Source: a virus
Direction: 5' to 3' (one strand)
IMG/VR virus record: IMGVR_UViG_3300045988_152944
Length of the DNA: 64,000 nt
Part shown: positions 1-64,000 of the stretch, piece after piece
Position numbering within the stretch: position 1 is the first letter of the stretch
Layout: each line of letters begins with the position of its first letter
The notes under the pieces: model-generated
The model's input: the letters and a program-made list of their open reading frames with translations, nothing else
The model's database searches: none
What the model was told of the DNA's origin: nothing
Translations under genes and position numbers: made by a program

Positions 1-109
1 GTCCTCCCGAAGTATCTAAGGTAGCCTGAAACGGAACCCCAGATTCGCCTGCTTGTATCTTTCTTAACGTTTCGTTAATCGAAAGATTTATATTAATATC
101 ATCCGCCAT
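1..109 (-). CDS. hypothetical protein, N-terminal fragment (gene runs off left edge)
   Basis: ATG at 109-107 (MADDINI...) preceded by GGAGG (complement of 116-120); frame open to nt 1. Confidence 0.4.
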   Translation of the reverse strand, partial: MADDININLSINETLRKIQAGESGVPFQATLDTSGG

Positions 110-112
110 AAC

Positions 113-592
113 TTACCTCCGAATTAATTGTTTAATGAAAGTTACAAAATCAGTAGTTACAAATTTCGCGATAGCTTCAATCGCTTCTTTAGTATAATAG
201 TCATCCTCTCTCTCCCCATCAATTGGAGTTTGCCAATAACTATATAAATCATGAACCTCTGATTCTTCATTTTGCATATAATGTATTTTATAAATTGGGT
301 CCCCTGTGGAATCTTCCCAATTGATTATTGTCTCATCAAAAAATATTTTACAGCTCCATCCGTCAACTTCGGACATCACGGAGCCCAAAAACCTATCCAA
401 CGGAACGACATTTGTCCTAAAACTATTAATTTGATAGACTTCTGCCACTTTTTGCCTAAAAATATACAGACAATTGTCAGACAAGTAATTCATAATTTGA
501 GGACGCAGTTGCGCTAGCCGTTTTGCGGCCGATGGAGAGTTTGCATTATGTATCACGATTTCCCCCACTATTTGAGTTAAATTAATTTCCAT
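113..592 (-). CDS. hypothetical protein (159 aa)
   Basis: Track ORF; GGGAGGG RBS upstream of ATG at 592; co-oriented with the late arm. Confidence 0.55.
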   Translation of the reverse strand: MEINLTQIVGEIVIHNANSPSAAKRLAQLRPQIMNYLSDNCLYIFRQKVAEVYQINSFRTNVVPLDRFLGSVMSEVDGWSCKIFFDETIINWEDSTGDPIYKIHYMQNEESEVHDLYSYWQTPIDGEREDDYYTKEAIEAIAKFVTTDFVTFIKQLIRR

Positions 593-609
593 ACGCCCTC
601 CCTCTTTTT

Positions 610-646
610 TTCAAATAACAAAACTAGGCGGAGTAAGTGCTCCGCC
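610..646 (-). terminator. rho-independent terminator
   Basis: Perfect 7-bp stem GGCGGAG/CTCCGCC (627-646), then a T-rich tract on the minus strand; sits just after the stop at 671. Confidence 0.6.
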
Positions 647-670
647 CAGAATTGCGTTATTCAGTACACC

Positions 671-1324
671 CTATTCGTCTGTGGTTTTTATTAAATTGGT
701 TAACTCATCGTCTTTGAGTAGACCGTGTTCCGAAAGGGCTCCCGCAACCGCCGCCGTCATCGGATCATTTTGTTGAGTAATTGTTGCCAAATTCTTTACT
801 GTTTCAGCGTCTAATCCCTGTATCGTTTTCTTCATAGCTTTCACCGTTTTTGCAAGTTTATCAGCGTCAAGTCCATCAAACATTTCAACCATTTTGAACA
901 GATTTGAATAGTTTAACATTCTGTCAACCATTTGTTCTAAATATCTATAATCCCTTTCACAGAATTTTAAGATATCATCAACAATTCCGCTATCGTATAA
1001 AGCATCGATTGTGACCGGCGACATTGCAATTTCACCCATATCGTTGTTAATGTTGGAATAAGCCAAAAGACAGTATAAAATTTTTGCACACTCTATACGA
1101 ACAGTGGCCTCAACCGCATCATGCTCGTTATTTTTTAAACTCCAGGCTGTATATAATAGCGCTGCGGTTTTGTCACCCATTGTGAGTCTAGATTGCACAA
1201 GCAAATCTTGTTTCTGTTGTTGTAAAGCCTTCTCGGCCTCTTGATTTGTCTTACCTTCTTTATAAGCATCGCGACAATTAAACCAATTGATTAGTATATC
1301 TGATAATAAAACCTTATTTTCCAT
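671..1324 (-). CDS. hypothetical protein (217 aa)
   Basis: Internal ATG at 1324 with GAGGAG RBS, 2 nt after the integrase stop; the track start at 1432 lies inside the integrase gene. Confidence 0.55.
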   Translation of the reverse strand: MENKVLLSDILINWFNCRDAYKEGKTNQEAEKALQQQKQDLLVQSRLTMGDKTAALLYTAWSLKNNEHDAVEATVRIECAKILYCLLAYSNINNDMGEIAMSPVTIDALYDSGIVDDILKFCERDYRYLEQMVDRMLNYSNLFKMVEMFDGLDADKLAKTVKAMKKTIQGLDAETVKNLATITQQNDPMTAAVAGALSEHGLLKDDELTNLIKTTDE

Positions 1325-1325
1325 A

Positions 1326-2318
1326 TTACTCCTCTTCTTCTCCAACAAAAAATTGAGCCCAACGCTCTTCTGTCGGAATATCTGAATATCTCTTGACCAT
1401 TTCAAGAGAATCCCAAGATTGGATTTCAGCAATAGCCGAATCCGAAATACCTTCTTTTTGCATATTGGTTGTCCACAAATGTCTCATACAGTGGAAATAA
1501 AAAGGTACATTCATCAACGCACCAATCTTCTCAGCGTACGTATTCATTTGCGACACCGTTGCTTGAACAAATTTGCCATCACTGGTAGTAACAAACAGCC
1601 ATGGCGATTCTATTCCGCGTTCCTCGCGCTGTTTCATCCAAGCATCAAAATAGGGTTGAAATTTATTTTTTAATACATATTTAGGGATCTGTTTGCCGTT
1701 TGAGCCGCGTCCTTTTGTCTTAATAACACCCGTTTTATACATTTTACCATTAAGAATTAAATGTGCGTCATCAAAAAACTCAACCTTCATCCTGGTCAAT
1801 TCGGCCTTTCTCATTCCCGACGCAAAACTTAATGCGAGTGCGCAGGCTATTTGACACTGACCTTGTGTCAAGAGTTTGTCCAAACACTCTTCGACTTGTT
1901 CGTCAGTCAACACCGTTTTTTCACGTACTGGTTCTTTGTGCACCGGTTCAAGACTTTTGATCAAGTTCCTAAAGTTTGGATATAAATCTTCGTCCAAAAC
2001 CTCAATACAGTTCGACAGACTGCTAATGGCAGACTTTAAAGAAGCCACCCTATTGGAGCTCAAGCCGAGTCCGCGCAAATAACCAATGTATCTCACAAAA
2101 TCTCGCTTTTTGAGATCGATGAAAAACTTGTCTTCATTCTCGGTGTAATTCCAACAGAAGAAAACTTTCAACTGAGCCTCATACTGCTTGATGGTTTGCG
2201 CACTGCGGTCATTCGCTTTGCAATAGTCTATAAACTCTTTAACTAATTGTCTGTTTGGCTTACTGACTGAAGGCCAAGCTTGAGTGAGATTTGCGTTGTA
2301 AACTGTTGTTCGTCCCAT
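1326..2318 (-). CDS. tyrosine recombinase / phage integrase family
   Basis: N-terminal SAM-like core-binding region (TIKQYEAQLKVF). Catalytic-type residues ASGMRKAEL, HCMRHLWTT and VKRYSD fit the R..HxxR..Y pattern. GGAGGG RBS. Confidence 0.8.
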   Translation of the reverse strand: MGRTTVYNANLTQAWPSVSKPNRQLVKEFIDYCKANDRSAQTIKQYEAQLKVFFCWNYTENEDKFFIDLKKRDFVRYIGYLRGLGLSSNRVASLKSAISSLSNCIEVLDEDLYPNFRNLIKSLEPVHKEPVREKTVLTDEQVEECLDKLLTQGQCQIACALALSFASGMRKAELTRMKVEFFDDAHLILNGKMYKTGVIKTKGRGSNGKQIPKYVLKNKFQPYFDAWMKQREERGIESPWLFVTTSDGKFVQATVSQMNTYAEKIGALMNVPFYFHCMRHLWTTNMQKEGISDSAIAEIQSWDSLEMVKRYSDIPTEERWAQFFVGEEEE

Positions 2319-2974
2319 TTGAGTCCCTCCAATCTTTCTATTTCATTATCGACATCTTTGATGGCATGATTCGCTGTCAAAGTTTTACGATGTTTTTTTT
2401 CAAGTTTAATTTGGTCGTCTATATCTTTATTCCACTTGGCACCTCGAAGACAGAACCAAAGTGCGATGGCATCTGACTCGTCGCGCGTAATCGATTCGGG
2501 ATCGATGTCATAGTATTTACACACCGCCGCACGGATGTCATCTTTTTGCGGTTTCTCAATCCCTAGAAGTTTTTTAAAATATGTCTTCACGGAAATCGAG
2601 TGAATACCGTTGGAATAAGTGTAAAGTTTTCTTAAATAAGTGTTGATATTAAAAACCGCGTGTGCCGCTGCAAGGGCTTGCAACGTTTGAGCCGTTGAGT
2701 GCGGTCCGCAGTTAATAGGCAGTTGTTCTTTAATAATAATTAAATCTTCTGCTTGAAGACTGTACCTATCCAAGAAATCGTTGACCATCTCATCGAACAT
2801 TTGATACATCTCGCCGGTAGGCTGATCTGTCGTTCGAGATACGGATATCTGTTGCACCTCTATGAGGGCATTTGTTGATACATCTAAAAGAGCAAAGCCG
2901 CTCTCGTATTGCGCCAAATCGCATACGAGAGCGTACTTATAATCACTTAACCGTTTGAGGAATTTTGCTTCCAT
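2243..2974 (-). CDS. RuvC-like Holliday junction resolvase (putative)
   Basis: D (ALVCDLA), E (IIIKEQL) and ESDAIALWF motifs are spaced like the RuvC D-E-D-D set; AAGGAG RBS; its 3' end overlaps the integrase start. Confidence 0.45.
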   Translation of the reverse strand: MEAKFLKRLSDYKYALVCDLAQYESGFALLDVSTNALIEVQQISVSRTTDQPTGEMYQMFDEMVNDFLDRYSLQAEDLIIIKEQLPINCGPHSTAQTLQALAAAHAVFNINTYLRKLYTYSNGIHSISVKTYFKKLLGIEKPQKDDIRAAVCKYYDIDPESITRDESDAIALWFCLRGAKWNKDIDDQIKLEKKHRKTLTANHAIKDVDNEIERLEGLKWDEQQFTTQISLKLGLQSVSQTDN

Positions 2975-3022
2975 TCGTTTCTCCTTGTTTTCCTTGTTAT
3001 TTACCTTGTGTACTATATTACC

Positions 3023-3841
3023 TTAGAAGTTGATAATTAACGTGTCTCCTGAAAGTTCGAAGGTGGGTATATCACTTGCCTTTGCGCCGCCTGCTTCAGT
3101 TAAAATCTCACTTGGTGTCCTGTAATATATCCAGCCGTTACTATCGAATACACATACCATTCCAGTTCCCGAACCTTTGTTAGACTTAACACTCGATTGC
3201 AACCAACTGCCTTTTACATATCCGCTTGCGTTGATTGAATAACCACCGTCTTCTCCTGTTATTGTTTGCCCTCCTGTGAACGTATTATTTCCAGCAAGGT
3301 TTGCCTTTCCACTTATATCTTGATGACTTGTTATTACCGTACCTAAATCTACAACACCACTCGTACCTTTACTTCCACCATTCATCTTGATTTCAGTAAT
3401 AGTACCAGTTTTGTTCAAGCCAGGAAATGCTGTTTCATTAACGCCAACGTCGCTTGTACCTAATGTAATATCAGCATTTAGAGCTTTATGATTAACTTTT
3501 CTTGTGTTAGGTACAGCATTGTCTGCTTTTGTACCTTGTGCTGCAGTAGCAAAGAATCCTACGTCTTTTTGAGCAGCAGTGCCCAATCCGTTGACCGTGC
3601 TTTCGAGGCTAGCGATTCTATTGTCATAATCTATCAAGGCAAACGGGAGATTATTGATTGTTCTCGAACCGTCGCCAATTTTGAAACGAACTGCTTGTGT
3701 CTGGACTCCGCTGGTGTTATATTCCGCATCGTATATCACGATTTCTCCCTTTTTGGGGATAAAAGTCGTTGCTTTTGCCCAGTTGGCAGCAGTATCGTGC
3801 TTTTGTTGTATTCTAGAAGTTATATTTTTTTCAGCAGCCAT
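3023..3841 (-). CDS. tail fibre / receptor-binding protein paralog (272 aa)
   Basis: Start moved to ATG 3841 (AAAGGAGG RBS). N-terminal KHDTAANW..KKGE..KIGDG..NLPF anchor is shared with the 5170, 6092 and 9512 genes. An internal module VPNTRK..AFPGLNKTGT..VVDLGTVITSHQDISGK is shared with the 6092 gene. Confidence 0.7.
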   Translation of the reverse strand: MAAEKNITSRIQQKHDTAANWAKATTFIPKKGEIVIYDAEYNTSGVQTQAVRFKIGDGSRTINNLPFALIDYDNRIASLESTVNGLGTAAQKDVGFFATAAQGTKADNAVPNTRKVNHKALNADITLGTSDVGVNETAFPGLNKTGTITEIKMNGGSKGTSGVVDLGTVITSHQDISGKANLAGNNTFTGGQTITGEDGGYSINASGYVKGSWLQSSVKSNKGSGTGMVCVFDSNGWIYYRTPSEILTEAGGAKASDIPTFELSGDTLIINF

Positions 3842-3910
3842 TCGGGCCTCCTTTATCCATTTCAAATTGAGCCAAAAGAAAAGCGTTAGGATCAATTTCA
3901 CCTAAAGCTC

Positions 3911-3932
3911 GACGGGGTTGCTACACCCCGTC
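3911..3932 (-). promoter_or_regulatory. conserved intergenic stem-loop (copy 1)
   Basis: GACGGGG-N8-CCCCGTC. Near-identical hairpin and about 100-nt leader recur at 6037-6062 ahead of the paralogous fibre gene. No clear U-run. Confidence 0.5.
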
Positions 3933-3967
3933 TATTGTTTAAGTTTATGTGTGTTTATTGATATTGG

Positions 3968-5158
3968 TCATTGTTTCGGTATATCTCCATCTGTACAGTG
4001 GATTGTATAGTTACCTGTGTCTGTATCCCAATAAGAGCCTTTTGTTATTGCATTCCATTGTGCTTTCGTTCCATTAAAAGTAATGTTGGTAAGTCTACTG
4101 CACTCCCGGAACGCACCCTTGCCGATGCTCGTTACTTTATCTGGAATAACTATTTGCGTAAGAGAAGTGCACTGCCAAAAAGCGTATTCACTAATGCTCG
4201 TCACACTGTTGCCTATTGTCACACTCGTAAGCCCGGTGCAATACTCGAAGGCATCTTTATCGATGCTCGTCACACTGTTTGGAACTTCTATGCTCGTAAG
4301 CCCACTGCAACCAGAGAAGGCATACCTGCCTATGCTCGTCAAATTGTCCGACATTGTTATACTGGTTAAACTTGTGCAGTTTTCAAAAGCATAAGGTAAA
4401 ATATTGCGACCATTAAATATAACAGTTGTTAATGATGATGGAATATAATATGTGTTGTGGTCGTTATAACCAATGTGTTGGTATGCTTCATAACTTCCTG
4501 TGTACTTACTTGTGCCAAAGATGTGCCCAAATGGGCGCCAATCTCCAATGGATGTTGAATCATTTGCCCCTCTACCAGCAAATGGAATGGTTATGCTTTT
4601 TAGTGATGAACAACCATTAAAAGTACCTTCTTCAATCGAGATAATATTTGTTGGAATTGTTATACTTGTAAGCCCAATACAACCAGCAAAATTAATGTTA
4701 ATTTTTGTACCACTGGTTATAATAACTTCAAAAGAATTACTTTTACATTGTTTTGCAACAATAGGAGCAACAGAAGAAGACCCTATTATTTTTGTTAAGT
4801 TACTGCAGCCTCTAAAGGCGTAATCCTTTATATCATTAACACTACTGGGTATTGTTATACCTGTAAGTCCAACACAACCATCAAAAGCAGAGTAACCAAT
4901 AGTCGTAACTATAAGTGTATTTTTTATTCTGTTCGGAATTTTTAGATAACCATTATGTTGATAATTAGACCGAAATCCTGTAATTGTAGCTTTATCATTT
5001 GTTACAGTATAAGTAAATAATAAATTTGCAAAATCATTTCCCCATACACACACAACTTCTTGTGCTCGTTCTTTAGCATAAATTGCTTTAACCGCTTTAT
5101 TATTTCTTACTGCGTTTGTGCTAATTTGTTTGTTCTCTTGGTAAACATAAATAGGCAT
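3968..5158 (-). CDS. BspA-like leucine-rich-repeat (LRR_5 type) protein
   Basis: At least 8 tandem ~23-aa repeats of the form IPxSVTSIGxxAFxxCxxLTSI; GAGGTG RBS; embedded in the fibre array. Confidence 0.8.
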   Translation of the reverse strand: MPIYVYQENKQISTNAVRNNKAVKAIYAKERAQEVVCVWGNDFANLLFTYTVTNDKATITGFRSNYQHNGYLKIPNRIKNTLIVTTIGYSAFDGCVGLTGITIPSSVNDIKDYAFRGCSNLTKIIGSSSVAPIVAKQCKSNSFEVIITSGTKININFAGCIGLTSITIPTNIISIEEGTFNGCSSLKSITIPFAGRGANDSTSIGDWRPFGHIFGTSKYTGSYEAYQHIGYNDHNTYYIPSSLTTVIFNGRNILPYAFENCTSLTSITMSDNLTSIGRYAFSGCSGLTSIEVPNSVTSIDKDAFEYCTGLTSVTIGNSVTSISEYAFWQCTSLTQIVIPDKVTSIGKGAFRECSRLTNITFNGTKAQWNAITKGSYWDTDTGNYTIHCTDGDIPKQ

Positions 5159-5169
5159 AACTCACCTCG

Positions 5170-5970
5170 TTATTGAACGTCAAAGGTTGTAGCTTTAACA
5201 ATGGTATTATTAAATTTAACACTGGTAGTATCAACCGTAAGTTTATTGAGTAACGCAATCAACTTGGTTAGTTGTTCTTCTGTTAAATTCAATAATGTTA
5301 ATATATCTATTTGTGTTAATTTATCTGTTAAATCATTGTAAGAACCAGAAAATAATGTAGGTTTATCAGTTAAATCATCATATGAACCACTAAATATTTT
5401 ACTATTTATTTCGTCAACAGCACCTTGCAAATTCGTTGCCGTAAGTCCAGAATTAGCATTATTATACACTATATGGTCAGCCGTAGAAACAAAATTTACC
5501 GTTCCTGTTTCGCCTTCAATTAGGTATAATTTATCATCTTGTAAAGTGCCTGCTAAATACGCTTGAGAAAATTCAGCCTCTGTCATAATTACAACGTCAG
5601 CGAATGTAAGAGGTCCTGAACCACCACCCAAGTTCCCTAAATCAACTTTGCCTGTTGAGTCAGGATTAAAATTCACCCCGTTGGCTTTCACCGACGTGAC
5701 AGTGCCAACCTTGTCTAAACCAGGCTTGCTCTCAAGAGCAGTGATTCTATTGTTATAATCTATAACAGCAAATGGAAGATTATTAACCGTTCTAGTGCCA
5801 TCACCGATTTTAAATCTAACAGCCTGGGTTTCACTTCCACTTGCATTGTATTCTGCGTCATATATAATAATTTCCCCTTTTTGAGGAATAAAATTTATCG
5901 CTTTTGCCCAATTGGCAGCGACGTCATGTTTTTGTTGAATTCGTGAATTTATTTTTTTTTCAGTAGCCAT
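5170..5970 (-). CDS. tail fibre / receptor-binding protein paralog (266 aa)
   Basis: Same N-terminal anchor and upstream leader as the 3023 gene (~75-80% nt identity by eye). Shares ALESKPGLDKVGTVTSV with the 6092 gene. Confidence 0.7.
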   Translation of the reverse strand: MATEKKINSRIQQKHDVAANWAKAINFIPQKGEIIIYDAEYNASGSETQAVRFKIGDGTRTVNNLPFAVIDYNNRITALESKPGLDKVGTVTSVKANGVNFNPDSTGKVDLGNLGGGSGPLTFADVVIMTEAEFSQAYLAGTLQDDKLYLIEGETGTVNFVSTADHIVYNNANSGLTATNLQGAVDEINSKIFSGSYDDLTDKPTLFSGSYNDLTDKLTQIDILTLLNLTEEQLTKLIALLNKLTVDTTSVKFNNTIVKATTFDVQ

Positions 5971-6036
5971 TTGGGCCTCCTTATCATTTTCAAATTAAGC
6001 CGAAACAGAGCTTTGAGATCTATTTCACTCAAAGCT

Positions 6037-6062
6037 CGACGGGGGTTGCTATACCCCCGTCG
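6037..6062 (-). promoter_or_regulatory. conserved intergenic stem-loop (copy 2)
   Basis: CGACGGGGG-N8-CCCCCGTCG; paralogous to 3911-3932. Confidence 0.5.
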
Positions 6063-6091
6063 ATTATTTAAGTTTTTGAGTGTAGAAAAAA

Positions 6092-7774
6092 TTAATCGAT
6101 ATTTACCGTAGCTGAGCCACAGTCAAACACGAACACTACCGAATCGTCAATTTCGACTTTCGGAGCAACAGCAGCGGTGCCAGTCACTTTCAAACCAACT
6201 CCGGCGCTAACATTAGTAACGGTACCAACTTTGTCTAGACCAGGTTTACCTTCAAGAGCAGTAATCTTATCTGCATAACCGTCGTAAGTGCTAACTTTTG
6301 CTTCAGTGATACCAGAGTTAACAGCGCCGAGTTGTGCAGTCGAAAGTTTATCTTGTTTACTTGTTGCATAACCGTCATACGTGCTAACTTTTGCTTCGGT
6401 AATACCAGAGTTGACTGCACTAAGTTGATCAGTGGTCAACTTGTCTTGTTTACCCGAAATGTCTTGGTGAGCGGTGATAACAGTACCAAGGTCAACAACA
6501 CCAGAAGCTGGATTCTTTGTTGTGCCGTTCATCTTAACAGCAGTAACAGTACCAGTTTTGTTCAAGCCAGGGAAGGCTGCTTCGGTAACGCCAACATCAT
6601 CAGCACTCAAGTTGATGTCACTTGAAAGCGCTTTATTGTTAATTTTTCTTGTGTTAGGCACATAACCAGAAAGGTCAATGTCTGTATTGCCAATACGCTC
6701 CCACTTATAAGTCGAACCTGACTCAACAGTTATAAATTCATCATAACTGTCGGGTTGTCCGTCGCTCGGATTGTGCGAGTGAGCCATAAGATAAATCTTG
6801 CCCATAGTCGCTTTTGCTGCTGTAGGCAATTCGGTAACAACCTGATATTCAAATTGTTTAACCGTGCTTATTGCGGTGTCCACATATTGTTTAGTCGCGG
6901 GATTCATTTCCGCCGTAGGCGCTTGAACTGTTACAGCACCAGTGAACGCACCACCCGCTTTAGGCATTGCGTCATCAGCTTTCGTACCTTGTGCCGCAGT
7001 TGCGTAAGCAGAACTTTCGGTATAAGCCGCACTCTTAAGACCTTTAACAGCAACATTGTCAGTAGCAGTACCATTAACAGTAATCTTTACTGTACCGTTG
7101 TTAGTACCGGACGCAAGAGTAACTGTTTGGTGACTCTGGAGAGCAGTGTCTGCTTTGCCCAATGACGTTTGGACCGCTTCTGCTAAATCTGCTTTGGGGA
7201 TTCCGCCAGCAGGTTTTGAATATTTACCATCTGCCGTAGATTGTGCAGCCTGTGCAGCAGATGCGGCAGCAGCAGCGTCATCAACACCTTTTTGAGCTTT
7301 AGTAAGCAGTGCAGCCCAACCTTTAACAACAGCGTCATCACCAACAGCCACACCGTTCTTTTTCAGAACAAGCGAGCCATCAGCAGCTCCAGTTTCAAGC
7401 GTAAACTCAGCCTGTGCCGGAAGAGCGCCGATTTGTTGATCTGTGTAGGCTTTAGCACTTTGCAACGCACCAGCGGCTGAGCCAGCACTATCAGCACCAA
7501 CTTCATTTGCGGTATAAGTTGGCTTGGTCGCCGCTTTGGCCCATCCGTAAACATCAGCAGCAAGACCACTCGCCCATGGGAGTTCGCTAAATTTGTGAAC
7601 ACCATCGCCCACCTTTAATAATACTGCAGGAGGCGTGGATTGTTCGGCAGTCTCACCAGTAGCCAATGAACAAATTGCGACTTCACCCTTTTTAAGGATA
7701 AATTCGGAAGCATTCCAATTGGCTAAAGTATCATATTTTAAAGCAATTCTTGTATTAAGTGTAGTAGTTGCCAT
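6092..7774 (-). CDS. tail fibre protein (560 aa), mosaic
   Basis: N-terminal ANW..KKGE..KVGDG anchor. The MPKAGGAFTGAVTVQAPT..NPATK.YVD module is shared with the 7796 gene. C-terminal modules are shared with the 3023 and 5170 genes. GGAGG RBS. Confidence 0.7.
   Translation of the reverse strand: MATTTLNTRIALKYDTLANWNASEFILKKGEVAICSLATGETAEQSTPPAVLLKVGDGVHKFSELPWASGLAADVYGWAKAATKPTYTANEVGADSAGSAAGALQSAKAYTDQQIGALPAQAEFTLETGAADGSLVLKKNGVAVGDDAVVKGWAALLTKAQKGVDDAAAAASAAQAAQSTADGKYSKPAGGIPKADLAEAVQTSLGKADTALQSHQTVTLASGTNNGTVKITVNGTATDNVAVKGLKSAAYTESSAYATAAQGTKADDAMPKAGGAFTGAVTVQAPTAEMNPATKQYVDTAISTVKQFEYQVVTELPTAAKATMGKIYLMAHSHNPSDGQPDSYDEFITVESGSTYKWERIGNTDIDLSGYVPNTRKINNKALSSDINLSADDVGVTEAAFPGLNKTGTVTAVKMNGTTKNPASGVVDLGTVITAHQDISGKQDKLTTDQLSAVNSGITEAKVSTYDGYATSKQDKLSTAQLGAVNSGITEAKVSTYDGYADKITALEGKPGLDKVGTVTNVSAGVGLKVTGTAAVAPKVEIDDSVVFVFDCGSATVNID
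6273..6458 (-). repeat. in-frame 93-bp tandem duplication inside the fibre gene
   Basis: Two 93-bp units (6273 and 6366) encode QDKL(T/S)..QL.AVNSGITEAKVSTYDGYA twice. Confidence 0.85.
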
Positions 7775-7795
7775 TGTTTTTATTCCTCCAAATTA

Positions 7796-9493
7796 TTAGG
7801 CGTTTGCGCTGCCGCCGTTGAGAATAAGTTCATCTCCGTCCGTCTGGACAAGTTTATTCACGTTCAACGCACTGATTTTTGCATCGGTCACTTGACCATC
7901 ACCAATCATCGCTGTCAGTACACCGCCGGTTGCAATCGAGAACTCGCGTTTCTCATTGATGGCAAGACCGCCATTGGTAAGGACATTATACGTAAGAGCT
8001 TCGGGTACGGGAACCGTAACATAAGCTTTCCCATCTTCGTCCAACACAACTGCGTGTTCGTTTCCGCCTTCCGTGTGTCCAAGTTTGATGCCACCAAGAG
8101 CTTCGGTTGTGGCTTGGGGAATCTCAGTCAGTGCGCCCAGATCAGCAGCGGTAATTTCAACAGCTTCAGAACCATTGTAAGTTTTACCGCCCGCCGTTAA
8201 AATGTTTTTAACCGAATCAGCAACACCTGCGTTCGCTACGGCTCCATCAATCAATGTGCCACTCAGTTTGTGATCAGCGTCGATAATGGATTGTTTCTTA
8301 TTGATCTCGCCTTCGAGTTCAGTCTTCGCTCCGCTAACCGCTGTGCTGATTTCACTCGTGACGTCTGCTGATTTAGCATAACCATCAAGAGCTGCCCCAG
8401 TAATGTATGCAGAATTGTCGACTTCATAACCGTCGGCTGTTTTCTTAACAAGACCAGTACCAGTTATAGCGTTTAACTTATCGAGATTCGCGTTGGCAGC
8501 CTGTTTGCCCGCCAGAGCTTCGGCAAGGCCATTGACTTGACCTTGTTCAATTGCGATTGCTTGTTTTTCAACCGCAACTACACCGTTAGTTTCGGAAATA
8601 GATTTGATTGTTTCGCTCGCTGCAACATCAACTTGTGCCAAGATAAGCTTTTTAATCTCATCCGAAAGCGCTTGTGTGGTTACATAACCCGAAAGGTCAA
8701 TATCCGTGTTACCGATCTTTTCAAACTTATCCGTAACCCAAATGTATTCATCATAAATATCTTGAGTGCCGTGTGTGTGTGCTACAAGATAAATGACACC
8801 AGCTTCGCCAGTGGTAGGAAGTTTTTCAACAACCTTGAACTCAACACCCGTGATACCACCAATAGCATCATCAACGTATTTCTTCGTTGCGGGGTTCATA
8901 TTCTCCGTTGGAGCTTGGACTGTTACAGCGCCAGTGAACGCACCACCCGCTTTAGGCATCGCTGCATCTGCGGTGGTCTGTACGGCTTCAACTTCCGTCT
9001 TTTTAGCATATGCGCTGAGATCAATATTTACTTTTTTATCAGCGATTGCAACGTCTGCGCCGTTAACCTGAACACCTTCAAGAACGTTAACCTGTGCGCC
9101 AGCAGCAATACCGTCAAGTTTTGCTTTATCTTCTTTTGACAGGAAACCATCTTTTTCCGTGGTCGCAAGAATAAGTTTACCTTCGATAGTCGTGCAGCGT
9201 GCTTCCAGTGCGCTAACTTTTTCAGCAAGTTCATCTGCACTAGATGCCTGGCCAAACTTCGTAAGCGTCTTGCCCGCGTTGATTTGATAGAGACCAACAC
9301 CAACTGTCGTGTCCTTAACGATCAATAATTGACCAATGTAATATGCACTATCTGCACTACCTACTTCTGCAGCGCCCGCAGCAGCAGTGACAGCATCATT
9401 ATAATTCTCAAAATAGCTGTTAGCATCCAGTGGGAAAGCAGAAGTCCTATTAAAGCCAACAGCAAAATTTAATTTACCAAAATCCATTGACAT
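7796..9493 (-). CDS. tail fibre / tail-associated protein (565 aa)
   Basis: Shares MPKAGGAFTGAVTVQAPTENMNPATKKYVDDAI and YL(V/M)AH(T/S)H..GNTDIDLSGYV modules with the 6092 gene; GGGAGG RBS. Confidence 0.6.
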   Translation of the reverse strand: MSMDFGKLNFAVGFNRTSAFPLDANSYFENYNDAVTAAAGAAEVGSADSAYYIGQLLIVKDTTVGVGLYQINAGKTLTKFGQASSADELAEKVSALEARCTTIEGKLILATTEKDGFLSKEDKAKLDGIAAGAQVNVLEGVQVNGADVAIADKKVNIDLSAYAKKTEVEAVQTTADAAMPKAGGAFTGAVTVQAPTENMNPATKKYVDDAIGGITGVEFKVVEKLPTTGEAGVIYLVAHTHGTQDIYDEYIWVTDKFEKIGNTDIDLSGYVTTQALSDEIKKLILAQVDVAASETIKSISETNGVVAVEKQAIAIEQGQVNGLAEALAGKQAANANLDKLNAITGTGLVKKTADGYEVDNSAYITGAALDGYAKSADVTSEISTAVSGAKTELEGEINKKQSIIDADHKLSGTLIDGAVANAGVADSVKNILTAGGKTYNGSEAVEITAADLGALTEIPQATTEALGGIKLGHTEGGNEHAVVLDEDGKAYVTVPVPEALTYNVLTNGGLAINEKREFSIATGGVLTAMIGDGQVTDAKISALNVNKLVQTDGDELILNGGSANA

Positions 9494-9511
9494 AGTGTAT
9501 ACCTCCCTCTA

Positions 9512-10777
9512 TTATGCTACGGTGAAATGCCACTTGTTCGCTTTGTCGCAAGCTGCAGCATTATCTTTGTAATATACGTTATACGACTTAGCCTCATAGC
9601 CATTCGCACCTTCTACATCCACAGTAATGTGGGTAAATGCGCTGAATGCTTCTGCGTTCAGTCCGTTAACGTCTTTGATTGAATTGATAGTTCTCGGTGC
9701 AGGGACAGCTATGATAACACGCATGTCACCAACAGCCTCTTGAGCATCGCCCGTATTGCCCGCTGAGATTGCTCCATTTCTCTTACCAGCCAAACCTCTG
9801 ATAATCGCACTCGTGGGCGTGCCTTCTTTAGATTTGACACCACCCCAGAAACTGTTTCTATAACCAGTAATAGCACTCGAAGCAGCGCTCTTTGTGCCAG
9901 CCGCAATTTTACCAGCTACGCCCTCAGTCGCACCAAGGTTGTTTTTAGGATCGGCACCGGCCGTGTGTGTAGCAACAACACTGACCTTATAACTGGTACT
10001 GTCACCAACTGTAAACTGAGCAAACGAACCCGTTTCTGTAGTAGCCGTATGCGAATCTGTATCGCTGACCTCATAGGTCGCTGTAATACCCGTGTCTGGA
10101 CCATATTGATAGCTACCTTTGTTAAAAGCCACTGAGTACGCAGGAGTGAATTCGCTACCAACCTCCTTTGCGCCGGCACCGGTTAAACTAATAGACACTG
10201 ACGGTTGGTTTACTGTAGGATTATTGTTAGCTTTTGCGAGCGCTCCTTTTAAGAATTCTTCTACAGACTTACCACTTGCGGGCAGCACAACCGAACCGGA
10301 TGCACCAGGAGCATAAATACCAAACGCTGTGGTTGCTGTGATATCATCTTTAAAATATACATTGCCTGCGTCGTAATTGCCATCCATGGCTTCCCAGTTG
10401 GTCTCGCCGCGTACATATGCAGTATACTGATATTTGCCACCAACCAACGCTTCCCTGATGATCGCAATGTCACCTTTAACAGGCTCTGCAATTTCAGCAA
10501 GCGCTGCCGCTTTGTCACCACCCAACGCGATGTCTTTCTGATAAACATCGGTAGTATGCAAATTTTTGGTAGCATCACCGATTGCTTTTTCGACGGCTGC
10601 CAAATCTACAAATGAAACGGTAATTTCGCTCCAAGTTTTGGTGCCATCGCCAACTTTGAAAATGTGTAAATCGGTATCATAACCAACTTCACCTTTCTTC
10701 AAAACAAGCTTGGAAGCAGCCCAATTGGTGCTGGTGTCATTACGTAAAATTAAAGTAATACGTATTTGTTTCTCCAT
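9512..10777 (-). CDS. tail fibre-like protein (421 aa)
   Basis: N-terminal TNW..KKGE..KVGDGTKTW anchor. Its ATG lies inside the 3' tail of the IscB ORF and has no obvious RBS. Confidence 0.55.
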   Translation of the reverse strand: MEKQIRITLILRNDTSTNWAASKLVLKKGEVGYDTDLHIFKVGDGTKTWSEITVSFVDLAAVEKAIGDATKNLHTTDVYQKDIALGGDKAAALAEIAEPVKGDIAIIREALVGGKYQYTAYVRGETNWEAMDGNYDAGNVYFKDDITATTAFGIYAPGASGSVVLPASGKSVEEFLKGALAKANNNPTVNQPSVSISLTGAGAKEVGSEFTPAYSVAFNKGSYQYGPDTGITATYEVSDTDSHTATTETGSFAQFTVGDSTSYKVSVVATHTAGADPKNNLGATEGVAGKIAAGTKSAASSAITGYRNSFWGGVKSKEGTPTSAIIRGLAGKRNGAISAGNTGDAQEAVGDMRVIIAVPAPRTINSIKDVNGLNAEAFSAFTHITVDVEGANGYEAKSYNVYYKDNAAACDKANKWHFTVA

Positions 10778-12054
10778 AAAATTTTCGGCAAAGGCCCCGC
10801 ATCCCCTTCAGGGGTGTGGGGGAATTGCCTCCTCCTTTCTATTAGTTTTGTTGAATTGTGTCTAATCCTTTTAAGGTTCTTATAACTTATTGAACCATTG
10901 TTTACCTTTTCTCCGTCTAAATTTCTGATATCTAAAAATCCTGATTTGCGTCTACCAAAAATCACATATTGTTTATTTTGATATTCTACCGTATCAAATA
11001 AGTCAAACCCAAAAACGTTGCCAATTAGTTGATTATTCTTTTTATATCCACCCTTTGAAAAATTATTTTTATGGATTTGTCTACTCTGCCTTCTAACACA
11101 CTTTTGATAAATATAATAATCTAAAGACTTCGCCTTTGGATTACCACTTATACACCGAGCATCTATGTAGTGTGCTTTCGGCAGATTATTTTCAATACGA
11201 GTGTTTTTAGTTATATAGCCATATGTTTCGTGGACATTTGAATATAACGCACATAATCTGTCAAATAGCGTCTTACACATAATCCCCATAAACGCAGCAT
11301 CTCGATAACTTTTACCACGTTTGAACTTTAATTCAACTTCGCCCTTGTGATAAGCTTTATGACAAGTTTCGCACAAGGTAATTAAATTATTCGGTGCATT
11401 GCCACCTGCTTTACGACTTTCAATATGATGTACATTTAATACATTATCTTTTGATTTACCGTGGCAACATTGGCATTCGTGGTGATCGCGGAATAATACA
11501 TAGGCTCTCACATTCCAGAAACCTAATTGCTCGCCCTGTTGATATTCTTTTCCCGATATTTCGGGATTGTTTATCTTCTGGATATCGAATTGAGCGGTTT
11601 CGACAATAAGTTTAGTTATCGGTAAAATCGCATACAAGCGTTTTATAACTTGAATATGCGAATTTATCTTTTGTTCAACACTTGGAGCAAGCCATCCTTT
11701 GTGTTTTGAATAAACACGATTGTTAAATCTTGCAGGGCGATATCTCAACCGGTTTCTTCTCGTTCTTCTTGCTTCTCTACGAGATGATAGTTTATTTACA
11801 ATATCATTACGCAATTCGACATCAGCTTCATATAGCACTTGTTTGTCCGTTGTGGCAGAAACACCAATATGCTTACTTCCGACATCAATTCCAAGATTCA
11901 CTTCTTGTGTTTGATTTTCACAATCGAATAATAACTGAATTGTAAACGGTTCGTATTTTACTATTTTTGCTTTATTTTGTTTTAGCAATTTTCTTGCTTT
12001 TGCTTCTTTGCAAGGCATTAATGGTTTGCCTTGTTTGTTTAATACATATACCAT
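10750..12054 (-). CDS. iscB: IscB RNA-guided nuclease (434 aa)
   Basis: N-terminal PLMP motif (GKPLMPC), RuvC-I GIDVGSKHIG, Arg-rich bridge helix RREARRTRRNRLRYR, HNH (VHHIESRKAGGNAPNNLITLCETCH), RuvC-III AHYIDA. Confidence 0.85.
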   Translation of the reverse strand: MVYVLNKQGKPLMPCKEAKARKLLKQNKAKIVKYEPFTIQLLFDCENQTQEVNLGIDVGSKHIGVSATTDKQVLYEADVELRNDIVNKLSSRREARRTRRNRLRYRPARFNNRVYSKHKGWLAPSVEQKINSHIQVIKRLYAILPITKLIVETAQFDIQKINNPEISGKEYQQGEQLGFWNVRAYVLFRDHHECQCCHGKSKDNVLNVHHIESRKAGGNAPNNLITLCETCHKAYHKGEVELKFKRGKSYRDAAFMGIMCKTLFDRLCALYSNVHETYGYITKNTRIENNLPKAHYIDARCISGNPKAKSLDYYIYQKCVRRQSRQIHKNNFSKGGYKKNNQLIGNVFGFDLFDTVEYQNKQYVIFGRRKSGFLDIRNLDGEKVNNGSISYKNLKRIRHNSTKLIERRRQFPHTPEGDAGPLPKILWRNKYVLL

Positions 12055-12320
12055 TGCTTTTATAGCCTCCTATATGTTAGAGTGGTTACTCCACGACAAT
12101 GTTATTCAAAGGTTTTACGTATGCAACACTGTTCCTACCCATCAGAACTGTTTAATCACATACCGCAGAGCGTAAGACTGGAGAGTACATCCTACAGTGC
12201 CTATATATTCTTTGATAACGTAGTGCTCGAAGCACTGAGTCTGATCAACTAGTGAGCTTGAAGCCCACGCCTATTTATGGGCTGGGTAGTTGACAAAAAC
12301 TCCTTTTGAAAATAAATTCG
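12055..12320 (-). ncRNA. candidate IscB omega-RNA (guide plus scaffold)
   Basis: 266-nt ORF-free, relatively GC-rich spacer directly 5' of iscB on the same strand, where IscB omega-RNAs are encoded. Local stems are present, e.g. AGTGCT-TCG-AGCACT. The fold was not verified. Confidence 0.55.
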
Positions 12321-12791
12321 TCACTCACTCAAGGCGTCGCCGCCATTGAAAATGAAATGCTCGTAATTTTGTCCCATGCTTTTATAAGATTTTGTGTCCT
12401 TATCCCAGCAATAGGTTGCTTGTTCTGATAATACAAAGTACACACCACCAACATCGCCCACAGCGGGTAGTTGTTCGCGTGTACTCACTTGAACAGCCCC
12501 TGCGGTAACGCCCGAAGCAGAAATAACATTGTTTTCGTCAATTGTAATACCAGAACCAGCGGTTAATTTTTGTTGATACTTTTGTAGCTCCTCGGTTGAA
12601 TCCAAGGCTATCCAATTAGAACCGTCTGAACGATATAGACCGTTGTGTTCTAATTTCTCCGTTGTGGCACCAAGATGATGATAGATTTTATTATCGCTTG
12701 CGTCCTTCGGAGAAAAAGAACTCAGATCTTTGTTCTCAATTGGAGTGTTAAGCAGCTGATTATAATCAGCAATCATAATTCTTTGAATCAT
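12321..12791 (-). CDS. fibre-associated protein (156 aa)
   Basis: GAGGG RBS; LTAGSGITIDENNVISASG is a fibre-like motif. Confidence 0.5.
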   Translation of the reverse strand: MIQRIMIADYNQLLNTPIENKDLSSFSPKDASDNKIYHHLGATTEKLEHNGLYRSDGSNWIALDSTEELQKYQQKLTAGSGITIDENNVISASGVTAGAVQVSTREQLPAVGDVGGVYFVLSEQATYCWDKDTKSYKSMGQNYEHFIFNGGDALSE

Positions 12792-12794
12792 CTT

Positions 12795-13115
12795 TTAACC
12801 CTCTGTAATTATATAGTAAGCATTTTGAACATATTTTTCCGTGGTCGGTCCCACATACTTAACAAATTTACCAAAAAACTCACTTACGTTCAGCTTGTTC
12901 ATTTCTTCTTCGGTTTTGGCTATAATGGGGTTTTCGATCGAACCAAGTTCTCCAGTACCATTAATTACCTTCCCATACGAATCGTAAGCTGAATAACCCT
13001 TTAAAACCTTGGCCGCATCTGCCTGATTGCCAAGAGGGGTTAATACATAATCTCCTGTTGGACTATAATTATCATTAGTTTGGATAATTAACGTCCCCTC
13101 GTATTTTTGTCCCAT
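12795..13115 (-). CDS. hypothetical protein (106 aa), paralog of the 13176 gene
   Basis: Start moved to ATG 13115 (AGGAGG RBS); N-terminus MGQKYEGTLIIQTNDNYSPTGDY is near-identical to the neighbour. Confidence 0.55.
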   Translation of the reverse strand: MGQKYEGTLIIQTNDNYSPTGDYVLTPLGNQADAAKVLKGYSAYDSYGKVINGTGELGSIENPIIAKTEEEMNKLNVSEFFGKFVKYVGPTTEKYVQNAYYIITEG

Positions 13116-13175
13116 ACTTTCTCCTCCTGCCAAATCACCCATAACCAATAGTGTGGATGCTTTTGCGATAGTTGT

Positions 13176-13394
13176 TTACGCCGCAGGTTCAGGTTCAGGT
13201 TCAGGTTCAGGATCTTTCTCCGGTGCGACATAAGAACCATTCAATACCACGCCCTGTGCTCCATAAGCTTTTTTGCCTTTCAGGATGTCTTCTTCGGATG
13301 CCAGATCAGGTATTGACTCCAAACGATATTCGCCCGTAGGACTATAATTATCGTTGGTTTGAATAATCAGTGTGCCTTCATATTTTTGTCCCAT
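13176..13394 (-). CDS. hypothetical protein (72 aa) with a PEPEPEPEP tail
   Basis: MGQKYEGTLIIQTNDNYSPTGEY; the (AGGTTC)x4 repeat at 13185-13210 encodes the PE repeat. Confidence 0.5.
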   Translation of the reverse strand: MGQKYEGTLIIQTNDNYSPTGEYRLESIPDLASEEDILKGKKAYGAQGVVLNGSYVAPEKDPEPEPEPEPAA

Positions 13395-13404
13395 AATTTT
13401 CCCC

Positions 13405-13731
13405 TCACTTCTTATTTACTTTTTTTGAAAAATCAATAATGAATTCGATTGCGTCGGAAATTTGATCAACCTCATATTGAATACCCAATTCCTTCGCAAA
13501 AGAATCCACAGCTGCCATAACAATTTCTTTTTTTTCTGCCCCAGATTGTCCAGTGGCTTCAGCATCTGCGATAGCCCGTAAAATCATAGGATACAGTTTT
13601 TTCCAATTGCCATCTTTTGCTAATTCGCCAAACTTCTTTTTCAGTTTTGTAAACATTGCAACCATAGCAGTAATCGCAGCGATGACAATACTGACAAGTG
13701 AGACGATTAATCCAATATCTACATTACTCAT
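13405..13731 (-). CDS. holin-like protein (LL-H family-like, 108 aa)
   Basis: Start moved to ATG 13731 (GAGGTGG RBS). One N-terminal TM helix (IGLIVSLVSIVIAAITAMVAMF), then a charged tail with the G..K..A..V..LGI...ISDAIE pattern. Confidence 0.55.
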   Translation of the reverse strand: MSNVDIGLIVSLVSIVIAAITAMVAMFTKLKKKFGELAKDGNWKKLYPMILRAIADAEATGQSGAEKKEIVMAAVDSFAKELGIQYEVDQISDAIEFIIDFSKKVNKK

Positions 13732-13873
13732 GGATTCCACCTCGTTAAATAAAATGATATTTTTATTTGAACCCACACACTGTGGGATTATTTTCGATTT
13801 TAATAGACAAGTGTCTATTTGTAAAAAAGAAAATTGGGGCCATACATAAATGTACGACCCCAAAACCTTTTAA

Positions 13874-14056
13874 TCAGTCTTTTAACTGAAAATATTTGCA
13901 ATTTTCTTTGCAACCATTTGGCACCCAGCATTTCTCATTGTGACAAAATCGCTGAAAAGGACAAACCTCTCCTTTGAGTTTTTCACACACATATGTGTCT
14001 GCGCCACACCCTCTTGCAAATTGGCAAGGATGCAAGGTCCTTTTTGGAAATTCCAT
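13874..14056 (-). CDS. Cys-rich mini-protein (60 aa, 8 Cys)
   Basis: Start overlaps the upstream stop as TAATG (translational coupling); several Cys spaced in short clusters. Confidence 0.45.
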   Translation of the reverse strand: MEFPKRTLHPCQFARGCGADTYVCEKLKGEVCPFQRFCHNEKCWVPNGCKENCKYFQLKD

Positions 14057-15093
14057 TACGCAATAGTGAAGGAATCCGTTTTGTTACCAAATGTAGCAGA
14101 AAGAACCTTACCTTGTTCAAGAGCAGTGGTTTCCTCTGCCACCGTATTATCATATTTGATTTCGAGGCCCTCTATGTCGTGTTTAAGCAACATCAGGCTC
14201 TTATCGTTATACAAGGCATAGATTTCAACATCCGAAACCTTATTGCCTACAACGGCGCTTTCGGGATTGATCGCGATAGCAACCAAGCCATCGGTAAGAC
14301 TTCTACCTTCAATAACTTCAATAATACGGAACAGTTTACCACTGCCAACATCACAACCCTCGTTCATAACCATGGCGGTACCATTGAGGTTCATAGTTGC
14401 ATTCGAACTCATGTTGAAGGTGAATTCTTGACCACCATCAAGTTGGAATCTCGGAACCTCAAACGTAAGAGTGCCAGCTTTGCTACCCTTCGAGGCCGCA
14501 CAAGCGTCACCGGCGAAAATAGGCACAGTGATAACCAACATAAGCTCTTGAGGGATAAGATCGCTCTTCACAACCGCTTCTTTAGCTTCGTTGCTAGAAC
14601 CATAATAGCGCACACAATAGGTTTTACCTTCAACGCCATCCTCAATGGTCACGTCTTTACCAACAATTGCCGTGCTGACCTTGTAATCATCATTGCCTTC
14701 CAGTGCATACCAAACCATTTTGGTTACAGCGCCGCTATCACATTTCAGCATGGGAATATCAGCAGGAGTTTGTTTGAGGGAAAGTTTGTTCCCATTGCAC
14801 ACAACCTCTTCACCTTGATACGCGTTGAGACCACGCGCAAAAGTAGTGCCAAGCTGAGCTTCAATATAAGATTCTTTATAAAGAATATCCGTAAGGGTGA
14901 TTGCTACAGCAGGATCGTGGAAAAAGTTTGCAACAACAGGCGCATTCGTGCCACCACGAAGTTCGTCTTTCGTGATTGTGACAGAAATCGAAGAATCCGT
15001 CAACGTCTTGGCAACAAACGCCATCGTCGGTTTCCCATCGACCAAACGAAACGCTTCAGCCGTACCAACGGAGCCTAAAAAATATTTTGCCAT
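14056..15093 (-). CDS. abundant virion protein, putative major tail protein (345 aa)
   Basis: AAGGAG RBS inside the conserved leader ATTTAATTATATAA; position downstream of the head/connector genes; no motif-level identification. Confidence 0.4.
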   Translation of the reverse strand: MAKYFLGSVGTAEAFRLVDGKPTMAFVAKTLTDSSISVTITKDELRGGTNAPVVANFFHDPAVAITLTDILYKESYIEAQLGTTFARGLNAYQGEEVVCNGNKLSLKQTPADIPMLKCDSGAVTKMVWYALEGNDDYKVSTAIVGKDVTIEDGVEGKTYCVRYYGSSNEAKEAVVKSDLIPQELMLVITVPIFAGDACAASKGSKAGTLTFEVPRFQLDGGQEFTFNMSSNATMNLNGTAMVMNEGCDVGSGKLFRIIEVIEGRSLTDGLVAIAINPESAVVGNKVSDVEIYALYNDKSLMLLKHDIEGLEIKYDNTVAEETTALEQGKVLSATFGNKTDSFTIA

Positions 15094-15125
15094 ATTAGTT
15101 TCTCCTTATATAATTAAATTATGTT

Positions 15126-16049
15126 TTAGATTTGAGACATCTCACCCTTGAATTCATCAAGAGTCCTATAAGCGTCGCCCAAAACATCTGTCTCTTTTTT
15201 ATATATCCAATGTTCGGGCGGTTCTTTCATTGAAACCATTCCGGTCATCATACCAACACGAGTAGCCTCATATTGAATTACATCATCAACCGTAGTTAAC
15301 AACATCAAAAACTTTCTGATGGGCATATCATACAGCTCACTCAACTTATAGCTGGTTTTAGCTGAAACACATACCATCTTTTTCTCAGTGGTCGCTTTTC
15401 CACTCTTTTGGCTTTTAATTCTGATACGTTCTGCGTAGTCAGCCTTCAAGTCAGGATCAATCTTGCTGTCATCATAATAATCAGGTAAATTCTGATACAT
15501 TACAATTTGCCTTAAACGCTCAAACGCCGCAGCGTCGATTGAATGTCCCGCTACGACTAACTTATACTTCTTCGTTTCCGGATCTGCAGCATATCGTATC
15601 ATTGCCTCAAGTTGTGTTGAACCGCACTTAGGGCAAGCCACCAACTTCTCCTCTTCTGGTTTTTCTTGAGTGAGAATTTCTCTGTGTTGAGTTATAAACT
15701 CGGCGTAAGTCATCGTGTTGCCACATTGTGGGCACCACACCCCATCTTTTAAATGGAAAATCAACTCAAACAATTTACTCAAGCGAAGAGTCCAAAGCTG
15801 TCCTTCTTCTTGATCGTTAAGTTTTCCGATCAAAAAATCTAGATGAGTTTGTTTAAGGCCTTCAAAGGTTTCATTTTTATTCAATGTTAAACACGGATTC
15901 ACCAACATAAAATCGTTGTAATTCCGCATTGGTATTGGATAAATTTGTAACCCACAAAAGGGAACGGGTTCGTCATAGGTAAAATACGTAGCCTCATATT
16001 GTTGAATTTCGTTGGCTATTTTTTCGCTCAAACACCCATATCTGTCCAT
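15126..16049 (-). CDS. structural-module protein with CPQC...CPKC zinc ribbon (307 aa)
   Basis: GAAGGAGG RBS; WCPQCGN..ACPKCGS. Confidence 0.55.
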   Translation of the reverse strand: MDRYGCLSEKIANEIQQYEATYFTYDEPVPFCGLQIYPIPMRNYNDFMLVNPCLTLNKNETFEGLKQTHLDFLIGKLNDQEEGQLWTLRLSKLFELIFHLKDGVWCPQCGNTMTYAEFITQHREILTQEKPEEEKLVACPKCGSTQLEAMIRYAADPETKKYKLVVAGHSIDAAAFERLRQIVMYQNLPDYYDDSKIDPDLKADYAERIRIKSQKSGKATTEKKMVCVSAKTSYKLSELYDMPIRKFLMLLTTVDDVIQYEATRVGMMTGMVSMKEPPEHWIYKKETDVLGDAYRTLDEFKGEMSQI

Positions 16050-16122
16050 TCTATCCTCCTTCTCATCCTTATATTTCAGTAGCTATTAATATATTGCGCT
16101 CATTTCAAGCTATTGAAACCCT

Positions 16123-16815
16123 TTAGAAATTGCGATTCGGTCCTTCCGCTAATCCTGATACCAGCATTGCCATCTTGGTAACGTGGCCCAGATAGGTTCG
16201 ACCATTCCACAAATTTTGTTGTGAGTTGTTATAATAATTTGTTTTTTGGTTAAATTGGAAGTACCCAATTCCATCCAAATACAAACCATTCAACTCTGCA
16301 ATCACGCTCTTTAATAGAACGCTCTCGCGATTTTTATATAAAACCACCGCTTCTCCTTTTTTATCCGAATCGTTGGGATTCGGATTGGGAAGTAAGGGGT
16401 TTATATCTTGTGCGTCGGCATCTCCCATAATTTTAATAATCTTGCTGTGTGAAATTGTTTCTAACGCAATATTAACTACAGCGACCTCGTGGTTGGTCGG
16501 GAAAACGCCGTCTATATAAATATGGAGATGTGCACATTGTTCAGTCCACGCGTCGTCAACATATCTGGATAAAAACACTCTTTTATTTGTTTCTTGGCCA
16601 TCTTCAGTGTCGATTAGGGCATAACGCTCTTCGAGTGAAACATTGTCTTTGAACAAACAATCCATTGTTGGATACTTTAAGATTTTCCAAATATTTTGAG
16701 CATTTTTCGTTTGACTATACAACAAATGGGATATAATTTTCCACTCGATGCTGTCAAGATTGGTGAACCTATTATAGTTGCTCATCTCATCATAACTACC
16801 TTGATATCCTGCCAT
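16123..16815 (-). CDS. structural-module protein (230 aa)
   Basis: Track ORF packed tightly against its neighbours; weak RBS. Confidence 0.5.
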   Translation of the reverse strand: MAGYQGSYDEMSNYNRFTNLDSIEWKIISHLLYSQTKNAQNIWKILKYPTMDCLFKDNVSLEERYALIDTEDGQETNKRVFLSRYVDDAWTEQCAHLHIYIDGVFPTNHEVAVVNIALETISHSKIIKIMGDADAQDINPLLPNPNPNDSDKKGEAVVLYKNRESVLLKSVIAELNGLYLDGIGYFQFNQKTNYYNNSQQNLWNGRTYLGHVTKMAMLVSGLAEGPNRNF

Positions 16816-16821
16816 AATACC

Positions 16822-17964
16822 TTATAACCCCCTTAGTGAAATATTAAATTTATATGTCACGTCCACACCTTCAAGAATTGCCTTGCAGGTAACTTCTAAA
16901 TTTCCCGCCGGATAAAATTTTAATTTTTGCAACGAAAAGCTATTACCGTCCAATTGCTCAAATTTGACATATTTATCTCTAACTGAATCATCAACGGGTT
17001 GTGGTGGACTAGAGGCGTTCATAAGCTGATATGTGGTTGCGACCTTCGTATCGGTAGATACACCAGAAGCATATACCACAGGCTTAAATATCAACGGCTC
17101 ATTTGAAAGCGTTTCGGGAATGACAGATGGTTCGTCTAATCGGATTTGATAATCCGTTTCTGTTCCAGTTTCTTCAACAACAACGCTTTCTTTTTGGTTA
17201 TACGCAATGCGCGTTTGAAAATTATCGTATTCAGATTTTTGAACAACTTCAAAATAAAGAATAATTGTTCCTAAATCATCATCCACAAATGTACGATTGG
17301 AAGCAAATTTGCTTATTGCTTGTATACGATAAACCTGGTCATATCCAACAATAAATCGTTGGTTGACATAATATTTACGCGTAAACTCGTTGTGCTGCAC
17401 AATTACGGTTAAGTCCGATGATTGACTCACCGCTGTCTGATTATACACGATGTTAACGCCAGCAAGCTCTTTTGTTTGAACTGCGGGCTCATAATGATAA
17501 CGTGTTATACCTTGAGCGTCTAAGTATTCACTACCTAAAGTGCCGTTGCATCGCGCAATAATAGCACTTGCGGTTGCATCACTAGTATTACGGTTAGTCG
17601 TTAACCAAACACTTTTGTTTTCCTCTGGTTCATCGATATCATATTGGAATGAAAATTTAAATTTTAATCCCAAAGGACAGTGATAGTGAACATCGCGAAA
17701 TACCACACGACGCCAGTCGTCAGAAATCGGAACGCCTTTATCGGTTTTAACTGTTTGTAAAACGACCTCCAAGGGGACGAACTTGTTTGTTCCAATTGCC
17801 GTCTCTTGTTCAATCAATGCGCGATTGGGACGATAATCCCAGTCGGCATCTACCTTATCTTGAATTTCTTTTAGCCAATAATTTTGAGGTACGTAATTGC
17901 GTGGAGTTTGTGAAATTAAATGATAAGGATTTGGTCTGTTTGTAGTATCATAAACTTTACCCAT
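16822..17964 (-). CDS. structural-module protein (380 aa)
   Basis: Start moved from GTG 17973 to ATG 17964 (GAGGAGG 8 nt upstream). Confidence 0.55.
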   Translation of the reverse strand: MGKVYDTTNRPNPYHLISQTPRNYVPQNYWLKEIQDKVDADWDYRPNRALIEQETAIGTNKFVPLEVVLQTVKTDKGVPISDDWRRVVFRDVHYHCPLGLKFKFSFQYDIDEPEENKSVWLTTNRNTSDATASAIIARCNGTLGSEYLDAQGITRYHYEPAVQTKELAGVNIVYNQTAVSQSSDLTVIVQHNEFTRKYYVNQRFIVGYDQVYRIQAISKFASNRTFVDDDLGTIILYFEVVQKSEYDNFQTRIAYNQKESVVVEETGTETDYQIRLDEPSVIPETLSNEPLIFKPVVYASGVSTDTKVATTYQLMNASSPPQPVDDSVRDKYVKFEQLDGNSFSLQKLKFYPAGNLEVTCKAILEGVDVTYKFNISLRGL

Positions 17965-17983
17965 TCGCACCACCTCCTCGTTA

Positions 17984-18322
17984 TCACAAGCTCTTTAGCA
18001 AATGATCGATAATGCCCTTGGTTTCAAAAATCTGTTTTCGCACCAACGAATAAGGGAGATTTTTATAATCTCGAATACCGTTTAGTTTTACAATTACATC
18101 AACCAAAGCACCATCAAATAAAATATTGGCCGAATTCACCTCAAACAACTGACTTACAATATAATCATCCGCAGTGATTCTATGTTCATCTTGGACAGTG
18201 TTGTTAGTTTCATCTTCAATAAGATACAGAATTTTTATACATCGCTTACTCAGTTTATGAAGGTAATCTTTTTTTGCCTCTAAGGGCAGTATTAACTTAT
18301 TTGCCAATTTGTCTACCTCCAA
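17984..18322 (-). CDS. structural-module protein (~107-112 aa), non-ATG start
   Basis: Only TTG starts are available. TTG at 18307 has GGAGGT 7 nt upstream; the track start is TTG 18322. Confidence 0.4.
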   Translation of the reverse strand: MEVDKLANKLILPLEAKKDYLHKLSKRCIKILYLIEDETNNTVQDEHRITADDYIVSQLFEVNSANILFDGALVDVIVKLNGIRDYKNLPYSLVRKQIFETKGIIDHLLKSL

Positions 18323-18989
18323 TTGCTCCTGACCACAAATCCCATGACAGCTTCTGTGTCAAATCATTTAACCCTTCACGAATATTTTGGTACCACTCGG
18401 TTTTGGCTCTTACAGAGTTGGCCGGAGAATGCAATTTGAAATCTGTATCAGTTAAAATATTGCGAATATCTAACATGAAATTCTTTTCATTCTCAGCCCA
18501 CCCTAAAAGCAAACAGTGTGCTAAAATATCTTTCGTACGCGATTCTATAAACGCAGACGAAATATTTGACGAAAATCCTGTAAAATCTGCAGCGAACTCG
18601 CCGGCATAATACCATTCAACCGAACATGGTGTTTCGTTTGGAACATCACGCGAGAATGTCACGGTATTGGTTTCGGGATTGTATTCCGCCAGTGGATCGG
18701 CTGTTTTTCCAATGAAAAAACTCATTACTGCATTATCCAGCGGAGTCGTAGACAAAGTATAACTAGCACCACCGTTGCCGTCAAAAACCTCTAACTTGCC
18801 TTGGGCATCTGTATAATTAGAAAACCTGGAGGAAACCGTTGTGGGATTTGCAAACATCCCTAAACCGTTAATCAAGTATGGTCTCATTGTTTTTGAAAAT
18901 TCAACAGGGTTGAGTTCATAAGCACGTAAAATATCGGGGTCATCGAATAAATTCACCGCGCGATTAAAAATATCTTCAAATAGAATCAT
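18297..18989 (-). CDS. head-tail connector region protein (230 aa)
   Basis: Track ORF, G-rich RBS, position after the capsid genes. Confidence 0.5.
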   Translation of the reverse strand: MILFEDIFNRAVNLFDDPDILRAYELNPVEFSKTMRPYLINGLGMFANPTTVSSRFSNYTDAQGKLEVFDGNGGASYTLSTTPLDNAVMSFFIGKTADPLAEYNPETNTVTFSRDVPNETPCSVEWYYAGEFAADFTGFSSNISSAFIESRTKDILAHCLLLGWAENEKNFMLDIRNILTDTDFKLHSPANSVRAKTEWYQNIREGLNDLTQKLSWDLWSGAIGGRQIGK

Positions 18990-19008
18990 AACGACCCCCT
19001 ATTAAAAA

Positions 19009-19701
19009 TTATTTGTTAGTAGTTAGCTCGAGGATTTCGTACTCGAACGCGTTGTTGGTAAAACCATTAAGAATCTGCAACTTTTTCAAATCTCTGAATT
19101 CGGGTGCTTTTTCAATGAATTTACGTTTCCAGTAACTTACAATGAAATCTTTTTGACCATCGCAAACTTTTTCGTAAATATCCTGCACTTCATTCATGGG
19201 AAGTGTGCCAAGTTTGCGAATAAACTCAGAGCTTATCAACGACTCAGACGCCATTTTAAGATTGTTACGACGTGCATAGTATTCCGAACCAGCACCGACA
19301 GCAATAATACCACGGTCAAACCAAGAGCGATATCTGCCGACCAACTCTTCAAATTGTTGAACCGTAAGAGTTCTTACTTCACCGAATGCTGCCATATCAA
19401 TAGAATAATTTGATAGATCGATGTGTGTGGTAATACCAGGCGCATTATCAAACAGATGGACAATCGTCACTTCATCATTACGATTATAACTCGTCGATTG
19501 AGCAACAGGCGTCGCCATATTATTCTTCAATTCTGCAAACTGAGCCATCAAAGACTTCATTGCATCTTGAAGTTCTGCATTTTGATTGCGCAAAAAATCT
19601 ATTTCTTCCTGTTTGTTATCAGGTTTAATTTCAGTTTTTACAACCTTTTCTTCGTTTATTGCCTTTTCTACCGTCTGGGTAGCTTCCTTGTTATTTGCCA
19701 T
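19009..19701 (-). CDS. structural-module protein with N-terminal coiled coil (230 aa)
   Basis: AAGGAG RBS; follows the terminator after the capsid gene. Confidence 0.5.
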   Translation of the reverse strand: MANNKEATQTVEKAINEEKVVKTEIKPDNKQEEIDFLRNQNAELQDAMKSLMAQFAELKNNMATPVAQSTSYNRNDEVTIVHLFDNAPGITTHIDLSNYSIDMAAFGEVRTLTVQQFEELVGRYRSWFDRGIIAVGAGSEYYARRNNLKMASESLISSEFIRKLGTLPMNEVQDIYEKVCDGQKDFIVSYWKRKFIEKAPEFRDLKKLQILNGFTNNAFEYEILELTTNK

Positions 19702-19740
19702 AATAAGTCTCCTTGTGAACTAAAAATCTAAGATAATAAG

Positions 19741-19769
19741 TCTCAACAAGGGCCTCCAAAAGGAGGCCC
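19741..19769 (-). terminator. terminator/attenuator after the major capsid gene
   Basis: Perfect GGGCCTCC-TTTT-GGAGGCCC hairpin (19750-19769), then TTGTTG on the minus strand. Confidence 0.6.
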
Positions 19770-19788
19770 CAATTAGACTTTAAATTAA

Positions 19789-20886
19789 TTATTGAAGATC
19801 GATACGACCAAATTTCGAACCAACGATCGCCGAAACACCAACCCTCATTTGAATACGGATACCGTATCTCTTGTCAGTGGTTTCTTCGGGGATTCTTTCA
19901 ACCGTCATCGAAGTGCCTTCGAAAACGATCTTAACAGGTTTGTACGCATCTGCCGCAACCAGATAAATCTTGTTATCGGGAACCGCGAGGTCAGCCGTCG
20001 TATTGATGGTTGTCGGAACGAGAGCGGGATCAACGGGAATCATTCTCGCGCCAAGGAATTTATCAAGATAGCCCTTGGAGAGATAATCTTCGCCAACAAA
20101 ATATTGAAGGCCAAGGCCGTTAGCACCCGTGGTGTTGACTTTCATCAACGCACCAAGCGAACCAATTGCATAAACGGGAGCGCCACCGTTTGCCGCCGAA
20201 ACTTTCTGAACAAGGCCGGTCCAGTTAGCGGGAGTGTAGCCGTTAGCAATATAACCAGCGCCCATCATATCGCCCGTGACCGAAGTCATAGCAGCAATAA
20301 CTTTCAGGAAGATATATGCTTCGAACGAACGGCCAGCGCGGAGACCGAAGTCACCCCAATCGAACACACCAGCTGCGACTGCATACCAGTCAATAGCCGT
20401 TGCGATTTCGATCGGCGAGGGGTTAACCGTAACTTCGTTATCGAAGATGGGTTGCAATACACCACGGTTTACACCTTCTGCGATTTCGTTGACTTTAAAG
20501 AGTTCGTTAGAACGGATAATGAAACGACCAGTGTCGCCCCAACCGATTTGACGAACTTCAGCAAGGAATCTCGAATAATCCGCACTGGTAACCGACGGAG
20601 CGATCGCGTTGACCACTTCAGCGATAACAGCTTCGAAATTGCTACGAACGGTTTCGTTTTTCGTAATTTGAGGGTTTTTCATGCAAGCAAGGCCTTCCTG
20701 TTCGAATTTAGCTTCGAAACGGGTACCTTCAAGCGCGTATTTAACGATTGCTTCGTTTTGGAGTCTGAGGTCATCTTTCGAGGGCTCAGATTTTGCTTCA
20801 TAATGAGCTTGAGCACTTTCAACGATCGAGCTGATAATTGCGTTGAAATTGTCGTCTTGACTATTAAAATTGAAATGTTCCATCAT
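19789..20886 (-). CDS. major capsid protein (putative, 365 aa)
   Basis: GGGAGG RBS; size and position after the scaffold gene; strong hairpin immediately downstream. Confidence 0.65.
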   Translation of the reverse strand: MMEHFNFNSQDDNFNAIISSIVESAQAHYEAKSEPSKDDLRLQNEAIVKYALEGTRFEAKFEQEGLACMKNPQITKNETVRSNFEAVIAEVVNAIAPSVTSADYSRFLAEVRQIGWGDTGRFIIRSNELFKVNEIAEGVNRGVLQPIFDNEVTVNPSPIEIATAIDWYAVAAGVFDWGDFGLRAGRSFEAYIFLKVIAAMTSVTGDMMGAGYIANGYTPANWTGLVQKVSAANGGAPVYAIGSLGALMKVNTTGANGLGLQYFVGEDYLSKGYLDKFLGARMIPVDPALVPTTINTTADLAVPDNKIYLVAADAYKPVKIVFEGTSMTVERIPEETTDKRYGIRIQMRVGVSAIVGSKFGRIDLQ

Positions 20887-20905
20887 TGCTGTAGTCCTCC
20901 CTTAA

Positions 20906-21466
20906 TTAAAGTCCAACGACTTCGCAAAGATAGAGTTTGCCATTGGCCGACTGACCATAGTTGAAATCTTTGCCGAGGTGAATTTTGACATTGAGTTGAC
21001 CCGCAGTAATAGTTTTTGCACCACTGTCTTTAAGGGTCGTTTTGTTTGCTTCGAGACCTGCGATGTTGCCAACGACAACAGCACCATCAAAGTTGCCTTC
21101 GCCAAGCCAGAATCTGTCATGGAGAGCAAGTCTGCGAGCGCGAACAGGACGGCCAGCAGGTGCTACAAGGTCAAAAAGTTTGACGCCAATTCTGTAAGAG
21201 TTACCAGAGATAGCTCCTTCAGAAACGCCAGGATAATCGATAACGACAACTTCGTCGGTCACAGCGGCCGGCGCAGCAGCGAGATAAACGTTGTAATCTT
21301 TATCGCCAGCTGCAACATAAGTTTTATCGTCTTTGAGTTCGCCAAGTTTAACAAACGCGCCGTCTTCGATAGGAGCGTCGACGCCGTCAGCTTGGTATTG
21401 GCAGGAAATTACATAGGACTGAACGTCTTCCGACATCATTTCAGCCGCTCTAAACACTTTTGCCAT
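20906..21466 (-). CDS. head accessory/decoration-like protein (186 aa)
   Basis: Lies between the scaffold and capsid genes; has the conserved leader ATTTAATTATATAAAGGAG. Confidence 0.3.
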   Translation of the reverse strand: MAKVFRAAEMMSEDVQSYVISCQYQADGVDAPIEDGAFVKLGELKDDKTYVAAGDKDYNVYLAAAPAAVTDEVVVIDYPGVSEGAISGNSYRIGVKLFDLVAPAGRPVRARRLALHDRFWLGEGNFDGAVVVGNIAGLEANKTTLKDSGAKTITAGQLNVKIHLGKDFNYGQSANGKLYLCEVVGL

Positions 21467-21521
21467 AATAAGTTTTCTCCTTTATATAATTAAATAAAAT
21501 GTATTATTTTTCGTATGCTGA

Positions 21522-22982
21522 CTATTCTCTTCCAACATACAGTTTTAGTTTGTCCATAGCACTCATATTCTTCTCAGATTTGATTTCTACGGGTTTTGCG
21601 ATAGGTGTGGTAAACGTCTCTTTTTTGTGAGTTTTACTGCCCTTGTTCGCGTTAAAGACTGCCAATGCTACTTCTGCACGCAATGCGTCAGACGAAGCAT
21701 ACTCGCCACGTGCGCACTTATCGAAAATCGCATCACATTGCTCTTTATTGACGTTTTCGTCGTCCAAAAGCTCGTGCGCTTCTGCCACACGCTTCTCGCA
21801 CTCAATAGCAAATAGCGCTTGGTTGGCTTTAGCGAGTTGTTCTTTGATCTCGTCATAATCGAAATATTTAGAATAAGCTTCTTCTTTTTCGGCCATCTTA
21901 CACTCAAGCTCTTCAATGCGTTTCATAAGTTCGCAATTTTTTGCTTCGAGTTCGCCACATTTCATCAAAAGCTCTTCTTCTGGATTGGGGGCAGGTTCGC
22001 CTTCGCCTTCGGGTTCTCCCGAATAAGCAGGTTCTGCACCTTCTTCACCAGAGGGACATTCCGAATATGCAGGTTCAGGATTATCGGAACCTTTGTCGTC
22101 ATCCGAATCGTCATCATCTTGATTGTCATCTTGATCGTCGTCGTTATCGTCGTCCATATGGCAATCTTGACACTGAGCGTCTTCTTGTGCCGGTGCGACT
22201 GGGCAATCTTCTTGCGCCACTTCACCTTCACCAAAGTTGACAACTTGGGCTTCTTCCTGTAAAGTCAATTCATTGTCCAACTGCTCGCTATCCTCCTTAT
22301 TAGATTTTTCGACATCCACTGCGTCGCCATCCAATTCTTTGTAAGCAAAACACAATGCCGTCTTCTGTCTGTTGAAAACCTCATTATCGATGATATCCAA
22401 GACTGACGCCGATGCACCCTCGATACCTTCCGTAACTGGTTTCCCGTTTTTCGAACCTAATATAGTGATGCCCAGAAGTTCAAACTGGTTGATATATCTG
22501 ATACCATCCCTATCCTCATAGTCCTTTATATCGATCTCAACAGAAACTTTCTTTTTCTTATCTTTAAGCAGCCGTTTAATTTGAGGCAAAGCGTATTGTA
22601 CCCACAGAGCGCATGTAAGCACAATCCAATTTTTCCCCTTATTATCGGGCTCTATAGAGACAGAATCAGACTCTCTGATCAATCCTAATATTCTCTCACC
22701 ATTGGGCATAGTTGTGTCCCAATAAGGTGTGTCGGTCTCGGAATCTCTTTTCCAAGTACCGTTGTGAGATTCAAAATCTTGCTCTTTTGTATTAAAATAT
22801 CCCAAAATTGGTTTATTTCTAAAACTGGGAAGAGCACCCTGCATTGCTTCTAAAGAGAAGCTACTGTGATTACGATTTTCGCCTTCTGAAATAGCCTTCA
22901 TCTCAAGTTGTAAGAAATTACTACCAAGTATTTTCTTTAACTTGATTCTATCGGCCTCAAGGCTAAACACCATTGGATTCAT
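21522..22982 (-). CDS. scaffolding / prohead protease-like protein
   Basis: Start moved from TTG 22991 to ATG 22982. Long D/E-rich linker followed by a C-terminal coiled coil. Lies between the portal and capsid genes. Confidence 0.4.
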   Translation of the reverse strand: MNPMVFSLEADRIKLKKILGSNFLQLEMKAISEGENRNHSSFSLEAMQGALPSFRNKPILGYFNTKEQDFESHNGTWKRDSETDTPYWDTTMPNGERILGLIRESDSVSIEPDNKGKNWIVLTCALWVQYALPQIKRLLKDKKKKVSVEIDIKDYEDRDGIRYINQFELLGITILGSKNGKPVTEGIEGASASVLDIIDNEVFNRQKTALCFAYKELDGDAVDVEKSNKEDSEQLDNELTLQEEAQVVNFGEGEVAQEDCPVAPAQEDAQCQDCHMDDDNDDDQDDNQDDDDSDDDKGSDNPEPAYSECPSGEEGAEPAYSGEPEGEGEPAPNPEEELLMKCGELEAKNCELMKRIEELECKMAEKEEAYSKYFDYDEIKEQLAKANQALFAIECEKRVAEAHELLDDENVNKEQCDAIFDKCARGEYASSDALRAEVALAVFNANKGSKTHKKETFTTPIAKPVEIKSEKNMSAMDKLKLYVGRE

Positions 22983-22997
22983 ATAATTCAATCCCCC

Positions 22998-23711
22998 TTA
23001 CTCTATTTCTTGTTCAACATGAGAAAATTGAAGGGCTCCAGAAATGCGTTGCGCTTTTTTACTCAAGCATAATTTTAGAGCTTCTTTATCCTCAGGCGTT
23101 TTCGCGTTAAATTCAGCCGCAATGAACCCTAACACAACATCGGAAACGTTGTCCACTAAAGCTTTGAAATAAATAGCATCGCTACCCCAGCACTTTAAAA
23201 ATTGATAACTACCAGGGTTTCTATCTTTTATCGACTCAATATTATCAATATAACATTCGCCTTTTGTGGCTAGCTCATTATCTAACTCAATAAACAAAGC
23301 CCGCTGGACATTTTGATAATCCATCAGAAACGGCCTTGTTTGATTATCAACAGCCTCTGCCACAATACTACATTTGGAAAAATTACGCGCGTTTAGATAT
23401 GTGCCGCCATTATGATATGCTACACAAAAGGCACGATTTGCGCCATTATCCCGAACGATTGCATTTAATTGAGATTTAATGTAGGTCGTAACCTTACGAT
23501 TGTCGGCCTCTTCTGTTGGGCTATGTTTTTTAGAATCGTGTATGGCGAGTTTAATGCTCGAATCGATAAGATCTGTTAGGCGTTTCTCCTGTTCTTCTGC
23601 AGCACGATTTTGACGTTTTTGCATAGCTAAAAGCAGCCATAAAAGAATTCCCATAAGAACAGGATAAATACCATATTCAATAATTAATTTTACAATTTCT
23701 CCAGGACCCAT
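22998..23711 (-). CDS. membrane-anchored hypothetical protein (237 aa)
   Basis: GAGGTG RBS; N-terminal TM helix YGIYPVLMGILLWLLLA. Confidence 0.5.
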   Translation of the reverse strand: MGPGEIVKLIIEYGIYPVLMGILLWLLLAMQKRQNRAAEEQEKRLTDLIDSSIKLAIHDSKKHSPTEEADNRKVTTYIKSQLNAIVRDNGANRAFCVAYHNGGTYLNARNFSKCSIVAEAVDNQTRPFLMDYQNVQRALFIELDNELATKGECYIDNIESIKDRNPGSYQFLKCWGSDAIYFKALVDNVSDVVLGFIAAEFNAKTPEDKEALKLCLSKKAQRISGALQFSHVEQEIE

Positions 23712-23719
23712 AATTCACC

Positions 23720-24223
23720 TCATTCGACGATGGGAATGAAGTGCGTATAATCGCTAAAGTGAATATCAAAATGGTACGCCGGCACGGTTTTGACAACCTG
23801 AAGCCACTCGTCTGATTGTTTTACATAATTCAACAATACACCGTTAAGCAAATTTTCTCCAAAAATTCTGATGTCCACGTCATCCGACATATCCGCCAAA
23901 TCTACGATTTCCTTGCACTTCTCAAAAACCTTATTAACGGCAGCCGAATTGACAACCATCATTAGTTCCAGATTATCATACTCTTCATTTGCTCCCTCTA
24001 CAGGTAGCCTAATTGGTCTCGCGTTTAATTTGAGCATTTCGTCGCTAATCATATCTGCCACTTGACCCCAAGCGTGCGCATAACTGTGATGGAATAACTC
24101 TGCTGAATGATTATAATACAGATTTGCCATATTATAATATATGTTATCAGCAACAGCATTCATCTCAAAACACATCTTAACCAGCTCATTTAACGCATTG
24201 TAAGTTTCTTCATGAATTTTCAT
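23720..24223 (-). CDS. hypothetical helical protein (167 aa)
   Basis: AAGGAGG RBS; a weak Dps/ferritin-like impression only. Confidence 0.5.
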   Translation of the reverse strand: MKIHEETYNALNELVKMCFEMNAVADNIYYNMANLYYNHSAELFHHSYAHAWGQVADMISDEMLKLNARPIRLPVEGANEEYDNLELMMVVNSAAVNKVFEKCKEIVDLADMSDDVDIRIFGENLLNGVLLNYVKQSDEWLQVVKTVPAYHFDIHFSDYTHFIPIVE

Positions 24224-24235
24224 GCGTGATCCTCC

Positions 24236-26194
24236 TTAAGTTTCACTGTGCTCTTCAAGATACGTCTCTCGACACTCGTCACATAGAACATCGTCGTCGT
24301 CATCTAGTTCTGCCCCGCAAATTGCACACCGTTTTGCGGCATATACATCTTTGTTTTCACTTGTATTTTCACCTTTCTCGCGTGACGCAGCAGTTTCATC
24401 AGACTCTATATCTTCGTCTTCTAATGCAGGACGACCAACTTTCTTAATTGAACCGTCTTCGTTAGTGTTTGAATCGGCTGACTTCGTTTGTTGTGCGCTT
24501 AACTTTGAAGCCGCAACTTGAGTAAGCGTAGTCAAGTTATTATAAAACCCGATTGCATCTAAATACAACTCGGCAGCCTTAGAATCTTTAACCGTAATGT
24601 CCTCATAAGCAAGCAATTTAGGCACAAGTCCCTTCATACCTGCGGTGACAAGCTCTTTAAGATATTTCTTCTGATTTTGTTCAGAGAAAATATCCCCAAA
24701 GATGTCCACTTTCCATTTATAATCGGCACCTATACATTCTTGGACAATATTGTTAAGTGCTGATTTAAACTGTTTCACCACAAAATCATATTGAGCCGCC
24801 GAAAGCATATTAGCAGTTTTTACCTGCGCAATGCTCGGTTTTTCGGTAGCGATAATATTGCCACCTTCGCCCGCGACACTAATAAAGTTTGAAACCGCTT
24901 TAGTCTTAATGTCACTACTATTAGGAACGTTGTTAAGGCTTTGTAATTTTAAATTCTTCAACGGCGCAAAGAACGCTTCCGTATTGGTGCTCGTCATACT
25001 GTTAAACAAGTTTTGGAATTTTAAAACCGTTTCAGGGTTCATTGCCGTCTGATCACGACCAGTTGAAGGGTTAGGAATCAGCTCAATTTCGCCCGTCAGT
25101 AGCGACGTCAAGGGCGTACTAGCAATAAGCCCTGCCAGTACCGAGTAATCCGTCAATTCTTGCAAATCCATAAAGAGACCTGCTGTATCAGGCGCTGCGG
25201 TAGCTGTAGAGGTGTCGCTACAGAAAGTATAACACAAATCTTGAGGTAATTGGACCCAGAACATATATGTCCTTTTTTCGGTCCTCTCTAGCAATGTGTC
25301 ATAAGAATTACCATCATCATCTACGAACGCATAATTGGCCGCTTTCGCAATGTCCAATTTGTATGACTTTTTCTTAGGATCGAAGACTGCAATTTTATTG
25401 TTGATCATATCACTCCACACTCTTTGAATAAAAGCAGGGTATTGATCAGGAACAAATGCTGGATTCATAAAGACCATTAAATTAAAACTTGCTACAAAAC
25501 CATGTTCCCCAATTGCCGTAAGTTTGACAAATTGTGGCGGAAGTTTTTGCAACGCCGCATAATCTACAATCTTTTTACCACCTTTTTTTGTCACATGACT
25601 ACGCAACAAATAACTCGGCTTACCTTCGCGTTTCACTTCAATCGCAATGCGTTTAAAAGTGTTCACTATATCGAATTTTTCGAGCCACTCGTCCACAAAG
25701 TCGTCATCTTTTTTGAATTTTTCCGTTTTATATTCAGATGCTTCTAAAAAAGGCGGATATTTAACATACTTCATTAGAGGGATATCGCCCGCTTGACGAA
25801 GTATTTTATAATACAAATACTGGCTTGACGACAATGAAGCCGCTGCCCCACGAATATCTTCCTCGTGGAATTGAGGATTTTTTAACGCATTGATAATACT
25901 ATCTTTGCTCATCTCAATTGGCAGACCTGCCAACGTCTTCAATCGTGTATTTTGTAAAAATGGATTATATTGATTTAAATTATAAATACCTTGACCAAGA
26001 ACACTGTTGGAATCAACATCTCCTAAAAACCGATTAAAGAAATCCGTGCATCCTTGCAACACATCTTTAACTTCGGCCCCAGCGTCTCCTGTCGTCATCA
26101 ACAACTTGGAGTCTTGCGGTTGTTCTTGTTCTGTAATGGGAATTTGTTTCTTTGGACGGCCACCTTTGTTTGTGGTCTTATTGGCTTCACCCAT
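24236..26194 (-). CDS. portal protein (putative, 652 aa) with a C-terminal CxxC..CxxC tail
   Basis: Size and position just downstream of terL; AAGGAGG RBS; C-terminus CAICGAELDDDDDVLCDEC. Confidence 0.5.
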   Translation of the reverse strand: MGEANKTTNKGGRPKKQIPITEQEQPQDSKLLMTTGDAGAEVKDVLQGCTDFFNRFLGDVDSNSVLGQGIYNLNQYNPFLQNTRLKTLAGLPIEMSKDSIINALKNPQFHEEDIRGAAASLSSSQYLYYKILRQAGDIPLMKYVKYPPFLEASEYKTEKFKKDDDFVDEWLEKFDIVNTFKRIAIEVKREGKPSYLLRSHVTKKGGKKIVDYAALQKLPPQFVKLTAIGEHGFVASFNLMVFMNPAFVPDQYPAFIQRVWSDMINNKIAVFDPKKKSYKLDIAKAANYAFVDDDGNSYDTLLERTEKRTYMFWVQLPQDLCYTFCSDTSTATAAPDTAGLFMDLQELTDYSVLAGLIASTPLTSLLTGEIELIPNPSTGRDQTAMNPETVLKFQNLFNSMTSTNTEAFFAPLKNLKLQSLNNVPNSSDIKTKAVSNFISVAGEGGNIIATEKPSIAQVKTANMLSAAQYDFVVKQFKSALNNIVQECIGADYKWKVDIFGDIFSEQNQKKYLKELVTAGMKGLVPKLLAYEDITVKDSKAAELYLDAIGFYNNLTTLTQVAASKLSAQQTKSADSNTNEDGSIKKVGRPALEDEDIESDETAASREKGENTSENKDVYAAKRCAICGAELDDDDDVLCDECRETYLEEHSET

Positions 26195-26600
26195 TGGTGC
26201 AATCCTCCTTTTGATGTTTCGGTACTGCGATTAATTGGCCGGAAGCCAAGGCTTGGGCTAACTCAAGTTTAAGTGCCTCGATTTCCATTTTCTTCCGATA
26301 TTTCTCGCTATTTAATTCGTCTATCGCCCGTTTGGTCGCAAGATTAGTAAAATACTCACGCGCCCAATCAGCAACGTATCCGCCCTCATTACAAAGACCG
26401 TCTTCTGTAATCTCCAAAATTACACAATCCGACACGCCACTGCGTTTGATAGCAGATTTTAATTTTTGTTTAGAACACTCTCCCAGTGTTTGGAAATAAA
26501 TTACTCCTTTTATTAGCATAAAAGAGCCCATTTTCCCAATTTTATCTAAGAGATTTTCTATATCAATCCCAGTATGATCGAAAATTATTTTACAGATCAT
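26187..26600 (-). CDS. hypothetical protein (137 aa)
   Basis: AAGGAGG RBS; lies between terL and the portal gene. Confidence 0.55.
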   Translation of the reverse strand: MICKIIFDHTGIDIENLLDKIGKMGSFMLIKGVIYFQTLGECSKQKLKSAIKRSGVSDCVILEITEDGLCNEGGYVADWAREYFTNLATKRAIDELNSEKYRKKMEIEALKLELAQALASGQLIAVPKHQKEDCTNG

Positions 26601-26620
26601 CCTTCTGCCTCCTTTTGCTT

Positions 26621-28492
26621 CTATCTTCGCCGCCCAAATGGATTAGTGAATCCATTAAACGGATTGGCGCTTTGTCTTTGCTTGAATCCTTGAGCAATTC
26701 GATTACTAAACAAAACATCCATATTTGTAGTTGGTTCGGCTGAACCTAAAATTTCTTCTCTTCGCAATTGTGCCAAGTGATGCGCCGCCAACACACAGGT
26801 GTAACATCTATCGTCGTGTAGCTTCCTGGATTTTTCTGGCGGCAAACCGTATTTCACATCGCCGCTAGGTGTTTTTGTTTTTACAATTGCTACAAGTTCT
26901 TCTTTCATAAGATCAATTTCAAGTAGTGCTCGCAATTCTTCTTTTGAAAGTTCGTATTTTTCCCCATCTTTTTCCCAAACTCCGCGTTTGGGTACCGGCA
27001 TTGGGAAAATTAAATAATCGTTTATGATCATTTCTGCACATTCACTAAACATTGTTGTGCGCCACTTGCGCGGCTCAATGATTCGACAAACATCCTTAGC
27101 TTGTCTGAATTTTTCTGCCTGTTCTTTAGCTGTATCATCAGTTAAATCGATAATACCCGCGTGCTCGACCCCATCACGATCTGTCCAAGGAAGCATTAGA
27201 TTGTCTGCATAACTACGACCACCACCCCCAGAACCAGCGTCAACATAAAACATAACGTTTTCGTACTCGGGTGATTTCCCGTTATATGCTACAATGAGTT
27301 TGCGAATCCACTCTAATTGTTCGGGAGAACGTAAAGGCTTCTTATCGCCGTTTGGTAATTTTTCGATAAGGTTAATACCATTAACAATTTTACCCATCCA
27401 TCCGCGTTTTTTGTCTTTCCAATATTCAACAATAAGCACAAAACTGTTGTCTTGTTGCAATGCGGGGTCAAAAAATAAACCATAATGGTGTTCTGGACCT
27501 TCTGATTTAAAGATTGGTAAATAGTCTTGTTCGTTTCGTAAAATATCTTGTCGTTTTACTAACGCGTCAATACCACCCGTGTTATCGAATATGTTATAAT
27601 ACTCGCGCATTGCTCGAGACTCGTTGCTTTTTAATGCGTCATCGATCTCACTTTGTTTAAGCAATGGTGACATTAATTTTCCGTTGAGTTTCGGTGCAAG
27701 CGGAATATCACAATTAATATCTGCACAAAAATATCCAGGTATACCCATCATCATATTGGTGGCACAAAGTTTATACATGGACCACAAATGGGTATTGATG
27801 TCTTCAGCTGACGACGAGTAAATACACTGTGTTGGTATATCCTTTGGATAAACCGACGCATCAAAACCAGAGCCTGTTTTAAAATCACGGTTTTGCGCTG
27901 TAAAAGGTTCTGTTAAATCGAAAAAGGCTTGTGGAATCTTGCCGGCCTCGTCGTAGAAGTTAATATTAGAACGAACACCGACAACAGTCTCTGGTTTACC
28001 TACAAGCGCCCTAATACGCGAACCGTTATAGAGATTACACTCATAACCCTTTTGGCTATGGGTAAACCCGTCGGTATTAGCATTGCTCTTGATGAGTTCA
28101 TCAAAAAACACATCTGTCGTGTTCAACAATGAAGCAATATTCTTTTTTGCAATATCTTCGATTTTCATAAAGGTGTCAAAAGACTGACGCCCCGAAACGT
28201 TCATGATATTTATTTTAAATTGTGGGAACAAAACAGCCTTCGCCATTAAATACACCGCTCCCAAAAATGTTTTACCCGCGTTTCGTGAACATACCCAAGC
28301 GGCTTTTTCTGCCGTCCAGGTGCCCATAATAATCCACCGCTGATAATCCAACAATTGTATTCCAAAAATTTTTTCAATAAATCGAGTGGGATGCTTGCGG
28401 CCCCATTGAATTAACCGATTATATCTTTCAAAACTTTCTTGTTTGCGAATATTTACTTCGTTATCTGTGAGATTCCCATAGACTGAAATCAA
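26621..28492 (-). CDS. terL: terminase large subunit
   Basis: Walker A-like CSRNAGKT, Walker B-like INFYDEAG, acidic nuclease-region residues. TTG start overlaps the upstream stop (TTGA), with AGGAGA 8 nt upstream. Confidence 0.8.
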   Translation of the reverse strand: MISVYGNLTDNEVNIRKQESFERYNRLIQWGRKHPTRFIEKIFGIQLLDYQRWIIMGTWTAEKAAWVCSRNAGKTFLGAVYLMAKAVLFPQFKINIMNVSGRQSFDTFMKIEDIAKKNIASLLNTTDVFFDELIKSNANTDGFTHSQKGYECNLYNGSRIRALVGKPETVVGVRSNINFYDEAGKIPQAFFDLTEPFTAQNRDFKTGSGFDASVYPKDIPTQCIYSSSAEDINTHLWSMYKLCATNMMMGIPGYFCADINCDIPLAPKLNGKLMSPLLKQSEIDDALKSNESRAMREYYNIFDNTGGIDALVKRQDILRNEQDYLPIFKSEGPEHHYGLFFDPALQQDNSFVLIVEYWKDKKRGWMGKIVNGINLIEKLPNGDKKPLRSPEQLEWIRKLIVAYNGKSPEYENVMFYVDAGSGGGGRSYADNLMLPWTDRDGVEHAGIIDLTDDTAKEQAEKFRQAKDVCRIIEPRKWRTTMFSECAEMIINDYLIFPMPVPKRGVWEKDGEKYELSKEELRALLEIDLMKEELVAIVKTKTPSGDVKYGLPPEKSRKLHDDRCYTCVLAAHHLAQLRREEILGSAEPTTNMDVLFSNRIAQGFKQRQSANPFNGFTNPFGRRR

Positions 28493-29664
28493 GTGCTACT
28501 CTCCTGAAGCTCAGGAGCAAGCAGTTCCTCTATTTCTTCTGAAGGAATTCCTTTGCGTTTATATTCTTTAATAAGTTCAGCAATCAACTCTTGTTTACGC
28601 AAATATTCTTTACACATTCGCAAAGCCTCTTCCGCCTGCTTACGCGCCGCAATCTCTCTGCGTACAACCATTGCTTGTTCCTCAACCATTTGAGCGTAGT
28701 CAGAATCTGACAATCTCAACTGTGCCATAATTGATTTTGCACTAATATCAGAACACTGTTGGATGCTTGAACTTGTCTCAATATCGTAAAGATTGGTTTT
28801 GCCATCGTCATAGTTGGTCTCTTCCATGTCACGCATAATACCTGACAGCGTACCAGCACCTCGACTCTTGGAGTTAGCATATTTTGCCGACAATCCGTGG
28901 TCTTTACATAACATTGAAATATTTTTATTAACATCTGATTTCATTTTTCGCAAAACTTCCAAGTCTTTGGCGTTTTTTACGATGTCGTCAGGTGTTATAG
29001 ATAATTTTGCAATCGCCAAATCCAATCGGTCAATTTCCTCATAGTTAGTAACTATTTCAATTGCCGCTCTTTGACGCACCAAGTCATTATTTAAAGTCGG
29101 ATCAATCATTTGGCTGAGTGAACGATACAACATTGAACGTTGTGATATAGGTTTAGATTCAAACGGGTCGTAACCAAAACTTTTTTTAATATCATTACGA
29201 TTTTGTTTATCATCTTCCGTAAGCTCGTCTTCACCCTCTTTGAAACTAGCCATCTTTATAAATACTGACCGGCTTAACTGTTTGCAAAAAGATTTATTAC
29301 AATATTCTTCGTTTGTAAACAGAATCTCTAGATATTTATCTGGCATTATTTCAGTCGCATCCAATGATGTTGCCACACTTGACGCAAGTAAATCATCATA
29401 ATACCAGTCATTGATTGCGCAGAGCTGGAAAAGTGCCTCAAGATGGTCGTTTTCACATTCTGCTAATATTTTATTATATAATGCACGCGTACATTCTTTA
29501 CATAATAAAGATTTGTGCTCTTTATCTTTCACGGTTCGAAGTGCGGATATTGTCCCATTGCTACCCCAAAATTCTTCGGGGTCCAGACTAGTCTTACATC
29601 CGACACAATATAACTTTTGGGCTATTGTGCCAAAAGCTGATAAAATCTTCCTTTCAGTGGCCAT
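28489..29664 (-). CDS. hypothetical protein, possible small terminase (391 aa)
   Basis: Start moved to ATG 29664 (AAGGAGGG RBS); N-terminal CVGC..CKEC; called on position upstream of terL only. Confidence 0.3.
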   Translation of the reverse strand: MATERKILSAFGTIAQKLYCVGCKTSLDPEEFWGSNGTISALRTVKDKEHKSLLCKECTRALYNKILAECENDHLEALFQLCAINDWYYDDLLASSVATSLDATEIMPDKYLEILFTNEEYCNKSFCKQLSRSVFIKMASFKEGEDELTEDDKQNRNDIKKSFGYDPFESKPISQRSMLYRSLSQMIDPTLNNDLVRQRAAIEIVTNYEEIDRLDLAIAKLSITPDDIVKNAKDLEVLRKMKSDVNKNISMLCKDHGLSAKYANSKSRGAGTLSGIMRDMEETNYDDGKTNLYDIETSSSIQQCSDISAKSIMAQLRLSDSDYAQMVEEQAMVVRREIAARKQAEEALRMCKEYLRKQELIAELIKEYKRKGIPSEEIEELLAPELQESST

Positions 29665-29695
29665 AAGCCCTCCTTGTGATCTACACACAACCACT

Positions 29696-29723
29696 CAAAA
29701 AAGCCCCCACAACAGCGGAGGCT
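29696..29723 (-). terminator. rho-independent terminator
   Basis: AGCCUCC-N8-GGGGGCU stem (one G-U pair), then a U-run on the minus strand. Confidence 0.6.
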
Positions 29724-29745
29724 CTTTGAACAATATATCCTTGAA

Positions 29746-30981
29746 TTATTCCTGAATGTCTAAGTTAATACTATGATGCAACACGTTGTCACCATCAAAG
29801 ATTAACAGGGTTTGGCCTGGTTTGCCAAACAGGCGTTTGCTAAACGCATATTGATCTACGCCAACAATACTGCCATTTACATAAACTTTGAAATTGTTGA
29901 ACGTTTTAAGTTTTTCACAATGATAATGGCCGACAAAAGCATAATCTACCACTATCCCAGTGTAAGCAGTCATATTTTGGAAAAGCGTTGTAATATTATC
30001 ATGGTGCCCATGAACAAACACGCCGGTCTTCCCGTTTTGGAAATTAATCATACCAATTTCCTGATCGAGAACATTTTCCTCAAAAGTAATGTTCGTGTCT
30101 CTCAACCTTTCTTTTAAATAGAAAGTAATAAGCTTACCATAATTTTCAGCCTCAATACTTTCTTTAAGAGAAGGCGTCATTCGTGAATGATTATCGGTAA
30201 CAGAATAATATCTCACATCTGGTGCAGCAGCCTGCAGTTGATTGAGCGTGTCTGCAATAAGCTCAGATGCAACCATGATTTGTTCAACAACATCGATTTG
30301 TTGCTCCAATCTTGCACTTGTGTGAATATGCCCTTGGCAATAATCACCAAGTCCTAAAATATTTAATCTTTGAACATTGTTGTTTACACAATATCTAATT
30401 ACATCTTGGATTAGTTTATTTACTCTTTTGCGAGCAATAGTAATATTATATTTATTATAATAATTATCAATCTCTACCCCAATATGTAAGTCCGACAACA
30501 TTAAAACCGCTTCTGTGTAAGTATTTCCAACCGGATGATACACAACTTTGGGAAGTTTGGTAATATCCACAACCAACTCTTTCATCAAAGCTTTAAAATC
30601 ATCCAAACGCGCTTCTTCTCTCATCATTCTTCGATAAGCATTTAAAGAATCGCGTGTTTTTACTTGTTGTTTATACAAATCTTGAATTTGTCCTTGGATT
30701 TCGTCTTCCATTTCTTGGGTAGACAAATCTTCAACTGTTTTATTAGATAATAATTTTGAATTTCGAGGTAATTCGCCGGTGCGTGCAAGTTTTTGCTTTA
30801 CCCAACAACGATAGTTTTCACCCGTTGTAAAAGGCATTCCTAACATCTCGTTCAGGGCACTCCAGTTTTTTACTCCCAATGGTAACTCTTTATGGGTTAC
30901 CCCTATTTCAAACAAATCGTCCTCAGTTAAGTTTTCTTCATTAAACTTTTTGAGGAACTCTAAAAAGTCGGTTTGAGTCAT
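29746..30981 (-). CDS. calcineurin-like metallophosphoesterase (411 aa)
   Basis: Motifs LSDLHIG, LGDYCQG, VTDNHS, VHGHHD and VGHYH in canonical order. Confidence 0.7.
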   Translation of the reverse strand: MTQTDFLEFLKKFNEENLTEDDLFEIGVTHKELPLGVKNWSALNEMLGMPFTTGENYRCWVKQKLARTGELPRNSKLLSNKTVEDLSTQEMEDEIQGQIQDLYKQQVKTRDSLNAYRRMMREEARLDDFKALMKELVVDITKLPKVVYHPVGNTYTEAVLMLSDLHIGVEIDNYYNKYNITIARKRVNKLIQDVIRYCVNNNVQRLNILGLGDYCQGHIHTSARLEQQIDVVEQIMVASELIADTLNQLQAAAPDVRYYSVTDNHSRMTPSLKESIEAENYGKLITFYLKERLRDTNITFEENVLDQEIGMINFQNGKTGVFVHGHHDNITTLFQNMTAYTGIVVDYAFVGHYHCEKLKTFNNFKVYVNGSIVGVDQYAFSKRLFGKPGQTLLIFDGDNVLHHSINLDIQE

Positions 30982-30999
30982 GTATTTCTCCTTTTGCTT

Positions 31000-31230
31000 C
31001 TAGATAGTTCATTGAACTTCTCACGACTAAAGTCGTGAGATTCTTGGGAACTTCCGACCACTGCCGGAATATTTACCAAGCTAACCCCGTCGTCCCAACG
31101 GTTGTTTATATTTAGGCTAATTGTTTAAGCCCTTCATTAAGAATATTTATCGCCGCATTAACATCTCTATCATGATGAGTGTGACAAACGGGGCAATCCC
31201 ATTCTCTGACTTTTAGGTCTTTTGTCTCAG
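31000..31230 (-). ncRNA. candidate TnpB omega/reRNA (overlaps the tnpB 3' end; bounds approximate)
   Basis: Downstream of the stop: perfect hairpin CTCACGAC-TTTA-GTCGTGAG (31020-31039) plus TTCCG..CGGAA and CCGT..ACGG stems, in the position expected for the right-end guide RNA scaffold. Confidence 0.5.
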
Positions 31231-32209
31231 TGTTCTTATATCCACAAACGCTACAAGTCTGCGAACTCGGGAAGAATTTGTCAACTTTAATAACCATTCT
31301 TCCATACCAACGTGCTTTATACTCCAACTCTCTTACAAATTCTGACCAAGAAACATCATTGATTGCTTGCGCGAGTTTGTGATTTTTAACCATATTTTTT
31401 ATTTGCAAATCTTCAAGACAAATCACATCATTTTCTCGAATGATAACTGTTGAGAGTTTTTGTAGAAAATCTTTACGTTGATTTGAAATTTTCTCATGCA
31501 ATCTCGCGACTTTTATTCTTGCTTTGTTACGGTTAGAACCATCTTTTGATTTTCGAGATAATTCTTTTTGTAACTTTGCAAGTTTATTTAACGAGTTTTT
31601 GAGATATTTCGGATTATTGACAACCTCACCATCGCTCGTGATACAAAACTCTTTAAGACCCAGGTCTATGCCGACCACATTGTTTGTAATCGGCAATGGT
31701 TGTATATCCACATCCACACAGCACAACGAAACGTAGTATTTTCCGCTGGGCTCTTGTGAAACCGTCGCGTTTACTATTCTACCTTGTGGTACCAACTTGT
31801 TTTTCGTTTTTACCAATCCAAGTTTTGGAAGTTGAATGTAACCGCCAAGATATTTTATGGTGCCATTCCTATATTTAGAGTTGTAAGAATATTTATGAGT
31901 TTTCTTACTTTTGAAATTTGGAAACCCAGCGTGTTCTTTAAAGAACTTTTTATAAGCATTGTCTAAATCTTTGAGAGAAGATTGAAGAGCAGTGGAATCA
32001 ACTTCTGTAAGCCATTCAAGTTCAGCTTTTAGTTTAGTCATCGCTTTCGAACATTGAACGTAAGTTATATTTTTCTTTTCGGTTTTATATAATTCAATCT
32101 TTTCAGCAAGATACTTGTTATATACAAATCGGCAACAACCAAATGTTTTTGCAATTATTTCTTTCTGCTTTTCGTTTGGATATATACGATATTTATAAGA
32201 TTTTTCCAC
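31112..32209 (-). CDS. tnpB: TnpB RNA-guided endonuclease (365 aa)
   Basis: N-terminus YKYRIYPN..Q, RuvC D (GIDLG) and E (VICLEDL), zinc finger [25 protein letters not shown] start with AAAGGAGG RBS. Confidence 0.9.
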
Positions 32210-32301
32210 ACTCTTTACCTCCTTTTCTGATTTAATAAAACTATTATTTTACTCTTTCCATAGAATATTAGAACACCGTACCTTTCGACATCTACCACAA
32301 A

Positions 32302-33054
32302 TCAGATTTTTTTGGCCTGTCGAGAACGCCGTTTTAACTCGTTTTTACGCTGTGTTAATTCGGTTTTGTAACAATCGGGGCATAAATCCTTATATTTCTT
32401 TTTCCCCACGATAAACCTCTTACCACACGACCTACAAGTGCCACTATATTCGCTAAATTGGAAATCTGTCTTAACCGTTCCTTTATTATCAAAAAAATTT
32501 AATTCGATTACGTTCCCGTAAACAGGTTTCCCGTCTCTGAAATAAGCTTTCTGGTGCATAGTATATAAGTTGTATTGGGCATTCCACTTGTCCATTTGTA
32601 AAACTCTATATGGGCGACGTTGGCGGCGGGTACCTTTAATTAACCCTTCCCAAACTTCTTGGCTACAAAAAAATCCATCTGCTCGTCCAAAAGAGCGTTG
32701 GCACTCAACTAAAATTCGCAAAAACTCTTTGTATTCTTTGTCTACATCTAAACCTTCAATAAAATTATATTCTTTTGCTGTTAGCCCATAAATATATTTT
32801 CTATTAAAGCCATAATGTAACGCCTTCTCCCAAAATTTATCAAAATACTCACGAGTTTCTTCTTCACTAAAACACCCTACAACTTGTGGCGACTCTAGTT
32901 CCACCCAAATCTTATAGGCGGTCTCTTTAGTCACCCCTTGCTCTTGCCAATATTGACAAAGGTGTGTTTGTTCGGTGTTAATACTACGTCGTGTGTTATA
33001 ATATCCTTGTTTTAACACTGCTTCTGAATTTTTATTCCAGTCCAAAATTAACAT
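32302..33054 (-). CDS. hypothetical protein with a C-terminal zinc ribbon (250 aa)
   Basis: AAAGGAG RBS; CRSCGK..CPDC. Confidence 0.55.
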   Translation of the reverse strand: MLILDWNKNSEAVLKQGYYNTRRSINTEQTHLCQYWQEQGVTKETAYKIWVELESPQVVGCFSEEETREYFDKFWEKALHYGFNRKYIYGLTAKEYNFIEGLDVDKEYKEFLRILVECQRSFGRADGFFCSQEVWEGLIKGTRRQRRPYRVLQMDKWNAQYNLYTMHQKAYFRDGKPVYGNVIELNFFDNKGTVKTDFQFSEYSGTCRSCGKRFIVGKKKYKDLCPDCYKTELTQRKNELKRRSRQAKKI

Positions 33055-33057
33055 AGG

Positions 33058-33639
33058 TTAACTCCTTTTCGCCACCGGTGTACGCAGTACAGCTAAGAAT
33101 TCTTGTAAGGAATAATCAAGGGCGAACAGCTCATCTTCATTTTCTCGCACGAACACCGGAAGTTTAAAACATAAGATCGGATTTTTACTACCAACCACTC
33201 TAAATTCTAATTTAAGCTTCACGGCCTGATGCACCAATTCTAAAAACTTCTTATGATCCTTCATCCCCAACAATTGCATAATTTGTGGCTCGTCGTATTT
33301 GATCCACCCTGAGTCGTGCCAAGTTGTTTTAGCCACATATATTAACACCCCAAACAAGGCTCGAACTTCCTCATTGCTAATATTTAATAAAAAGTTCCAT
33401 TCGTCCTCATAAACCACGAAAGTTGTGAATGTATTTTTGGTATCAAGAGGGGCCTTTAATAAACAGTCCACAATTTGTTCAAAACATTGGTTATTTAATT
33501 CAAACCCGCGTTCACACTCAAGGAGAAATTCTCGTATAGAGCCGTCGGTCATACCTTCGGCTCTTAACGAACTAATAATTTTTACAACGCTGCTGCCTTT
33601 CTCGATCAATTTGTTACAAATTTGTTCTTCAACTGTCAT
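33058..33639 (-). CDS. hypothetical protein (193 aa)
   Basis: Start moved to ATG 33639 (GGAGGA RBS); overlaps the RNAP stop by 11 nt. Confidence 0.5.
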   Translation of the reverse strand: MTVEEQICNKLIEKGSSVVKIISSLRAEGMTDGSIREFLLECERGFELNNQCFEQIVDCLLKAPLDTKNTFTTFVVYEDEWNFLLNISNEEVRALFGVLIYVAKTTWHDSGWIKYDEPQIMQLLGMKDHKKFLELVHQAVKLKLEFRVVGSKNPILCFKLPVFVRENEDELFALDYSLQEFLAVLRTPVAKRS

Positions 33640-34870
33640 AGTCACAATCTCCTCCAAATAAGTTATCAGCATCGAAGTCAAAATCTAAATCTTGCCCCAA
33701 AATTTCTTCCCACGCCGCTTGATTCCAATCGTCATCATCACACAACTCGCTGACGCGATCTTCGTGAATCACTTGTAAAGTGTATCGATTACCAAGGTAT
33801 TCAAATCCAACTTCGTTTTTCACGGGAATTTGAACAATTCCACGAGGGATTAAATCTAACACGCTTTCGTCTAAAATGTCCCAAGCAAAATCCCAATTAA
33901 ACTGTTTGTATTCTTTTGATAAACAATGGCAGTAATAAAGCAATTCTTTGCCACTGAACGACGAAGACTCAATCGCCTCTTGAATTTCCGTTCTGATAAA
34001 TGTCATTGCCCCGAATCTGATTTCATCATATTCGTCACGATTCGGTAAATCAATATTATCAACAATACTCTCCAAGGTTTTTACTTGTTTACGCGCTGTA
34101 TATTTGCGATACAAATCTTTAACAATAGCAAACCGTTCTTGATCAAATTCAAAACAATCCTCAAAGGTGGGCAACATACTTACCGCGTTTTTATTGAAAT
34201 TAATATCAAAATCGACATTTTCAAATTCCTTACACAACACATTCATTATGCACGGTGCGGTGATTAGTGGCGAATACTTTTGATAACGGCGTACCAAATT
34301 CATCTCGTCTTCTGATTTATTAGGTTTGGTTAAAAGTTTTTTAAATTTAACACCAAACATATTTTTGGACGCCATATTATAACTGTTTTCGTATTGTTTA
34401 AATTGTTGATTTAGTTCGGGATATAAATATCTAAAGAAATATGGTTTTTTAGAAATAACCATCGAGTTTCTTTTATATTTATCAGCCTTAACCGCATCAG
34501 TGTCATCATCATTAATTCGGATGAATTTCTTCCACTCTTTCGGCAACTCCGGCGCGGCTGTTCCTTTAATTCGATCAATTTCTTGACCAACAATTTCTCG
34601 AAGTAATTTAATACGCAATGTAAGTTCGTCTCTTTGCTCTTTTTGGGTGTCTTTTTGGAAAATTCCCTTCATCGCGTGCATTATTGTTGCGCAGTTAGAA
34701 AAACCTCCAACCCCAGTTCCCAATCCGCGAATATCAGTCGCGATTGAATTCTTTAAACAAATCTTTTGAACCGGCACCGCACCTTTCTCATATGTGATGA
34801 CATTGTGCCATTTTTGCGCACCCTTGATAAAGATTTTATTATCCGTGGACATTACTACATCTCCGTCAAC
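33629..34870 (-). CDS. YonO-like single-subunit RNA polymerase, exon 2
   Basis: Reading frame is open upstream of the track Met back to 34870 and reads VDGDVVMSTDNK, which completes a DxDGD motif when joined to exon 1. Confidence 0.6.
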   Translation of the reverse strand, partial: VDGDVVMSTDNKIFIKGAQKWHNVITYEKGAVPVQKICLKNSIATDIRGLGTGVGGFSNCATIMHAMKGIFQKDTQKEQRDELTLRIKLLREIVGQEIDRIKGTAAPELPKEWKKFIRINDDDTDAVKADKYKRNSMVISKKPYFFRYLYPELNQQFKQYENSYNMASKNMFGVKFKKLLTKPNKSEDEMNLVRRYQKYSPLITAPCIMNVLCKEFENVDFDINFNKNAVSMLPTFEDCFEFDQERFAIVKDLYRKYTARKQVKTLESIVDNIDLPNRDEYDEIRFGAMTFIRTEIQEAIESSSFSGKELLYYCHCLSKEYKQFNWDFAWDILDESVLDLIPRGIVQIPVKNEVGFEYLGNRYTLQVIHEDRVSELCDDDDWNQAAWEEILGQDLDFDFDADNLFGGDCDYDS

Positions 34871-35190
34871 CTTTACACCCTCGGTTTCCCGATATTTCTT
34901 AGGGGAGTAGATTATCTCATCAACTCATTTCCTGTTACCGTAGTGAGCTGCTCAGCGCTTTGAATGTTGGAGTTTCACCAACACCCTACTCTACTTGCTT
35001 ACTTTCAAACATATTTCTTGTTTGATACGCGTTCGATAATCGTTACACTTTCCTTATTAAAGGCTTAGCACGGTGTTCCCTACGCAGGTTCACCGTTAGC
35101 AGGATTTCATCCCACACCTTGGATTTCCAAGTTCACTGAGTTATCATTCGATTGTCACCAACCGACGGACCCTGTATACGTTAAGTCACT
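34871..35190 (-). other. group I-like self-splicing intron, ORF-less (320 nt)
   Basis: Stop-filled insert. The 5' exon ends in U (35191) and the intron ends in G (34871). Exon CCGAU can pair with intron GUCGG about 25 nt in (P1). Other stems: UCGG-GAAA-CCGA tetraloop hairpin, CUUGG-AAAU-CCAAG, GUUGG..CCAAC. Confidence 0.6.
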
Positions 35191-36825
35191 ATCGGAGTGT
35201 CGTAATGTTGAAGTATCATATATACTGTAAATGATTCCACTCTTAATATATTGATACCAATAGTCCATATCTTCGGACGATACTACTTTACAAGGGTTGT
35301 GTTCGTGCGAATCAATCATCGGGCTTCGGCACAGGTCAACACAACCCACACTTCGCTGCCTCCAGAAATTTGAATACACTTGGTCAGGCCCAATTAACCC
35401 CACCGGTTCCAACCCAAGCGCCGATTGACACTGTGCCACGGGATCAGAAATCATAAAACTATAATTTCCTCTCACCCATATCTTACCAATCTTCGCCTTG
35501 TTTATCGTCTCAGCAATATTGCGATATATTTTCTTCTGTACATGAGCGTCTTCCAACATTATCGGGTTTTTAATAATAGCCCTCAACGCCGTGCTTTGCG
35601 CCCCATTATACAATTCTTTAAAACTGACTTGTTCACCCTTGCAACCCAACATATACAACATTGTATACAATTGGTCACCTGAACAAATCTTTTTAATCCA
35701 ATCAATTGTCGGTTGAATCAATTCCAGAATATCATCCTTATTGATATCCAACACTTGCAGATATTGATAATTGGCCAGCACATATTCGTCATCGTACTTT
35801 TTATTATATCTCGCAACTCCCCACTGAATACCAGCCGCATCTACATACTTTTGATATTCATACCAAGATACATAATATTTATACATCTTGAATTGAGATT
35901 CACTCAATATAACGTCAATATCCTCCAACCTATGTGAAATTCCCCACCGGTCACGAATTGAATCAATACCGTGTTCAGCTCCAAACTCTCGAAAATCAAA
36001 CGGGACCAAACACCCCTTCACAAAAACGCTACGAACAACGAACGACGACGGCGTATACGATAAATTCATATCTTCTGCCCACAGTGCCGCAAACTTAGGA
36101 TCGACCAATCCCTGTCCATCAGCGCAATTCAACTCGATGTCCATAGTTCTTTCTTTAATCTGCTTCTTCCCGGTCTCAGGATTAGGGCAAATCCAATCCA
36201 CCTGTTGGTCCTTCACCACATTAAAGAAATCCTTAACAACACACACTCTCGGCGTCCTCACCCACATAACACTCGAAAACGCCAACGCAAAATACGCATG
36301 ATATTTCGCCAAATTCATTTCTGAAATCTTGGTGTCCAACCCGCACATCAGATTTTTATACAGGGTGTCATAAAGAGCTTCATTAATAAAGGTAATAGTG
36401 TTGCGCCTCATTTGTCCCGAACCACAACAAAACCTCACATAATGAATACCGTTAACGTCAAATCCGTTCTTGGCCAATTCTTTATATTCTTTTTTGGTCA
36501 CGACTTCAACGTTAACAATATCTTTAACAAACAACGCATCTGTCAAAAACCGATTAAGAATACCAGCTTCTTTGGTTCGTCCTTCTCTCTTCGCAGCTCT
36601 GATAGCGCGACGAAATTGTTGGACATCGTTAAAAATCTCTCGATGACTTCTGGTATCATTATAATATTTTCTGATTTGTTGAAAAACCAGATTATCACCA
36701 ATTGATACCAGTGCCCCATCGCGAGCTGCCTTAGATTTTGAATAATTAACTATATTTAAGTTGTTCTCTACAATAAAACTAGATTTAAGTTTAAAAACTT
36801 GATATAGGTTTTGTAAATTAGGCAC
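35191..36825 (-). CDS. YonO-like single-subunit RNA polymerase, exon 1
   Basis: Ends ...CRSPMIDSHEHNPCKVV...STLRHSD, resembling the R.P...H...P / S.DxDGD region of YonO and eukaryotic RdRP-type two-barrel polymerases. GTG start 2 nt after the upstream stop. Confidence 0.6.
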
Positions 36826-36827
36826 TC

Positions 36828-37376
36828 TTAATCTTCCTCTTTTTCGCGTTTAATAATATCTAGCAAATCATTCACCGTTTGTGTCAAATCTAAATTTGTC
36901 AAAACGTATTTGTTTTTATATTCCTTCTCGAACTCACAAAACTGGGCGTCTTCCGCAGCCATTCTCTTGTGGACAATTTCAACATCATCGCCTCGTTTCA
37001 TCAAGAATCCACGTTGTACATCCGCAGGTACAGAAATCAAAACAGCCACAATTTTTAATGGGTGTTTGTGGAAGTTCCAATACTTCCACAAATCCCCAAG
37101 TCCTTTAGGATCGATTATATAAAAATCACTATTTAATACTTGCGTAACTGTAGCAAAATATTCCACATCTCCAATTACAGTCTGTGCAATAATATCATCT
37201 TTATATTTATCCACATCCTCAGGTTGTACAAAAATGTGGGTGTCACCTTCATTAACTCTCTTGGGACGTGTGGTATAAGAACACACTTTCTTCATTCCTG
37301 TCAGTTGGCACACACGATCAACGACCGTATCTTTCCCGGCGCCACTTCTGCCAAGTACACAAAATAATGTTTTCAT
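36828..37376 (-). CDS. guanylate kinase-like P-loop nucleotide kinase (182 aa)
   Basis: GRSGAGKDT P-loop and SYTTRPKRVNEGDTHIFV, matching the guanylate kinase signature; GAGGAG RBS. Confidence 0.6.
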   Translation of the reverse strand: MKTLFCVLGRSGAGKDTVVDRVCQLTGMKKVCSYTTRPKRVNEGDTHIFVQPEDVDKYKDDIIAQTVIGDVEYFATVTQVLNSDFYIIDPKGLGDLWKYWNFHKHPLKIVAVLISVPADVQRGFLMKRGDDVEIVHKRMAAEDAQFCEFEKEYKNKYVLTNLDLTQTVNDLLDIIKREKEED

Positions 37377-37377
37377 T

Positions 37378-37947
37378 TTACTCCTCGATAATCGACGAAG
37401 GTTTCCCTACAAGTTCAGGATAGTTGGCATAAAACTTTACCAACGCTTCCAAGTCTTTAAAGTTATGTATGATATAAAAATCATCCTCATTACCCTCAAC
37501 ATGATTACGTTGATGGTTAACGTCGCCAGTAAACAACACAACCATATCAGCTAAATAATTAGCACACATACGATAATCGCTACCGACATATATAACCGAA
37601 TCTCCAAAAAGACGAATTTTTTCTATATCCGCTGCTGTTGCTGTTCTATAAGCTTCAGCATAACTTTCAATCTCGATAGTGAGCTTGCAGTTCTCCGCAA
37701 GTTCTGTGATGGTATCAAGAAAATCTTCCGCACCTTCTCGAATCCACAAGTCGGGCACATTCAGACTTTTGATACAATTAATGATTTCGAAATCATGATC
37801 TTGACCACAGAACGTTTGGAATTTGTTTTCGTAAAAATCGATTACAGAATAATTAGTGTTGTATTTTTCATTAAGTTTTTTGGTTATTGTCTCCGCACAA
37901 TTAAAAATTACATTGTCTTCTACAATTAGATGTAAGTGTTTGCTCAT
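37378..37947 (-). CDS. hypothetical protein (189 aa), first gene of the left arm
   Basis: Track ORF with weak AAGGA RBS, downstream of promoter P1. Confidence 0.5.
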   Translation of the reverse strand: MSKHLHLIVEDNVIFNCAETITKKLNEKYNTNYSVIDFYENKFQTFCGQDHDFEIINCIKSLNVPDLWIREGAEDFLDTITELAENCKLTIEIESYAEAYRTATAADIEKIRLFGDSVIYVGSDYRMCANYLADMVVLFTGDVNHQRNHVEGNEDDFYIIHNFKDLEALVKFYANYPELVGKPSSIIEE

Positions 37948-37984
37948 AGTAGTGTAGTTCCTTAGAAGTTATATAGATTCCCAA

Positions 37985-38006
37985 AGAAAGAGGATATTCT
38001 CTTTCT
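37985..38006 (-). promoter_or_regulatory. 5'-leader hairpin between P1 and the first left-arm gene
   Basis: Perfect AGAAAGAG-N6-CTCTTTCT. Confidence 0.4.
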
Positions 38007-38021
38007 TCTTATTATATTTAT

Positions 38022-38050
38022 ATTATAACACATATCATATTTAATATCAA
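38022..38050 (-). promoter_or_regulatory. sigma-70/sigma-A type promoter P1 (leftward)
   Basis: TTGATA-17 nt-TATAAT on the minus strand. Confidence 0.7.
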
Positions 38051-38108
38051 CCTATGATGACATTTTTATAAAATTTTTAACATTTTTTAATTTTTCTGTC
38101 ATTGTAGG

Positions 38109-38137
38109 TTGACTTTTCTTTTCAAAGTTGTTATAAT
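38109..38137 (+). promoter_or_regulatory. consensus promoter P2 (rightward)
   Basis: TTGACT-17 nt-TATAAT. Confidence 0.75.
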
Positions 38138-38139
38138 TT

Positions 38140-38291
38140 GGGTGGTGGGCGGGTATAGATAAGAAGATCTTTTTTATTTATATATAAATATATAATATAT
38201 ATTCTATAATTATAACATATAATATGTTAAATATATATTAAAATATAATATAATAAAAAATAGTGATCTCATTCTCCCGACCACCCACCCC
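38140..38291. repeat. G-box / AT-core / C-box element between convergent promoters
   Basis: GGGTGGTGGGCGGG (38140-38153) and CCCGACCACCCACCCC (38276-38291) are imperfect inverted repeats. They bracket ~120 bp of almost pure A/T. Confidence 0.7.
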
Positions 38292-38292
38292 T

Positions 38293-38321
38293 ATTATACA
38301 CAGAAAAATACCATTTGTCAA
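38293..38321 (-). promoter_or_regulatory. consensus promoter P3 (leftward)
   Basis: TTGACA-17 nt-TATAAT on the minus strand. Confidence 0.75.
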
Positions 38322-38421
38322 CTACCAATGACAGAAAATACAAAAAAATAAAAAAATATTTTCCACAAAGCAAAACTACCACGCATGCTCACAGAATCTT
38401 AAAGAATTATGTCATCTACGG

Positions 38422-38450
38422 TTGACTTTTGTTGGCACATAGTGTATAAT
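38422..38450 (+). promoter_or_regulatory. consensus promoter P4 (rightward, early arm)
   Basis: TTGACT-17 nt-TATAAT. Confidence 0.8.
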
Positions 38451-38552
38451 ATTTATATATAAGATATAAAAGGAGTATAGTGATGTAACAATCCTAATTA
38501 AATAGAGCAACAAATTCCAACCAAATAACCAACTATGCTATGATGAGGCTAC

Positions 38553-38750
38553 ATGACACGTAAATCTAATCCTACAACAACAACAGCAACCCCGCAACCA
38601 CAAAAACCACCAAAATCCCAAACTCCGAATCCTCAACCTCCGACGACTCGACAATTGCCCCGCGCAATTATCCACAAAAAGAAGAAACCCAAAAATCTTC
38701 CGCCGGAACCAATAACCGAAGATTCTTACATAGATCAAGTTATGAGTTAA
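38553..38750 (+). CDS. questionable Pro/Thr/Lys-rich ORF (65 aa), or an untranslated C-rich leader
   Basis: Open frame but no convincing RBS; extreme C/A-rich, G-poor composition. Confidence 0.25.
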   Translation: MTRKSNPTTTTATPQPQKPPKSQTPNPQPPTTRQLPRAIIHKKKKPKNLPPEPITEDSYIDQVMS

Positions 38751-38775
38751 ACGCCTAACCCCAAGGAGCAACCAA

Positions 38776-39144
38776 ATGTGTATTCTTCAAAAAACACTGC
38801 CTTATACTACCAAAACACGCCAACGTCTGTCAAGGTACCCAACCATTTACATTATTTGCTATTTCGCACACGTCGGTTGTTTATCTTTCCCTTTCACCGG
38901 GAAGCATGATAATAAAGGTCGCCCCCTTGTGTACCAGTTTGATGATCACGATGGTCTATATCCCGAGTATTGCCTTCGCAACATTAACGAAGTCACTTCC
39001 GTTCACATCTGTGAATGGACGACGAATGCTGACGACGTACAACGACTCATAACCAAATGGCAAACCAAATACGACGAATATCGCGCCGCAATGATCAAAA
39101 CTTATGAGGAAAACTTACAAGCCTATGAGAATAACTCTAACTAA
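38776..39144 (+). CDS. early protein, MCIL-family paralog A (122 aa)
   Basis: AAGGAG RBS. Alignable with the 40053 gene: MCIL.K.LP..KT...L...P.IY, PLVY.FDDH.G.YPEY.LR. Confidence 0.7.
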   Translation: MCILQKTLPYTTKTRQRLSRYPTIYIICYFAHVGCLSFPFTGKHDNKGRPLVYQFDDHDGLYPEYCLRNINEVTSVHICEWTTNADDVQRLITKWQTKYDEYRAAMIKTYEENLQAYENNSN

Positions 39145-39850
39145 CCAAAGCTGTTTTGACTTACTCAAAACCACGCCAGATAAATCAGTCGACTTGGTTC
39201 TCATCAATCCGCCCTACGAGGTCTCTAGAGATACAAATTTCCAATCAGGGGAACCCAAAGGCGCTGACACCGACCGCTTTCGCGTGTCGATGGATTTCGG
39301 CGAGTGGGATAATAATTTCACGGGGTTGGATTTGGTAATCAAAGAGTGCTACAGACTCTTAAAAGACGGCGGAACTTTAATATGCTTTTACGATCTGTGG
39401 AAGCTCACAACCTTAAAACACTACTTTGAGCTCGCGAACTTTAAACAGCTCCGTTTCATCGAATGGGTGAAAACAAATCCGGTCCCGCTTAATAGCAAAA
39501 CGAACTACCTCACAAATTCCAGAGAGATAGCCATCGTGGGTGTGAAAAAAGGGAAGCCGACATTCAATTCAGAGTATGACAATGGCATTTATAATTTTCC
39601 CATATGTCACGACAAAGGCAGATTCCACCCCACCCAAAAACCTGTCGCATTGCTTGAAGACTTGATTCTCAAACATTCGCACGAGAACGATACTGTTCTC
39701 GATTGTTTCGCCGGGAGCGGTTCGACCGCTGTCGCTGCCCATAACACGAACAGGAATTTCATCGGATGTGAACTGTCGAAAGAGTATTTCGACAAAACCT
39801 TGCAACGGTTCGACGCACTAGGGTTCAAATACACGGAGGCGGACCTATGA
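39125..39850 (+). CDS. DNA methyltransferase (beta-class N6A/N4C, orphan)
   Basis: Motif IV DLVLINPPY lies near the N-terminus and motif I DCFAGSGST near the C-terminus. No nuclease partner is nearby. The start could also be ATG 39104. Confidence 0.85.
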   Translation: MRITLTNQSCFDLLKTTPDKSVDLVLINPPYEVSRDTNFQSGEPKGADTDRFRVSMDFGEWDNNFTGLDLVIKECYRLLKDGGTLICFYDLWKLTTLKHYFELANFKQLRFIEWVKTNPVPLNSKTNYLTNSREIAIVGVKKGKPTFNSEYDNGIYNFPICHDKGRFHPTQKPVALLEDLILKHSHENDTVLDCFAGSGSTAVAAHNTNRNFIGCELSKEYFDKTLQRFDALGFKYTEADL

Positions 39851-40047
39851 CCCTCAAAGAGTACATCAAAAAACATCCGTATAACAGCGACGGCGATAAC
39901 ATTATTGAATTCCTTCGCCACGACATTAAACTCCGTGCGCTGGTGCTAAGCCAGCTCGCGAGAGACGTAAGCATCGATATTCAATTGCTGTTGTATGAGA
40001 ACGAATCAAAACAAAAACAATTAGACAAGCAAAATAATAAGGAGTAA
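39847..40047 (+). CDS. hypothetical early protein (66 aa)
   Basis: ATGA overlap with the methyltransferase stop; GGAGG RBS. Confidence 0.6.
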   Translation: MTLKEYIKKHPYNSDGDNIIEFLRHDIKLRALVLSQLARDVSIDIQLLLYENESKQKQLDKQNNKE

Positions 40048-40052
40048 TCACT

Positions 40053-40484
40053 ATGTGCATATTAAGAAAACATCTACCCGATAATCAAAAAACTAAAGAC
40101 AAGCTCGCCAAGCTGCCAAAGATTTACCTCGTGGCCTGTTGGGCAAGTTATGGTACCCTCGAGTTTCCATTCCCAATAAAATATAAAAAGGTGAAAGATA
40201 AAGACACCAAAGTTGTCCGATATATTCCGCTGGTTTACGACTTCGATGATCATAACGGTGTTTACCCCGAGTACGTCCTCAGACCAATAACATCAACGAC
40301 TACAGGATTTATAAGAGGTTGGTTTTATACCAAACAACAGGCGAAGGATGTCGCTGATGTCTACGAGAGCTATCGACGTCAGAAAGCGAGGGAGTATGCA
40401 ACACAAATAGATGCCGAGTTTAGGTACAGAATGTCGCTTGAAAGAGAAGAATTAAATAACACAACGCTGAAATTGAACGATTGA
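40053..40484 (+). CDS. early protein, MCIL-family paralog B (143 aa)
   Basis: AAGGAG RBS; paralog of the 38776 gene. Confidence 0.7.
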   Translation: MCILRKHLPDNQKTKDKLAKLPKIYLVACWASYGTLEFPFPIKYKKVKDKDTKVVRYIPLVYDFDDHNGVYPEYVLRPITSTTTGFIRGWFYTKQQAKDVADVYESYRRQKAREYATQIDAEFRYRMSLEREELNNTTLKLND

Positions 40485-40591
40485 AAAATAGTTAAACAAA
40501 CCGACCAGGCAGGTTCATATAATCCCGTCAGCAGAGAACGGCGGGAAATATAAATCAGAGCGAAGATAAGGAACGCTCAAAGGAGTACAAT

Positions 40592-40897
40592 ATGAAATAT
40601 TATAGTGAAATGACCAATAAAGTCTATGAAACAAAAGAAGAGTGCGAAAAGGCCGAAGAGGCTATTGTCGCAAAAAAGAAAGCCGAAGAAGAAAAACAAC
40701 TGGCTCTCAAAAACGAACGTGAGACGAGATCGAAGGCTGTCGTCGACGCCTTTAAAAAGGCGCGAGAGGCTGAGGCCGAAGCACAGAAGTTGCTGAAAGA
40801 GTTCGTCAAGGACTACGGCTCTTTCCATATGAGTTATAATGGGAAGAGTTCGATGCCGTCGATGTTCGACATACTCGATAATTTCTTTTTGCTGTAA
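40592..40897 (+). CDS. K/E-rich coiled-coil early protein (101 aa)
   Basis: AAAGGAG RBS; last gene before the tandem terminators. Confidence 0.65.
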   Translation: MKYYSEMTNKVYETKEECEKAEEAIVAKKKAEEEKQLALKNERETRSKAVVDAFKKAREAEAEAQKLLKEFVKDYGSFHMSYNGKSSMPSMFDILDNFFLL

Positions 40898-40903
40898 ATG
40901 AAA

Positions 40904-40931
40904 GAGAGGGGGCCTGGCTCCTCTTTTTTTT
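40904..40931 (+). terminator. rho-independent terminator 1
   Basis: AGAGG..CCTCT stem followed by T8. Confidence 0.6.
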
Positions 40932-40934
40932 ATG

Positions 40935-40967
40935 GGCGCTGACTACGGATGTCGGCGCCTTTTTTTT
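40935..40967 (+). terminator. rho-independent terminator 2
   Basis: GGCGCTGAC-N7-GTCGGCGCC (1 mismatch) followed by T8. Confidence 0.7.
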
Positions 40968-40969
40968 AT

Positions 40970-41008
40970 GGGGAAATTGGGGAGGGGGTGGGATGGTGGG
41001 AAAATGGG
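40970..41008 (+). other. G-quadruplex-type G-tract cluster
   Basis: GGGG-AAATT-GGGG-A-GGGGG-T-GGG-AT-GG-T-GGG-AAAAT-GGG, directly after the terminators. Confidence 0.5.
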
Positions 41009-41109
41009 TTTATGAATATTTTTGTCCATAAGTGTGTAAAAAGTTGAATTTTACATTGTAAAAAGTGTAAATTCGACTTTATACATAATAATATAAGGAG
41101 GTAGAAGAT

Positions 41110-41268
41110 ATGAAATTGTATACAATTTCCTATTTCAAGTTTGGTAAAACTTTTGAGGTATATCCTCAAGTGTTTACTAAGCGCAAAGACGCAGAACAGC
41201 TCTGTGTTTTTCTGCGTGAAAACAAACATACTAAAGTGCAAATTACGGTTTGCACTTTGGCAGAGTAA
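41110..41268 (+). CDS. hypothetical early protein (52 aa)
   Basis: Not in the track (<60 aa); AAGGAGG RBS 8 nt upstream; translated by hand without stops. Confidence 0.6.
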   Translation: MKLYTISYFKFGKTFEVYPQVFTKRKDAEQLCVFLRENKHTKVQITVCTLAE

Positions 41269-41351
41269 AAATTCGCTACTGGCGGGACAAGCGCAAAAAT
41301 GCCCTCCACCAACATTTCCTTGCTCCCAGGGATAAGGGAAAAGATAAACTT

Positions 41352-41528
41352 ATGTTAAAACTCAAAGTCAACTTTTACGCACAAAACAACAACCACCTCC
41401 TCAACACCCTCAACATTGAAGTTGAGGATAATTCAGACTACGCAGCGGTCGTGTACGAACGTTGTGACAGAATCGCAGAAGAAATTGAACGCGATTTGAA
41501 ATGTGGTAATGTTTACTACACTTTCTAA
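41352..41528 (+). CDS. hypothetical early protein (58 aa)
   Basis: Internal ATG of the track ORF 41250; weak AAGGGAAAAG RBS. Confidence 0.4.
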   Translation: MLKLKVNFYAQNNNHLLNTLNIEVEDNSDYAAVVYERCDRIAEEIERDLKCGNVYYTF

Positions 41529-41692
41529 ACCCTCACGTCCTGAGCAAGACATTAAACTGTTCTCTTAATGCAGCCGACGGCGGTCCAAAGCCCGCGAGTA
41601 ATGCAGATGGAGCAGACGCTACATAACGGCGTCCCCCGCAAAAACTAAAAATAACGCCAGTCGGGGAGCTCGGCAAGCAAAGGAGAAATGCT

Positions 41693-41896
41693 ATGGGAAA
41701 TTTTAAATCTTGGATCGACGAGCTCGATCGAGTAGCAACTGAGAGACAACTCTCCCATTATGATCAACTTTTGCTGGATGCAGCAGAAGTACAACTGCTT
41801 CTGGGCAACCTGGGGGCGGCGGACAGCTTGATCAGCAAAATCAGCGACTATAATATCATTGGAACGTTCAATGTTCTTAAAGAAAAGGAGGACTAA
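41693..41896 (+). CDS. hypothetical early protein (67 aa)
   Basis: AAAGGAG RBS. Confidence 0.6.
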   Translation: MGNFKSWIDELDRVATERQLSHYDQLLLDAAEVQLLLGNLGAADSLISKISDYNIIGTFNVLKEKED

Positions 41897-41900
41897 TAAA

Positions 41901-42086
41901 ATGAAAAACTTAAAACATTATAGTTTTGTTTTCAGCAACAACAACGGCGTCACCGTCGCAACGATGACGCTGGCAACGCCCGTCAAACTTGACGTCTTCG
42001 AACTCGGAGACGATCTTTCGATGGCGCTTATCCATCAATTGGGTATAAATATTAACACAAAAGTCACAGTCGACACGATCGACTAA
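41901..42086 (+). CDS. hypothetical early protein (61 aa)
   Basis: Start moved to ATG 41901 (AAAGGAGG RBS). Confidence 0.6.
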   Translation: MKNLKHYSFVFSNNNGVTVATMTLATPVKLDVFELGDDLSMALIHQLGININTKVTVDTID

Positions 42087-42100
42087 TAAGGAGGTATAAT

Positions 42101-42442
42101 ATGAAAAAATATCAAAATTTAATTAACCAGGTGAACGACCTGGTAGCAACAAAAAAACAAAACGACAATTGGAATAAAAACGAAGCCATTTGTTATTATT
42201 GGGTCATTGGGGCCCTCAAAGACGATAACTTGCCATACGCAAGATATTTTGCTATGGGATCGTCGATTGCGGACGATTATCTCAAAATTCTTGGCGTCAG
42301 TCGCCAATTCACAAACGAACAAAAACAAGCAATTGGGTTGTTTGTGGGAGACTTGTGGAGTCTATTTGACAATAAACAAGTTAACGATTATCATGTTACA
42401 AAATTCCTGAAAACTTATGGTATAAAGGAGATTAAAGCATGA
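42101..42442 (+). CDS. hypothetical early protein (113 aa)
   Basis: AAGGAGG RBS. Confidence 0.65.
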   Translation: MKKYQNLINQVNDLVATKKQNDNWNKNEAICYYWVIGALKDDNLPYARYFAMGSSIADDYLKILGVSRQFTNEQKQAIGLFVGDLWSLFDNKQVNDYHVTKFLKTYGIKEIKA

Positions 42443-42603
42443 TGATTTACACGCTTTTTATCAATGGAAAACAAAAAGACTACCAAAGCCGCCGCCGCGC
42501 CTATGCGGTGGCGAAACTTTATAAAGTGGTAGTTTTTAAACATGAACGATATTTATATACCCTCGAGGAGGTATTAAATATAAAAACCAAAACTTTTTTA
42601 TAG
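42439..42603 (+). CDS. hypothetical early protein (54 aa)
   Basis: Not in the track; ATGATG overlaps the upstream TGA; AAAGGAG RBS. Confidence 0.5.
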   Translation: MMIYTLFINGKQKDYQSRRRAYAVAKLYKVVVFKHERYLYTLEEVLNIKTKTFL

Positions 42604-42615
42604 GAGGTCATTATT

Positions 42616-42942
42616 ATGACAAAAACGGAATTTTTGAATCAAATCAACAAACTTTTGCCTAATGGCGCTGAAATTCTCACGCGAGATGAGCTTGAACAAC
42701 AGCGCCAAGAGGTTTCAGAACTGAAGGAGCACATCAAAGCACTCGACGAACAATTGAGTGATTTATACCACATAGGGTATGAGTCGTGGGATAGCGGCGC
42801 TGAGTGGGCAATTCAAATTATCAAATGTTTATTGTTACAAGAGCATTGTAACAACAACACTATCACATTAACCCGCGATGAGTTAATGCGTGATGTTGTT
42901 GGGTATGTTAAAAACATACTCAATAATCGTTATAGGGGGTGA
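42616..42942 (+). CDS. hypothetical early protein (108 aa)
   Basis: TAGGAGG RBS. Confidence 0.65.
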   Translation: MTKTEFLNQINKLLPNGAEILTRDELEQQRQEVSELKEHIKALDEQLSDLYHIGYESWDSGAEWAIQIIKCLLLQEHCNNNTITLTRDELMRDVVGYVKNILNNRYRG

Positions 42943-42946
42943 ACTA

Positions 42947-43072
42947 ATGGCATACAAGCAAATCACCATCGATGAATATCTCGAGGAAAATGTATCAACT
43001 CTCGACGAAGATCCGTGTAAGGACTGTACAGATCGTACATGTGAGTGGGGAATCTGCTCACAGGCAAATTAA
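42947..43072 (+). CDS. small Cys-containing early protein (41 aa)
   Basis: Start moved to ATG 42947 (GGGGGTG RBS); CKDCTDRTCEWGIC. Confidence 0.45.
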   Translation: MAYKQITIDEYLEENVSTLDEDPCKDCTDRTCEWGICSQAN

Positions 43073-43088
43073 TGAAGGAGGTGTCGCA

Positions 43089-43484
43089 ATGCTCATACAC
43101 GACCTAACAGAATACATCAATAATCACAAAGACGACAACATCAAAGTCGTCGTCAAACAGCACCCACTCAGTGGTGTTGAAAACTCTCAGGTCTTGCTTA
43201 CCTTTAAACAGCAAAAAGTAAAAATCTCATTAGCTCAGTTTTCACCCGAAGGCTATCTATATCTGTGTATTATAGCAAAGAAAACCCCGAGTGGGCTGCC
43301 AGCGGGAAGCAAACTGTCCGGAGGCACATACAATTGGACTGAGGTTTATTGCAGTCCTTTTTGCAACAAACTCGATCAGATTTATACTCTGATCACAAGA
43401 ATGGCCGATCACACAGATCGATTCTTTGATAGGTCAATGCCTATCGGCATCAAAACCGCTTGCGAAAGAGTGGTAAACATTTAA
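43089..43484 (+). CDS. hypothetical early protein (131 aa)
   Basis: Start moved to ATG 43089 (GAAGGAGG RBS). Confidence 0.6.
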   Translation: MLIHDLTEYINNHKDDNIKVVVKQHPLSGVENSQVLLTFKQQKVKISLAQFSPEGYLYLCIIAKKTPSGLPAGSKLSGGTYNWTEVYCSPFCNKLDQIYTLITRMADHTDRFFDRSMPIGIKTACERVVNI

Positions 43485-43517
43485 TTAAAAAATATTATTA
43501 TAAAGGAGGACATCACT

Positions 43518-44009
43518 ATGTCTATTAAAATCAATCAAATTGCAGCAACCGCCAACATCATCAACGCTCTCGATGCAATGAAAGCAGACGAGAACATCAG
43601 CCTCGGCATCGAAGAAATCGAGTTTCCTGATGGAAGCAAAGAGAAATTCTATTACAACGGCGAGTCCGACAAACAAGCAGCCGTGCACTTCGCACAGATT
43701 TGCATCGATGTTTGCGCCGGCGACAGCGACAAAGCCAAACGTATGATGGCTTCGTGTTTCAAACTTCTCACTAAAGGCTACAATGTCGACGAAATTGTCC
43801 CGTCTGCGGAAAGCGAAATCAACACCGAAACTTATATTGATTATAAGAAAGGTGTCTTGCTCACGCCGTACGCGTCGGTTGTCGCGTCTCTCACCGAGGA
43901 TGAACTCAAAGCAACAAAGGGCAAAAAGAATCCCCTTACCAAATCACTCTTGCTCGAAAGATCGAGAACTGATTGTTTAGAAGACGCTCTTAAATATTAC
44001 GAGAGCTGA
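43518..44009 (+). CDS. hypothetical early protein (163 aa)
   Basis: AAAGGAGG RBS. Confidence 0.65.
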   Translation: MSIKINQIAATANIINALDAMKADENISLGIEEIEFPDGSKEKFYYNGESDKQAAVHFAQICIDVCAGDSDKAKRMMASCFKLLTKGYNVDEIVPSAESEINTETYIDYKKGVLLTPYASVVASLTEDELKATKGKKNPLTKSLLLERSRTDCLEDALKYYES

Positions 44010-44156
44010 ACCCCGCAAGGCCCGCACGAAAGTGTGAACGGCGCAAGCCCGTTGCCCTCTTAGGAGGGTGGCGCTCATGGTGTTCATAATGGCATCATCT
44101 TCGTAAAATAAAAATCTTGCTAATCGAAGACTAATGGCATAGAAAGGAGAATCATT

Positions 44157-44750
44157 ATGAAAAATTATATTATTGCAACCGTCAAGGCAACCTTCTACAA
44201 TGTAGAAAAACAAGTTCCAGTTGCCCCGACCCATCCGATGGACCAAAATGAATGGGACGAGAATGTCGTCACTGAAACGGTATTCCAAAATGTAGTGGAG
44301 GAATTCCACTCCTTGCCGCGCAGGAACACTGCCGCAGCAATGGAAGAGGCTAAATGGCTGGCACTTCGTAAAGGTTGGTCAATGCAACGCAACGATTACG
44401 AGATCGAAATCGAAGAACTGCCTACCAAGGCGGTGTCAGTTTATGAGGAAGAAGACCTCGTAAAATTGTATCAAGGTAACAAAGTTGAAAAATTCGCTTT
44501 GTTGCAAAATCTTGTCCCTGGACAAGAAATCAAATCATATACCAAACGTTATTGGATGTTAAATCCTCAAACGTTTGAACCCGTCCGTACGACGGTGACG
44601 ATGTACAAAGAAGGGAATATCAACCCCGACTTCGAAAACGAAGAGGGTACTGGGAAATGGTATTATCTAAATGAAGAAGAGTGCCTCTTCACCGGCGACG
44701 AGAGCTGCCGCAAACATATCAATAAACACCGCAATATTTGGTTGTTTTAA
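44157..44750 (+). CDS. hypothetical early protein (197 aa)
   Basis: AAAGGAG RBS. Confidence 0.65.
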   Translation: MKNYIIATVKATFYNVEKQVPVAPTHPMDQNEWDENVVTETVFQNVVEEFHSLPRRNTAAAMEEAKWLALRKGWSMQRNDYEIEIEELPTKAVSVYEEEDLVKLYQGNKVEKFALLQNLVPGQEIKSYTKRYWMLNPQTFEPVRTTVTMYKEGNINPDFENEEGTGKWYYLNEEECLFTGDESCRKHINKHRNIWLF

Positions 44751-44777
44751 AATACACAAATAAAAGGAGATATAACA

Positions 44778-46808
44778 ATGAGAAACATTCAAAAAATTAT
44801 CGAAAATATTGTTACAAAAGAACCCAATCCTGATACCAAATACACGCCACACCTGGTGTTACATTGGTACACAAAAACAGAAGGACAAATTTATCACGAT
44901 TTGTCTACTGGTGAGAGACTGTCACGTGATGACATAGATACGTTTTTCAGATGGGAGAACTTCTCTTATAATTATTTAAAATATTGCACGGGGGCGTCGC
45001 CTCGAATCACATATATTAAATACCATCACAAACAAAAAGTAATGGAATTGGCATATGTGAATATTCCAATGAATCGCGCCAAACCTGGCGAAATTCGTAC
45101 GTTTGAATATAACAAGAATTGGTCGGGCAAGACCGATAGGTATTTTGTTGATTTGTCCCAATATCCTCGCCGACTGTTTGGGAGCGATGGTATGCTCGCC
45201 CCGATAGTGATGGTGAAAAACATCATGCGGGACACTGGTGCTCATCGAAAGGTCCAAATTTATAATGAACTCTTTCCAGATGATAAGATAACAGCAATAA
45301 AATTCTCGTGGTCCAAAATAGAGTATGTGACAAAGTATCTCACATATCAAAGACAACTCACGATTGCAACATCAAAAACTGCAAAAGCGGCGCTTATTGC
45401 CAAAGGTAATAGTTTGCTTGCGGCTTCTCCCACAACATTTCCGAAAGAAATTATGAGTGTTGGTATTGTGAGGAATTTCCCTGGTATCTCTATTGTGGAG
45501 GCGAAGCCGTGGTTTGGCTTAACAACGCGATTTTATTACGATGGTAAAACTTTCGCAGCAGCCAAATCACCGAAGTTTGATGTAAGTTATGCTTGCTCAA
45601 ATATTAAAGATGTTTCAATCTACAATCCCGAAGATTTACAAAACGGGATGTTTAACAAGTATGCTGATTTGTTTGTTAAACCTGCACTCGAACCGGTAAG
45701 CTGGGACGATCGGTATCGTTGTAAAAATCCTGATCAAAATAATAAATTTATCAACTTACAAATATTGGCCGCAATGATCAAAAATCCCTTGTACGAACAG
45801 TTGGCAAAATCATACAAAGGAATCCAGTTACTGAATCTCACCAGAGCATACACCCAAGATGAACTGTTTGGTGACAACTTAAACAAAAAGGCCACAACAG
45901 TTGACAAGTGGTTGGGGTTAAACAAATATCAAATCAATCGTTTAATATCTGAACAAAACCCTAATGATCCCTATTCAACACGAAAAGGGATTAGCATTTT
46001 CCGAAAACTCGTTGGCGAAAATGCGTCCTCGTTGGATAATCACACAAGTGATATGTATATTGATCATTTGGATGCGCTCGCATCGCTGACCACAAACTAT
46101 TTATGGGATCCAGAACTAATTCCTTGGGCGAAGCAAATATTGCGAAAAATCGTCAAAAGCACCCAAGTGTCATATAATATCGAGTTGTTACTAGATGCAA
46201 TGCGTTTATGGCGGTCGTTAAATTGGCCACGTCCTACATTGCCAAACATATCCGTCTCTGAATTACAAAGACTTCATGATTTGTATATGACAATGTCAAA
46301 CGAACAGTTCAGACAACGCCAAGCAATGTATGCGGAGGAAACCCGCAAACAAGAGGAGCGTAGGCAAAAAGAAAATAAACTCAAACTGGAATTTCGTCAA
46401 CAACTGAATTATGAAGACGAGAATTATCTCATTCGACTGCCGGTTGATGGCGACGAAATCCAACAAGAAGGTTTGACGCTACACCATTGTGTGGGTGGCT
46501 ACGCCTATAGCCACGAGAGCGGTGCTACGACAATTATGTTTTTGCGTAAAAAGTCCGAACCTGATAAACCTTTCTACACCATTGAAGTAGAGATTGGACT
46601 TGCGGACGGCAAGGTTGCAGGATTGCGGATAAAGCAAGCGCATTGTGTAAACAATGGTTGGTTGGGTTTGTGCGTCTCAGCAGCGCAGTTTGTATATAAA
46701 TGGTGCCGCATCAAAAATATTGAGGTAAGGAAAGAAATTTTATTATGTAAGTCACATGGGTATAGCCCAACCAACCAGTTCTTGCCCGATAGTGTTTTGG
46801 AGGTTTAA
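44778..46808 (+). CDS. PcfJ-like protein (676 aa)
   Basis: C-terminal EGLTLHHCVGGYAYSHESGATTIMFLRKK...FYTIEVE resembles the PcfJ domain of conjugative elements, as recalled from memory; AAAGGAG RBS. Confidence 0.45.
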   Translation: MRNIQKIIENIVTKEPNPDTKYTPHLVLHWYTKTEGQIYHDLSTGERLSRDDIDTFFRWENFSYNYLKYCTGASPRITYIKYHHKQKVMELAYVNIPMNRAKPGEIRTFEYNKNWSGKTDRYFVDLSQYPRRLFGSDGMLAPIVMVKNIMRDTGAHRKVQIYNELFPDDKITAIKFSWSKIEYVTKYLTYQRQLTIATSKTAKAALIAKGNSLLAASPTTFPKEIMSVGIVRNFPGISIVEAKPWFGLTTRFYYDGKTFAAAKSPKFDVSYACSNIKDVSIYNPEDLQNGMFNKYADLFVKPALEPVSWDDRYRCKNPDQNNKFINLQILAAMIKNPLYEQLAKSYKGIQLLNLTRAYTQDELFGDNLNKKATTVDKWLGLNKYQINRLISEQNPNDPYSTRKGISIFRKLVGENASSLDNHTSDMYIDHLDALASLTTNYLWDPELIPWAKQILRKIVKSTQVSYNIELLLDAMRLWRSLNWPRPTLPNISVSELQRLHDLYMTMSNEQFRQRQAMYAEETRKQEERRQKENKLKLEFRQQLNYEDENYLIRLPVDGDEIQQEGLTLHHCVGGYAYSHESGATTIMFLRKKSEPDKPFYTIEVEIGLADGKVAGLRIKQAHCVNNGWLGLCVSAAQFVYKWCRIKNIEVRKEILLCKSHGYSPTNQFLPDSVLEV

Positions 46809-47570
46809 ATGAGTAATTTTATTGATATGACAGGCTGGGTAATGGCCGAACATGGGGTTGAAGGCAGTCGCCTGAAAGTAATTAAAAGAGTAGACAATTA
46901 TGTTGCTAACTGTGGTTCACAATCGGCACAATGGCTGTGTGAGTGTTCTTGTGAAAAACATACCCAATTTATTTTAAAAGCACAGCGAGTCAAAACAACC
47001 AAATCTTGTGGTTGTTTACGAACGGAAAAATCAGCCGAACGATTAAAACAAATGAATGCCAAACCCACTACTGTTGAATTAAGAGATGGTTACGCGGTTG
47101 GTTTTACACCTAAAAATGAAGAGTTTTGGTTTGATATAGAATTTATCGATTTTGTCAAAGCACATTGTTGGCATTACGATAAGTGCGGATATGTTCGGAG
47201 TCGTATAAATGGTAAGGGCGTTCGTCTACACCGATATGTTATGGGCGTAACCGACAGTGCTATTATTGTTGACCACATCGTTCATCCACCTTGGGGAGAA
47301 CATCAAGTTGATAATCGAAAATCAAATTTACGTCTCGTAACAAATAGCCAAAATAAAATGAACAGTAAAATCTCCAAAAATAACACAACGGGAGTCAAAG
47401 GCGTGAGTAAATCCGGAAATAAATATGTGGCTCGCATTATGATAAACGGTAAGTCCATATCATTGGGTTATTATTCAACTCTTGAAGAGGCCGCCAAAGC
47501 ACGTCAAGACGCAGAAAAACAATTCTTTGGTAATTATGCGTATGACACTTTTAATAATGAAACAACATAA
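46809..47570 (+). CDS. HNH homing endonuclease with a C-terminal AP2 DNA-binding domain
   Basis: HRYVM..VDHI..DNRKSNLRLVTNSQN (HNH_3 type), then TGVKGVSKSGNKYVARIMINGKSISLGYYSTLEEAAKAR (AP2). Abuts the upstream stop as TAAATG. Confidence 0.8.
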   Translation: MSNFIDMTGWVMAEHGVEGSRLKVIKRVDNYVANCGSQSAQWLCECSCEKHTQFILKAQRVKTTKSCGCLRTEKSAERLKQMNAKPTTVELRDGYAVGFTPKNEEFWFDIEFIDFVKAHCWHYDKCGYVRSRINGKGVRLHRYVMGVTDSAIIVDHIVHPPWGEHQVDNRKSNLRLVTNSQNKMNSKISKNNTTGVKGVSKSGNKYVARIMINGKSISLGYYSTLEEAAKARQDAEKQFFGNYAYDTFNNETT

Positions 47571-47581
47571 AGGAGGTATGT

Positions 47582-47797
47582 ATGATAGCACGTTATTTGA
47601 AATATGGCAATGATTGCCTATTATATCAAACACTTGTCCTTGAGGACAACATCATCATTATCATCAACCGCGAGAAAGGCGGTTGGTGTGATAAAGCACC
47701 AAGAGTGTCAACCAAAGTATATGATACTCGCCTGGAAGCCAAAACGGCTTTTAAACAATTGTGCAACGAGCTTGCACAAGAATATACCAAAATTTAG
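47582..47797 (+). CDS. hypothetical early protein (71 aa)
   Basis: AAAGGAGG RBS. Confidence 0.6.
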   Translation: MIARYLKYGNDCLLYQTLVLEDNIIIIINREKGGWCDKAPRVSTKVYDTRLEAKTAFKQLCNELAQEYTKI

Positions 47798-47808
47798 GAG
47801 GTAGCAAG

Positions 47809-48018
47809 ATGAAAAATCAACTCATTCAAGAGACCGCAGCAGGTCTCGCAATGGCAACGGCGTTCACAGACGGCGATTTCAAAGGGATATCGATTATCCT
47901 TAATACCGATGGCGAACAAGCAGAAGTCCGTCTCGACGTTACGTCAGACGGTGAAGCAAGAGTCTTCGTTTACAAAGTGGGCGAAGACGAACCCAGCGAC
48001 ACAATCGTGTTAAACTAA
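47809..48018 (+). CDS. hypothetical early protein (69 aa)
   Basis: Start moved to ATG 47809 (TAGGAGG RBS). Confidence 0.6.
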   Translation: MKNQLIQETAAGLAMATAFTDGDFKGISIILNTDGEQAEVRLDVTSDGEARVFVYKVGEDEPSDTIVLN

Positions 48019-48032
48019 AAGGAGGCATAAAA

Positions 48033-48434
48033 ATGGAAAACATCACATTTACACAAGAACAAAAAGAACAAATCAAAAACAATGCGCTCGCCATTGAGCG
48101 TTACATCGTCGAAAACGTCGTCCCGCGTCTTGCGGGCGATGTTCGACTCGAGTTTGGAGGGACTTATCACTGCCCAAGAACAGGAACGGCAACACCGACG
48201 TATGTTCTTGTCGTCAAAAAAGAACCCTACTATTTTTGTGCAGGGTGGAACAAAACCCAAGAAGCCCATGTGGGGCTCGTTTACGGGTTTGGTTCTGCAA
48301 TGGTGTTGGAGGAACGTTTGGCAGACGACCTCTACGCTCTGCTCAAAAATTGGCCCTATCTTAAGGCCAAACTTGAACAAATAATCGCTGATCAAGACGC
48401 AGCCAATGCGTTTATAAACAATTTCGAAATTTAA
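48033..48434 (+). CDS. hypothetical early protein (133 aa)
   Basis: AAAGGAGG RBS. Confidence 0.65.
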   Translation: MENITFTQEQKEQIKNNALAIERYIVENVVPRLAGDVRLEFGGTYHCPRTGTATPTYVLVVKKEPYYFCAGWNKTQEAHVGLVYGFGSAMVLEERLADDLYALLKNWPYLKAKLEQIIADQDAANAFINNFEI

Positions 48435-48447
48435 GGAGGTATCAATA

Positions 48448-48627
48448 ATGAGAACAATTCAAGCACGTATCCATTCCCTGTGCGGTCAATTCGCCGAAGT
48501 CACAATCATCAGCGAAAAAAGCGATAATGACGTTATCGTCGAATATCGCGGCGTTCGCTGCACCGCAATCTACAATCCGTTTGTGGGTTGCTACTACGTA
48601 GATGACATCTACGGTATTATTAAGTAA
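48448..48627 (+). CDS. hypothetical early protein (59 aa)
   Basis: Not in the track; TAAGGAGG RBS; frame checked by hand. Confidence 0.55.
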   Translation: MRTIQARIHSLCGQFAEVTIISEKSDNDVIVEYRGVRCTAIYNPFVGCYYVDDIYGIIK

Positions 48628-48641
48628 AGGAGGTAATACAG

Positions 48642-48965
48642 ATGAAGTATTATTATGGTAATGATTACAACGAAGCGCACACCAACGCGCCTATCGAAAT
48701 CACCTCGGTAGAACAACTTCGTCAATATACGGAAAACTACAACGTGGTATTCCCGGCTGACGATGAAATCGATCTGGTTCTTGAAGAATTAGATTACACT
48801 GAAACAGAAGACGGGATCGCCGTTGACAAATACATCTTTGATGATTATCAACAAGGAACTTATATTAACATCCAATTTGCTGATGACAATGAGGATGACA
48901 ATATTTATTCCTATAAAATGATCAACGAAGACGACGAAAAAATCTATTTTGAATTTATTGGTTAA
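48642..48965 (+). CDS. acidic early protein (107 aa)
   Basis: AAAGGAGG RBS. Confidence 0.65.
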   Translation: MKYYYGNDYNEAHTNAPIEITSVEQLRQYTENYNVVFPADDEIDLVLEELDYTETEDGIAVDKYIFDDYQQGTYINIQFADDNEDDNIYSYKMINEDDEKIYFEFIG

Positions 48966-48976
48966 AGGAGGACCAT

Positions 48977-49192
48977 ATGAACAAATACGAAATTGCCAAG
49001 GAAATAGAGCAAGAAGATACCCTAAATGCTATTGAGTGTTTGGGGTATGACACCAGTCGTTTGTCTAACGACGAACTCGCAATCATCAATGATGAGTTGC
49101 AAGATGCGCTCGCTAATGATGATATTTACAACGCAATCTATAATGAGGCGCTGCAAGACATTCTTGCAGCGCACAACATCGAACAACTTTAA
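48977..49192 (+). CDS. acidic early protein (71 aa)
   Basis: AAAGGAGG RBS. Confidence 0.6.
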   Translation: MNKYEIAKEIEQEDTLNAIECLGYDTSRLSNDELAIINDELQDALANDDIYNAIYNEALQDILAAHNIEQL

Positions 49193-49207
49193 AGGAGGGT
49201 CATAGAG

Positions 49208-49384
49208 ATGACAATTGAACAAAAACAAGCATTATTACTTACCGCATTGGTTGACGACCTTTGCGAAGAATCTTCTGCAGAAGAAGTATTCGAACGTTTG
49301 ATCACCGTCGGTGAAAACTGCGGTATCACCGAAGACGACATCGTTGAAATGGGATTTGCTCCTATGGGCGACGATGAAGAATAA
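49208..49384 (+). CDS. acidic early protein (58 aa)
   Basis: Not in the track; AAAGGAGGG RBS; frame checked by hand. Confidence 0.55.
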   Translation: MTIEQKQALLLTALVDDLCEESSAEEVFERLITVGENCGITEDDIVEMGFAPMGDDEE

Positions 49385-49397
49385 GGAGGTAAAGATA

Positions 49398-49685
49398 ATG
49401 ACTTTTAAAGAACAACTCAAAGTAGCAAACGATAACAATCTCAGCATTCTCGATCTCGAAATCGCCAACGAATGCGACTGCGTATTCGATTTTGACTACA
49501 CCGATGACGATTTTGAAGCCCTTTGTGGGGTTATACGAACTGCTTATCTTAAAGCGGAAGCGATGACGATTATAGCACTCGTTCAATGTGTGAGTGATCT
49601 TATCACCGATGAAAATTACACCGTTCAACAAGTGCTTGATGTAACCACTTGGGATCTTGTCGAAAAAGCAAGTTGGTATTGCTAA
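49398..49685 (+). CDS. hypothetical early protein (95 aa)
   Basis: Start moved to ATG 49398 (TAAGGAGG RBS). Confidence 0.6.
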   Translation: MTFKEQLKVANDNNLSILDLEIANECDCVFDFDYTDDDFEALCGVIRTAYLKAEAMTIIALVQCVSDLITDENYTVQQVLDVTTWDLVEKASWYC

Positions 49686-49698
49686 GGAGGTAACAACA

Positions 49699-50295
49699 AT
49701 GGTAAAACTCACACCGGCACAACTCGAAATGGCAATGAAACCCGAAAATATTGCGGCAAGAGTAGAGCTCCTAAAGGCTATGGACGTTGTCGTCCGTAGC
49801 CTTAATGATGAAAGCGTTATGAGCCTTTGGCTCACCAACGGAATTCCTGACGGAGCTGATGATTCAGATTATGAATTCATCGCAGAAGACGTCGCAACCC
49901 CCGAATATGAGGATGGTGATATTTCTTGCTTTGAAGAAACTTGTCGCTGTTTTACGGCGTGCATCGCCGCAGGAGCAAAGTATAGTTATTATAGCGGTGG
50001 AGTGCTCGGCGACATCCGACCTGCTTCCAAAATTAAAAAGTCCATCGCAACGTGGGCAAACATTCAGACAGAAGATTTCCTCTTCCGTTGGTATATTGCA
50101 AACCTTCACATGAGCGGCGTGGTTACAGCAAAGAACGTGGTCGCCCCGACGGAGAAAATCCTCAAATATGTTAAGGAACACTTTATTGAAAACGATTGTT
50201 TCAACAGAGAAAAGATTGAAAATCTCTCTGAAGACGACATCCAAGTATGGATCGACTGCGAACAGAACGACGGCGTGCTCGTCCTAAGTTATTAA
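49699..50295 (+). CDS. hypothetical early protein (198 aa)
   Basis: Start moved to ATG 49699 (TAAGGAGG RBS). Confidence 0.65.
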   Translation: MVKLTPAQLEMAMKPENIAARVELLKAMDVVVRSLNDESVMSLWLTNGIPDGADDSDYEFIAEDVATPEYEDGDISCFEETCRCFTACIAAGAKYSYYSGGVLGDIRPASKIKKSIATWANIQTEDFLFRWYIANLHMSGVVTAKNVVAPTEKILKYVKEHFIENDCFNREKIENLSEDDIQVWIDCEQNDGVLVLSY

Positions 50296-50309
50296 AGGAG
50301 GTATAGAAC

Positions 50310-50579
50310 ATGTACAGAAACATTTTAGCTGTCATCGATGTCGATGACACAATCAATAATGGTCAAGTGATTGACACATTGGAACAAAAGATGGATGGGG
50401 ACATCCACATCCATCTCGACAGCGCTGTTATTCTTGATGAAGACAGCGACAGTATGCACGAACGCTATCTGCGTTATCTGCAAGACTGGATTATCGATCA
50501 TTGTGATGACTATTTTGAAGGCAGCTCTCCGGCGTGCTTTGAAGAATGGAAAGACAATGAATACGCATACAACAATTAA
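50310..50579 (+). CDS. acidic early protein (89 aa)
   Basis: AAAGGAGG RBS. Confidence 0.6.
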   Translation: MYRNILAVIDVDDTINNGQVIDTLEQKMDGDIHIHLDSAVILDEDSDSMHERYLRYLQDWIIDHCDDYFEGSSPACFEEWKDNEYAYNN

Positions 50580-50591
50580 AGGAGGATATAT

Positions 50592-50984
50592 ATGTTTACT
50601 GAAAAAACAGCACAAGGTTATCAAATCGTTACAATTATTCCCGATGGCAGTCGGGAACACGTCATCGCAAAACGTGAGATGTTTTGGGGTGATGACTACT
50701 TCGTCGGCCTCGGTTACAATCGGGCTGACGGCACTTGGAGTCAAGGGATGTATTCGTGGAGCACAGCCGACGAGGCGCTTCAGGCTTTGATTGAAGAGAA
50801 ATATTCTTTTACAAAGAACTCTCTCATCAAGCGTTTATTGCGCTACGTGGAAGCAAATTCCGAGGGCGCGGAACAGTTGTACCAAACCCTCATTGGAGAA
50901 ATCCAAATGACCGAAAGCGAAATCGATGATTGGGGATACGGATATTGTATCCCTGAAGAGGAGAATCAAGATGAAAATGATTAA
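50592..50984 (+). CDS. hypothetical early protein (130 aa)
   Basis: AAAGGAGG RBS. Confidence 0.65.
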   Translation: MFTEKTAQGYQIVTIIPDGSREHVIAKREMFWGDDYFVGLGYNRADGTWSQGMYSWSTADEALQALIEEKYSFTKNSLIKRLLRYVEANSEGAEQLYQTLIGEIQMTESEIDDWGYGYCIPEEENQDEND

Positions 50985-51396
50985 CATTGTGAAAGAAGGT
51001 TTCAATGTTGAGTGTTATATTGACAGAGATTATAATGTCGATATAAACATCAACAACAACAACGTCACATATTGTGATGGAGAAATCGTAAGCAATAACG
51101 CTGAGGTTGAAGGCGTTACTCCCCAAGAGTGGATTGAAGCTTTTGTGGTCGAGCCACTCGAAACAGCGGAGACACTTGAACAAGTGCTCGACGAGCTTGA
51201 CCTCCCCTATGTAATTGGAGATACGGTTTATGACCTAATTGATGACTACACGGCAAGTGATGCGTATTCGGCAGAAGATGTTGACCTGCTACGGGGGTTG
51301 TCACCAGAACGTCTCCAAGAGATGTTCAGTTGCACTGAAGGCATTGCCTTTATCAAAACAAAAAATCAATATGCTCTTGTATGGGCAGAAAACTAA
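50971..51396 (+). CDS. acidic early protein (141 aa)
   Basis: Start moved to ATG 50971 (GAGGAG RBS); overlaps the upstream gene by 14 nt. Confidence 0.55.
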   Translation: MKMINIVKEGFNVECYIDRDYNVDININNNNVTYCDGEIVSNNAEVEGVTPQEWIEAFVVEPLETAETLEQVLDELDLPYVIGDTVYDLIDDYTASDAYSAEDVDLLRGLSPERLQEMFSCTEGIAFIKTKNQYALVWAEN

Positions 51397-51406
51397 GGAG
51401 GTTTAT

Positions 51407-52348
51407 ATGAAACAAACAATTTTACATCAAAAACTCAAAGCATTTCTCGACGATCGATATGGGTCGTGGGCTTGGGATGAACAATACCAATGCTACTACG
51501 ACGAACCTTATCGTTCTTATGATGATATCATTGATGACAAAACCATCGGCTACATTTTAGATTCAAACTATCCTATGGAGGAGTTGGAAGATAAATGCTA
51601 CGATTGGTGGGAAGACGCCGCATGGCAGTGTGAGATGGAACTGGTTAAAGAGTTTCAGAAAACTCTCACACGTCAGTCGTGGGATGACGACCAAATCCGT
51701 GAAGAACTCGAATCAATGTGGTATTTCAAATACCCAATTGATGAGTATCTAAAACAGGAAGTCGATGTCGACATTTGTATTGATACGGGTGACGCCAACT
51801 ACGATTACACACTCAACGCGGTATATCCACATTACAATGGCCGTACGGGTGACGTGATCGATGACGACGCCTCATTGGTGTGGTTGGCAAAAACTCAAGG
51901 TTACTCAAAAGAACAACTTCAACACGCATTCAACACATTTGAGGACAGCCTTGAACGTCACGGTTTCTTAGAAACTGTATACGACGAGGTGCTCAATTGT
52001 TCAACGCCAATGCCAGCACTCGTATTTCCCGTAAAAATGTCTCTTGGCAAGTTAATTGAACTGTATGAAGTTATGCACAAGAGAGACCAAGAAGGATACG
52101 AGTGGTATTCCGAAAACCGTGAAGATTGTGGTTCAATCATCGTCGATAAAAACGTTGATTGTACACTTTACGACTTTTGGGATGGCGGCGGAGGATGCTG
52201 GGGAATCGAACTTGAAAAAGATGTCGAAATCCCTATTAAGTATATCAAAAGTGCCGAACCCGATGGGGCGAAAACATATTCAATGAAATCTTGTTACGGT
52301 TGCAACAGCGATTGTTGGAAAGACGCCGTCAAAGAATACAAATTCTAA
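51407..52348 (+). CDS. hypothetical early protein (313 aa)
   Basis: Start moved to ATG 51407 (TAAGGAGG RBS). Confidence 0.65.
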   Translation: MKQTILHQKLKAFLDDRYGSWAWDEQYQCYYDEPYRSYDDIIDDKTIGYILDSNYPMEELEDKCYDWWEDAAWQCEMELVKEFQKTLTRQSWDDDQIREELESMWYFKYPIDEYLKQEVDVDICIDTGDANYDYTLNAVYPHYNGRTGDVIDDDASLVWLAKTQGYSKEQLQHAFNTFEDSLERHGFLETVYDEVLNCSTPMPALVFPVKMSLGKLIELYEVMHKRDQEGYEWYSENREDCGSIIVDKNVDCTLYDFWDGGGGCWGIELEKDVEIPIKYIKSAEPDGAKTYSMKSCYGCNSDCWKDAVKEYKF

Positions 52349-52408
52349 ATCAATCACGATGTGCTATCGACGTTACGGGCAAAATAAATAAATAGGAGAA
52401 TCAAAATT

Positions 52409-52726
52409 ATGGAAAAGAAATGTGTTTACTTAGTGGTCATCGACTACGCCGATTGCAGTGGTGACAGTGATCAAACAATCAAGGCGTTTGAGCGCCAAGA
52501 AGCCGCAAAGGCGTTGTATGACATTTGCATCAAAGAGACGAAAATGAACGACTATCCCGAATACTTTGATAGAGACGGGAGTTTCAACGAAGACGAGTAC
52601 GGCGACACCTTTGCTTGTGACGAATTTATATCACCAGAGGGCGAATCGTTTTCGTTTTATGAAGACGGTTTTTACAAACAAGAACACTACACCGTTTATT
52701 GGCGTAAACTTGAAGTGCTCGAATAA
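52409..52726 (+). CDS. hypothetical early protein (105 aa)
   Basis: TAGGAG RBS. Confidence 0.6.
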   Translation: MEKKCVYLVVIDYADCSGDSDQTIKAFERQEAAKALYDICIKETKMNDYPEYFDRDGSFNEDEYGDTFACDEFISPEGESFSFYEDGFYKQEHYTVYWRKLEVLE

Positions 52727-52751
52727 GTGAAACAAAAAGGAGAACACAAAA

Positions 52752-52931
52752 ATGGTTAAAACCTATCAACAACACAAAACAGAAACAAGAGAACAAGCCA
52801 TCGAATGGCAACGCGAATTCGAAAATCAAAATTACTCCTGGTCGGAACTCGCTGACTGGGCAGCACATTTTGAGAAACGCGGTAAAAGATACGGACTCTT
52901 AAAAGAGTTTAAAGAAAATGGTATTTGTTAA
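52752..52931 (+). CDS. hypothetical early protein (59 aa)
   Basis: Not in the track; AAAGGAG RBS; frame checked by hand. Confidence 0.55.
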   Translation: MVKTYQQHKTETREQAIEWQREFENQNYSWSELADWAAHFEKRGKRYGLLKEFKENGIC

Positions 52932-52945
52932 GGAGGTGAACAACT

Positions 52946-53458
52946 ATGCCAAATTGGTGTGAAAACACATTATCAATTAAAGGAACAAAAGAACAAATCG
53001 TCGACTTCAACAAAAGATATCTTCCAAACGGAACCTTTTCTTTTGAAAATGTCATTTCCTCTCCACAAACTATAGAGGAATGCCCCGAAGACTATATTCT
53101 TCACAACGAAAAAGAAGCAAACAAACACTGCCTTTTGTGGGACCCAACACAACCCAGAAATTGGTTCAACTGGTATGATTGGAATTGCCATTATTGGGGG
53201 TGCAAATGGGACGCTACGGTAATGAATGTCGAACAAAACGACGAATCTATCAAAATCCTCTTCGACACCCCCTGGAGTCCATCAATCCCCGTTATCGAGA
53301 AACTTATCGTAGATAACCCGCAACTCGAAATCGAGTGTGAGTATTTCGAACCAGGAATGTGGTTTGCAGGACTAATCACGAAGGAAGGTTGCGAAGAGCT
53401 TTCTGATGAAGAGATATCGAACATGTATCCAGAATGGTGCGAACCGGTGGAAGAATAA
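52946..53458 (+). CDS. Api92/DUF1281-like protein (170 aa, tentative)
   Basis: N-terminal MPNWCENTLSIKG and WGCKWD motifs, as recalled for that family; TAAGGAGG RBS. Confidence 0.35.
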   Translation: MPNWCENTLSIKGTKEQIVDFNKRYLPNGTFSFENVISSPQTIEECPEDYILHNEKEANKHCLLWDPTQPRNWFNWYDWNCHYWGCKWDATVMNVEQNDESIKILFDTPWSPSIPVIEKLIVDNPQLEIECEYFEPGMWFAGLITKEGCEELSDEEISNMYPEWCEPVEE

Positions 53459-53470
53459 AGGAGGTATAAT

Positions 53471-54145
53471 ATGAATAAACAAATGCAAACGAAACAATTG
53501 AGCCAGTGGCTTAAAGAAAGCGTCGATTGGGTAATCGACCATCAAGAAGGTTGTTGTACTTTTACCTTGGATGACCACCTCGCCGTGTGCGTTGGTTGGT
53601 CGGGAGGTTACACAGATGAACCCGATGAAGGTTTGATTCAAGCAATCGATGATTTGACGTTCGCCGTCAACGTCGCCCTTAAAGTCTGGACTTCAGATAG
53701 TATGAGAACCGATCTTGACTACATCAACGCCCCGTATTACCCAAACGGAGATGTAGCCGATATCGCAGTATCAATTTCTGAAGATGAAGATTATGATAAG
53801 TTGGCCGAGTACTTCCTTAAAGAGTATGAAGGTTTTAAATCTGTCGTAATTTCAGATAATGGTGAAATCACCGAAAACCCCAATCTTGATTATGAGATTG
53901 AAGGACGTTATTTCACCTGGTATGAAATCGACCGTACCAATGTAGGTAAAGATACGTATGTATTGTTTGAATCTTGTGAATACGGCGATGAAGCCGGCGC
54001 CATTCTGGTCCAACTTCCAAATACACCGTTGGAAATCAAGAGATTATCCACCGGCGAACTCGTGTATGTCATTCCAGAAGACTGCGAAATTGCAGAAACC
54101 TTCGATGATCTCATCACCGCTTTAGAGGATAACGATATCTTATAA
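53471..54145 (+). CDS. hypothetical early protein (224 aa)
   Basis: AAAGGAGG RBS. Confidence 0.65.
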   Translation: MNKQMQTKQLSQWLKESVDWVIDHQEGCCTFTLDDHLAVCVGWSGGYTDEPDEGLIQAIDDLTFAVNVALKVWTSDSMRTDLDYINAPYYPNGDVADIAVSISEDEDYDKLAEYFLKEYEGFKSVVISDNGEITENPNLDYEIEGRYFTWYEIDRTNVGKDTYVLFESCEYGDEAGAILVQLPNTPLEIKRLSTGELVYVIPEDCEIAETFDDLITALEDNDIL

Positions 54146-54198
54146 TCACAACCACCTTGGGACACTTTCCTGTTTAGAAAGCCGAAAAAGGAAATTTT

Positions 54199-54423
54199 AT
54201 GAAAACTTTTTACATTTCGGTCACTGAGACCTTGAACAGAATCATTGAAGTTCACGCAGAGGACAAAGATGAAGCAATTCAAAAAGTGAGCGATGCTTAC
54301 TACGATGGACAAGTCGTCCTTGACTCGGAGGATTACGTGGATGTCGATTTCAACGACGAAACGGAAGAAACAATCAACAATTACGAACTCGGCGGAATGC
54401 CAAAATTCTACGAAGTGCAATAA
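54199..54423 (+). CDS. DpnD/PcfM-like protein (74 aa, tentative)
   Basis: Y.SVTETL.R.IEVHAEDKDEA...V.D.Y..G.VVLDSEDY fits the recalled PcfM/DpnD pattern. Confidence 0.4.
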   Translation: MKTFYISVTETLNRIIEVHAEDKDEAIQKVSDAYYDGQVVLDSEDYVDVDFNDETEETINNYELGGMPKFYEVQ

Positions 54424-54435
54424 GGAGGCGTCTAA

Positions 54436-54660
54436 ATGATAAAACGATTAGGACGAACCATTTGTGTCAAATGCAGCGAAATAGTATGGGACACAGACGG
54501 CGACAAAAAATTAGCAAGAACCTTACCTCAAAGTTGTGATATCAACATCGAGGATTACGAAGATGGCGATGATTTGGATGATGAAATCGCCGACGCTCTT
54601 TCCGATTTAACCGGATTCTGCGTAGAAGGATTCAATTACACAATTAAAAATAATAAATAA
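54436..54660 (+). CDS. hypothetical early protein (74 aa)
   Basis: TAAGGAGG RBS. Confidence 0.6.
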   Translation: MIKRLGRTICVKCSEIVWDTDGDKKLARTLPQSCDINIEDYEDGDDLDDEIADALSDLTGFCVEGFNYTIKNNK

Positions 54661-54677
54661 AAAGGAGATAACAAATT

Positions 54678-55088
54678 ATGAAATTTAATTCTATTTACAA
54701 AAATGGCAAACCCGATTACTTCTTCATCACAATCGACAGCAAAAAAGGTGAACGCGCGTTCATCCAACCCTACTTTATCGTCACCGACATCGATCACCCG
54801 CGTCGTGGTCGTATCAAAGAGATGAACGTTCTCGTGAATACAAACGGTGTAATCGTCTATTACGGCAAAGCGACGCACGGTTACGGGTATTCACACTCGG
54901 CTGATGTCTACGGTGAACTCATCGACATTATTAGGGATTCCTACGGGAAAGAGCTGACAGATGCCGAAGAGAAAGAGCTTCGCAAAATCAACACTCACGA
55001 TGATGAATTGACGTTGTCGCCCGAATTGCTTGAACATCTCGCGGAACTTAACAACGTTGCTCTTTATGGAAAATTCAACAATCTTTAA
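54678..55088 (+). CDS. hypothetical early protein (136 aa)
   Basis: AAAGGAG RBS. Confidence 0.6.
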   Translation: MKFNSIYKNGKPDYFFITIDSKKGERAFIQPYFIVTDIDHPRRGRIKEMNVLVNTNGVIVYYGKATHGYGYSHSADVYGELIDIIRDSYGKELTDAEEKELRKINTHDDELTLSPELLEHLAELNNVALYGKFNNL

Positions 55089-55150
55089 CATTATTACTCA
55101 CAGGCGCTTGACAAACTCAGGCGCCTGTGATATAATTAGGAGGTATTACT

Positions 55151-55396
55151 ATGGCACTTAGAACAATAAATGGATTAGCAATTTGCAACAAAGATGATTA
55201 TGAGCAATTCTTTAACTTGCGCACAAACAACGGGATGAAAAACCCGTTTTCTGAGGAAAAAATCAAGAAAATCATCGAAGACTGGGATGATCTTGTATTA
55301 GCCAATGATGACCTGTGGGCCATTTATTGGGATATGTTGCGACAAGCAATTCAAGACAATTCAGAAGAAATCAATGCACAATGTGCAAATATTTAG
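55151..55396 (+). CDS. hypothetical early protein (81 aa)
   Basis: TAGGAGG RBS. Confidence 0.6.
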   Translation: MALRTINGLAICNKDDYEQFFNLRTNNGMKNPFSEEKIKKIIEDWDDLVLANDDLWAIYWDMLRQAIQDNSEEINAQCANI

Positions 55397-55406
55397 GAGG
55401 TGTTTT

Positions 55407-55721
55407 ATGGAACTGACCAACTACAAAACTTACAAAAAAGAAATGGAACGCATCGGCTACGACGCAGATATGACGCTCGACATGATCGAGCGTTGGGCGT
55501 CTGAATGCGACGGAAGTTATGGCTCACGCGATATTCACTATTGCGACCATTATCACCACGATTTCGCATTCGACTTGGTACGGCCGGCGTATTGGGAAAT
55601 TTGCGACGAAGCCACAGATCGTAGAATTTGCGTTGACAAATGTACGAATTGTGGCGATTTGAAGCCTGGCACTTATATAGGGGATGTGGTAATTGAACCT
55701 ATATACAGATTTAGAAAATAA
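55407..55721 (+). CDS. hypothetical early protein (104 aa)
   Basis: Start moved to ATG 55407 (TAGGAGG RBS). Confidence 0.6.
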   Translation: MELTNYKTYKKEMERIGYDADMTLDMIERWASECDGSYGSRDIHYCDHYHHDFAFDLVRPAYWEICDEATDRRICVDKCTNCGDLKPGTYIGDVVIEPIYRFRK

Positions 55722-55734
55722 TAGGAGGTGGCAC

Positions 55735-55938
55735 ATGTTTAAAGACTATAGTTTTTATGTCAAATGCAACGACAATCCTTTAATATTGGTTAAAGTTGTT
55801 GCAGACAATTATGACGAAGCTATAAAGTTTGCAAAAAGCTCATATGCTTCGGAATGCTCAATCTACGCCGACGATCGTGCAAATGATTGGCATATCGCTC
55901 CGCAATATTGCTATTGTATTAATAGGAGGTCTATATGA
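55735..55938 (+). CDS. hypothetical early protein (67 aa)
   Basis: Start moved to ATG 55735 (TAGGAGG RBS). Confidence 0.6.
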   Translation: MFKDYSFYVKCNDNPLILVKVVADNYDEAIKFAKSSYASECSIYADDRANDWHIAPQYCYCINRRSI

Positions 55939-56165
55939 ACACAACAATTCAAACAGAAGCAGTGGAGGTTTGTCCCTTCTGCGAACAAGAAAACGTTTAT
56001 CCCAATTGGGATGTCAGCAAGCAAGGCTACGTCGCCCAATGTCAGCATTGTGGTAAATTGATTATGCTTTGCGACGAATGTATGCGCGATGAGGATTCGT
56101 GCATTACTTGCAACTGGACAAAGGAGCACAATTGCTTCAGAGCTCCAGACTTATATCGTGATTAA
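55935..56165 (+). CDS. zinc-finger early protein (76 aa)
   Basis: CPFC..CQHC..CDEC..C.TC; TAGGAGG RBS; 4-nt overlap with the upstream gene. Confidence 0.6.
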   Translation: MNTTIQTEAVEVCPFCEQENVYPNWDVSKQGYVAQCQHCGKLIMLCDECMRDEDSCITCNWTKEHNCFRAPDLYRD

Positions 56166-56179
56166 TAGGAGGTGTCACA

Positions 56180-56572
56180 ATGAATGACAAACAATTAGAG
56201 GCCGCAAGGTCACAACTTAGCAATGAAATCGCAGCCATTGGCTACGGTTGGATCAACGGGAAATATCGTAATCCCCCTAAGAAATATCGCCTGCGTGAAA
56301 AAGAATTCGATTGCATCGATATGATTAACTCTCTGTTGTGTTATAGTTATAGCGGCTACTCAGACGATGCGGCTTGGATTCTTCACGACGAACTTAACAG
56401 TTATCATTCGTATCTTGCATCGTATGTAGATACACTTGGAGAAAAACGAGTAATCGAGTTGATTCAAGGACAGATTGATGATATTGAACGAGTGGGCTAC
56501 TCGGTATATACCGACAGTGAAGGGTGTACATATAACACCCTTATTTGGGAAAACGCGGAGGTAGCGAAATGA
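56180..56572 (+). CDS. hypothetical early protein (130 aa)
   Basis: TAGGAGG RBS. Confidence 0.65.
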   Translation: MNDKQLEAARSQLSNEIAAIGYGWINGKYRNPPKKYRLREKEFDCIDMINSLLCYSYSGYSDDAAWILHDELNSYHSYLASYVDTLGEKRVIELIQGQIDDIERVGYSVYTDSEGCTYNTLIWENAEVAK

Positions 56573-56754
56573 CAATTAAAGCACAAGAACTACTGCAAGA
56601 ATTATATGACGATACGTCGTTTGCCATTGACAGCGATACGGGTAACGCCGATGTAAATAAAGCATTAAAAACAATCGAAAATAACATTAACGAACTATTT
56701 AAGATGGCACTTTTAGAAAAGGCAAAAAAATATAACATAAAAATCAGGAGGTAA
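56569..56754 (+). CDS. hypothetical early protein (61 aa)
   Basis: Start moved to ATG 56569 (GGAGGT RBS; ATGA overlap). Confidence 0.55.
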   Translation: MTIKAQELLQELYDDTSFAIDSDTGNADVNKALKTIENNINELFKMALLEKAKKYNIKIRR

Positions 56755-56759
56755 TAAAA

Positions 56760-57110
56760 ATGTGGGTAGAAATTGATAATGAAAAAGCATTAGATATTCT
56801 TATGGATAGGGTAGCGTATTGGACAGACGATATGGAAGTACAGGAGTTGTACAATAAAATGTATGATAATATGGTTTTCGGCGGAGTTTTTGACCACGGC
56901 GAGTTCGACGTGAACGCTATTGTTGATAACGATTATATTAACTATACAAAAGTTGTAAGCAAGGGCGATGACGAATACGACGAACTTTTGAAAGTTTATA
57001 AGGACAACGACTGCTGCTGCGGCGATGTGTCTTGCAATACGACAATTTGTGATTATATTGAAGCGGTTGACAACGAAGAAGAGCCGACAATGTTTCTTAT
57101 CAGAATGTAA
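56760..57110 (+). CDS. acidic early protein (116 aa)
   Basis: CAGGAGG RBS. Confidence 0.65.
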   Translation: MWVEIDNEKALDILMDRVAYWTDDMEVQELYNKMYDNMVFGGVFDHGEFDVNAIVDNDYINYTKVVSKGDDEYDELLKVYKDNDCCCGDVSCNTTICDYIEAVDNEEEPTMFLIRM

Positions 57111-57130
57111 TAAAACGGAGGTAACTAATT

Positions 57131-57508
57131 ATGGGAAAAGCAGTAGCAATTAGTACATACGATATTGATCAAATCCGTAACATTATCAACGGCTTCAGTT
57201 ACGACACTCTTGTTGAGTGTTGCTCACAATTAGACGGCGACGCAGCCGTCTATCCTATGGATGACTTCGACGAAGTAATGGACTATCTTAAACCTTGGGA
57301 CCTGGCTCGAGCAGTGTATTATGGGGAGTTTGAACCTATACACAGTTATTTCCGAGTTAACGTCTATGGAAATCTCGAATCATCCAACGCCCCTATCGAA
57401 GATGGGTGGATAGACATTGACGAACTTGCTATATATGCCGTCGATTACAATGAAGACTTCGGTGATAATGAAATTTGTTCACTCCTCGACCAATGGGAAA
57501 AGGAATAA
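57131..57508 (+). CDS. acidic early protein (125 aa)
   Basis: CGGAGG RBS. Confidence 0.65.
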   Translation: MGKAVAISTYDIDQIRNIINGFSYDTLVECCSQLDGDAAVYPMDDFDEVMDYLKPWDLARAVYYGEFEPIHSYFRVNVYGNLESSNAPIEDGWIDIDELAIYAVDYNEDFGDNEICSLLDQWEKE

Positions 57509-57557
57509 AAAAATAATGAAGAGGTGGCTGAATAAGCCGCCTCGAAGGAGATAAAAA

Positions 57558-58058
57558 ATGAAAATTTATAGTGAACAAAGTTTGGCAGATTTTAAATTTT
57601 GGAGTGGTGCAGAAACCACCGCTCAACGCATTTGGGAAGAGCAAGGATCAGAAGGCTTTGACCAACTTGAAGCGATTTTGGAAGATTTATATCCCGACGG
57701 AATCGACGAAACAGACTTGAATGACTTGCTTTGGTTCGATGCCGACACCGTTTACGAATGGTTGGGAATCGAGGATGAAGAAGACGAAGATGAAGACGAC
57801 GAAGACACCGACGATGACGGTGAAGAAGACGAGGAAGACGACGAGGAAGAGGAAACTGAACCCGCCAGCGATTATGTTATTAACGTAGGTGACAGTTGGG
57901 ATGATCTGGCACCACATGACGCGTTTGCGACAAAAGAAGTTGCAATATCAATGGCAAAAGCAATGTCAAAAGCGCAGCACGACAAATGTGTAGAAGTCGT
58001 CTATAGTCCGTGTGACGATGTCGACACTAATGAAATTATTTGGCGTAATCAAAATTAA
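57558..58058 (+). CDS. highly acidic early protein with a ~35-residue D/E run (166 aa)
   Basis: GAAGGAG RBS; EDEEDEDEDDEDTDDDGEEDEEDDEEEETE. Confidence 0.65.
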   Translation: MKIYSEQSLADFKFWSGAETTAQRIWEEQGSEGFDQLEAILEDLYPDGIDETDLNDLLWFDADTVYEWLGIEDEEDEDEDDEDTDDDGEEDEEDDEEEETEPASDYVINVGDSWDDLAPHDAFATKEVAISMAKAMSKAQHDKCVEVVYSPCDDVDTNEIIWRNQN

Positions 58059-58072
58059 TATAGGAGGCTTAT

Positions 58073-58333
58073 ATGCAAATCACTAATCAAGAATACAACT
58101 TTTTAATGCAATTATCACACGACACCAAAACCGATTGCTGGTTTAACCTCACACAAGATGAGAAAGGGCGCGACGTCGTCGAAGACCTTGAAACCGGCGA
58201 TATACTCGATTTGGCCGAGGGCATCGATCTTTTGTTTGATGCTGTAAACGACGATATCATTCGTGCTTTCACTCCTGAAGAATCCGAGTTGTTTGCGTCG
58301 CTTGAACAAAAAATTATGCACGAATATTTATGA
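58073..58333 (+). CDS. acidic early protein (86 aa)
   Basis: TAGGAGG RBS. Confidence 0.6.
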   Translation: MQITNQEYNFLMQLSHDTKTDCWFNLTQDEKGRDVVEDLETGDILDLAEGIDLLFDAVNDDIIRAFTPEESELFASLEQKIMHEYL

Positions 58334-58347
58334 GGAGATAACCGAAT

Positions 58348-58776
58348 ATGGAATTCATGAAACAAAATGTAGCAAAACTCAATCAACAAGCAATCGACAA
58401 CCTCGACGATTTGATGGAAAGTGTAACAAGTTATGTGCTCCGCCACTGGGACGAATATGACGATCTGAAGCAGATCCCCCTCGAGGTGCTCGAACACGGT
58501 TGCGTAAGTGGAATCGTCAGTGGGCTCGTCTGGTATTCCGACACGACTGCTTATTACGCAAAAAACAAAGACGAGATTAATAAGCTTCTTTATGAAAAGA
58601 TGGACGAATGGGGGGTATATAGCCTCAACGAAATATTCTCTCGCGATCCGAGCTGGGACGAAGAAGACCCGCTGGCCCTTTATGACTACAATCAGAACCT
58701 TCTCGCTTGGTTCGGCTTCGAAGAAACAATGCGTAACTTTGCACGAGAATTTGAAGAATTCGAAGAACTTATTTAA
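58348..58776 (+). CDS. hypothetical early protein (142 aa)
   Basis: GAGGAG RBS. Confidence 0.65.
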   Translation: MEFMKQNVAKLNQQAIDNLDDLMESVTSYVLRHWDEYDDLKQIPLEVLEHGCVSGIVSGLVWYSDTTAYYAKNKDEINKLLYEKMDEWGVYSLNEIFSRDPSWDEEDPLALYDYNQNLLAWFGFEETMRNFAREFEEFEELI

Positions 58777-58849
58777 AGCAACAAAGCCGAGCGGTGGCGA
58801 TTACGGCTGATGCTGTTTTGAAGAACTATAGATAAAGGAGGTGATGCGG

Positions 58850-58930
58850 ATGGACACATTATACGGCTTATTAATGGTCGGTGCAGCACTAATGATTGTA
58901 GTAGCAATCTGGTTTAAACTTCATCAATAA
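58850..58930 (+). CDS. 26-aa hydrophobic peptide
   Basis: Not in the track; AAAGGAGGTG RBS; MDTLYGLLMVGAALMIVVAIWFKLHQ (single TM helix). Confidence 0.5.
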   Translation: MDTLYGLLMVGAALMIVVAIWFKLHQ

Positions 58931-58942
58931 AAGGAGGCGCTA

Positions 58943-59023
58943 ATGGCAATAGAAATAATAGGCAGTATTATTGGTTTTACCTTTACTTTTATGCTCACCG
59001 CCTGGTTGTGCAATTGTAAATAG
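58943..59023 (+). CDS. 26-aa hydrophobic peptide
   Basis: Not in the track; AAAGGAGG RBS; MAIEIIGSIIGFTFTFMLTAWLCNCK. Confidence 0.5.
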   Translation: MAIEIIGSIIGFTFTFMLTAWLCNCK

Positions 59024-59302
59024 TAACAATTTGGGTTTTGTTGGTAGTCACCATTAAACAAACCATCATCCCTCGGCGGCATCCGTAATCATCGTTTGTC
59101 GTCATCATCCCTTAACCCCACATTAAAACAGGACTGGTCAATGCCTGGGCACATTATGCCGAAATCACACCAGGGGATATTATACACGCGATACTCATCC
59201 CCGCCCCAAAAACCAATAGATCGACCTACAAAACCAGGTCAGCGACCTATTTTTTTCTTTGTTGTCATCCGTCGTCAGCATCCGTTTTTTCTTCCAATGA
59301 GA

Positions 59303-59345
59303 GCAAAAAAAGAACACAGTCGGGGTGTCTAGCAACTGTGTTCTT
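59303..59345 (-). terminator. rho-independent terminator
   Basis: Perfect 11-bp stem AAGAACACAGT..ACTGTGTTCTT with a 14-nt loop, followed by T7 on the minus strand. Confidence 0.65.
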
Positions 59346-59504
59346 AAAAATAAAAATAGGAGGTAACATATAATACGTAAAAGAAACAAGGCGCAATAGG
59401 AGGTGATAATAAAAAGATGCGCGATGTATGTGATCTCGGGAAGCAGCGACGTGCGTTCTTCACGGCCGTCAACACCCTTAAGCGGCTTAACCCCGAGGAT
59501 CTCG

Positions 59505-59693
59505 CTATTTGAAGAGATCGGGAGGGATGGATGCGAGGAAGTCAGCGTAATCACCCGAGAGGAGGACGGCGTCGTCATCGGACGTAGGCTGATAGTCGTT
59601 GATACCATCGGGGAACGTATCGAAGATAAAAGCGTCGCCTGGGGGGATGGGGATTGAGCGCGTGGCTTTTTTGGAATCCATCTGGAACCTCAT
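59505..59693 (-). CDS. acidic hypothetical protein (62 aa)
   Basis: AAGGAGG RBS, its own consensus promoter and its own terminator. Confidence 0.6.
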   Translation of the reverse strand: MRFQMDSKKATRSIPIPPGDAFIFDTFPDGINDYQPTSDDDAVLLSGDYADFLASIPPDLFK

Positions 59694-59724
59694 TGGGTAC
59701 CTCCTTGTTTCTCTTTATATTTAT

Positions 59725-59753
59725 ATTATAACACAGGGAGAGTGAAAAGTCAA
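59725..59753 (-). promoter_or_regulatory. consensus promoter
   Basis: TTGACT-17 nt-TATAAT on the minus strand. The post -10 sequence ATAAATATAA is shared with P1. Confidence 0.75.
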
Positions 59754-59900
59754 CAGGGAGTGACAAAATATTTATTTTTTTTATATGTTTCTTTCCGGAG
59801 TGATAACAGGTCAAATAGATGCGCAATTTCATTAACGCGCAACACCGCAGGTGTAAGCGTTTGAAACACTGGCGAAGCCGCGTAGGGGTTGAAGGGGACG

Positions 59901-60116
59901 TTAGTCCCTTTCTATTTCCTGGGCAGCTTCGGGGATCTCTACATTTAATAATTTAGCTACTCGTAGCCAAGCCTGATGAAAGAGAGGAGTATACTCAAAT
60001 ACAAAGGAGGTCTTGATGGGATTGTCTTTTGCTGGTTTAATATCTATTGGTGGGAATCCTAATTGTATAAGTTTACGAGCTACTGCTGCGTTGGTGATAA
60101 CTTTTGTAGTTTGCAT
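59901..60116 (-). CDS. hypothetical protein (71 aa)
   Basis: Start moved to ATG 60116 (GAGGAG RBS; TAATATG junction with the upstream gene). Confidence 0.55.
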   Translation of the reverse strand: MQTTKVITNAAVARKLIQLGFPPIDIKPAKDNPIKTSFVFEYTPLFHQAWLRVAKLLNVEIPEAAQEIERD

Positions 60117-60117
60117 A

Positions 60118-60849
60118 TTAATAATCTCCTCTATTGAATTTACCAGGGTTTCTTGTGAACATGTCGTTCTCGGTCGGTGATAATCCATAATACTCTATTA
60201 ATGACTGAATATCGAGTTCCCTATATTGAGGTTTACTAGAAGGCAGATGGCCAGCCAAATAGCAAATATCTTCATAGCTTACTGGGTCAAGTATTGCAAA
60301 CGTAGCCGGTCGTTTAGCGCGTTTTTTTACACTATCTACAGGAGAGATGGAGGGTATTTTCAAATTTGGTTTTTTCTTCATTTGAAACGGAGTTATATCG
60401 TCGGCGGGAATGGTGAAATCAAAATACTTTCTCCATCCTTGTAATTGGATTTGTCGTTCTGGTGTATTTGGTTGAGTGAATGATAAACCACCATCTAACA
60501 CAAATGATAAGTATGTTGTGGTTTTCCCTTGTGAATCTTTTGTATAATATCCTTTCAATATCGGAATCTCATTTTGTAGATCTGAGTAATATTGTTCTCG
60601 TGCTGAGGTTAATATTAAATCTAACGGTTTTAATTTGATGTCATATAATGGCTGAAACATTTGTTTAAGCCAGTCGTTATTATATGAGTGTGAAGATTCT
60701 GTGGCAGTTGCTGGTGTAGTGGCCGTAGTGGTGGTATTAGAGTTTGATAACAAAGCGTTAATAGTTGTACGCATTTGTTGTATTTGTTGCTGTACTTGTT
60801 GTTCGAATTGTTGTAGCTGTTGTGATAGCTGTTCAATTAATGTTTGCAT
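60118..60849 (-). CDS. hypothetical protein with a Q-rich N-terminal coiled coil (243 aa)
   Basis: Track ORF; weak AAGGA RBS. Confidence 0.55.
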   Translation of the reverse strand: MQTLIEQLSQQLQQFEQQVQQQIQQMRTTINALLSNSNTTTTATTPATATESSHSYNNDWLKQMFQPLYDIKLKPLDLILTSAREQYYSDLQNEIPILKGYYTKDSQGKTTTYLSFVLDGGLSFTQPNTPERQIQLQGWRKYFDFTIPADDITPFQMKKKPNLKIPSISPVDSVKKRAKRPATFAILDPVSYEDICYLAGHLPSSKPQYRELDIQSLIEYYGLSPTENDMFTRNPGKFNRGDY

Positions 60850-60912
60850 CTTTGTAAGTCCTTTTTTAGTTTATTTTAATATGTGTCGCCACATATCGTG
60901 TTTCTTCTATTC

Positions 60913-60934
60913 AGGAACCCCTATAGGGGTTCCT
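60913..60934. repeat. perfect 22-bp palindrome
   Basis: AGGAACCCC-TATA-GGGGTTCCT. Confidence 0.9.
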
Positions 60935-60935
60935 T

Positions 60936-61006
60936 GTATTACATGTATTACATATGACATATTGTATTACAGTATTACATGTAGTACAGTACTACAGTGT
61001 AGTACA
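60936..61006. repeat. array of ~8 short GTAnTACA units
   Basis: GTATTACA x4, then GTAGTACA, GTACTACA and GTAGTACA at 8-9 bp spacing, with one 11-nt interruption. Confidence 0.85.
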
Positions 61007-61019
61007 TATATGTTATATG

Positions 61020-61049
61020 GTCATATCAACTCTTTAGAGTTGATATGAC
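61020..61049. repeat. 13-bp perfect inverted repeat with a 4-nt loop
   Basis: GTCATATCAACTC-TTTA-GAGTTGATATGAC. Confidence 0.9.
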
Positions 61050-61117
61050 ATATGAAATATGAAATATTTGTTTTATGATATATTGAAATACTGATATACT
61101 GACATATGACATATAAT

Positions 61118-61186
61118 CACGTGCACGCGCATGCACATACACACGCATATACGCACGCCCGCACGCGCATGTATACATATGTGCAG
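61118..61186. repeat. alternating pyrimidine-purine (Z-DNA-prone) tract
   Basis: A 41-nt perfect Py-Pu alternation (CACGTGCACGCGCATGCACATACACACGCATATACGCACGC), a CCC break, then 27 more alternating nt. Confidence 0.85.
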
Positions 61187-61218
61187 AGTCTGGCTGTAAA
61201 TACAACCACGTCAAAACC

Positions 61219-61260
61219 GGCGGCGGACATCTCCCCGTCGCCTTTGGTTTGCCCGCCGCC
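61219..61260 (-). terminator. putative terminator after ssb
   Basis: GGCGGCGG..CCGCCGCC outer stem (alternative inner stem possible), followed by GGTTTT on the minus strand. Confidence 0.4.
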
Positions 61261-61635
61261 TTAAAACGGCAGTTCTTCGTAGTCCTCTGAGGATTCGGGC
61301 GTAACCTCGTCCGCCGCCACTTCAACAGAGTCGTCGTTGTTGGTTTCGTCTACCGGTCCACTACGTTGCTTAACCACGGTGAACGAAAACTTATTAGGTT
61401 CACCGGTTCCAGCGCCATTCAGGACGAGGTAGACATACCCGCCCCTTTGAAGATTGTGTTCGGCGTAAGTCGCTTGCCTACCCATGGCGACAACTTCGAT
61501 GCTGCACCATTTGCCGAAATCTTTACCAGTGCAGACAGTATAGGCCGCCGTCTTTACTTTGTTACCGCGAGCCAATTGCTTTTCGCCGATGGTGATATTG
61601 GTGATGATTTTCCCGAATACGGTCGTCTCAATCAT
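61261..61635 (-). CDS. ssb: single-stranded DNA-binding protein (124 aa)
   Basis: OB-fold-sized N-terminal domain and an acidic tail ending DYEELPF, matching the canonical SSB D-(D/E)-(L/I)-P-F tip; AGGAGGG RBS. Confidence 0.75.
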   Translation of the reverse strand: MIETTVFGKIITNITIGEKQLARGNKVKTAAYTVCTGKDFGKWCSIEVVAMGRQATYAEHNLQRGGYVYLVLNGAGTGEPNKFSFTVVKQRSGPVDETNNDDSVEVAADEVTPESSEDYEELPF

Positions 61636-61679
61636 TAGATTATCCCTCCTGTGGGGTGTTATTATTGTGCGGGGCTTTT

Positions 61680-62048
61680 TTACTTGGCCGCCGCCGCCGC
61701 TTTTTGTGCTGCCCTCATTGCTTTCATGCGTTCTGAGTTTGCGATACGTTGCTCTTCGGTCATAGTGCGGGTCACGCGGACACTTCTTAATGACAAAAAT
61801 TCCTTAGGTGCCTCAACCTCATACGCCACCGGCTGCCCATCATAAGTGGATATCGAGCGCAGGATATATTCTTCAGGACTCTTTGTCATTAATCCCCTGA
61901 GTTTGGTGACTATTGTGTTGTCACTGGTCCAGATGGTCATCTTGTCGCCGTTGCGTTCAAAAACGATCGAAGTCTCTTGTTCGTCCAAAGGGTTATTCGG
62001 GAAAGCGACCAAATCGTCAACCGTGTACGTCTTTTTTTGTTTAACCAT
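61680..62048 (-). CDS. hypothetical protein (122 aa)
   Basis: GGAGGT RBS downstream of a consensus promoter. Confidence 0.6.
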   Translation of the reverse strand: MVKQKKTYTVDDLVAFPNNPLDEQETSIVFERNGDKMTIWTSDNTIVTKLRGLMTKSPEEYILRSISTYDGQPVAYEVEAPKEFLSLRSVRVTRTMTEEQRIANSERMKAMRAAQKAAAAAK

Positions 62049-62082
62049 AAGCTAAACCTCCATTATTCTTTTTTATACTTCT

Positions 62083-62111
62083 ATTATACCACACGGCGGC
62101 GGGTATGTCAA
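62083..62111 (-). promoter_or_regulatory. consensus promoter
   Basis: TTGACA-17 nt-TATAAT on the minus strand. Confidence 0.75.
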
Positions 62112-62117
62112 CACAGG

Positions 62118-62147
62118 GTGACAAATACTTCTAACTTGTCGTATAAT
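62118..62147 (+). promoter_or_regulatory. back-to-back divergent promoter
   Basis: GTGACA-18 nt-TATAAT; its -35 is the other half of the TGTCA-N8-TGACA palindrome. Confidence 0.45.
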
Positions 62148-62296
62148 GAAGACACCTTATTCCACAAACGAAAATACCTCGGTCGATAAATCTGTCGACC
62201 AAACTCTTTTCTTTTACTACAGAGCTTAAATAAGCTCAAGAAAAACCAAAAAAGGGTATCTCAGACCATTTTCCCCCATCACGCGTCCGCCTACAC

Positions 62297-62325
62297 ACAA
62301 AAAATACCCAGGCTGCTATGCCTGG
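62297..62325 (-). terminator. rho-independent terminator
   Basis: CCAGGC-N6-GCCTGG followed by a T-run on the minus strand; 10 nt after the stop at 62335. Confidence 0.65.
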
Positions 62326-62334
62326 ATATCTTTC

Positions 62335-62763
62335 TTACTCTTCATCGTCCCATTCGTCGTCTTCTTCGTCCGCCAGCATAATCTGGCACTCGGGGCAGAT
62401 CTTGTTGTACATCGCCACCCATCCTTTCGGATTTCTCCATACCGTCCTGGTGGTCACGTCACACCAATGAGCGATGATGCCGACGACGGACTTGATCGCC
62501 TGGGGACGATCGTACTCGAATTTGAAGCACGGGCACTCACGAATGTTGTACTCCTCACCCAACGCCCCCTGATGCGTCTCATACTTGCTCCCTTCCACCG
62601 GGATGCCAGTCTTGAACTTCGAGCAGGAATGTTCTTTATTGTCGCGGGCGTTCATGCAAGACCAGCACAAGGTGTCTGTCTTCAGATTGTTGAAGAAGAT
62701 TCTGGCGTTGATGGCTTCGACTTCCGACTTGGTTAATTTGGTTGCTTTAATGACTCTGTTCAT
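62335..62763 (-). CDS. Cys-rich acidic-tailed protein, possible regulator (142 aa)
   Basis: AGGAGA RBS; CWSC..CSKF..CPCF..CPEC; C-terminus EEDDEWDDEE. Confidence 0.6.
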   Translation of the reverse strand: MNRVIKATKLTKSEVEAINARIFFNNLKTDTLCWSCMNARDNKEHSCSKFKTGIPVEGSKYETHQGALGEEYNIRECPCFKFEYDRPQAIKSVVGIIAHWCDVTTRTVWRNPKGWVAMYNKICPECQIMLADEEDDEWDDEE

Positions 62764-62793
62764 ATCACCGTCTCCTAATCTTTTTATACTTTA

Positions 62794-62822
62794 AGTATAA
62801 CATAGGTTCGACAGTTTGTCAA
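62794..62822 (-). promoter_or_regulatory. near-consensus promoter
   Basis: TTGACA-17 nt-TATACT on the minus strand. Confidence 0.7.
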
Positions 62823-63159
62823 CATATTTTTAGAAAAAAAAATAAATATTTTTCAAGAAAAAAATAGTGCAAAATTTTCCTATTCAATAGTGTAAAAATT
62901 TACCATCGGCGGCGGACATCTTTTTATGCGGCTGCGCCCGTTTTTTACCCGTTAGCACTGGTTTAGAAAACTGAACATATCGCTACCAAAACCGTCCTGG
63001 CGGAGCTGCATTTTTATAAAAAAACAGGGTATTTTGGGATATTTGTGAAGAAAATTGTAACACGATGTCGACGGCTGATGACGGTCGATGATGACGTAAT
63101 GTACCATAAACGGTACATAACTTTAGACAAAAATGACACCGTCCGCCGCCTGAAGTAGG

Positions 63160-63197
63160 ACAAAATATTCCTATTATAGAACAAAATATTCCTATTA
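63160..63197 (+). repeat. 17-mer direct repeat at 21-bp period
   Basis: ACAAAATATTCCTATTA x2; a degenerate third copy (AAAATTTTCCTATTCAA) near 62872. Confidence 0.8.
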
Positions 63198-63231
63198 AAA
63201 TGACAAAAAATTACCATCGATTTTGCGGCGA

Positions 63232-63261
63232 GTTGTCCACTTTTCCACATAGTTATCCACA
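63232..63261 (+). promoter_or_regulatory. DnaA-box cluster
   Basis: TTGTCCACT, TTTTCCACA and a perfect TTATCCACA in tandem direct orientation (consensus TTWTNCACA). Confidence 0.6.
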
Positions 63262-63407
63262 TCAAAAGTCACGTTTTCGATGCCTTTCGTTACCAAAATT
63301 GTATGGTTTTTTTAACGAGCGATGACGACGGATGATGCCAAAAGTATCAGTATACTGACACTATGTTTCGTAGAGTAATGTTTATTATAAGCGACAAATA
63401 ACCCTTT

Positions 63408-63429
63408 AATGTCACTTATAATTGACATT
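63408..63429. promoter_or_regulatory. perfect palindromic operator-like site
   Basis: AATGTCA-N8-TGACATT; the same TGTCA-N8-TGACA architecture as at six promoters. Confidence 0.6.
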
Positions 63430-63451
63430 ATAATGATACTGTAAGGTACTA

Positions 63452-63475
63452 AAATGACCCTATAAATGACCCTAT
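63452..63475 (+). repeat. tandem 12-mers
   Basis: AAATGACCCTAT x2, followed by degenerate copies AAAGTGCC and AAATGTCCCCC. Confidence 0.8.
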
Positions 63476-63567
63476 AAAGTGCCAAAATGTCCCCCTTTGA
63501 TGGCGTAAATGACGCTGAAAACGATCAAATTCCTGCGGTTTCTCTGTAAAGTTAGTACCCATTTTTG

Positions 63568-63624
63568 CTTGTGCAAAACTTGCACTCTTGTGTGCAAACT
63601 CGACTTTTTGTGTGCAAACTCGCG
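63568..63624 (+). repeat. three iteron-like direct repeats at 20-bp period
   Basis: CTTGTGCAAAACT, TTGTGTGCAAACTCG and TTGTGTGCAAACTCG. Confidence 0.8.
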
Positions 63625-63796
63625 TTACAAAGGAATCAAATAGGGTGTTGGTTTACGCCAAAAAAGGCACAAAATCGGATGCCTACAGCTGTTCACGTCC
63701 GCCGCCTACGTGTACCAACGTCTATCGCCTACGTGCAAATAAAGCATAAAAAATGAGCCAAATTGGTGCAGGTTTTACACTTTTCCAGACGATATT

Positions 63797-63824
63797 GGGG
63801 TGGTTTTTACACATTTTCCACCCC
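63797..63824. repeat. GGGGTGG / CCACCCC hairpin
   Basis: Perfect 7-bp stem, 14-nt loop; the arms resemble the G/C boxes of the promoter hub. Confidence 0.7.
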
Positions 63825-63906
63825 TTTAATTCCGTCGAATTCGACCAGTTTAACCGCCTCGATTTCGACACGGTGGCCCAAAGTGGTCAGCCGTCCCTAT
63901 TTTAAT

Positions 63907-63931
63907 AAAAAAAAGAGGCATCTCAGCCTCT
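63907..63931 (-). terminator. rho-independent terminator for a gene lying beyond the right edge
   Basis: AGAGGC-N6-GCCTCT followed by T8 on the minus strand. Confidence 0.6.
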
Positions 63932-64000
63932 CTCTCGCGCACGCATGTATATATACTATATATAATACGCTCACTTTTTCAGCGCGTTTTTAGCGATCCA

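Follow-up and report, generated by a model that had tools for sequence, protein, structure and literature searches.

An IscB/omega-RNA insertion in an SPbeta-like gut phage and its proposed spread by RNA-guided homing

Cas9 descends from IscB. What IscB does in nature has been demonstrated solely with chromosomal elements, which restore themselves once they have been excised. The stretch of viral DNA analysed here (64,000 nucleotides, IMG/VR record IMGVR_UViG_3300045988_152944, referred to as the window) carries an IscB gene in its tail-fibre region. Which parts of this locus are foreign to the phage, does the nuclease appear functional, and how did it come to lie there? An earlier note, made from the letters alone, had described an apparently intact nuclease with a candidate omega-RNA, placed exactly between two structural genes.

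The source phage is an uncultured SPbeta-like human-gut phage. No match to GenBank phages was found by megablast for window positions 9000-13500. The cultured phages with TerL matches, all of them Firmicutes phages, show no more than 25% identity in this protein. A YonO-like RNA polymerase is also encoded by the phage. The neighbours of the IscB locus were identified by PHROG and Pfam searches as tail and tail-fibre genes, in agreement with the earlier note. The gene directly downstream (9512-10777, minus strand) is a tail-fibre gene that matches PHROG tail-fibre families and the Pfam domain Mtd_N and is uninterrupted in relatives.

The nuclease and its guide RNA

The 434-aa open reading frame (10750-12054, minus strand) matched the NCBIfam guided_IscB equivalog model with 374 bits (cutoff 175), Pfam RRXRR with 225.7 bits (RRxRR region at aa 92-106), and the solved IscB structures (OgeuIscB) with E=1.8e-46. 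The alignments to the NCBIfam model and to OgeuIscB start at residue 1-2. All motifs quoted in the earlier note were found in the proposed domain order: PLMP at aa 11-14, GIDVGSK at aa 55-61, an Arg-rich stretch at aa 90-110, HHIESRK..NLITLCETCH at aa 209-232 and HYIDA at aa 295-299; the Pfam HNH domain (aa 194-237) lies between RuvC-II and RuvC-III. Residues D57, E152, H209/H210, N223, H232/H236, H295 and D298 were invariant in the alignments, and D57, E152, H295 and D298 aligned to the active site of the split RuvC domain of OgeuIscB. Judged by these alignments, among them the comparison with OgeuIscB that the note had suggested, the frame is an IscB with all RuvC and HNH catalytic residues. 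The conserved core comprises aa 1-408 (10831-12054), and dN/dS over these 408 codons was 0.03-0.13 in six copies. Alignments to the solved IscBs stop at about aa 340; the region aa 303-408, which may hold the TAM-interaction domain expected at the C-terminus of an IscB, is conserved within the family and under purifying selection, and the C-terminal tails beyond the core vary between copies. An AlphaFold2 model built with 36 close homologues aligned had a pLDDT of 44 and a pTM of 0.28 and was discarded.

The spacer 5' of the gene (12055-12320, 266 nt), suspected in the note to encode the guide RNA, was searched with covariance models. Cmscan placed a full-length HEARO RNA (RF02033, model positions 1-211) at 12082-12294 on the minus strand; its score of 133.4 bits (E=1e-28) exceeds the gathering threshold of 83, and this confirmed the suspicion. 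The scaffold ends 27 nt from the IscB ATG on the same strand, and the same RNA was found upstream of every sister IscB examined.

Because the scaffold abuts phage DNA, the guide is predicted to consist of the 16 transcribed nucleotides that directly precede it, TTCAAAAGGAGTTTTT (12295-12310, minus strand), the length of 16 nt being assumed from published IscB work. These nucleotides lie just beyond the right end (RE) of the element, directly 5' of HEARO model position 1. A sigma-70 promoter scan around the guide gave 12 sites where 9.4 were expected, which is not above chance, and yielded no assignable promoter; the scan is uninformative because of the YonO-like RNA polymerase in the same phage.

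Empty alleles and the fibre start codon

In more than 25 related phage contigs the stop codon of the upstream gene lies 26 nt from the fibre ATG, with no insert between them. The empty sites of relatives read AAGGAGTTTTT followed at once by ATGGAG. Comparison of empty and occupied sites, together with the sister copies, delimited an element of 1517 bp (10778-12294, minus strand) with its left end (LE) at 10778 and RE at 12294 and with no target-site duplication; T runs at both junctions leave a formal ambiguity of 0-4 nt in these ends. The element begins with GTCAACTACCC at one end and finishes with GCCGAAAATTTT at the other. In sister copies located elsewhere the similarity begins exactly at GTCAAC, and the GCCGAAAATTTT end is common to them. 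A second occupied genome (L254) has identical junctions and an element that is likewise 1517 bp long. The segment is thus an insertion, located between the Shine-Dalgarno sequence and the ATG of the fibre gene and oriented in the same direction as the gene. The possibility that the ATG is part of the element was rejected, since empty sites already have the ATG and no duplicate is present. A search for a near-isogenic empty genome, by looking up the exact fibre protein, returned occupied contigs only.

Pfam searches with the 89 ORFs of the window detected no Y1_Tnp or serine resolvase domain, and a screen for TnpA motifs was also negative, so the absence of TnpA from the window stated in the note was upheld. 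The element is therefore a non-autonomous member of the IS200/IS605 type (ISC/IscB class).

The comparison with insert-free phages, which the note had recommended, gave the guide and the TAM as well as the ends. The 16-nt guide matched 16/16 at the empty sites of five contigs (L040, L041, L043, L047 and L048), where ATGGAG follows at once; these are 5 of the 10 contigs encoding an identical upstream protein. At most of the empty sites sampled the allele is AGTTT, which has four mismatches to the guide. The guide-matching TTTTT coexists with mismatched AGTTT and AATTT alleles, and in this neighbourhood no other 100 nt are as poorly conserved as the intergenic stretch that the guide matches. A search of the window for further close matches to the guide, which would be self-targets, found none. 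Where the site is occupied, GTCAAC and not the TAM comes after the guide match, hence the element's own locus is not a self-target. Any insertion would, by its geometry alone, produce such a match between guide and empty site; the match indicates that the anatomy is right and is not independent evidence of activity.

The flank directly after LE reads ATGGAG, which places the TAM side of the target at 10773-10777 (minus strand) with the sequence ATGGA (TCCAT on the IS top strand). The ATG of this TAM is the start codon of the fibre gene. An ATGAA-like motif abuts LE in about 25 sister copies, most of which have ATGAA and others ATGAG, ATGAC, ATGGA or ATGGG. ATGAA is the reverse complement of TTCAT, so the TAM of the family equals the experimentally determined TAM of GstIscB (PMC10055086). 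GstIscB is reported to be sensitive to TAM mutations (PMC10055086), and since the window has ATGGA and not the usual ATGAA, this copy might cut poorly. The coincidence with a start codon was not peculiar to the window: of 16 distinct ATGA sites, 15 had an ATG that opens an ORF of at least 53 aa, as against 22% of control ATGs, and in nearly all copies the next gene starts at the ATG of the TAM. Within the final 20 nt of the 5' flank, 13/44 distinct sites had a Shine-Dalgarno motif (controls 16%). This modest enrichment suggests that wedging between Shine-Dalgarno sequence and ATG is typical of the SPbeta-like lineage and not of the whole family.

IscB genes of this family normally stop at the TGA of ATGA. 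In the window a G follows the ATG, and the frame consequently extends by nine codons. Its last 26 codons cross the LE hairpin, and the final nine plus the stop lie inside the fibre gene, overlapping it by 28 nt including the stop (fibre ATG at 10777-10775); the note had rightly observed that the frame runs past this ATG. The note had also remarked that the fibre gene has no ribosome-binding site of its own and that native signals may have been displaced. The gene seems to lack one because its native Shine-Dalgarno sequence, AAGGAG (12300-12305), is now on the far side of the insert, within the guide; the uninterrupted arrangement in relatives bears this out.

The element may bring a replacement. 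Where the conserved IscB coding region ends, next to the hairpin, there is a Shine-Dalgarno-like sequence, GGAGGAGG (10828-10835, minus strand), which may serve the fibre gene as a ribosome-binding site in place of the native one; AAAGGAGG is kept in all sister copies, and its distance from the next ATG is 8-9 nt in two of them (L018 and L022). The imperfect subterminal hairpin that the note had suggested as a possible transposon end was located at 10787-10829, at the left end of the element, by folding of both strands, and it is common to sister copies. Its z-scores are modest, -2.1 when folded as RNA (-25.9 kcal/mol) and -2.4 for the DNA of the + strand (-13.6 kcal/mol), and it is conserved in four copies, mainly by one-sided or G-U changes. 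At the other end the first HEARO stem could act as the RE subterminal hairpin; in IS200/IS605-type elements TnpA recognises hairpins of this kind. A search of IMG/VR with the LE pattern TTTGYCGAAAATTTT gave more than 120 matches, of which one was relevant (L141); the pattern was too unspecific.

Probable spread of the element between phages

The family is abundant: IMG/VR contains at least 361 loci, and over 8000 proteins in databases match at E≤1e-30, nearly all of them unnamed. Copies with different guides occupy many loci of the same phage lineage, and there are degraded derivatives, three of them cut down (L017, L019, L022) and one miniature (L141). At the site studied here the element is polymorphic for presence and absence; the empty allele is the predicted target and the occupied allele is not. 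Occupied genomes were assembled from several independent samples (L035, L038 and L254), in one case (L035) with a coverage, taken from the contig name, of about 120, which speaks for the viability of phages with the insert. ERZ28620746, ERZ27274190 and ERZ1026868 are examples of samples with this phage, and its exact upstream protein is indexed in 70 blocks.

The element was compared between the window and L254, whose backbones are 92-94% identical over about 19 kb. It differed at 10 of 1517 positions (0.66%) and the adjacent 1-kb flanks at 136 of 2012 (6.8%; Fisher p=3e-23), a comparison that rests on one pair of backbones. The near-identity stops at most 45 nt to the left and 20 nt to the right of the junctions. 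The fibre flank of the window is closer to that of an empty-site contig (L040, 96.8%) than to that of the occupied L254. The low divergence of the element relative to its flanks points to recent horizontal spread, most simply read as RNA-guided homing; ordinary recombination of mosaic phages, or precise excision in some lineages, could add to the incongruence. In another phage group, which has a 67%-identical IscB, 13 same-site pairs were compared and showed a divergence of the element no lower than that of the flanks, which indicates that homing is not evident everywhere.

Taken together, these data make it probable that the locus is an IscB and omega-RNA insertion in an SPbeta-like gut phage that spreads by RNA-guided homing. 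In the proposed mechanism, read-through of the late structural operon would yield the omega-RNA, and the IscB-omega-RNA complex would cut the empty allele, in which an ATGRA-type TAM comes after the target. The cut would be made either in a sibling phage infecting the same cell or once the element has been excised. With the occupied allele as repair template the element would then be copied in, and competitors would be removed or converted by the same process. The first arrival at a new site would require a Y1 TnpA acting in trans. Fibre expression may be kept by translational coupling to IscB, by the terminal GGAGG, or by both, with the LE hairpin bringing this GGAGG near the fibre ATG.

The same cut would also be made if IscB were kept mainly for destroying or out-competing insert-free siblings by marker exclusion, so that the phage as a whole would benefit; for this reason such a weapon and selfish homing are indistinguishable on the present data. 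In the siblings the predicted cut falls where translation of an essential fibre gene is initiated, and phage homing endonucleases are known to act as weapons of this kind (review PMC13565253). The coexistence of matching and mismatched alleles in the least conserved stretch of the region is compatible with an arms race, but the intergenic region may just evolve faster. Furthermore, IscB binding has been reported to be mismatch-tolerant, so the other alleles may not be escapes. A role principally as a weapon is rather unlikely.

It is improbable that the element, although a genuine IscB/omega-RNA insertion, is now inert and owes its distribution to vertical inheritance and ordinary phage recombination, with no RNA-guided cutting. 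Inertness would fit the missing TnpA, the uncommon TAM, the loss of the IscB stop at the boundary with entry of the frame into the fibre gene, the decay of sister copies, and the lack of a homing signal in the other phage group. It is contradicted by the intact catalytic residues and low dN/dS, by an omega-RNA that scores 50 bits over threshold, and by an element whose divergence between two backbones is a tenth of that in both flanks.

Transposition without homing, in which a TnpA supplied by the host or by another element placed the element at this site independently in different phages and IscB merely restores the element after excision, would account for the many copies with different guides, which require real transposition at some time. 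TnpA-less iscB loci are also the rule: tnpA is found near about 1.5% of them, and about 98% are non-autonomous (PMC10055086). However, the two backbones have flank SNPs in common (for example G at 12319), and a 5-nt TAM occurs thousands of times per genome, so that two independent insertions at the same nucleotide are very unlikely without homology-directed copying. There is only a slight chance that transposition alone was responsible. An ordinary protein-guided phage HNH homing endonuclease with an unrelated RNA upstream, suggested by matches to PHROG families 119 and 2214 (annotated only 'HNH endonuclease'), was ruled out by the PLMP motif, the RuvC-I/II/III split, the equivalog score, the match to IscB structures and the HEARO RNA.

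Known systems and the meaning of the locus

The element is a further member of the known IscB/HEARO class. Its RNA is a full-length member of the HEARO family (RF02033; Weinberg et al. 2010), with the HNH ORF directly downstream. The closest parallel is the ISGst5-type IscB of Geobacillus stearothermophilus (Meers et al. 2023, PMC10055086), likewise a non-autonomous IS200/IS605-type element in which HEARO is bounded by RE, the guide comes from outside the element, and the element is co-oriented with the upstream gene. The TAM lies next to the left end in both, TTCAT there corresponding to ATGAA in the present family, and the catalytic numbering is nearly identical (D58/H209/H210 there, D57/H209/H210 here). 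In contrast to that chromosomal element, the present one is phage-borne, has no cognate TnpA in the window and has ATGGA (TCCAT) as TAM. It also sits on a start codon, and its nuclease ORF enters the next gene. The likely substrate here is a co-infecting sibling genome, whereas there it is the sister chromosome after excision.

OgeuIscB (7UTN, 7XHT, 8CSZ) has the same order of PLMP, RuvC-I, bridge helix, RuvC-II, HNH and RuvC-III; the catalytic residues align (E about 1e-45), and in both systems a large omega-RNA stands in place of a REC lobe. OgeuIscB is longer (496 aa as against 434 aa), local identity is moderate and the C-terminal region is not alignable by sequence; its TAM, NWRRNA, is unlike the present one (PMC12660989).

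The free-standing HNH and GIY-YIG homing endonuclease genes of T4-like phages (Seg, Mob), known for intronless homing, are also intergenic selfish nucleases between conserved structural genes, with presence/absence polymorphism in related phages, expected spread in mixed infections and short co-conversion tracts. In those systems the protein recognises the target, whereas here a guide RNA and a TAM would do so; the insertion itself splits the target, and self and non-self are thereby told apart. IStrons (IS200/IS605/IS607 plus a group I intron) are, like the present element, OMEGA elements with built-in harmlessness to the interrupted gene. They achieve it by RNA splicing, whereas here docking on a start codon, the ATGA overlap and an element-borne Shine-Dalgarno sequence are suggested, with no ribozyme.

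The locus offers three natural states of one site, namely occupied, guide-matching empty and mismatched empty genomes, and together with the transfer signature these allow tests of RNA-guided homing and of competition between phages. It bears on the extent of guide mismatch or TAM change that shields a target from cutting, and on how an insertion remains harmless when it separates a ribosome-binding site from the start codon it serves. It also supplies a compact nuclease of about 410 conserved residues with a defined natural, predicted guide/TAM pair.

More tentatively, with the chances somewhat below even, the large clade of gut-phage IscBs may consist of TnpA-independent RNA-guided homing elements for compact phage genomes, which dock on start codons through the ATGAA/TTCAT TAM in the direction of transcription. 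If so, the essential gene downstream would be translated by coupling, the IscB ORF ending in the TGA of ATGA or shortly after it, and the displaced native Shine-Dalgarno sequence would become part of the guide. Such elements would spread from phage to phage in co-infections by cutting the uninterrupted initiation region, and would be a natural case of 'non-restorative transposon homing', which for phages has so far been theory only.

The inserted element and its ends

The 434-aa ORF at 10750-12054 (minus strand), in which an earlier note had recognised an apparently intact IscB, was real and contained all the motifs quoted for it. It matched the Pfam profiles RRXRR (225.7 bits) and HNH and, over residues 2-302, the NCBIfam equivalog for the RNA-guided endonuclease IscB (374 bits, cutoff 175). 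The comparison with characterised IscB proteins proposed in the note aligned it with solved structures including OgeuIscB 7UTN and 7XHT (E ~1e-45 to 1e-46). When the protein was aligned with sister copies and 35 database homologues, RuvC residues D57 and E152, HNH residues H209/H210, N223, H232 and H236, and RuvC-III residues H295 and D298 were unchanged, and these coincide with active-site residues of OgeuIscB. For the C-terminal region, where the class has its TAM-interaction domain, the sequence match ended at about aa 340 and the AlphaFold model had a pLDDT of 44. The conserved part stops at residue 408 (...ERR); the tail beyond it is read-through of the left-end hairpin and varies from copy to copy. 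Six copies at different loci gave dN/dS values of 0.03-0.13 and dS values of 0.4-1.7. By these values the protein is under strong purifying selection and its copies are old.

The suspicion that the 266-nt spacer 5' of the gene encodes the omega-RNA was correct. A full-length HEARO RNA (Rfam RF02033) was found at 12082-12294 on the same strand (133.4 bits, gathering threshold 83); HEARO is the omega-RNA of IscB (PMC10055086, PMC13565253). TnpA was absent, as the note had stated: none of the 89 window ORFs encoded a Y1 transposase, and no serine resolvase was detected among them.

The claimed insertion was checked against relatives without the insert. The empty sites of five related contigs (L040, L041, L043, L047 and L048) read TTCAAAAGGAGTTTTT followed directly by ATGGAGAAAC, joining the window's left flank straight to its right flank. 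The element is therefore the 1517-bp segment 10778-12294 (minus strand), inserted without target duplication, with a formal ambiguity of 0-4 nt due to T-runs at both junctions. In all empty relatives compared (six IMG/VR contigs, eleven metagenome contigs and ten contigs with an identical upstream 156-aa protein) 26 nt separate the stop codon of the upstream gene from the fibre ATG. The six IMG/VR relatives have a tail-fibre protein 90-95% identical to that of the window and a nucleotide identity of ~83-91% over the locus. Sister IscB plus HEARO copies (79-92% identical) occupy other loci of the same phage lineage. Their similarity to the window starts exactly at HEARO position 1 (GTCAAC or ATCAAC), the sequences upstream being unrelated, and several share a left end made of a hairpin followed by GCCGAAAATTTT.

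Contig L038 (ERZ28620746 scaffold_22, 139 kb), 100% identical to the window over 5.4 kb, stops at its 1-141 end inside the HEARO RNA, 141 nt upstream of the IscB ATG, which suggests an assembly problem at the repeated omega-RNA sequence.

Guide, TAM and docking on start codons

The 16 nt adjoining the HEARO scaffold (12295-12310, minus strand; TTCAAAAGGAGTTTTT) are the predicted guide, the length being that of the IscB literature. At the other end the flank opens with the fibre ATG (ATGGAG), and in the sister copies an ATG invariably follows the left end directly. The large majority of these flanks read ATGAA; variants are ATGAG, ATGAC, ATGGA and ATGGG. Reverse-complemented, ATGAA gives TTCAT, which experiments identified as the TAM of the Geobacillus ISGst5 IscB, written 5' of the IS left end (PMC10055086). 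The window's ATGGA is an uncommon variant, found also in the related contig L141; sensitivity to TAM mutations has been reported for GstIscB (PMC10055086).

The insertion parts the Shine-Dalgarno of the fibre gene from its start codon. This explains why the gene, as already remarked, has no ribosome-binding site of its own: the native one lies inside the guide, beyond the insert. The stop codon of IscB coincides with the TGA of the flanking ATGA in 43 of 73 full-length copies, and 426 aa, the commonest length of database homologues, fits such a stop. The window has G as the fourth base, so that a Trp codon (TGG) stands in place of the stop and the IscB frame runs nine codons on into the fibre gene; read-through past ATGG explains the overlap between the two genes, which was confirmed and measures 28 nt. 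Of 16 distinct ATGA sites, 15 have an ATG that begins an ORF of 53 aa or more; among control ATGs the share is 22%. We infer that insertions would survive in so compact a phage genome only where they dock on start codons along the direction of transcription, and that coupling to IscB would then provide for translation of the downstream gene. The conserved terminal AAAGGAGG may help translation too, as the folded hairpin would bring it to ~9 nt from the ATG. None of the papers in the collection searched linked IscB with translational coupling.

Spread and decay

The element is also present, with identical junctions, in L254, a 116-kb contig from another sample whose backbone is 92-94% identical to the window over ~19 kb. 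The two elements differ at 10 of 1517 positions, all within the first 525 nt, whereas 136 of 2012 positions differ in the adjoining 1-kb flanks (Fisher p=3e-23), where the closest differences lie 45 nt away on the left and 20 nt away on the right. L035, a partial locus from a third sample, matched the window throughout the 486 nt of element covered, and its fibre gene had 153 differences over 1750 nt. In its fibre flank the window is nearer to the empty-site L040 (96.8%) than to the occupied L254. Such incongruence between element and flanks, seen in one pair of backbones (window and L254), is what homology-directed copying into the same site would predict. Ordinary recombination, or precise excision in some lineages, could lie behind the same pattern, and 13 same-site pairs from a different phage group with a 67%-identical IscB gave no homing-like signal. 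Independent transposition to the same nucleotide in both phages is very unlikely because the TAM has only 5 nt.

Most sampled empty sites carry other guide-region alleles, AGTTT or AATTT, with 4 mismatches, and locally the 100 nt with the lowest conservation are those of the intergenic stretch matched by the guide. As IscB is reported to bind in spite of mismatches, these alleles may not be escapes.

The IscB ORFs of three contigs (L017, L019 and L022) are truncated. L141 (IMG/VR contig 3300045988_176671) contains at 527-855 a 328-bp miniature in which a complete HEARO (140 bits) is combined with the 8 initial IscB codons and the left end. Truncated and miniature copies of this kind form the pattern expected of a selfish family. 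The miniature lies between AGGTGAGGTACACT and ATGGAAAAT and has a good TTGACA-17-TAATAT promoter upstream of it; its phage also has the truncated copy L017. The IscB copy of L018 (2719-4280 of IMG/VR contig 3300045988_178591) lacks a left-end hairpin and interrupts a Zn-ribbon gene after 22 nt. Beyond the copy, the Shine-Dalgarno and first 22 nt of the interrupted gene recur in slightly altered form, making a 36-nt duplication joined at AAGGAG microhomology, which insertion by a Y1 transposase would not create.

The phage and the class of the element

The element's neighbours are tail and tail-fibre genes and a holin-like gene; Pfam also identified an integrase and a methylase in the window. 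Related contigs encode Pfam domains named after SPbeta proteins (YonB, YonD, YomU tube, YomW), no cultured phage has a large terminase more than 25% identical to that of the window, every match being in a phage of Firmicutes, and the close relatives all come from human-gut metagenomes. The phage is therefore an uncultured SPbeta-like gut phage of ~116-141 kb, presumably with a Firmicutes host. One window ORF matches Pfam RdRP (PF05183, E=3.8e-10) and probably encodes a single-subunit RNA polymerase resembling YonO of SPbeta, in which case late promoters would not be of the sigma-70 type.

Upstream of the insertion, the small adjacent ORFs 12795-13148 and 13176-13394 (minus strand) both have N-terminal MGQKYEGTLIIQTNDNYSPTG and thus appear to be tandem paralogues. 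The early or replication half of the phage contains a twister-sister self-cleaving ribozyme (Rfam RF02681; 64.1 bits, threshold 34) at 44008-44087 (plus strand), flanked by ORFs 43518-44009 and 44157-44750. A second OMEGA-type gene, encoding a 365-aa TnpB (31112-32209, minus strand; Pfam HTH_OrfB_IS605, OrfB_IS605 and Cas12f1-like TNB, phrog_506 at 474 bits), immediately precedes an exonuclease gene, and no TnpA was found near it. L041 and L043, whose fibre site is empty, carry at 835-1929 another TnpB, which shares 39% identity with that of the window, between a tube-like gene and a 108-aa gene; the window equivalent, ~13863-14056, is empty. At least three distinct OMEGA elements, all polymorphic for presence/absence, thus occur in this phage population.

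The element belongs to the IscB/HEARO class of non-autonomous IS200/IS605-type elements. At the sequence level all testable defining features of the class were found apart from two: the C-terminal TAM-interaction domain, for which alignments and structure model gave no confirmation, and TnpA, which is missing from ~98% of iscB loci anyway (PMC10055086). Phage IscB-like genes were already known as database objects under the label 'HNH endonuclease' (PHROG 119 and 2214). Such a gene is present in 35 GenBank phage records, and relatives of this IscB occur in at least 361 IMG/VR stretches and among more than 8000 database proteins. What is new is a phage-borne element defined to the nucleotide, with natural guide-matching empty sites; a family-wide habit of start-codon docking with stop/start overlap; and a population pattern that points to recent horizontal spread at one and the same site. 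In a 2026 review (PMC13565253), OMEGA elements homing into co-infecting phages figure as no more than a theoretical possibility. The element could serve as a natural test bed.

What the first reader, a model, noticed from the sequence alone, without database searches (positions are those of the whole stretch)
31000..32300. Second, different OMEGA nuclease: a solo TnpB element with a right-end hairpin scaffold
The 365-aa ORF has the TnpB hallmarks: YKYRIYP N-terminus, RuvC D/E/D ([21 protein letters not shown]) and a CxxC..CxxC finger. It uses a GTG start with a strong RBS. The ~110 nt downstream hold a perfect CTCACGAC-TTTA-GTCGTGAG hairpin and two more stems. This is consistent with a reRNA/omega-RNA scaffold ending just before the RBS of the metallophosphoesterase gene. 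The element fills the gap between two phage genes without disrupting them. Having both IscB and TnpB with intact motifs in one viral genome is uncommon.
Basis: partly seen in the sequence, partly recalled or inferred. Interest (0 to 1): 0.65.

Follow-up and report, generated by a model that had tools for sequence, protein, structure and literature searches.

The report
Stranded TnpB guide-RNA nuclease in phage
A gut-phage genome carries an intact RNA-guided nuclease gene (TnpB) and its guide RNA, but the cassette is a transposon remnant that has lost the parts needed to jump; it is a known kind of element and, unusually, still looks to be under selection.

Summary
Window 31112-32209 (minus strand) encodes a 365-aa TnpB. 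It has all three Pfam TnpB domains and matches ISDra2 TnpB structures at E~5e-103. The RuvC residues D182/E266/D349 and the CxxC..CxxC finger are intact. The 100-nt 3' UTR plus the last codons form an omega-RNA scaffold. A covariation model finds it at the 3' end of tnpB in 57 loci, with 95% of cells paired and 25 of 32 pairs showing changes on both sides.

The interpretation needs correcting. This is not a complete solo IS. Full relatives have TTTAT, a left-end hairpin, tnpA and then tnpB. Here TTTAT abuts the last ~10 nt of the tnpA tail, so the left end and tnpA are gone.

Sibling phages about 96% identical lack the cassette. In its place they carry 77 bp with a TTGACA-N17-TAGTAT promoter-like site, so the cassette replaced DNA.

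A diverged sibling, L265, shares the same junctions. Between the two copies tnpB dN/dS is 0.09 and the omega-RNA UTR is 100/100 identical. That implies selection after immobilisation.

The guide matches element-free siblings next to AGTAT, a possible weak TAM. Homing or competition between co-infecting phages is therefore plausible but untested. Several OMEGA nucleases per genome are common in this phage group.

The parts
32235..32239 (-). TTTAT pentamer at the left junction. This is the TAM of this element family. It is the last phage sequence shared with element-free siblings.
   Evidence: Homology with empty-site phages ends at 32235. TTTAT lies 16-18 nt upstream of the left-end hairpin in 8 independent family members.
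32210..32234 (-). 25-nt leader (TAAATCAGAAAAGGAGGTAAAGAGT) carrying the tnpB RBS GGAGG (32222-32218). It is homologous to the 3' tail of tnpA in full-length relatives. No left-end hairpin is present.
   Evidence: Alignment of upstream regions of 60+ homologous loci. Intact tnpA ORFs end here in L014, L016, L021-24 and L026-31. No left-end hairpin motif occurs in the window at up to 3 mismatches.
31112..32209 (-). tnpB, 365 aa, GTG start. RuvC residues D182/E266/D349; zinc finger C319/C322/C339/C342.
   Evidence: phmmer against ISDra2 TnpB structures 8exa/8bf8/8h1j gives E = 5.5e-103 over residues 3-361, with the catalytic D/E/D aligned to D191/E278/D361.
31012..31145 (-). omega-RNA (reRNA) scaffold. 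It overlaps the last ~11 codons of tnpB and the whole 100-nt 3' UTR. It comprises hairpin CCGTTG/CGACGG (31101-31087), a nested hairpin CTTGG..TTCCGGC-AGTG-GTCGGAA..CCAAG (31080-31043), the terminal hairpin CTCACGAC-TTTA-GTCGTGAG (31039-31020), and a long-range helix GGGCT (31133-31129) with AGTTC (31018-31014). The right end is ...GTTCAA (31012).
   Evidence: RNAalifold; CM R1 hit at 157 bits; pair counts. Similarity among elements stops at 31012-31009. The UTR is 100/100 identical in L265.
30996..31011 (-). Predicted 16-nt guide TGAACTATCTAGAAGC, the sequence immediately 3' of the right end. It runs up to the RBS of the downstream gene.
   Evidence: Position by analogy with ISDra2 and Sulfolobus TnpB (PMC10097598, PMC11043419). 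Unique in the window at up to 3 mismatches. The same sequence in element-free siblings is preceded by AGTAT.
29746..30981 (-). Downstream phage gene, 411 aa: an SbcD/Mre11-like exonuclease with RBS AAAGGAG at 30994-30988. It has lost the promoter-like site that siblings have.
   Evidence: PHROG 284 'exonuclease', E = 3e-58. No Pfam hit. Siblings carry TTGACA-N17-TAGTAT upstream. No sigma-70-like site is found on the minus strand inside the cassette.
32302..33054 (-). Upstream phage gene, 250 aa, function unknown. tnpB probably depends on read-through from it.
   Evidence: The conserved AU-rich hairpin after this gene in siblings (-8 to -12 kcal/mol) is cut in half in the window.

Best explanation
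Window 31012-32234 (minus strand) is a 1.22-kb, 5'-truncated remnant of an ISDra2-like IS200/IS605 insertion sequence, sitting in a large (139 kb) human-gut phage of a probable Clostridia host.

Shown:
- tnpB is intact.
- Its omega-RNA is intact and the right end is precise.
- The left-end hairpin and tnpA are missing. The family TAM TTTAT is fused directly to what is the tail of tnpA in full-length relatives.
- Relative to element-free siblings, the cassette replaces 77 bp of intergenic DNA that includes a promoter-like site.
- The same truncated cassette with the same junctions exists in a sibling phage about 4% diverged. tnpB and especially the omega-RNA have been conserved over that divergence.

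Inferred:
- The cassette can no longer transpose, because it has no left end and no TnpA. It is transcribed by read-through from the upstream phage gene, and the downstream exonuclease gene now depends on the same transcript.
- TnpB processes the 3' part of its own mRNA into an omega-RNA whose 16-nt guide is TGAACTATCTAGAAGC.
- The RNP cuts DNA that carries this sequence next to a TAM. The phage's own copy is protected because it is preceded by the right-end motif TTCAA.
- Element-free siblings carry the same 16-17 nt next to AGTAT, which keeps TAM positions -3 to -1. The most likely current role is therefore a selfish homing or marker-exclusion nuclease. In a co-infected cell it would cut element-free genomes, and recombination with the element-bearing genome would copy the cassette in.
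- The most economical origin is insertion of a full element followed by a microhomology deletion (TTTAT / TATAT) that removed the left end, tnpA and the 77 bp.
For: Identity:
- Pfam and PHROG hits.
- ISDra2 structures at E~5e-103 with D/E/D aligned.

omega-RNA:
-.

Boundaries:
- Empty-site siblings L081-86, L090-93, L095, L098, L099 and L103.
- Similarity to other elements ends at 31012-31009 and begins at about 32234.

Truncation:
- Intact Y1 tnpA sits immediately upstream of tnpB in 11 or more relatives.
- Left-end hairpin CCCGTGAC-TTTA-GTCATGGG-ATGAAT with TTTAT 16-18 nt upstream in 8 independent loci.
- No such hairpin, no tnpA and no second tnpB in the window.

Selection after truncation:
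- L265 has identical junctions.
- tnpB dN/dS is 0.09, with dS 0.21 against 0.15-0.17 in the neighbouring genes.
- The 3' UTR is 100/100 identical.
- dN/dS is 0.05-0.07 against the other tnpA-less phage copies.

No own promoter:
-.

Target in siblings:
- ...GATAGTAT|TGAACTATCTAGAAGCA in L082, L090, L091 and L103.
- In Sulfolobus TnpB7, TAM positions -5 and -4 are relaxed, -3 and -1 matter most, and the transposon-end motif TTCAC is not cut (PMC11043419).
- Guide position 2 is one of only 3 tri-allelic sites in 2 kb among the element-free siblings. This is a post hoc observation.
Against: - No RNA or cleavage data exist.
- The cognate target TTTAT plus guide was not found in IMG/VR.
- The sibling target has a TAM mismatched at two of five positions. 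Tolerance is extrapolated from one distant archaeal TnpB.
- Gene conversion from other tnpB copies in these phages could mimic purifying selection. The segment 31401-31700 is only 89% identical between the window and L265, against 95-99% in the flanks.
- The order of events (insertion site, one deletion or two) cannot be resolved.
- Only 64 kb of the 139-kb genome was visible, so a tnpA elsewhere cannot be excluded. Without a left end it could not mobilise this copy anyway.
Confidence: 0.72

Rival explanations
1. One reading: a complete, still-mobile solo (IS1341-type) TnpB element that inserted cleanly between two phage genes next to its TAM.
For: TTTAT lies exactly at the left junction and the right end is precise. 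Two other loci (L002, L011) show the same 'TTTAT + 25 nt + tnpB' layout. That could mean this short form is itself a unit that spreads.
Against: - There is no left-end hairpin, whereas solo relatives keep one 45-115 nt upstream of tnpB (L003, L007, L010, L019, L041, L049).
- The 25-nt leader is homologous to the tnpA tail.
- The sequence after the right end is not what follows TTTAT in empty sites; 77 bp are missing.
- No contig has TTTAT joined to the guide.
Confidence: 0.05
2. A functionless relic: a recently stranded transposon fragment that merely has not yet decayed. Its conservation would reflect recent arrival or gene conversion.
For: - It has no transposase, no left end and no cognate TTTAT+guide target anywhere searched.
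- Related copies do decay. L011 has lost the terminal hairpin, L003/4/6/50 carry an in-frame TAG, and L012 and L005 hold tnpA pseudogene remnants.
Against: - Two orthologous truncated copies have diverged as much as their flanking phage genes (dS 0.21). Yet dN/dS is 0.09, the ORF is intact in both, and there are 0 of 100 changes in the omega-RNA UTR where roughly 15-20 are expected at neutrality.
- All catalytic residues are kept.
Confidence: 0.15
3. A domesticated cassette serving the phage rather than itself. One version: TnpB binding or processing of the omega-RNA leader controls expression of the downstream exonuclease gene, which lost its own promoter. Another version: a nuclease used against host or other competitor DNA.
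For: - The cassette replaced the exonuclease promoter-like site, so that gene's mRNA must now begin with or pass through the omega-RNA, and the guide abuts its RBS.
- There is strong constraint on the RNA.
- tnpA has been lost repeatedly and independently in the phage-borne clade while tnpB is kept.
- Phage-encoded TnpB derivatives (TldR) are known regulators (PMC10705468).
Against: - The RuvC triad is intact, unlike TldR.
- The guide is simply the flanking sequence, as in any IS605 element.
- No second target was found in the window.
- A different TnpB element sits at the same intergenic spot in L094 without removing the promoter. This argues for a landing hotspot rather than a designed regulatory module.
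Confidence: 0.08

Closest known systems
ISDra2 TnpB / reRNA (Deinococcus radiodurans IS200/IS605; PDB 8EXA, 8BF8, 8H1J)
   Same: Full-length sequence homology: E = 5.5e-103, query residues 3-361 against chain residues 5-373. Same domain order. The D/E/D triad aligns to D191/E278/D361, and the CxxC..CxxC finger is kept. The guide RNA scaffold overlaps the 3' end of tnpB and the right end. In full-length relatives tnpA lies upstream on the same strand.
   Different: The TAM is TTTAT rather than TTGAT (ISDra2 TAM from my own knowledge). This protein is 365 aa against 408 aa. This copy lacks the left end and tnpA and sits in a phage genome. No activity data exist.
Transposon homing by IS605-family TnpB (Meers et al. 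2023, PMC10055086) and 'non-restorative homing' into co-infecting phages or plasmids (review PMC13565253)
   Same: A nuclease plus a guide fixed to the sequence flanking the right end. Self-protection comes from a right-end motif that differs from the TAM. An element-free allele with a matching target exists in the same phage population.
   Different: There is no TnpA, so there is nothing to 'restore'. The target in siblings has AGTAT, not the cognate TTTAT. Conversion would also replace 77 bp, including a promoter-like site. All of this is untested.
Free-standing homing endonucleases of T4-like phages (Seg/Mob; intronless homing, marker exclusion)
   Same: A nuclease gene wedged between conserved phage genes, polymorphic among close relatives. 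It is predicted to cut the allele that lacks it.
   Different: Target recognition here would be RNA-guided (RuvC/TnpB), not protein-based (GIY-YIG/HNH). Resemblance is in proposed function only; it is not a family member.
TldR (nuclease-dead, phage- or host-domesticated TnpB repressors; PMC10705468)
   Same: A TnpB derivative kept in a phage without a transposase, with a conserved guide RNA.
   Different: TldR has lost the RuvC catalytic residues and its guide targets a promoter elsewhere. Here the triad is intact and the guide is the adjacent flank.
Rfam RF02841 Ref70 (Enterococcus sRNA 70)
   Same: A weak similarity of the 3' UTR (30995-31107, 26.9 bits, E = 0.04). This sRNA may itself be an omega-RNA of a Firmicute TnpB.
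   Different: The score is far below the gathering score of 115. No Rfam family covers this omega-RNA at threshold.

Membership tests
TnpB (IS200/IS605-family RNA-guided nuclease, OMEGA) | Domain architecture HTH_OrfB_IS605 + OrfB_IS605 (RuvC) + zinc-finger TNB domain | tested here: met
   All three Pfam models score above their curated cut-offs: 76.5, 102.5 and 91 bits. PHROG 506, E = 8e-142.
TnpB (IS200/IS605-family RNA-guided nuclease, OMEGA) | Intact RuvC D-E-D catalytic triad | tested here: met
   D182, E266 and D349 align with D191, E278 and D361 of ISDra2 TnpB in the phmmer alignment.
TnpB (IS200/IS605-family RNA-guided nuclease, OMEGA) | Conserved structured omega-RNA/reRNA overlapping the tnpB 3' end and ending at the right end | tested here: met
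   57 CM matches, all at tnpB 3' ends. 94.8% of cells paired and 25 of 32 pairs with changes on both sides, against shuffled and slid controls. The right-end boundary is sharp.
TnpB (IS200/IS605-family RNA-guided nuclease, OMEGA) | RNA-guided, TAM-dependent dsDNA cleavage | not testable with these tools
   Needs a plasmid interference or in vitro cleavage assay.
Complete IS200/IS605 insertion sequence (IS605- or IS1341-type) | Subterminal left-end hairpin about 16-18 nt downstream of the TAM | tested here: not met
   Present in L003, L007, L010, L012, L019, L021, L023 and L024. Absent here: only 25 nt lie between TTTAT and the start codon, and the motif has no match in the window at up to 3 mismatches.
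Complete IS200/IS605 insertion sequence (IS605- or IS1341-type) | Y1 transposase tnpA (IS605-type only) | tested here: not met
   tblastn of the L022 TnpA against the window gives a best E of 0.15. Only the last ~10 nt of the tnpA tail remain.
Complete IS200/IS605 insertion sequence (IS605- or IS1341-type) | Right-end subterminal hairpin and conserved terminal motif | tested here: met
   CTCACGAC-TTTA-GTCGTGAG followed by AAGTTCAA. This is conserved, with compensatory changes, in 14 close loci.
Complete IS200/IS605 insertion sequence (IS605- or IS1341-type) | Simple insertion 3' of the TAM: the sequence after the right end equals the sequence after the TAM in empty sites | tested here: not met
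   Empty sites read TTTAT|AGTTGG...(77 bp)...AGTAT|TGAACTATC. The window reads TTTAT|cassette|TGAACTATC. No TTTAT+guide junction was found in IMG/VR.
TldR (nuclease-dead TnpB-like repressor) | Loss of RuvC catalytic residues | tested here: not met
   The triad is intact.
IStron (group I intron fused to an IS605/IS607 element) | Group I intron at the 5' end of the element | tested here: not met
   No intron family appears in the Rfam scans of the window or the region. The upstream part is only 25 nt long.

The most novel reading that the evidence does not exclude
An immobilised TnpB-omegaRNA cassette is maintained in a gut-phage lineage as an RNA-guided 'gene drive' or marker-exclusion weapon against sibling phages. 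It would cut the element-free allele at a weak TAM (AGTAT) next to a perfect 16-17-nt match and be copied in by recombination. The A/G/C polymorphism at guide position 2 in element-free phages would be the footprint of escape. The same intergenic spot being occupied by a second, different TnpB element in another sibling (L094) would then reflect competing drives.
Probability: 0.22. Interest if true: 0.7.

Novelty: new member of a known kind. Interest (0 to 1): 0.4.

Why it matters
TnpB/omega-RNA elements are the ancestors of Cas12 and are usually discussed as partners of a transposase. This locus offers three things together. It is a transposase-less, left-end-less copy whose nuclease and guide RNA are still under purifying selection. 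Natural element-plus and element-minus alleles sit in about 96%-identical phage genomes. A second TnpB family has landed in the same intergenic region.

That makes it a compact natural test case for whether TnpB can persist purely as an RNA-guided homing or competition nuclease among co-infecting phages. It also yields a compact (365 aa) ISDra2-like nuclease with a TTTAT TAM. If the homing idea fails, the locus is an ordinary stranded IS remnant.

Tried and rejected
- Megablast of 5 kb around the locus against GenBank phages found no relative, only a 32-bp chance hit.
- I searched IMG/VR for the predicted cognate empty site TTTAT+guide in two registers and for the same right-end junction. All returned 0 hits.
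- I compared the flanks of 80 TnpB-homologue loci with the window, to use the window as an empty site for them. Nothing matched except the IscB/HEARO region of L050. The neighbours' proteins are also absent from those loci.
- Rfam at gathering and at a permissive E-value has no family for this RNA, only a weak Ref70 hit.
- I looked for tnpA, a left-end hairpin, a second tnpB copy or a second guide match in the window and found none.
- The sigma-70 promoter and terminator scan found nothing on the minus strand inside the cassette. Counts in the region are at or below the shuffled expectation.
- I considered that the L094 element and the window element are the same insertion. I rejected this because they are 54% identical in protein and about 60% in DNA, with different TAMs (TT[G/A]AA against TTTAT) and different ends.
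- I considered TnpA-catalysed adjacent deletions at TAT-ending pentamers (TTTAT|, TATAT|, AGTAT|) as the source of both junctions. The idea is attractive but cannot be tested here, so it stays a speculation.
- I did not run structure prediction. Solved-structure homology at E~1e-103 made it unnecessary.
Full report
**1. What is in the sequence**

The ORF is real but lies on the minus strand: window 31112..32209, 365 aa, GTG start. GGAGG sits 8 nt upstream of the start.

Pfam finds HTH_OrfB_IS605, OrfB_IS605 and Cas12f1-like_TNB, all above their curated cut-offs. PHROG 506 'transposase' matches at E = 8e-142.

Against solved structures the protein matches ISDra2 TnpB (8EXA/8BF8/8H1J) at E = 5.5e-103 over residues 3-361. 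In that alignment D182, E266 and D349 sit opposite the catalytic D191, E278 and D361. The two CxxC pairs (C319/C322 and C339/C342) are kept.

**2. The RNA**

There are 100 nt between the stop codon (31114-31112) and the point where all similarity to other elements stops (31012-31009). This stretch holds three hairpins, including the perfect CTCACGAC-TTTA-GTCGTGAG at 31039-31020. RNAalifold adds a long-range helix between the last codons of tnpB and the AGTTC just before the end. The single sequence folds with z = -3.4.

A covariance model built from the window and 9 relatives finds 57 matches in 689 kb of fetched DNA. Every match lies at the 3' end of a tnpB gene on its strand, and there is exactly one in the window.

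On those matches 94.8% of cells form standard pairs. Shuffles give 76% and slid partners give 34-48%. 25 of 32 pairs show changes on both sides. The caveat is that the alignment is fitted to the model.

Rfam has no family for this RNA at threshold. The only hit is a weak one to Enterococcus sRNA Ref70. This is an omega-RNA/reRNA scaffold. Its last variable position across loci places the right end at ...GTTCAA|N. The predicted 16-nt guide is therefore TGAACTATCTAGAAGC (31011-30996), ending just before the RBS AAAGGAG of the next gene.

**3. Boundaries from element-free relatives**

The downstream gene is a 411-aa exonuclease (PHROG 284). It retrieved six IMG/VR contigs and nine metagenome contigs that are about 96% identical to the window on both sides but lack tnpB.

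In those contigs, window 32234..31012 is replaced by 77 bp:

TTTAT|AGTTGGTTTTTTGCTCTTCATTAGAGAATTGGGATGTCACTAAAATTTGACAAAAAATAGAGATTGTGATAGTAT|TGAACTATC...

That 77-bp segment holds a TTGACA-N17-TAGTAT promoter-like site. The site is conserved in a relative only 72% identical (L087/L097). The segment also holds the 3' arm of a weak conserved hairpin.

So the cassette did not simply drop into a gap. It replaced DNA that includes the likely promoter of the exonuclease gene. No sigma-70-like site is found on the minus strand inside the cassette. By inference, tnpB and the exonuclease gene are read from the upstream operon.

**4. It is a truncated IS605-type element, not a complete solo element**

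Upstream of tnpB, many homologous loci carry an intact Y1 transposase gene ending ...EEQIRKYIKNQK*. These include L014, L016, L021-24 and L026-31. The window's 25-nt leader TAAATCAGAAAAGGAGG is homologous to that tnpA tail.

Full-length and solo relatives have a left-end hairpin, CCCGTGAC-TTTA-GTCATGGG-ATGAAT, which resembles the right-end hairpin. TTTAT lies 16-18 nt upstream of it in eight independent insertions. TTTAT is therefore the family TAM.

In the window TTTAT directly abuts the tnpA tail. There is no left-end hairpin, and no tnpA and no second tnpB in the 64 kb. L002 and L011 show the same TTTAT-plus-tail layout.

The other members of the 84-87% clade are all on 85-150-kb phage contigs. 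They have lost tnpA through different internal deletions: L003/4/6/50, L007-9, L010, L005 and L012.

The tnpA tail contains TATAT followed by T. A deletion between TTTAT and TATAT explains the left junction. This is inference.

Two histories fit the data:
- Insertion after AGTAT, followed by one deletion of about 600 bp that removed the 77 bp, the left end and tnpA.
- Insertion after TTTAT, followed by two deletions.

I could not discriminate between them. No intermediate was found.

**5. Selection**

The exact protein occurs on three assemblies. The window corresponds to ENA ERZ28620746 scaffold_22, 139,393 bp.

A 97%-identical TnpB (P0001) lies in L265 in the same gene context with identical junctions. 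Between the window and L265:
- tnpB has 41.5 synonymous and 16.5 non-synonymous differences, giving dN/dS 0.09 and dS 0.21.
- The flanking genes have dS 0.15-0.17.
- The 100-nt omega-RNA UTR has no change at all.

Against the other tnpA-less phage copies dN/dS is 0.05-0.07.

The nuclease and its RNA have therefore been kept intact after the element lost its ability to transpose. One caveat applies. The segment 31401-31700 is only 89% identical between the two copies, so exchange with other tnpB copies is possible.

**6. How it most likely works**

The following steps are inferred from the family's known biology (PMC10097598, PMC10055086):
- TnpB binds the scaffold carved from its own transcript.
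- The guide is the 16 nt after the right end.
- DNA carrying a TAM plus that sequence is cut 15-21 bp from the TAM.

The phage's own copy is preceded by TTCAA, the right-end motif. The cognate TTTAT+guide target was not found anywhere searched.

Element-free siblings with the G allele (L082, L090, L091, L103) carry a perfect 17-nt match preceded by AGTAT. This differs from TTTAT only at positions -5 and -4. In the one TnpB where this has been mapped (Sulfolobus TnpB7):
- positions -5 and -4 are the most permissive;
- positions -3 and -1 are the most critical;
- the transposon-end motif is not cut (PMC11043419).

A homing or marker-exclusion role in co-infections is therefore plausible. The literature calls this 'non-restorative homing' (PMC13565253). 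It is not shown here.

One post hoc observation fits the idea. Guide position 2 is A, G or C among the element-free phages. It is one of only three tri-allelic sites in 2 kb, and the only variable site in the intergenic region within the closest subgroup. The same nucleotide is also position 3 of a TTNAA motif, so other explanations exist.

**7. A landing hotspot and a crowded genome**

In L094 the exonuclease is 99% identical to the window's. A different TnpB element occupies the same intergenic region. It is 54% identical in protein and has its own left-end hairpin, a right end ...GGGTAGTTCAC and a TAM of TT[G/A]AA. It is inserted after AGTATTAAA and leaves the promoter-like site in place.

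At least nine IMG/VR phage contigs carry two or three tnpB loci. L050 carries a homologue of the window's IscB/HEARO region 1.5 kb from its tnpB.

The window's IscB is real: 10750-12054 on the minus strand, with Pfam RRXRR+HNH and HEARO RNA at 12082-12294. Its co-occurrence with TnpB is not unusual in this phage group.

**8. Comparison and verdict**

The locus is a member of the TnpB/OMEGA family; all testable defining features are met. It fails the membership test for a complete IS200/IS605 element because it has no left end, no tnpA and is not a simple insertion. It is neither a TldR nor an IStron.

The closest bacterial homologues are 74% identical, in Clostridiaceae/Lachnospiraceae gut MAGs. 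No close GenBank phage exists.

Novelty: a new member of a known kind. The useful twist is an immobilised but selected TnpB-omegaRNA cassette with natural plus and minus alleles. Interest is moderate.

Noticed in passing
window 10750-12294 (-): An IscB element. HEARO omega-RNA lies at 12082-12294 (133 bits, full length). Directly after it comes a 434-aa ORF (10750-12054) with Pfam RRXRR and HNH. L050 holds an 81.6%-identical copy 1.5 kb upstream of its own tnpB.
   Followed up: partly
window 44008-44087 (+): A twister-sister self-cleaving ribozyme match: RF02681, 64 bits against a gathering score of 34, full length. Its context was not examined.
   Followed up: no
L094 1170-2487 (ERZ1026868 NODE-38), homologous to window ~31000: A sibling phage carries a different TnpB element in the same intergenic region: 370 aa, 54% identical, TAM TT[G/A]AA, own left-end hairpin, right end ...GGGTAGTTCAC. 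It leaves the promoter-like site intact. 12-13 bp of phage DNA after its right end are missing or replaced.
   Followed up: partly
element-free siblings L081-L099, position -29 from the exonuclease ATG (= window 31010): A tri-allelic site (A7/G3/C3), one of only 3 such sites in 2 kb. It lies exactly at the nucleotide next to the window's right-end junction. That is guide position 2, and also position 3 of a TTNAA motif that is the TAM of the second TnpB family. Cause unknown.
   Followed up: partly
window 32235-32252 vs L011 2945-2962: The 18 nt upstream of the cassette (TAAAATAATAGTTTTAT) match the 5' flank of the truncated element in L011 at 17 of 18 positions, although the flanking genes are unrelated. 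This may be chance in AT-rich DNA, an extended target preference or a shared history. It is unexplained.
   Followed up: partly
L003, L004, L006, L050: codon 46 of tnpB (locus ~3130): Four related phage contigs share an in-frame TAG in an otherwise intact tnpB that is 86% identical to the window's. This is either a shared pseudogene or a hint of TAG recoding in those phages.
   Followed up: no
window ~35155-36825 (-), from L089 gene 1: A 556-aa gene upstream in the same operon direction carries a precomputed Pfam hit to PF05183 (RdRP, eukaryotic-type RNA-dependent RNA polymerase fold). Such a fold is known from crAss-like phage virion RNA polymerases. It was not verified here.
   Followed up: no
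IMG/VR contigs 3300045988_158589, _146834, _176183, _168342, _170129, _106360, _142143; 3300050336_000170; 3300011976_000001; 3300013753_000002: Large gut-phage contigs carry two or three tnpB loci each, of two subfamilies, sometimes in tandem (L056/L203). In the 84-87% clade tnpA has been deleted independently several times while tnpB and the omega-RNA persist.
   Followed up: partly
window 30995-31107 (-): A weak similarity of the omega-RNA to Rfam Ref70 (Enterococcus sRNA 70; 26.9 bits, E = 0.04). That curated 'sRNA' may itself be a TnpB omega-RNA.
   Followed up: no

Follow-up and report, generated by a model that had tools for sequence, protein, structure and literature searches.

A gene for a single-chain RNA polymerase of the YonO family is, in our reading, interrupted within the codons of its aspartate triad by a 314-nt group I intron of phage IA type that carries no open reading frame (ORF), is removed by splicing and has spread by homing; we give this reading a probability of about 0.9. 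The gene lies on the minus strand of the window, the whole 64,000-nt stretch of viral DNA that was analysed, the source of which is a tailed phage of ~120–140 kb, its host probably being among the gut Bacillota. An earlier note on this DNA had described two minus-strand ORFs of 556 and 407 aa separated by 320 nt full of stops: both ORFs exist as claimed (Table 1), the frame of the second is open 5′ of its ATG (reading VDGDVVM), and the stop-filled insert between them is real, each of its three frames being closed by stops and no ORF found, but intron-less alleles fix its size at 314 nt. The intron type is familiar in phages and reveals no new mechanism; its host gene, a YonO-type polymerase, has not previously been reported as such, and no paper bringing together YonO, ‘RNA polymerase' and ‘group I intron' was found in the literature searched.

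The identification of the gene as a YonO-type RNA polymerase, already made in the earlier note, was upheld by protein comparison and structure prediction. The protein matched the Pfam RdRP family PF05183 (39.8 bits against a cut-off of 23.8), phrog_8308 covered residues 14–862 as one stretch, and BLASTP aligned the spliced product with SPbeta YonO (E = 2e-38), placing the DFDGD of the polymerase on the DNDGD of YonO; the tblastn and BLASTP alignments cross the junction. More than 120 full-length uninterrupted homologues were recovered (identity 53–99%), and residues D545, D547, D549, G550 and D551 are invariant in 23 of the 23 full-length homologues that were aligned, which read SDSDFDGD. The AlphaFold model, made for an intron-less allele (P0001, which shares 99% identity with the spliced product; pLDDT 81, pTM 0.74), is predicted to adopt a two double-psi beta-barrel fold, its best Foldseek matches being RDR2 and QDE-1 (probability 1.0, E = 6e-18 to 1e-11), followed by the RNAP of crAss-like phage phi14:2 (6vr4; 4e-4). 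Searching the protein against PDB sequences with phmmer returned chance transthyretin matches only, and megablast of the gene against GenBank phages gave no match. We conclude that the gene encodes a YonO-type single-chain two-barrel RNA polymerase of 960 aa. [quoted passage not shown]

The exact insertion point was established by comparison with four intron-less alleles (nucleotide identity to the window 96% for L005/L006 and 80% for L007/L008), which are without exactly these 314 nt and show no target-site duplication. The 5′ exon is collinear with them up to U35184, and the joined exons are the intron-less sequence except for silent changes: the intron-less alleles have AGT GAT TTT GAC GGC, the window AGT GAC T(314 nt)TT GAC GGA. 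The insertion follows the first base of codon F548, within the triad motif D547-F-D549-G-D551, and the joined coding sequence (2883 nt, 960 aa) has a single, terminal stop; the triad DFDGD (residues 547–551) is present only in the spliced product. Because 35184|34869 alone restores SDSDFDGD with U at −1 and a terminal intron G, the intron is placed at 35183..34870, and G34870 is its last base at the junction set by the intron-less alleles. The earlier note had instead joined 35191|34870, which is indeed in frame and gives HSD-VDGD and 958 aa but is not the splice junction, as the intron-less alleles (RHSDSDFDGD) and the 23 homologues read SDSDFDGD; the product is 960 aa with DFDGD and not 958 aa with DVDGD. 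Its rule of a U at the end of the 5′ exon and a G at the end of the intron holds, the positions being U35184 and G34870. A junction giving DSD|VDGD with C at −1 was also considered and was dropped, as the intron-less alleles show F548, which the U/G junction reproduces exactly.

Table 1. Exons and ORFs of the interrupted polymerase gene and predicted elements of its intron, in window positions.
Feature	Position	Strand	Description
Upstream ORF	36825..35155	minus	556 aa, GTG start
Downstream ORF	34852..33629	minus	407 aa
5′ exon, YonO-type RNA polymerase gene	35184..36825	minus	Residues 1–547 and first base of codon F548; ends ...GAU AGU GAC U
Group I intron (predicted class)	34870..35183	minus	314 nt, no ORF; starts UAACG, ends AAAGG; omega G at 34870
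3′ exon	33629..34869	minus	Starts UU GAC GGA GAU (rest of F548, then D549 G550 D551), ends at stop codon
P1 (predicted)	35168..35187	minus	Exon GACU and intron U1 (35187..35183) with guide GGGUC (35172..35168, intron nt 12–16)
P2 hairpin	35148..35165	minus	UCGGUUG-GUGA-CAAUCGA; loop has in-frame UGA stop (35157..35155); MFE, RNAalifold
P3 5′ strand	35136..35140	minus	CUCAG; pairs with 34955..34951
Two extra P3–P4 hairpins	35101..35131	minus	CUUGG-AAAU-CCAAG and GGGA-UGAAA-UCCU; three compensatory pairs each; MFE, RNAalifold
P4-P5-P6 domain	35052..35096	minus	ACGGUG/CACCGU, CCU/GGG, CCUU/AAGG; resembles RF00028 consensus aligned to L083
P7 5′ strand	35035..35043	minus	A-C-GAUUAUC; pairs with 34916..34909, crosses P3 (pseudoknot)
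P7.1 and P7.2	34962..35024	minus	CAAACA/UGUUUG and GGGUGUUGG/CCAACAUUC; both-side changes in four and six pairs
P3 3′ strand, P8, J8/7, P7 3′ strand	34909..34955	minus	CUGAG; CAGCUCA/UGAGUUG; GAUAAUCU (P7 3′ strand); pairing/covariation
P9	34878..34904	minus	CCC...GGG enclosing UCGG-GAAA-CCGA tetraloop hairpin; invariant in close set

The structure of the intron RNA is conserved. Intron relatives and pairing were assessed by nhmmer and pair counting: all P3–P9 helices are present, and the core, including the P3/P7 pseudoknot, comprises 78 pairs that are 97.3% paired. Changes on both sides were found in 31 of these pairs, relative to 8.0 ± 2.1 in shuffles and 4–8 with partners slid, in a set of seven sequences, five of them close relatives, in which most double changes came from L012, L013 and L083. 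The nested helices were recovered independently by single-sequence minimum free energy (MFE) folding and by RNAalifold; the insert, in which clean stems had been pointed out before, is more structured than chance (MFE −87.5 kcal/mol; shuffles, −73.3 ± 4.6; z = −3.07), and the UCGG-GAAA-CCGA hairpin described near the 3′ end is present, enclosed in P9. Among the individual helices, P2 has a U-A pair that is flipped to A-U in L012 by changes in both strands, three of the five P3 pairs are changed on both sides in L083 (by eye, P3 is UGUAG/CUACA in L002 and AGUG/CACU in L004), and a U-A pair of P7 is replaced on both sides by C-G in two sequences. The bulged C of P7 adjoins a G-C pair (35041/34910) that is invariant in the seven sequences, with A-C(bulge)-GAUUAUC paired to GAUAAUCU, and this G-C pair is expected to form the guanosine-binding site. 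The J8/7–P7 segment has two differences from the RF00028 consensus AAGAUAUAGUCU; equivalents of P9 were recognized by eye in Clostridium phage c-st (CAUG/CAUG) and Enterocloster (UUGG/CCAG).

P1, predicted from the junction, is 100% paired. At the 5′ splice site, U35184 and G13 of the guide form a wobble pair, next to which three sequences have U-G and three others U-A. Because the helix is short (5 bp) and barely varies (one pair, on one side only), the support for it is mainly positional; P10 is weak (3 bp). The pairing of CCGAU with GUCGG formerly proposed as P1 had to be given up: both sequences are present, but GUCGG belongs to P2, where it makes up the base of the hairpin, and the putative guide is GGGUC. 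Peripheral hairpins P7.1 and P7.2 are typical of subgroup IA. Invariant UGAA, GUGU and GCUAA flank the two extra hairpins that separate P3 from P4; we could not assign these hairpins a place in the classical subgroup diagrams, and nothing relevant on P3.1/P3.2 nomenclature was found in the literature searched. Pairing UCCUG with CAGGA as P3 was also considered and discarded, since L012 and L013 do not preserve it, whereas the local hairpin GGGAU/AUCCY is preserved.

Homology points to the same class. The 3′ 55 nt of the intron are 86–92% identical to sequences in 251 phage records, where the similar sequences sit in gaps within terminase and DNA polymerase genes, and over 176 nt the intron shares 70% identity with that of the Agatevirus DNA polymerase gene (L083). 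The Rfam group I model RF00028, for which the earlier note had named the lack of a match, along with a lack of spliced junction reads, beforehand as a sign against an intron, matched nothing in the insert at E ≤ 10 (searched in 901 nt and 331 nt), and an Rfam search of the whole window gave no group I or group II match. The same model gave L083 41.2 bits (E = 2.5e-7), below its gathering score of 50, and missed L002, L003, L004, L012 and the Staphylococcus terminase inserts in L084, matching L083 only among the sequences tested. Phage introns are under-represented in RF00028 (PMC11878797), and we ascribe its silence on the window to the poor reach of the model among phage introns, not to there being no intron; as a clean case of a genuine intron missed by the model, this sequence is useful for improving phage-intron covariance models. 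Together, covariation, homology to phage group I introns and the intron-less alleles agree with the earlier proposal of a group I intron within the aspartate-triad codons, which we assign to the phage IA type. No further introns of this family were found in the window by nhmmer or with the J8/7 motif.

The distribution of alleles is consistent with mobility. At the identical site, L012 carries an intron that is 78% identical, within exons that are 97–100% identical, and that has a 230-aa ORF in its P5 loop (phrog_314 ‘homing endonuclease', 2e-16; NUMOD3; GIY-YIG motif by eye only, Pfam E = 0.13). In a comparison of the window with L013, exon identity climbs from 74% to 100% approaching the intron and drops from 90% to 63% beyond it, whereas intron-less L007 shows no identity peak around the insertion site; the gradient fits co-conversion, as expected from homing. 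The intron-bearing allele occurs in four large IMG/VR contigs, with fragments on further contigs, and the protein cluster at 90% identity (570 members) mixes 960-aa proteins with fragments of 556, 549 and 407 aa; among near-identical phages, intron-plus and intron-less alleles are roughly evenly mixed. An intron-less allele with intron-type flanks (a ‘spliced' copy) was sought in IMG/VR and none was found.

In the mechanism that we propose, the pre-mRNA would probably be made by the host polymerase from the sigma-70-like promoters near 38300 and would fold into the P1–P9 core, with free guanosine bound in P7. Guanosine would attack after U35184, held as a U-G wobble with the guide GGGUC, and the freed 5′ exon would attack after omega G34870, joining ...GAC U to UU GAC GGA GAU and giving the predicted junction ...GAUAGUGACU|UUGACGGAGAU.... 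Unspliced mRNA would yield the 556-aa fragment, which stops at the UGA in the P2 loop and is without D549 and D551; because the full triad would be encoded by spliced mRNA only, production of the polymerase, and of whatever it transcribes, would depend on splicing. The reaction may proceed independently of protein; some related phage introns are spliced in infected cells only, and not in vitro (PMC11878797). The intron itself would be a mobile element spread by homing, the copy in the window being an ORF-less derivative or relative of an endonuclease-bearing intron at the same site.

Three other explanations were weighed. Split polymerase subunits occur in some phages, and PHROGs holds separate families for the halves (phrog_25339 and phrog_35857), as would be seen if the gene were truly split and the 556-aa and 407-aa polypeptides assembled into an active enzyme without RNA splicing; but there is no start codon before the DGD codons and the second ORF begins at an ATG after D551, so that translation would skip D549, G550 and D551 altogether. 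Moreover, the insert has a conserved ribozyme structure, and a likelier origin of the half-gene families is that gene callers have cut intron-containing genes in two, as happened in c-st; a truly split gene is barely credible. A decayed, non-splicing intron in a polymerase pseudogene is very improbable: the loss of the endonuclease ORF and the lack of an RF00028 match would agree with decay, but both exons are intact, the protein is 96–99% identical to those of the intron-less alleles, the intron variants differ by compensatory changes that preserve the helices, and the same allele recurs in several contigs; a phage reliant on its own late-gene polymerase would presumably not persist with a dead copy.

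Splicing at 35191|34870 with CCGAU/GUCGG as P1, giving the 958-aa HSD-VDGD protein as sole or alternative product, we hold to be extremely unlikely, even though the pairing would give a P1 of 5 bp that includes a U-G wobble, a G also precedes 34870, the product would retain the DxDGD motif, and alternative splicing has been reported for a phage group I intron (PMC11878797). Such a junction would delete Ser-Asp from SDSDFDGD, with its five residues invariant in 23 homologues, and turn F548 into V; the first six ‘intron' bases, AGTGAC, would encode S-D in frame by coincidence (intron-less, AGTGAT); and MFE, RNAalifold and a compensatory change place GUCGG in the P2 hairpin.

The closest known counterparts of the window intron are those of the Herelleviridae (SPO1, Bastille and Agatevirus DNA polymerase; Twortvirinae terminase), which are by convention placed in subgroup IA2. 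They share the P3–P9 core with P7.1 and P7.2, nearly identical J8/7–P7 and P9 sequences, sites in conserved catalytic motifs of essential genes and the occurrence of ORF-plus and ORF-less versions, and the two extra P3–P4 hairpins recur in the Agatevirus polymerase intron. They differ in their host genes (DNA polymerase, terminase or ribonucleotide reductase, in contrast to a YonO-type RNA polymerase) and in their phages, that of the window being an unclassified phage of the gut, for which megablast against GenBank phages gave no match; RF00028 gives the Agatevirus intron 41 bits and the window intron no score. A putative group I intron at conserved aspartates of a phage RNA polymerase gene is also found in PhiPA3 gp210 (Birkholz et al. 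2024, PMC11620839), which however encodes a virion multisubunit beta-like subunit of a jumbo Pseudomonas phage and has an HNH nickase inside the intron, whereas the window has a single-chain two-barrel polymerase, the metal-binding triad itself as the site and no intron ORF. The polymerase of the window is homologous to SPbeta YonO (Forrest et al. 2017, PMC5467207), likewise a single-chain enzyme with two barrels (28% identity over 571 aa, triad aligned); the SPbeta gene is uninterrupted, however, and the window protein exceeds YonO in length by 120 aa and differs from it in the C-terminal region.

The YonO homologues of c-st, Enterocloster phages CB473P3 and CB457P1 and faecal phage MT835481 likewise have interrupted DxDGD codons; their inserts share the core motifs of the window intron, follow a U and end in G, and that of MT835481 carries a NUMOD4 + HNH_3 ORF. 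They differ in that the insertion lies 5 nt downstream (DxD|GD, after the GAU codon) and in that their introns are distantly related to that of the window (nhmmer 1e-10 to 5e-6 over the 3′ part). Counting the window, at least two points within the motif carry insertions, with 5 nt between them, and the intron ORFs are GIY-YIG-like/NUMOD3, NUMOD4-HNH or none. We tentatively suggest, although we consider it doubtful, that the 15 bases of the triad are a recurrent homing hot spot contested by unrelated intron/endonuclease lineages, the elements acting as weapons and shields between co-infecting gut phages and the allele polymorphism being maintained. If so, introns with an ORF would cleave the polymerase gene of any rival that lacks the intron, ORF-less introns, that of the window included, would shield the site, and the mix of intron-plus and intron-less alleles would be kept up as a polymorphism rather than being transient; such a role in competition between co-infecting phages has been shown for PhiPA3 gp210 (PMC11620839).

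The YonO family, the sole bridge between cellular multisubunit RNA polymerases and eukaryotic RdRPs, is thus also a group I intron target at its metal-binding site, and the near-identical phages offer a natural series of intron-plus, intron-less and endonuclease-bearing alleles for testing homing and phage–phage interference. The analysis also corrects annotation: the YonO homologues of c-st and Enterocloster have been filed as half-proteins or hypothetical proteins, and some PHROGs families look like artificial halves. In GenBank, the proteins of c-st, the Enterocloster phages and MT835481 are either entered twice, once as ‘N-ter only' and once as ‘C-ter only', or labelled hypothetical.

The boundaries of the insert were set by comparison with natural alleles. 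Nine close relatives of the polymerase locus were obtained by scanning IMG/VR, and in those that lack the insert (L005–L008, table) the gene is one uninterrupted frame of 960 or 958 codons. At the insertion site these alleles read ...CGA CAT TCT GAC AGT GAT TTT GAC GGC GAC GTA... (RHSDSDFDGDV), and the window reads ...CGA CAC TCC GAT AGT GAC T(TAACG...AAAGG)TT GAC GGA GAT GTA..., with the insert in parentheses; the insert is cleanly missing from the intron-less alleles, with no target-site duplication. Two cuts restore their frame and protein exactly, one after GACU (intron ending ...AAAGG) and one after GACUU (ending ...AAAGGU), and because only the GACU cut combines a U at −1 with a terminal G, sequence comparison places the intron at 35183..34870 on the minus strand (314 nt), the 5' exon ending at 35184 and the 3' exon starting at 34869. 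The predicted spliced product is a 960-aa protein with D547-F-D549-G-D551, and spliced RNA would read the 40-mer CGACACTCCGATAGTGACT/TTGACGGAGATGTAGTAATG across the junction. The earlier note, made from the sequence alone, had described the local sequence correctly throughout (HSD/VDGD at 35191/34870, the U before and the G at the end, CCGAU, GUCGG and the UCGG-GAAA-CCGA hairpin); the junction it drew there has to be moved, being 7 nt off on the 5' side and 1 nt off on the 3' side relative to that given by the intron-less alleles. It would read ...TCCGAT/GTTGACGG, remove Ser-Asp from the conserved SDSDFDGD and change F548 to V, and it needs the first six 'intron' bases, AGTGAC, to encode the S-D of the intron-less alleles, in frame, by chance.

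Features of the split polymerase gene, other elements of the window and the loci compared
Feature or locus	Coordinates	Strand	Description
ORF, 5' part	36825..35155	-	556 aa, GTG start
ORF, 3' part	34852..33629	-	407 aa; co-oriented with the 556-aa ORF
Two extra hairpins	35101-35131	-	between P3 5' strand and J3/4/P4; covariation-supported
IscB-type gene	10750-12054	-	434 aa; Pfam RRXRR + HNH
HEARO / omega-RNA match	12082-12294	-	RF02033, 133 bits
TnpB-like gene	31112-32209	-	HTH_OrfB_IS605 + OrfB_IS605 + Cas12f1-like TNB; phrog_506 'transposase'
Twister-sister ribozyme	44008-44087	+	RF02681, 64 bits (gathering score 34); between ORFs 43518-44009 and 44157-44750
L005, L006			intron-less; 96% nt identity
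L007, L008			intron-less; 80% nt identity
L009, L010, L011, L013			insert same as in the window
L012 (IMGVR_UViG_3300030343_000052)			longer insert, same place
L002, faecal phage MT835481			YonO homologue interrupted; insert encodes NUMOD4 + HNH_3 protein
L003, Clostridium phage c-st			YonO homologue interrupted
L004, Enterocloster phage CB473P3			YonO homologue interrupted
CB457P1, Enterocloster phage			YonO homologue interrupted; tblastn break at the same residue

The interrupted gene is, by sequence and model, that of a YonO-type two-barrel RNA polymerase, as matches in Pfam, PHROG and BLAST searches, invariant aspartates, the modelled fold and the YonO literature all argue. The joined product scored 39.8 bits against Pfam RdRP (PF05183; curated cut-off 23.8), and a single PHROG family covers its residues 14–862 in one stretch. 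In tblastn against GenBank phages it matched SPbeta yonO and relatives, the alignment continuing through the junction, and BLASTP against YonO (E = 2e-38) aligned SDFDGD to FDNDGD. More than 120 uninterrupted homologues (920–1000 aa, 53–99% identity), many on contigs of 120–150 kb, were found in a large protein collection; when 23 of these were aligned, all shared D545, D547, D549, G550 and D551 (consensus RHSDSDFDGD). This alignment was used for an AlphaFold model of P0001, an intron-less allele protein 99% identical to the spliced product (pLDDT 81, pTM 0.74). Structural comparison of the model ranked plant RDR2 and fungal QDE-1 first (E = 6e-18 to 1e-11, probability 1.0) and, after them, the crAss-like phage phi14:2 virion RNA polymerase (E = 4e-4). 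[quoted passage not shown]

No ORF was found in the insert between the 556- and 407-aa ORFs, which has stops in all frames. It is slightly richer in G+C than the exons (43% versus 37–39%), and its RNA folds at −87.5 kcal/mol compared with −73.3 ± 4.6 for shuffled controls (z = −3.07). The Rfam group I model RF00028, the check suggested in the earlier note, gave no match at E ≤ 10 with either 901 nt or 331 nt, and across the whole window no intron family in Rfam reached its gathering score. This null, alone, would count against an intron, and it is outweighed by four independent lines, namely homology, structure, P1 and clean excision. The 3' 55 nt of the insert are 86–92% identical to sequences in 251 GenBank records of phages of Staphylococcus, Enterococcus, Listeria, Bacillus and Brochothrix. 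Two of the records were inspected, and there the matching stretch separates pieces of a gene, that of DNA polymerase I in one and that of the terminase large subunit in the other. [quoted passage not shown] The polymerase gene of phiAGATE, which belongs to the same species as the L083 phage, is spliced during infection (PMC11878797; a statement made for the gene); phage introns are under-represented in the Rfam and GISSD models, and some related phage introns splice in vivo only (PMC11878797).

A structure comprising P1, P2, P3, P4, P5, P6, P7 (pseudoknotted with P3), P7.1, P7.2, P8 and P9 was written down for an alignment of the window, L009–L011, L013, L012 (ORF loop removed) and L083. Standard pairs occupy 97.3% of the 527 cells of this seven-sequence alignment, and 31 of the 78 pairs show changes on both sides, compared with 8.0 ± 2.1 in shuffles (observed value reached in 0 of 500) and 4–8 pairs when the 3' partners were slid by one to three columns. 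The same nested helices were obtained from single-sequence MFE folding and from RNAalifold, independently of the hand-drawn structure. In P7 the expected bulged nucleotide adjoins an invariant G-C pair (35041/34910), and the J8/7-P7 sequence GAGAUAAUCU closely resembles the Rfam consensus AAGAUAUAGUCU; from P7.1 and P7.2 we take the intron to belong to subgroup IA of the Michel–Westhof scheme. P1 pairs exon GACU and intron U1 with GGGUC (intron nt 12–16), with the wobble at U35184-G13 (G13 = 35171) and a neighbouring pair that alternates between U-G (three sequences) and U-A (three sequences). GUCGG, put forward earlier as the partner of exon CCGAU, instead lies at the base of the P2 hairpin UCGGUUG-GUGA-CAAUCGA (UCGGAUG-GUAA-CAUUCGA in L012). 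An unusual feature is the two extra hairpins, bordered by invariant UGAA, GUGU and GCUAA, which are also present in the Agatevirus intron and in the inserts of L002 and L004; we could not place this arrangement in any classical IA subgroup diagram, and it probably contributes to the failure of RF00028 and may explain why that model mis-pairs P3 in L083. RNAalifold also pairs UUAAC at the 5' splice site (35179–35184) with GUUGA at the start of the 3' exon (34865–34869; minus strand), a modelled pairing that would bring the splice sites together in a region where the sequences are invariant.

The proposed workings begin with transcription of the gene by the host polymerase, after which the intron would fold, guanosine would attack after U35184, the exons would be ligated after G34870 and the 960-aa polymerase would be translated. 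On unspliced RNA, ribosomes would halt at the UGA in the P2 loop (35157..35155) and release a 556-aa product without D549 and D551, so that polymerase production would depend on splicing, as the earlier note had argued. The gene is part of a minus-strand block, which begins below a divergent intergenic region and carries on into the genes for exonuclease, terminase, portal and tail. That region (38000–38450) contains several near-consensus sigma-70-type promoters on both strands, among them a perfect TTGACA-17-TATAAT at 38321..38293 (-), a consensus match only; it is probably an early/middle control region and the source of polymerase gene transcription.

The allele series fits a mobile intron. 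The exons of L012 are 97–100% identical to those of the window, compared with 78% for the intron, which holds in its P5 loop a 230-aa ORF matching phrog_314 'homing endonuclease' (2e-16) and NUMOD3, with a GIY-YIG-like motif by eye (Pfam not significant). Between the window and L013, exon identity rises from 74% at the gene start to 100% in the 50 nt preceding the intron, and downstream it drops from 90% to 63%; L007, intron-less and equally diverged overall, has no identity peak around the intron site. Co-conversion during homing would be expected to leave such a gradient. In a 15-billion-protein collection, the 556- and 407-aa fragments and the 960-aa protein fall into one 90%-identity cluster of 570 members, which also holds 549-aa fragments from more than 70 contigs, a length that fits the stop codon of an L012-type intron; judged from these sequences, the intron-plus and intron-less states are therefore both common in nature.

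YonO homologues are interrupted in other phages too (table). By eye, the inserts of L002–L004 share the core motifs, the U at −1 and the terminal G with that of the window; their exons join as DFD/GD or DMD/GD, which puts the insertion point 5 nt downstream of that in the window. The motif is uninterrupted in most of the other YonO-family loci fetched, SPbeta included. The gene of CB473P3 has a second group-I-like insert further on (about 3200–3520 of L004). GenBank annotates the c-st halves as 'YonO-homolog (N-ter only)' and '(C-ter only)'; for the C-terminal part (L003 3534–5422) the annotation gives two CDSs that overlap, CST178 and CST177, suggesting that it is interrupted again or contains a frameshift. 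Using nhmmer with the intron alignment, related inserts were also detected in IMG/VR YonO-family loci L050/L051, L070 and L079–L082 (E = 1e-12 to 6e-11), 0.9–1.2 kb downstream of the end of the polymerase tblastn match.

That essential phage genes carry group I introns in their conserved catalytic motifs is textbook knowledge. An RNA polymerase gene has already provided one example: in the gene for the virion polymerase beta subunit of PhiPA3, an intron immediately follows the codons of two conserved aspartates, and the endonuclease it encodes is active against a competing phage (PMC11620839). In the literature searched, no paper contained YonO, 'RNA polymerase' and 'group I intron' together, and searching by YonO-like and two-barrel terms found no such intron. 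Three aspects are new here: the host gene family, the repeated use of two insertion points inside the triad codons, and a well-resolved series of natural alleles. In practice the finding is mainly of use for the re-annotation of split YonO genes and as a documented case of a real intron missed by RF00028. Two PHROG families of 'unknown function', phrog_25339 and phrog_35857, match only the N-terminal (residues 6–539) and C-terminal (592–923) halves, respectively, and were probably built from intron-split gene calls rather than real proteins.

Other elements were also observed. The IscB-type gene lies directly downstream of the HEARO RNA, and together (10750–12294) they look like a complete OMEGA element inside the phage. 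L012 has a HEARO RNA at 1004–1217 (-; 94.6 bits), ~1.8 kb upstream of its polymerase gene, and the window has none at the matching position; OMEGA elements thus occupy different places in near-identical phages. The window also contains a twister-sister ribozyme, and its TnpB-like gene lies ~1.4 kb downstream of the polymerase gene, within the same minus-strand block.
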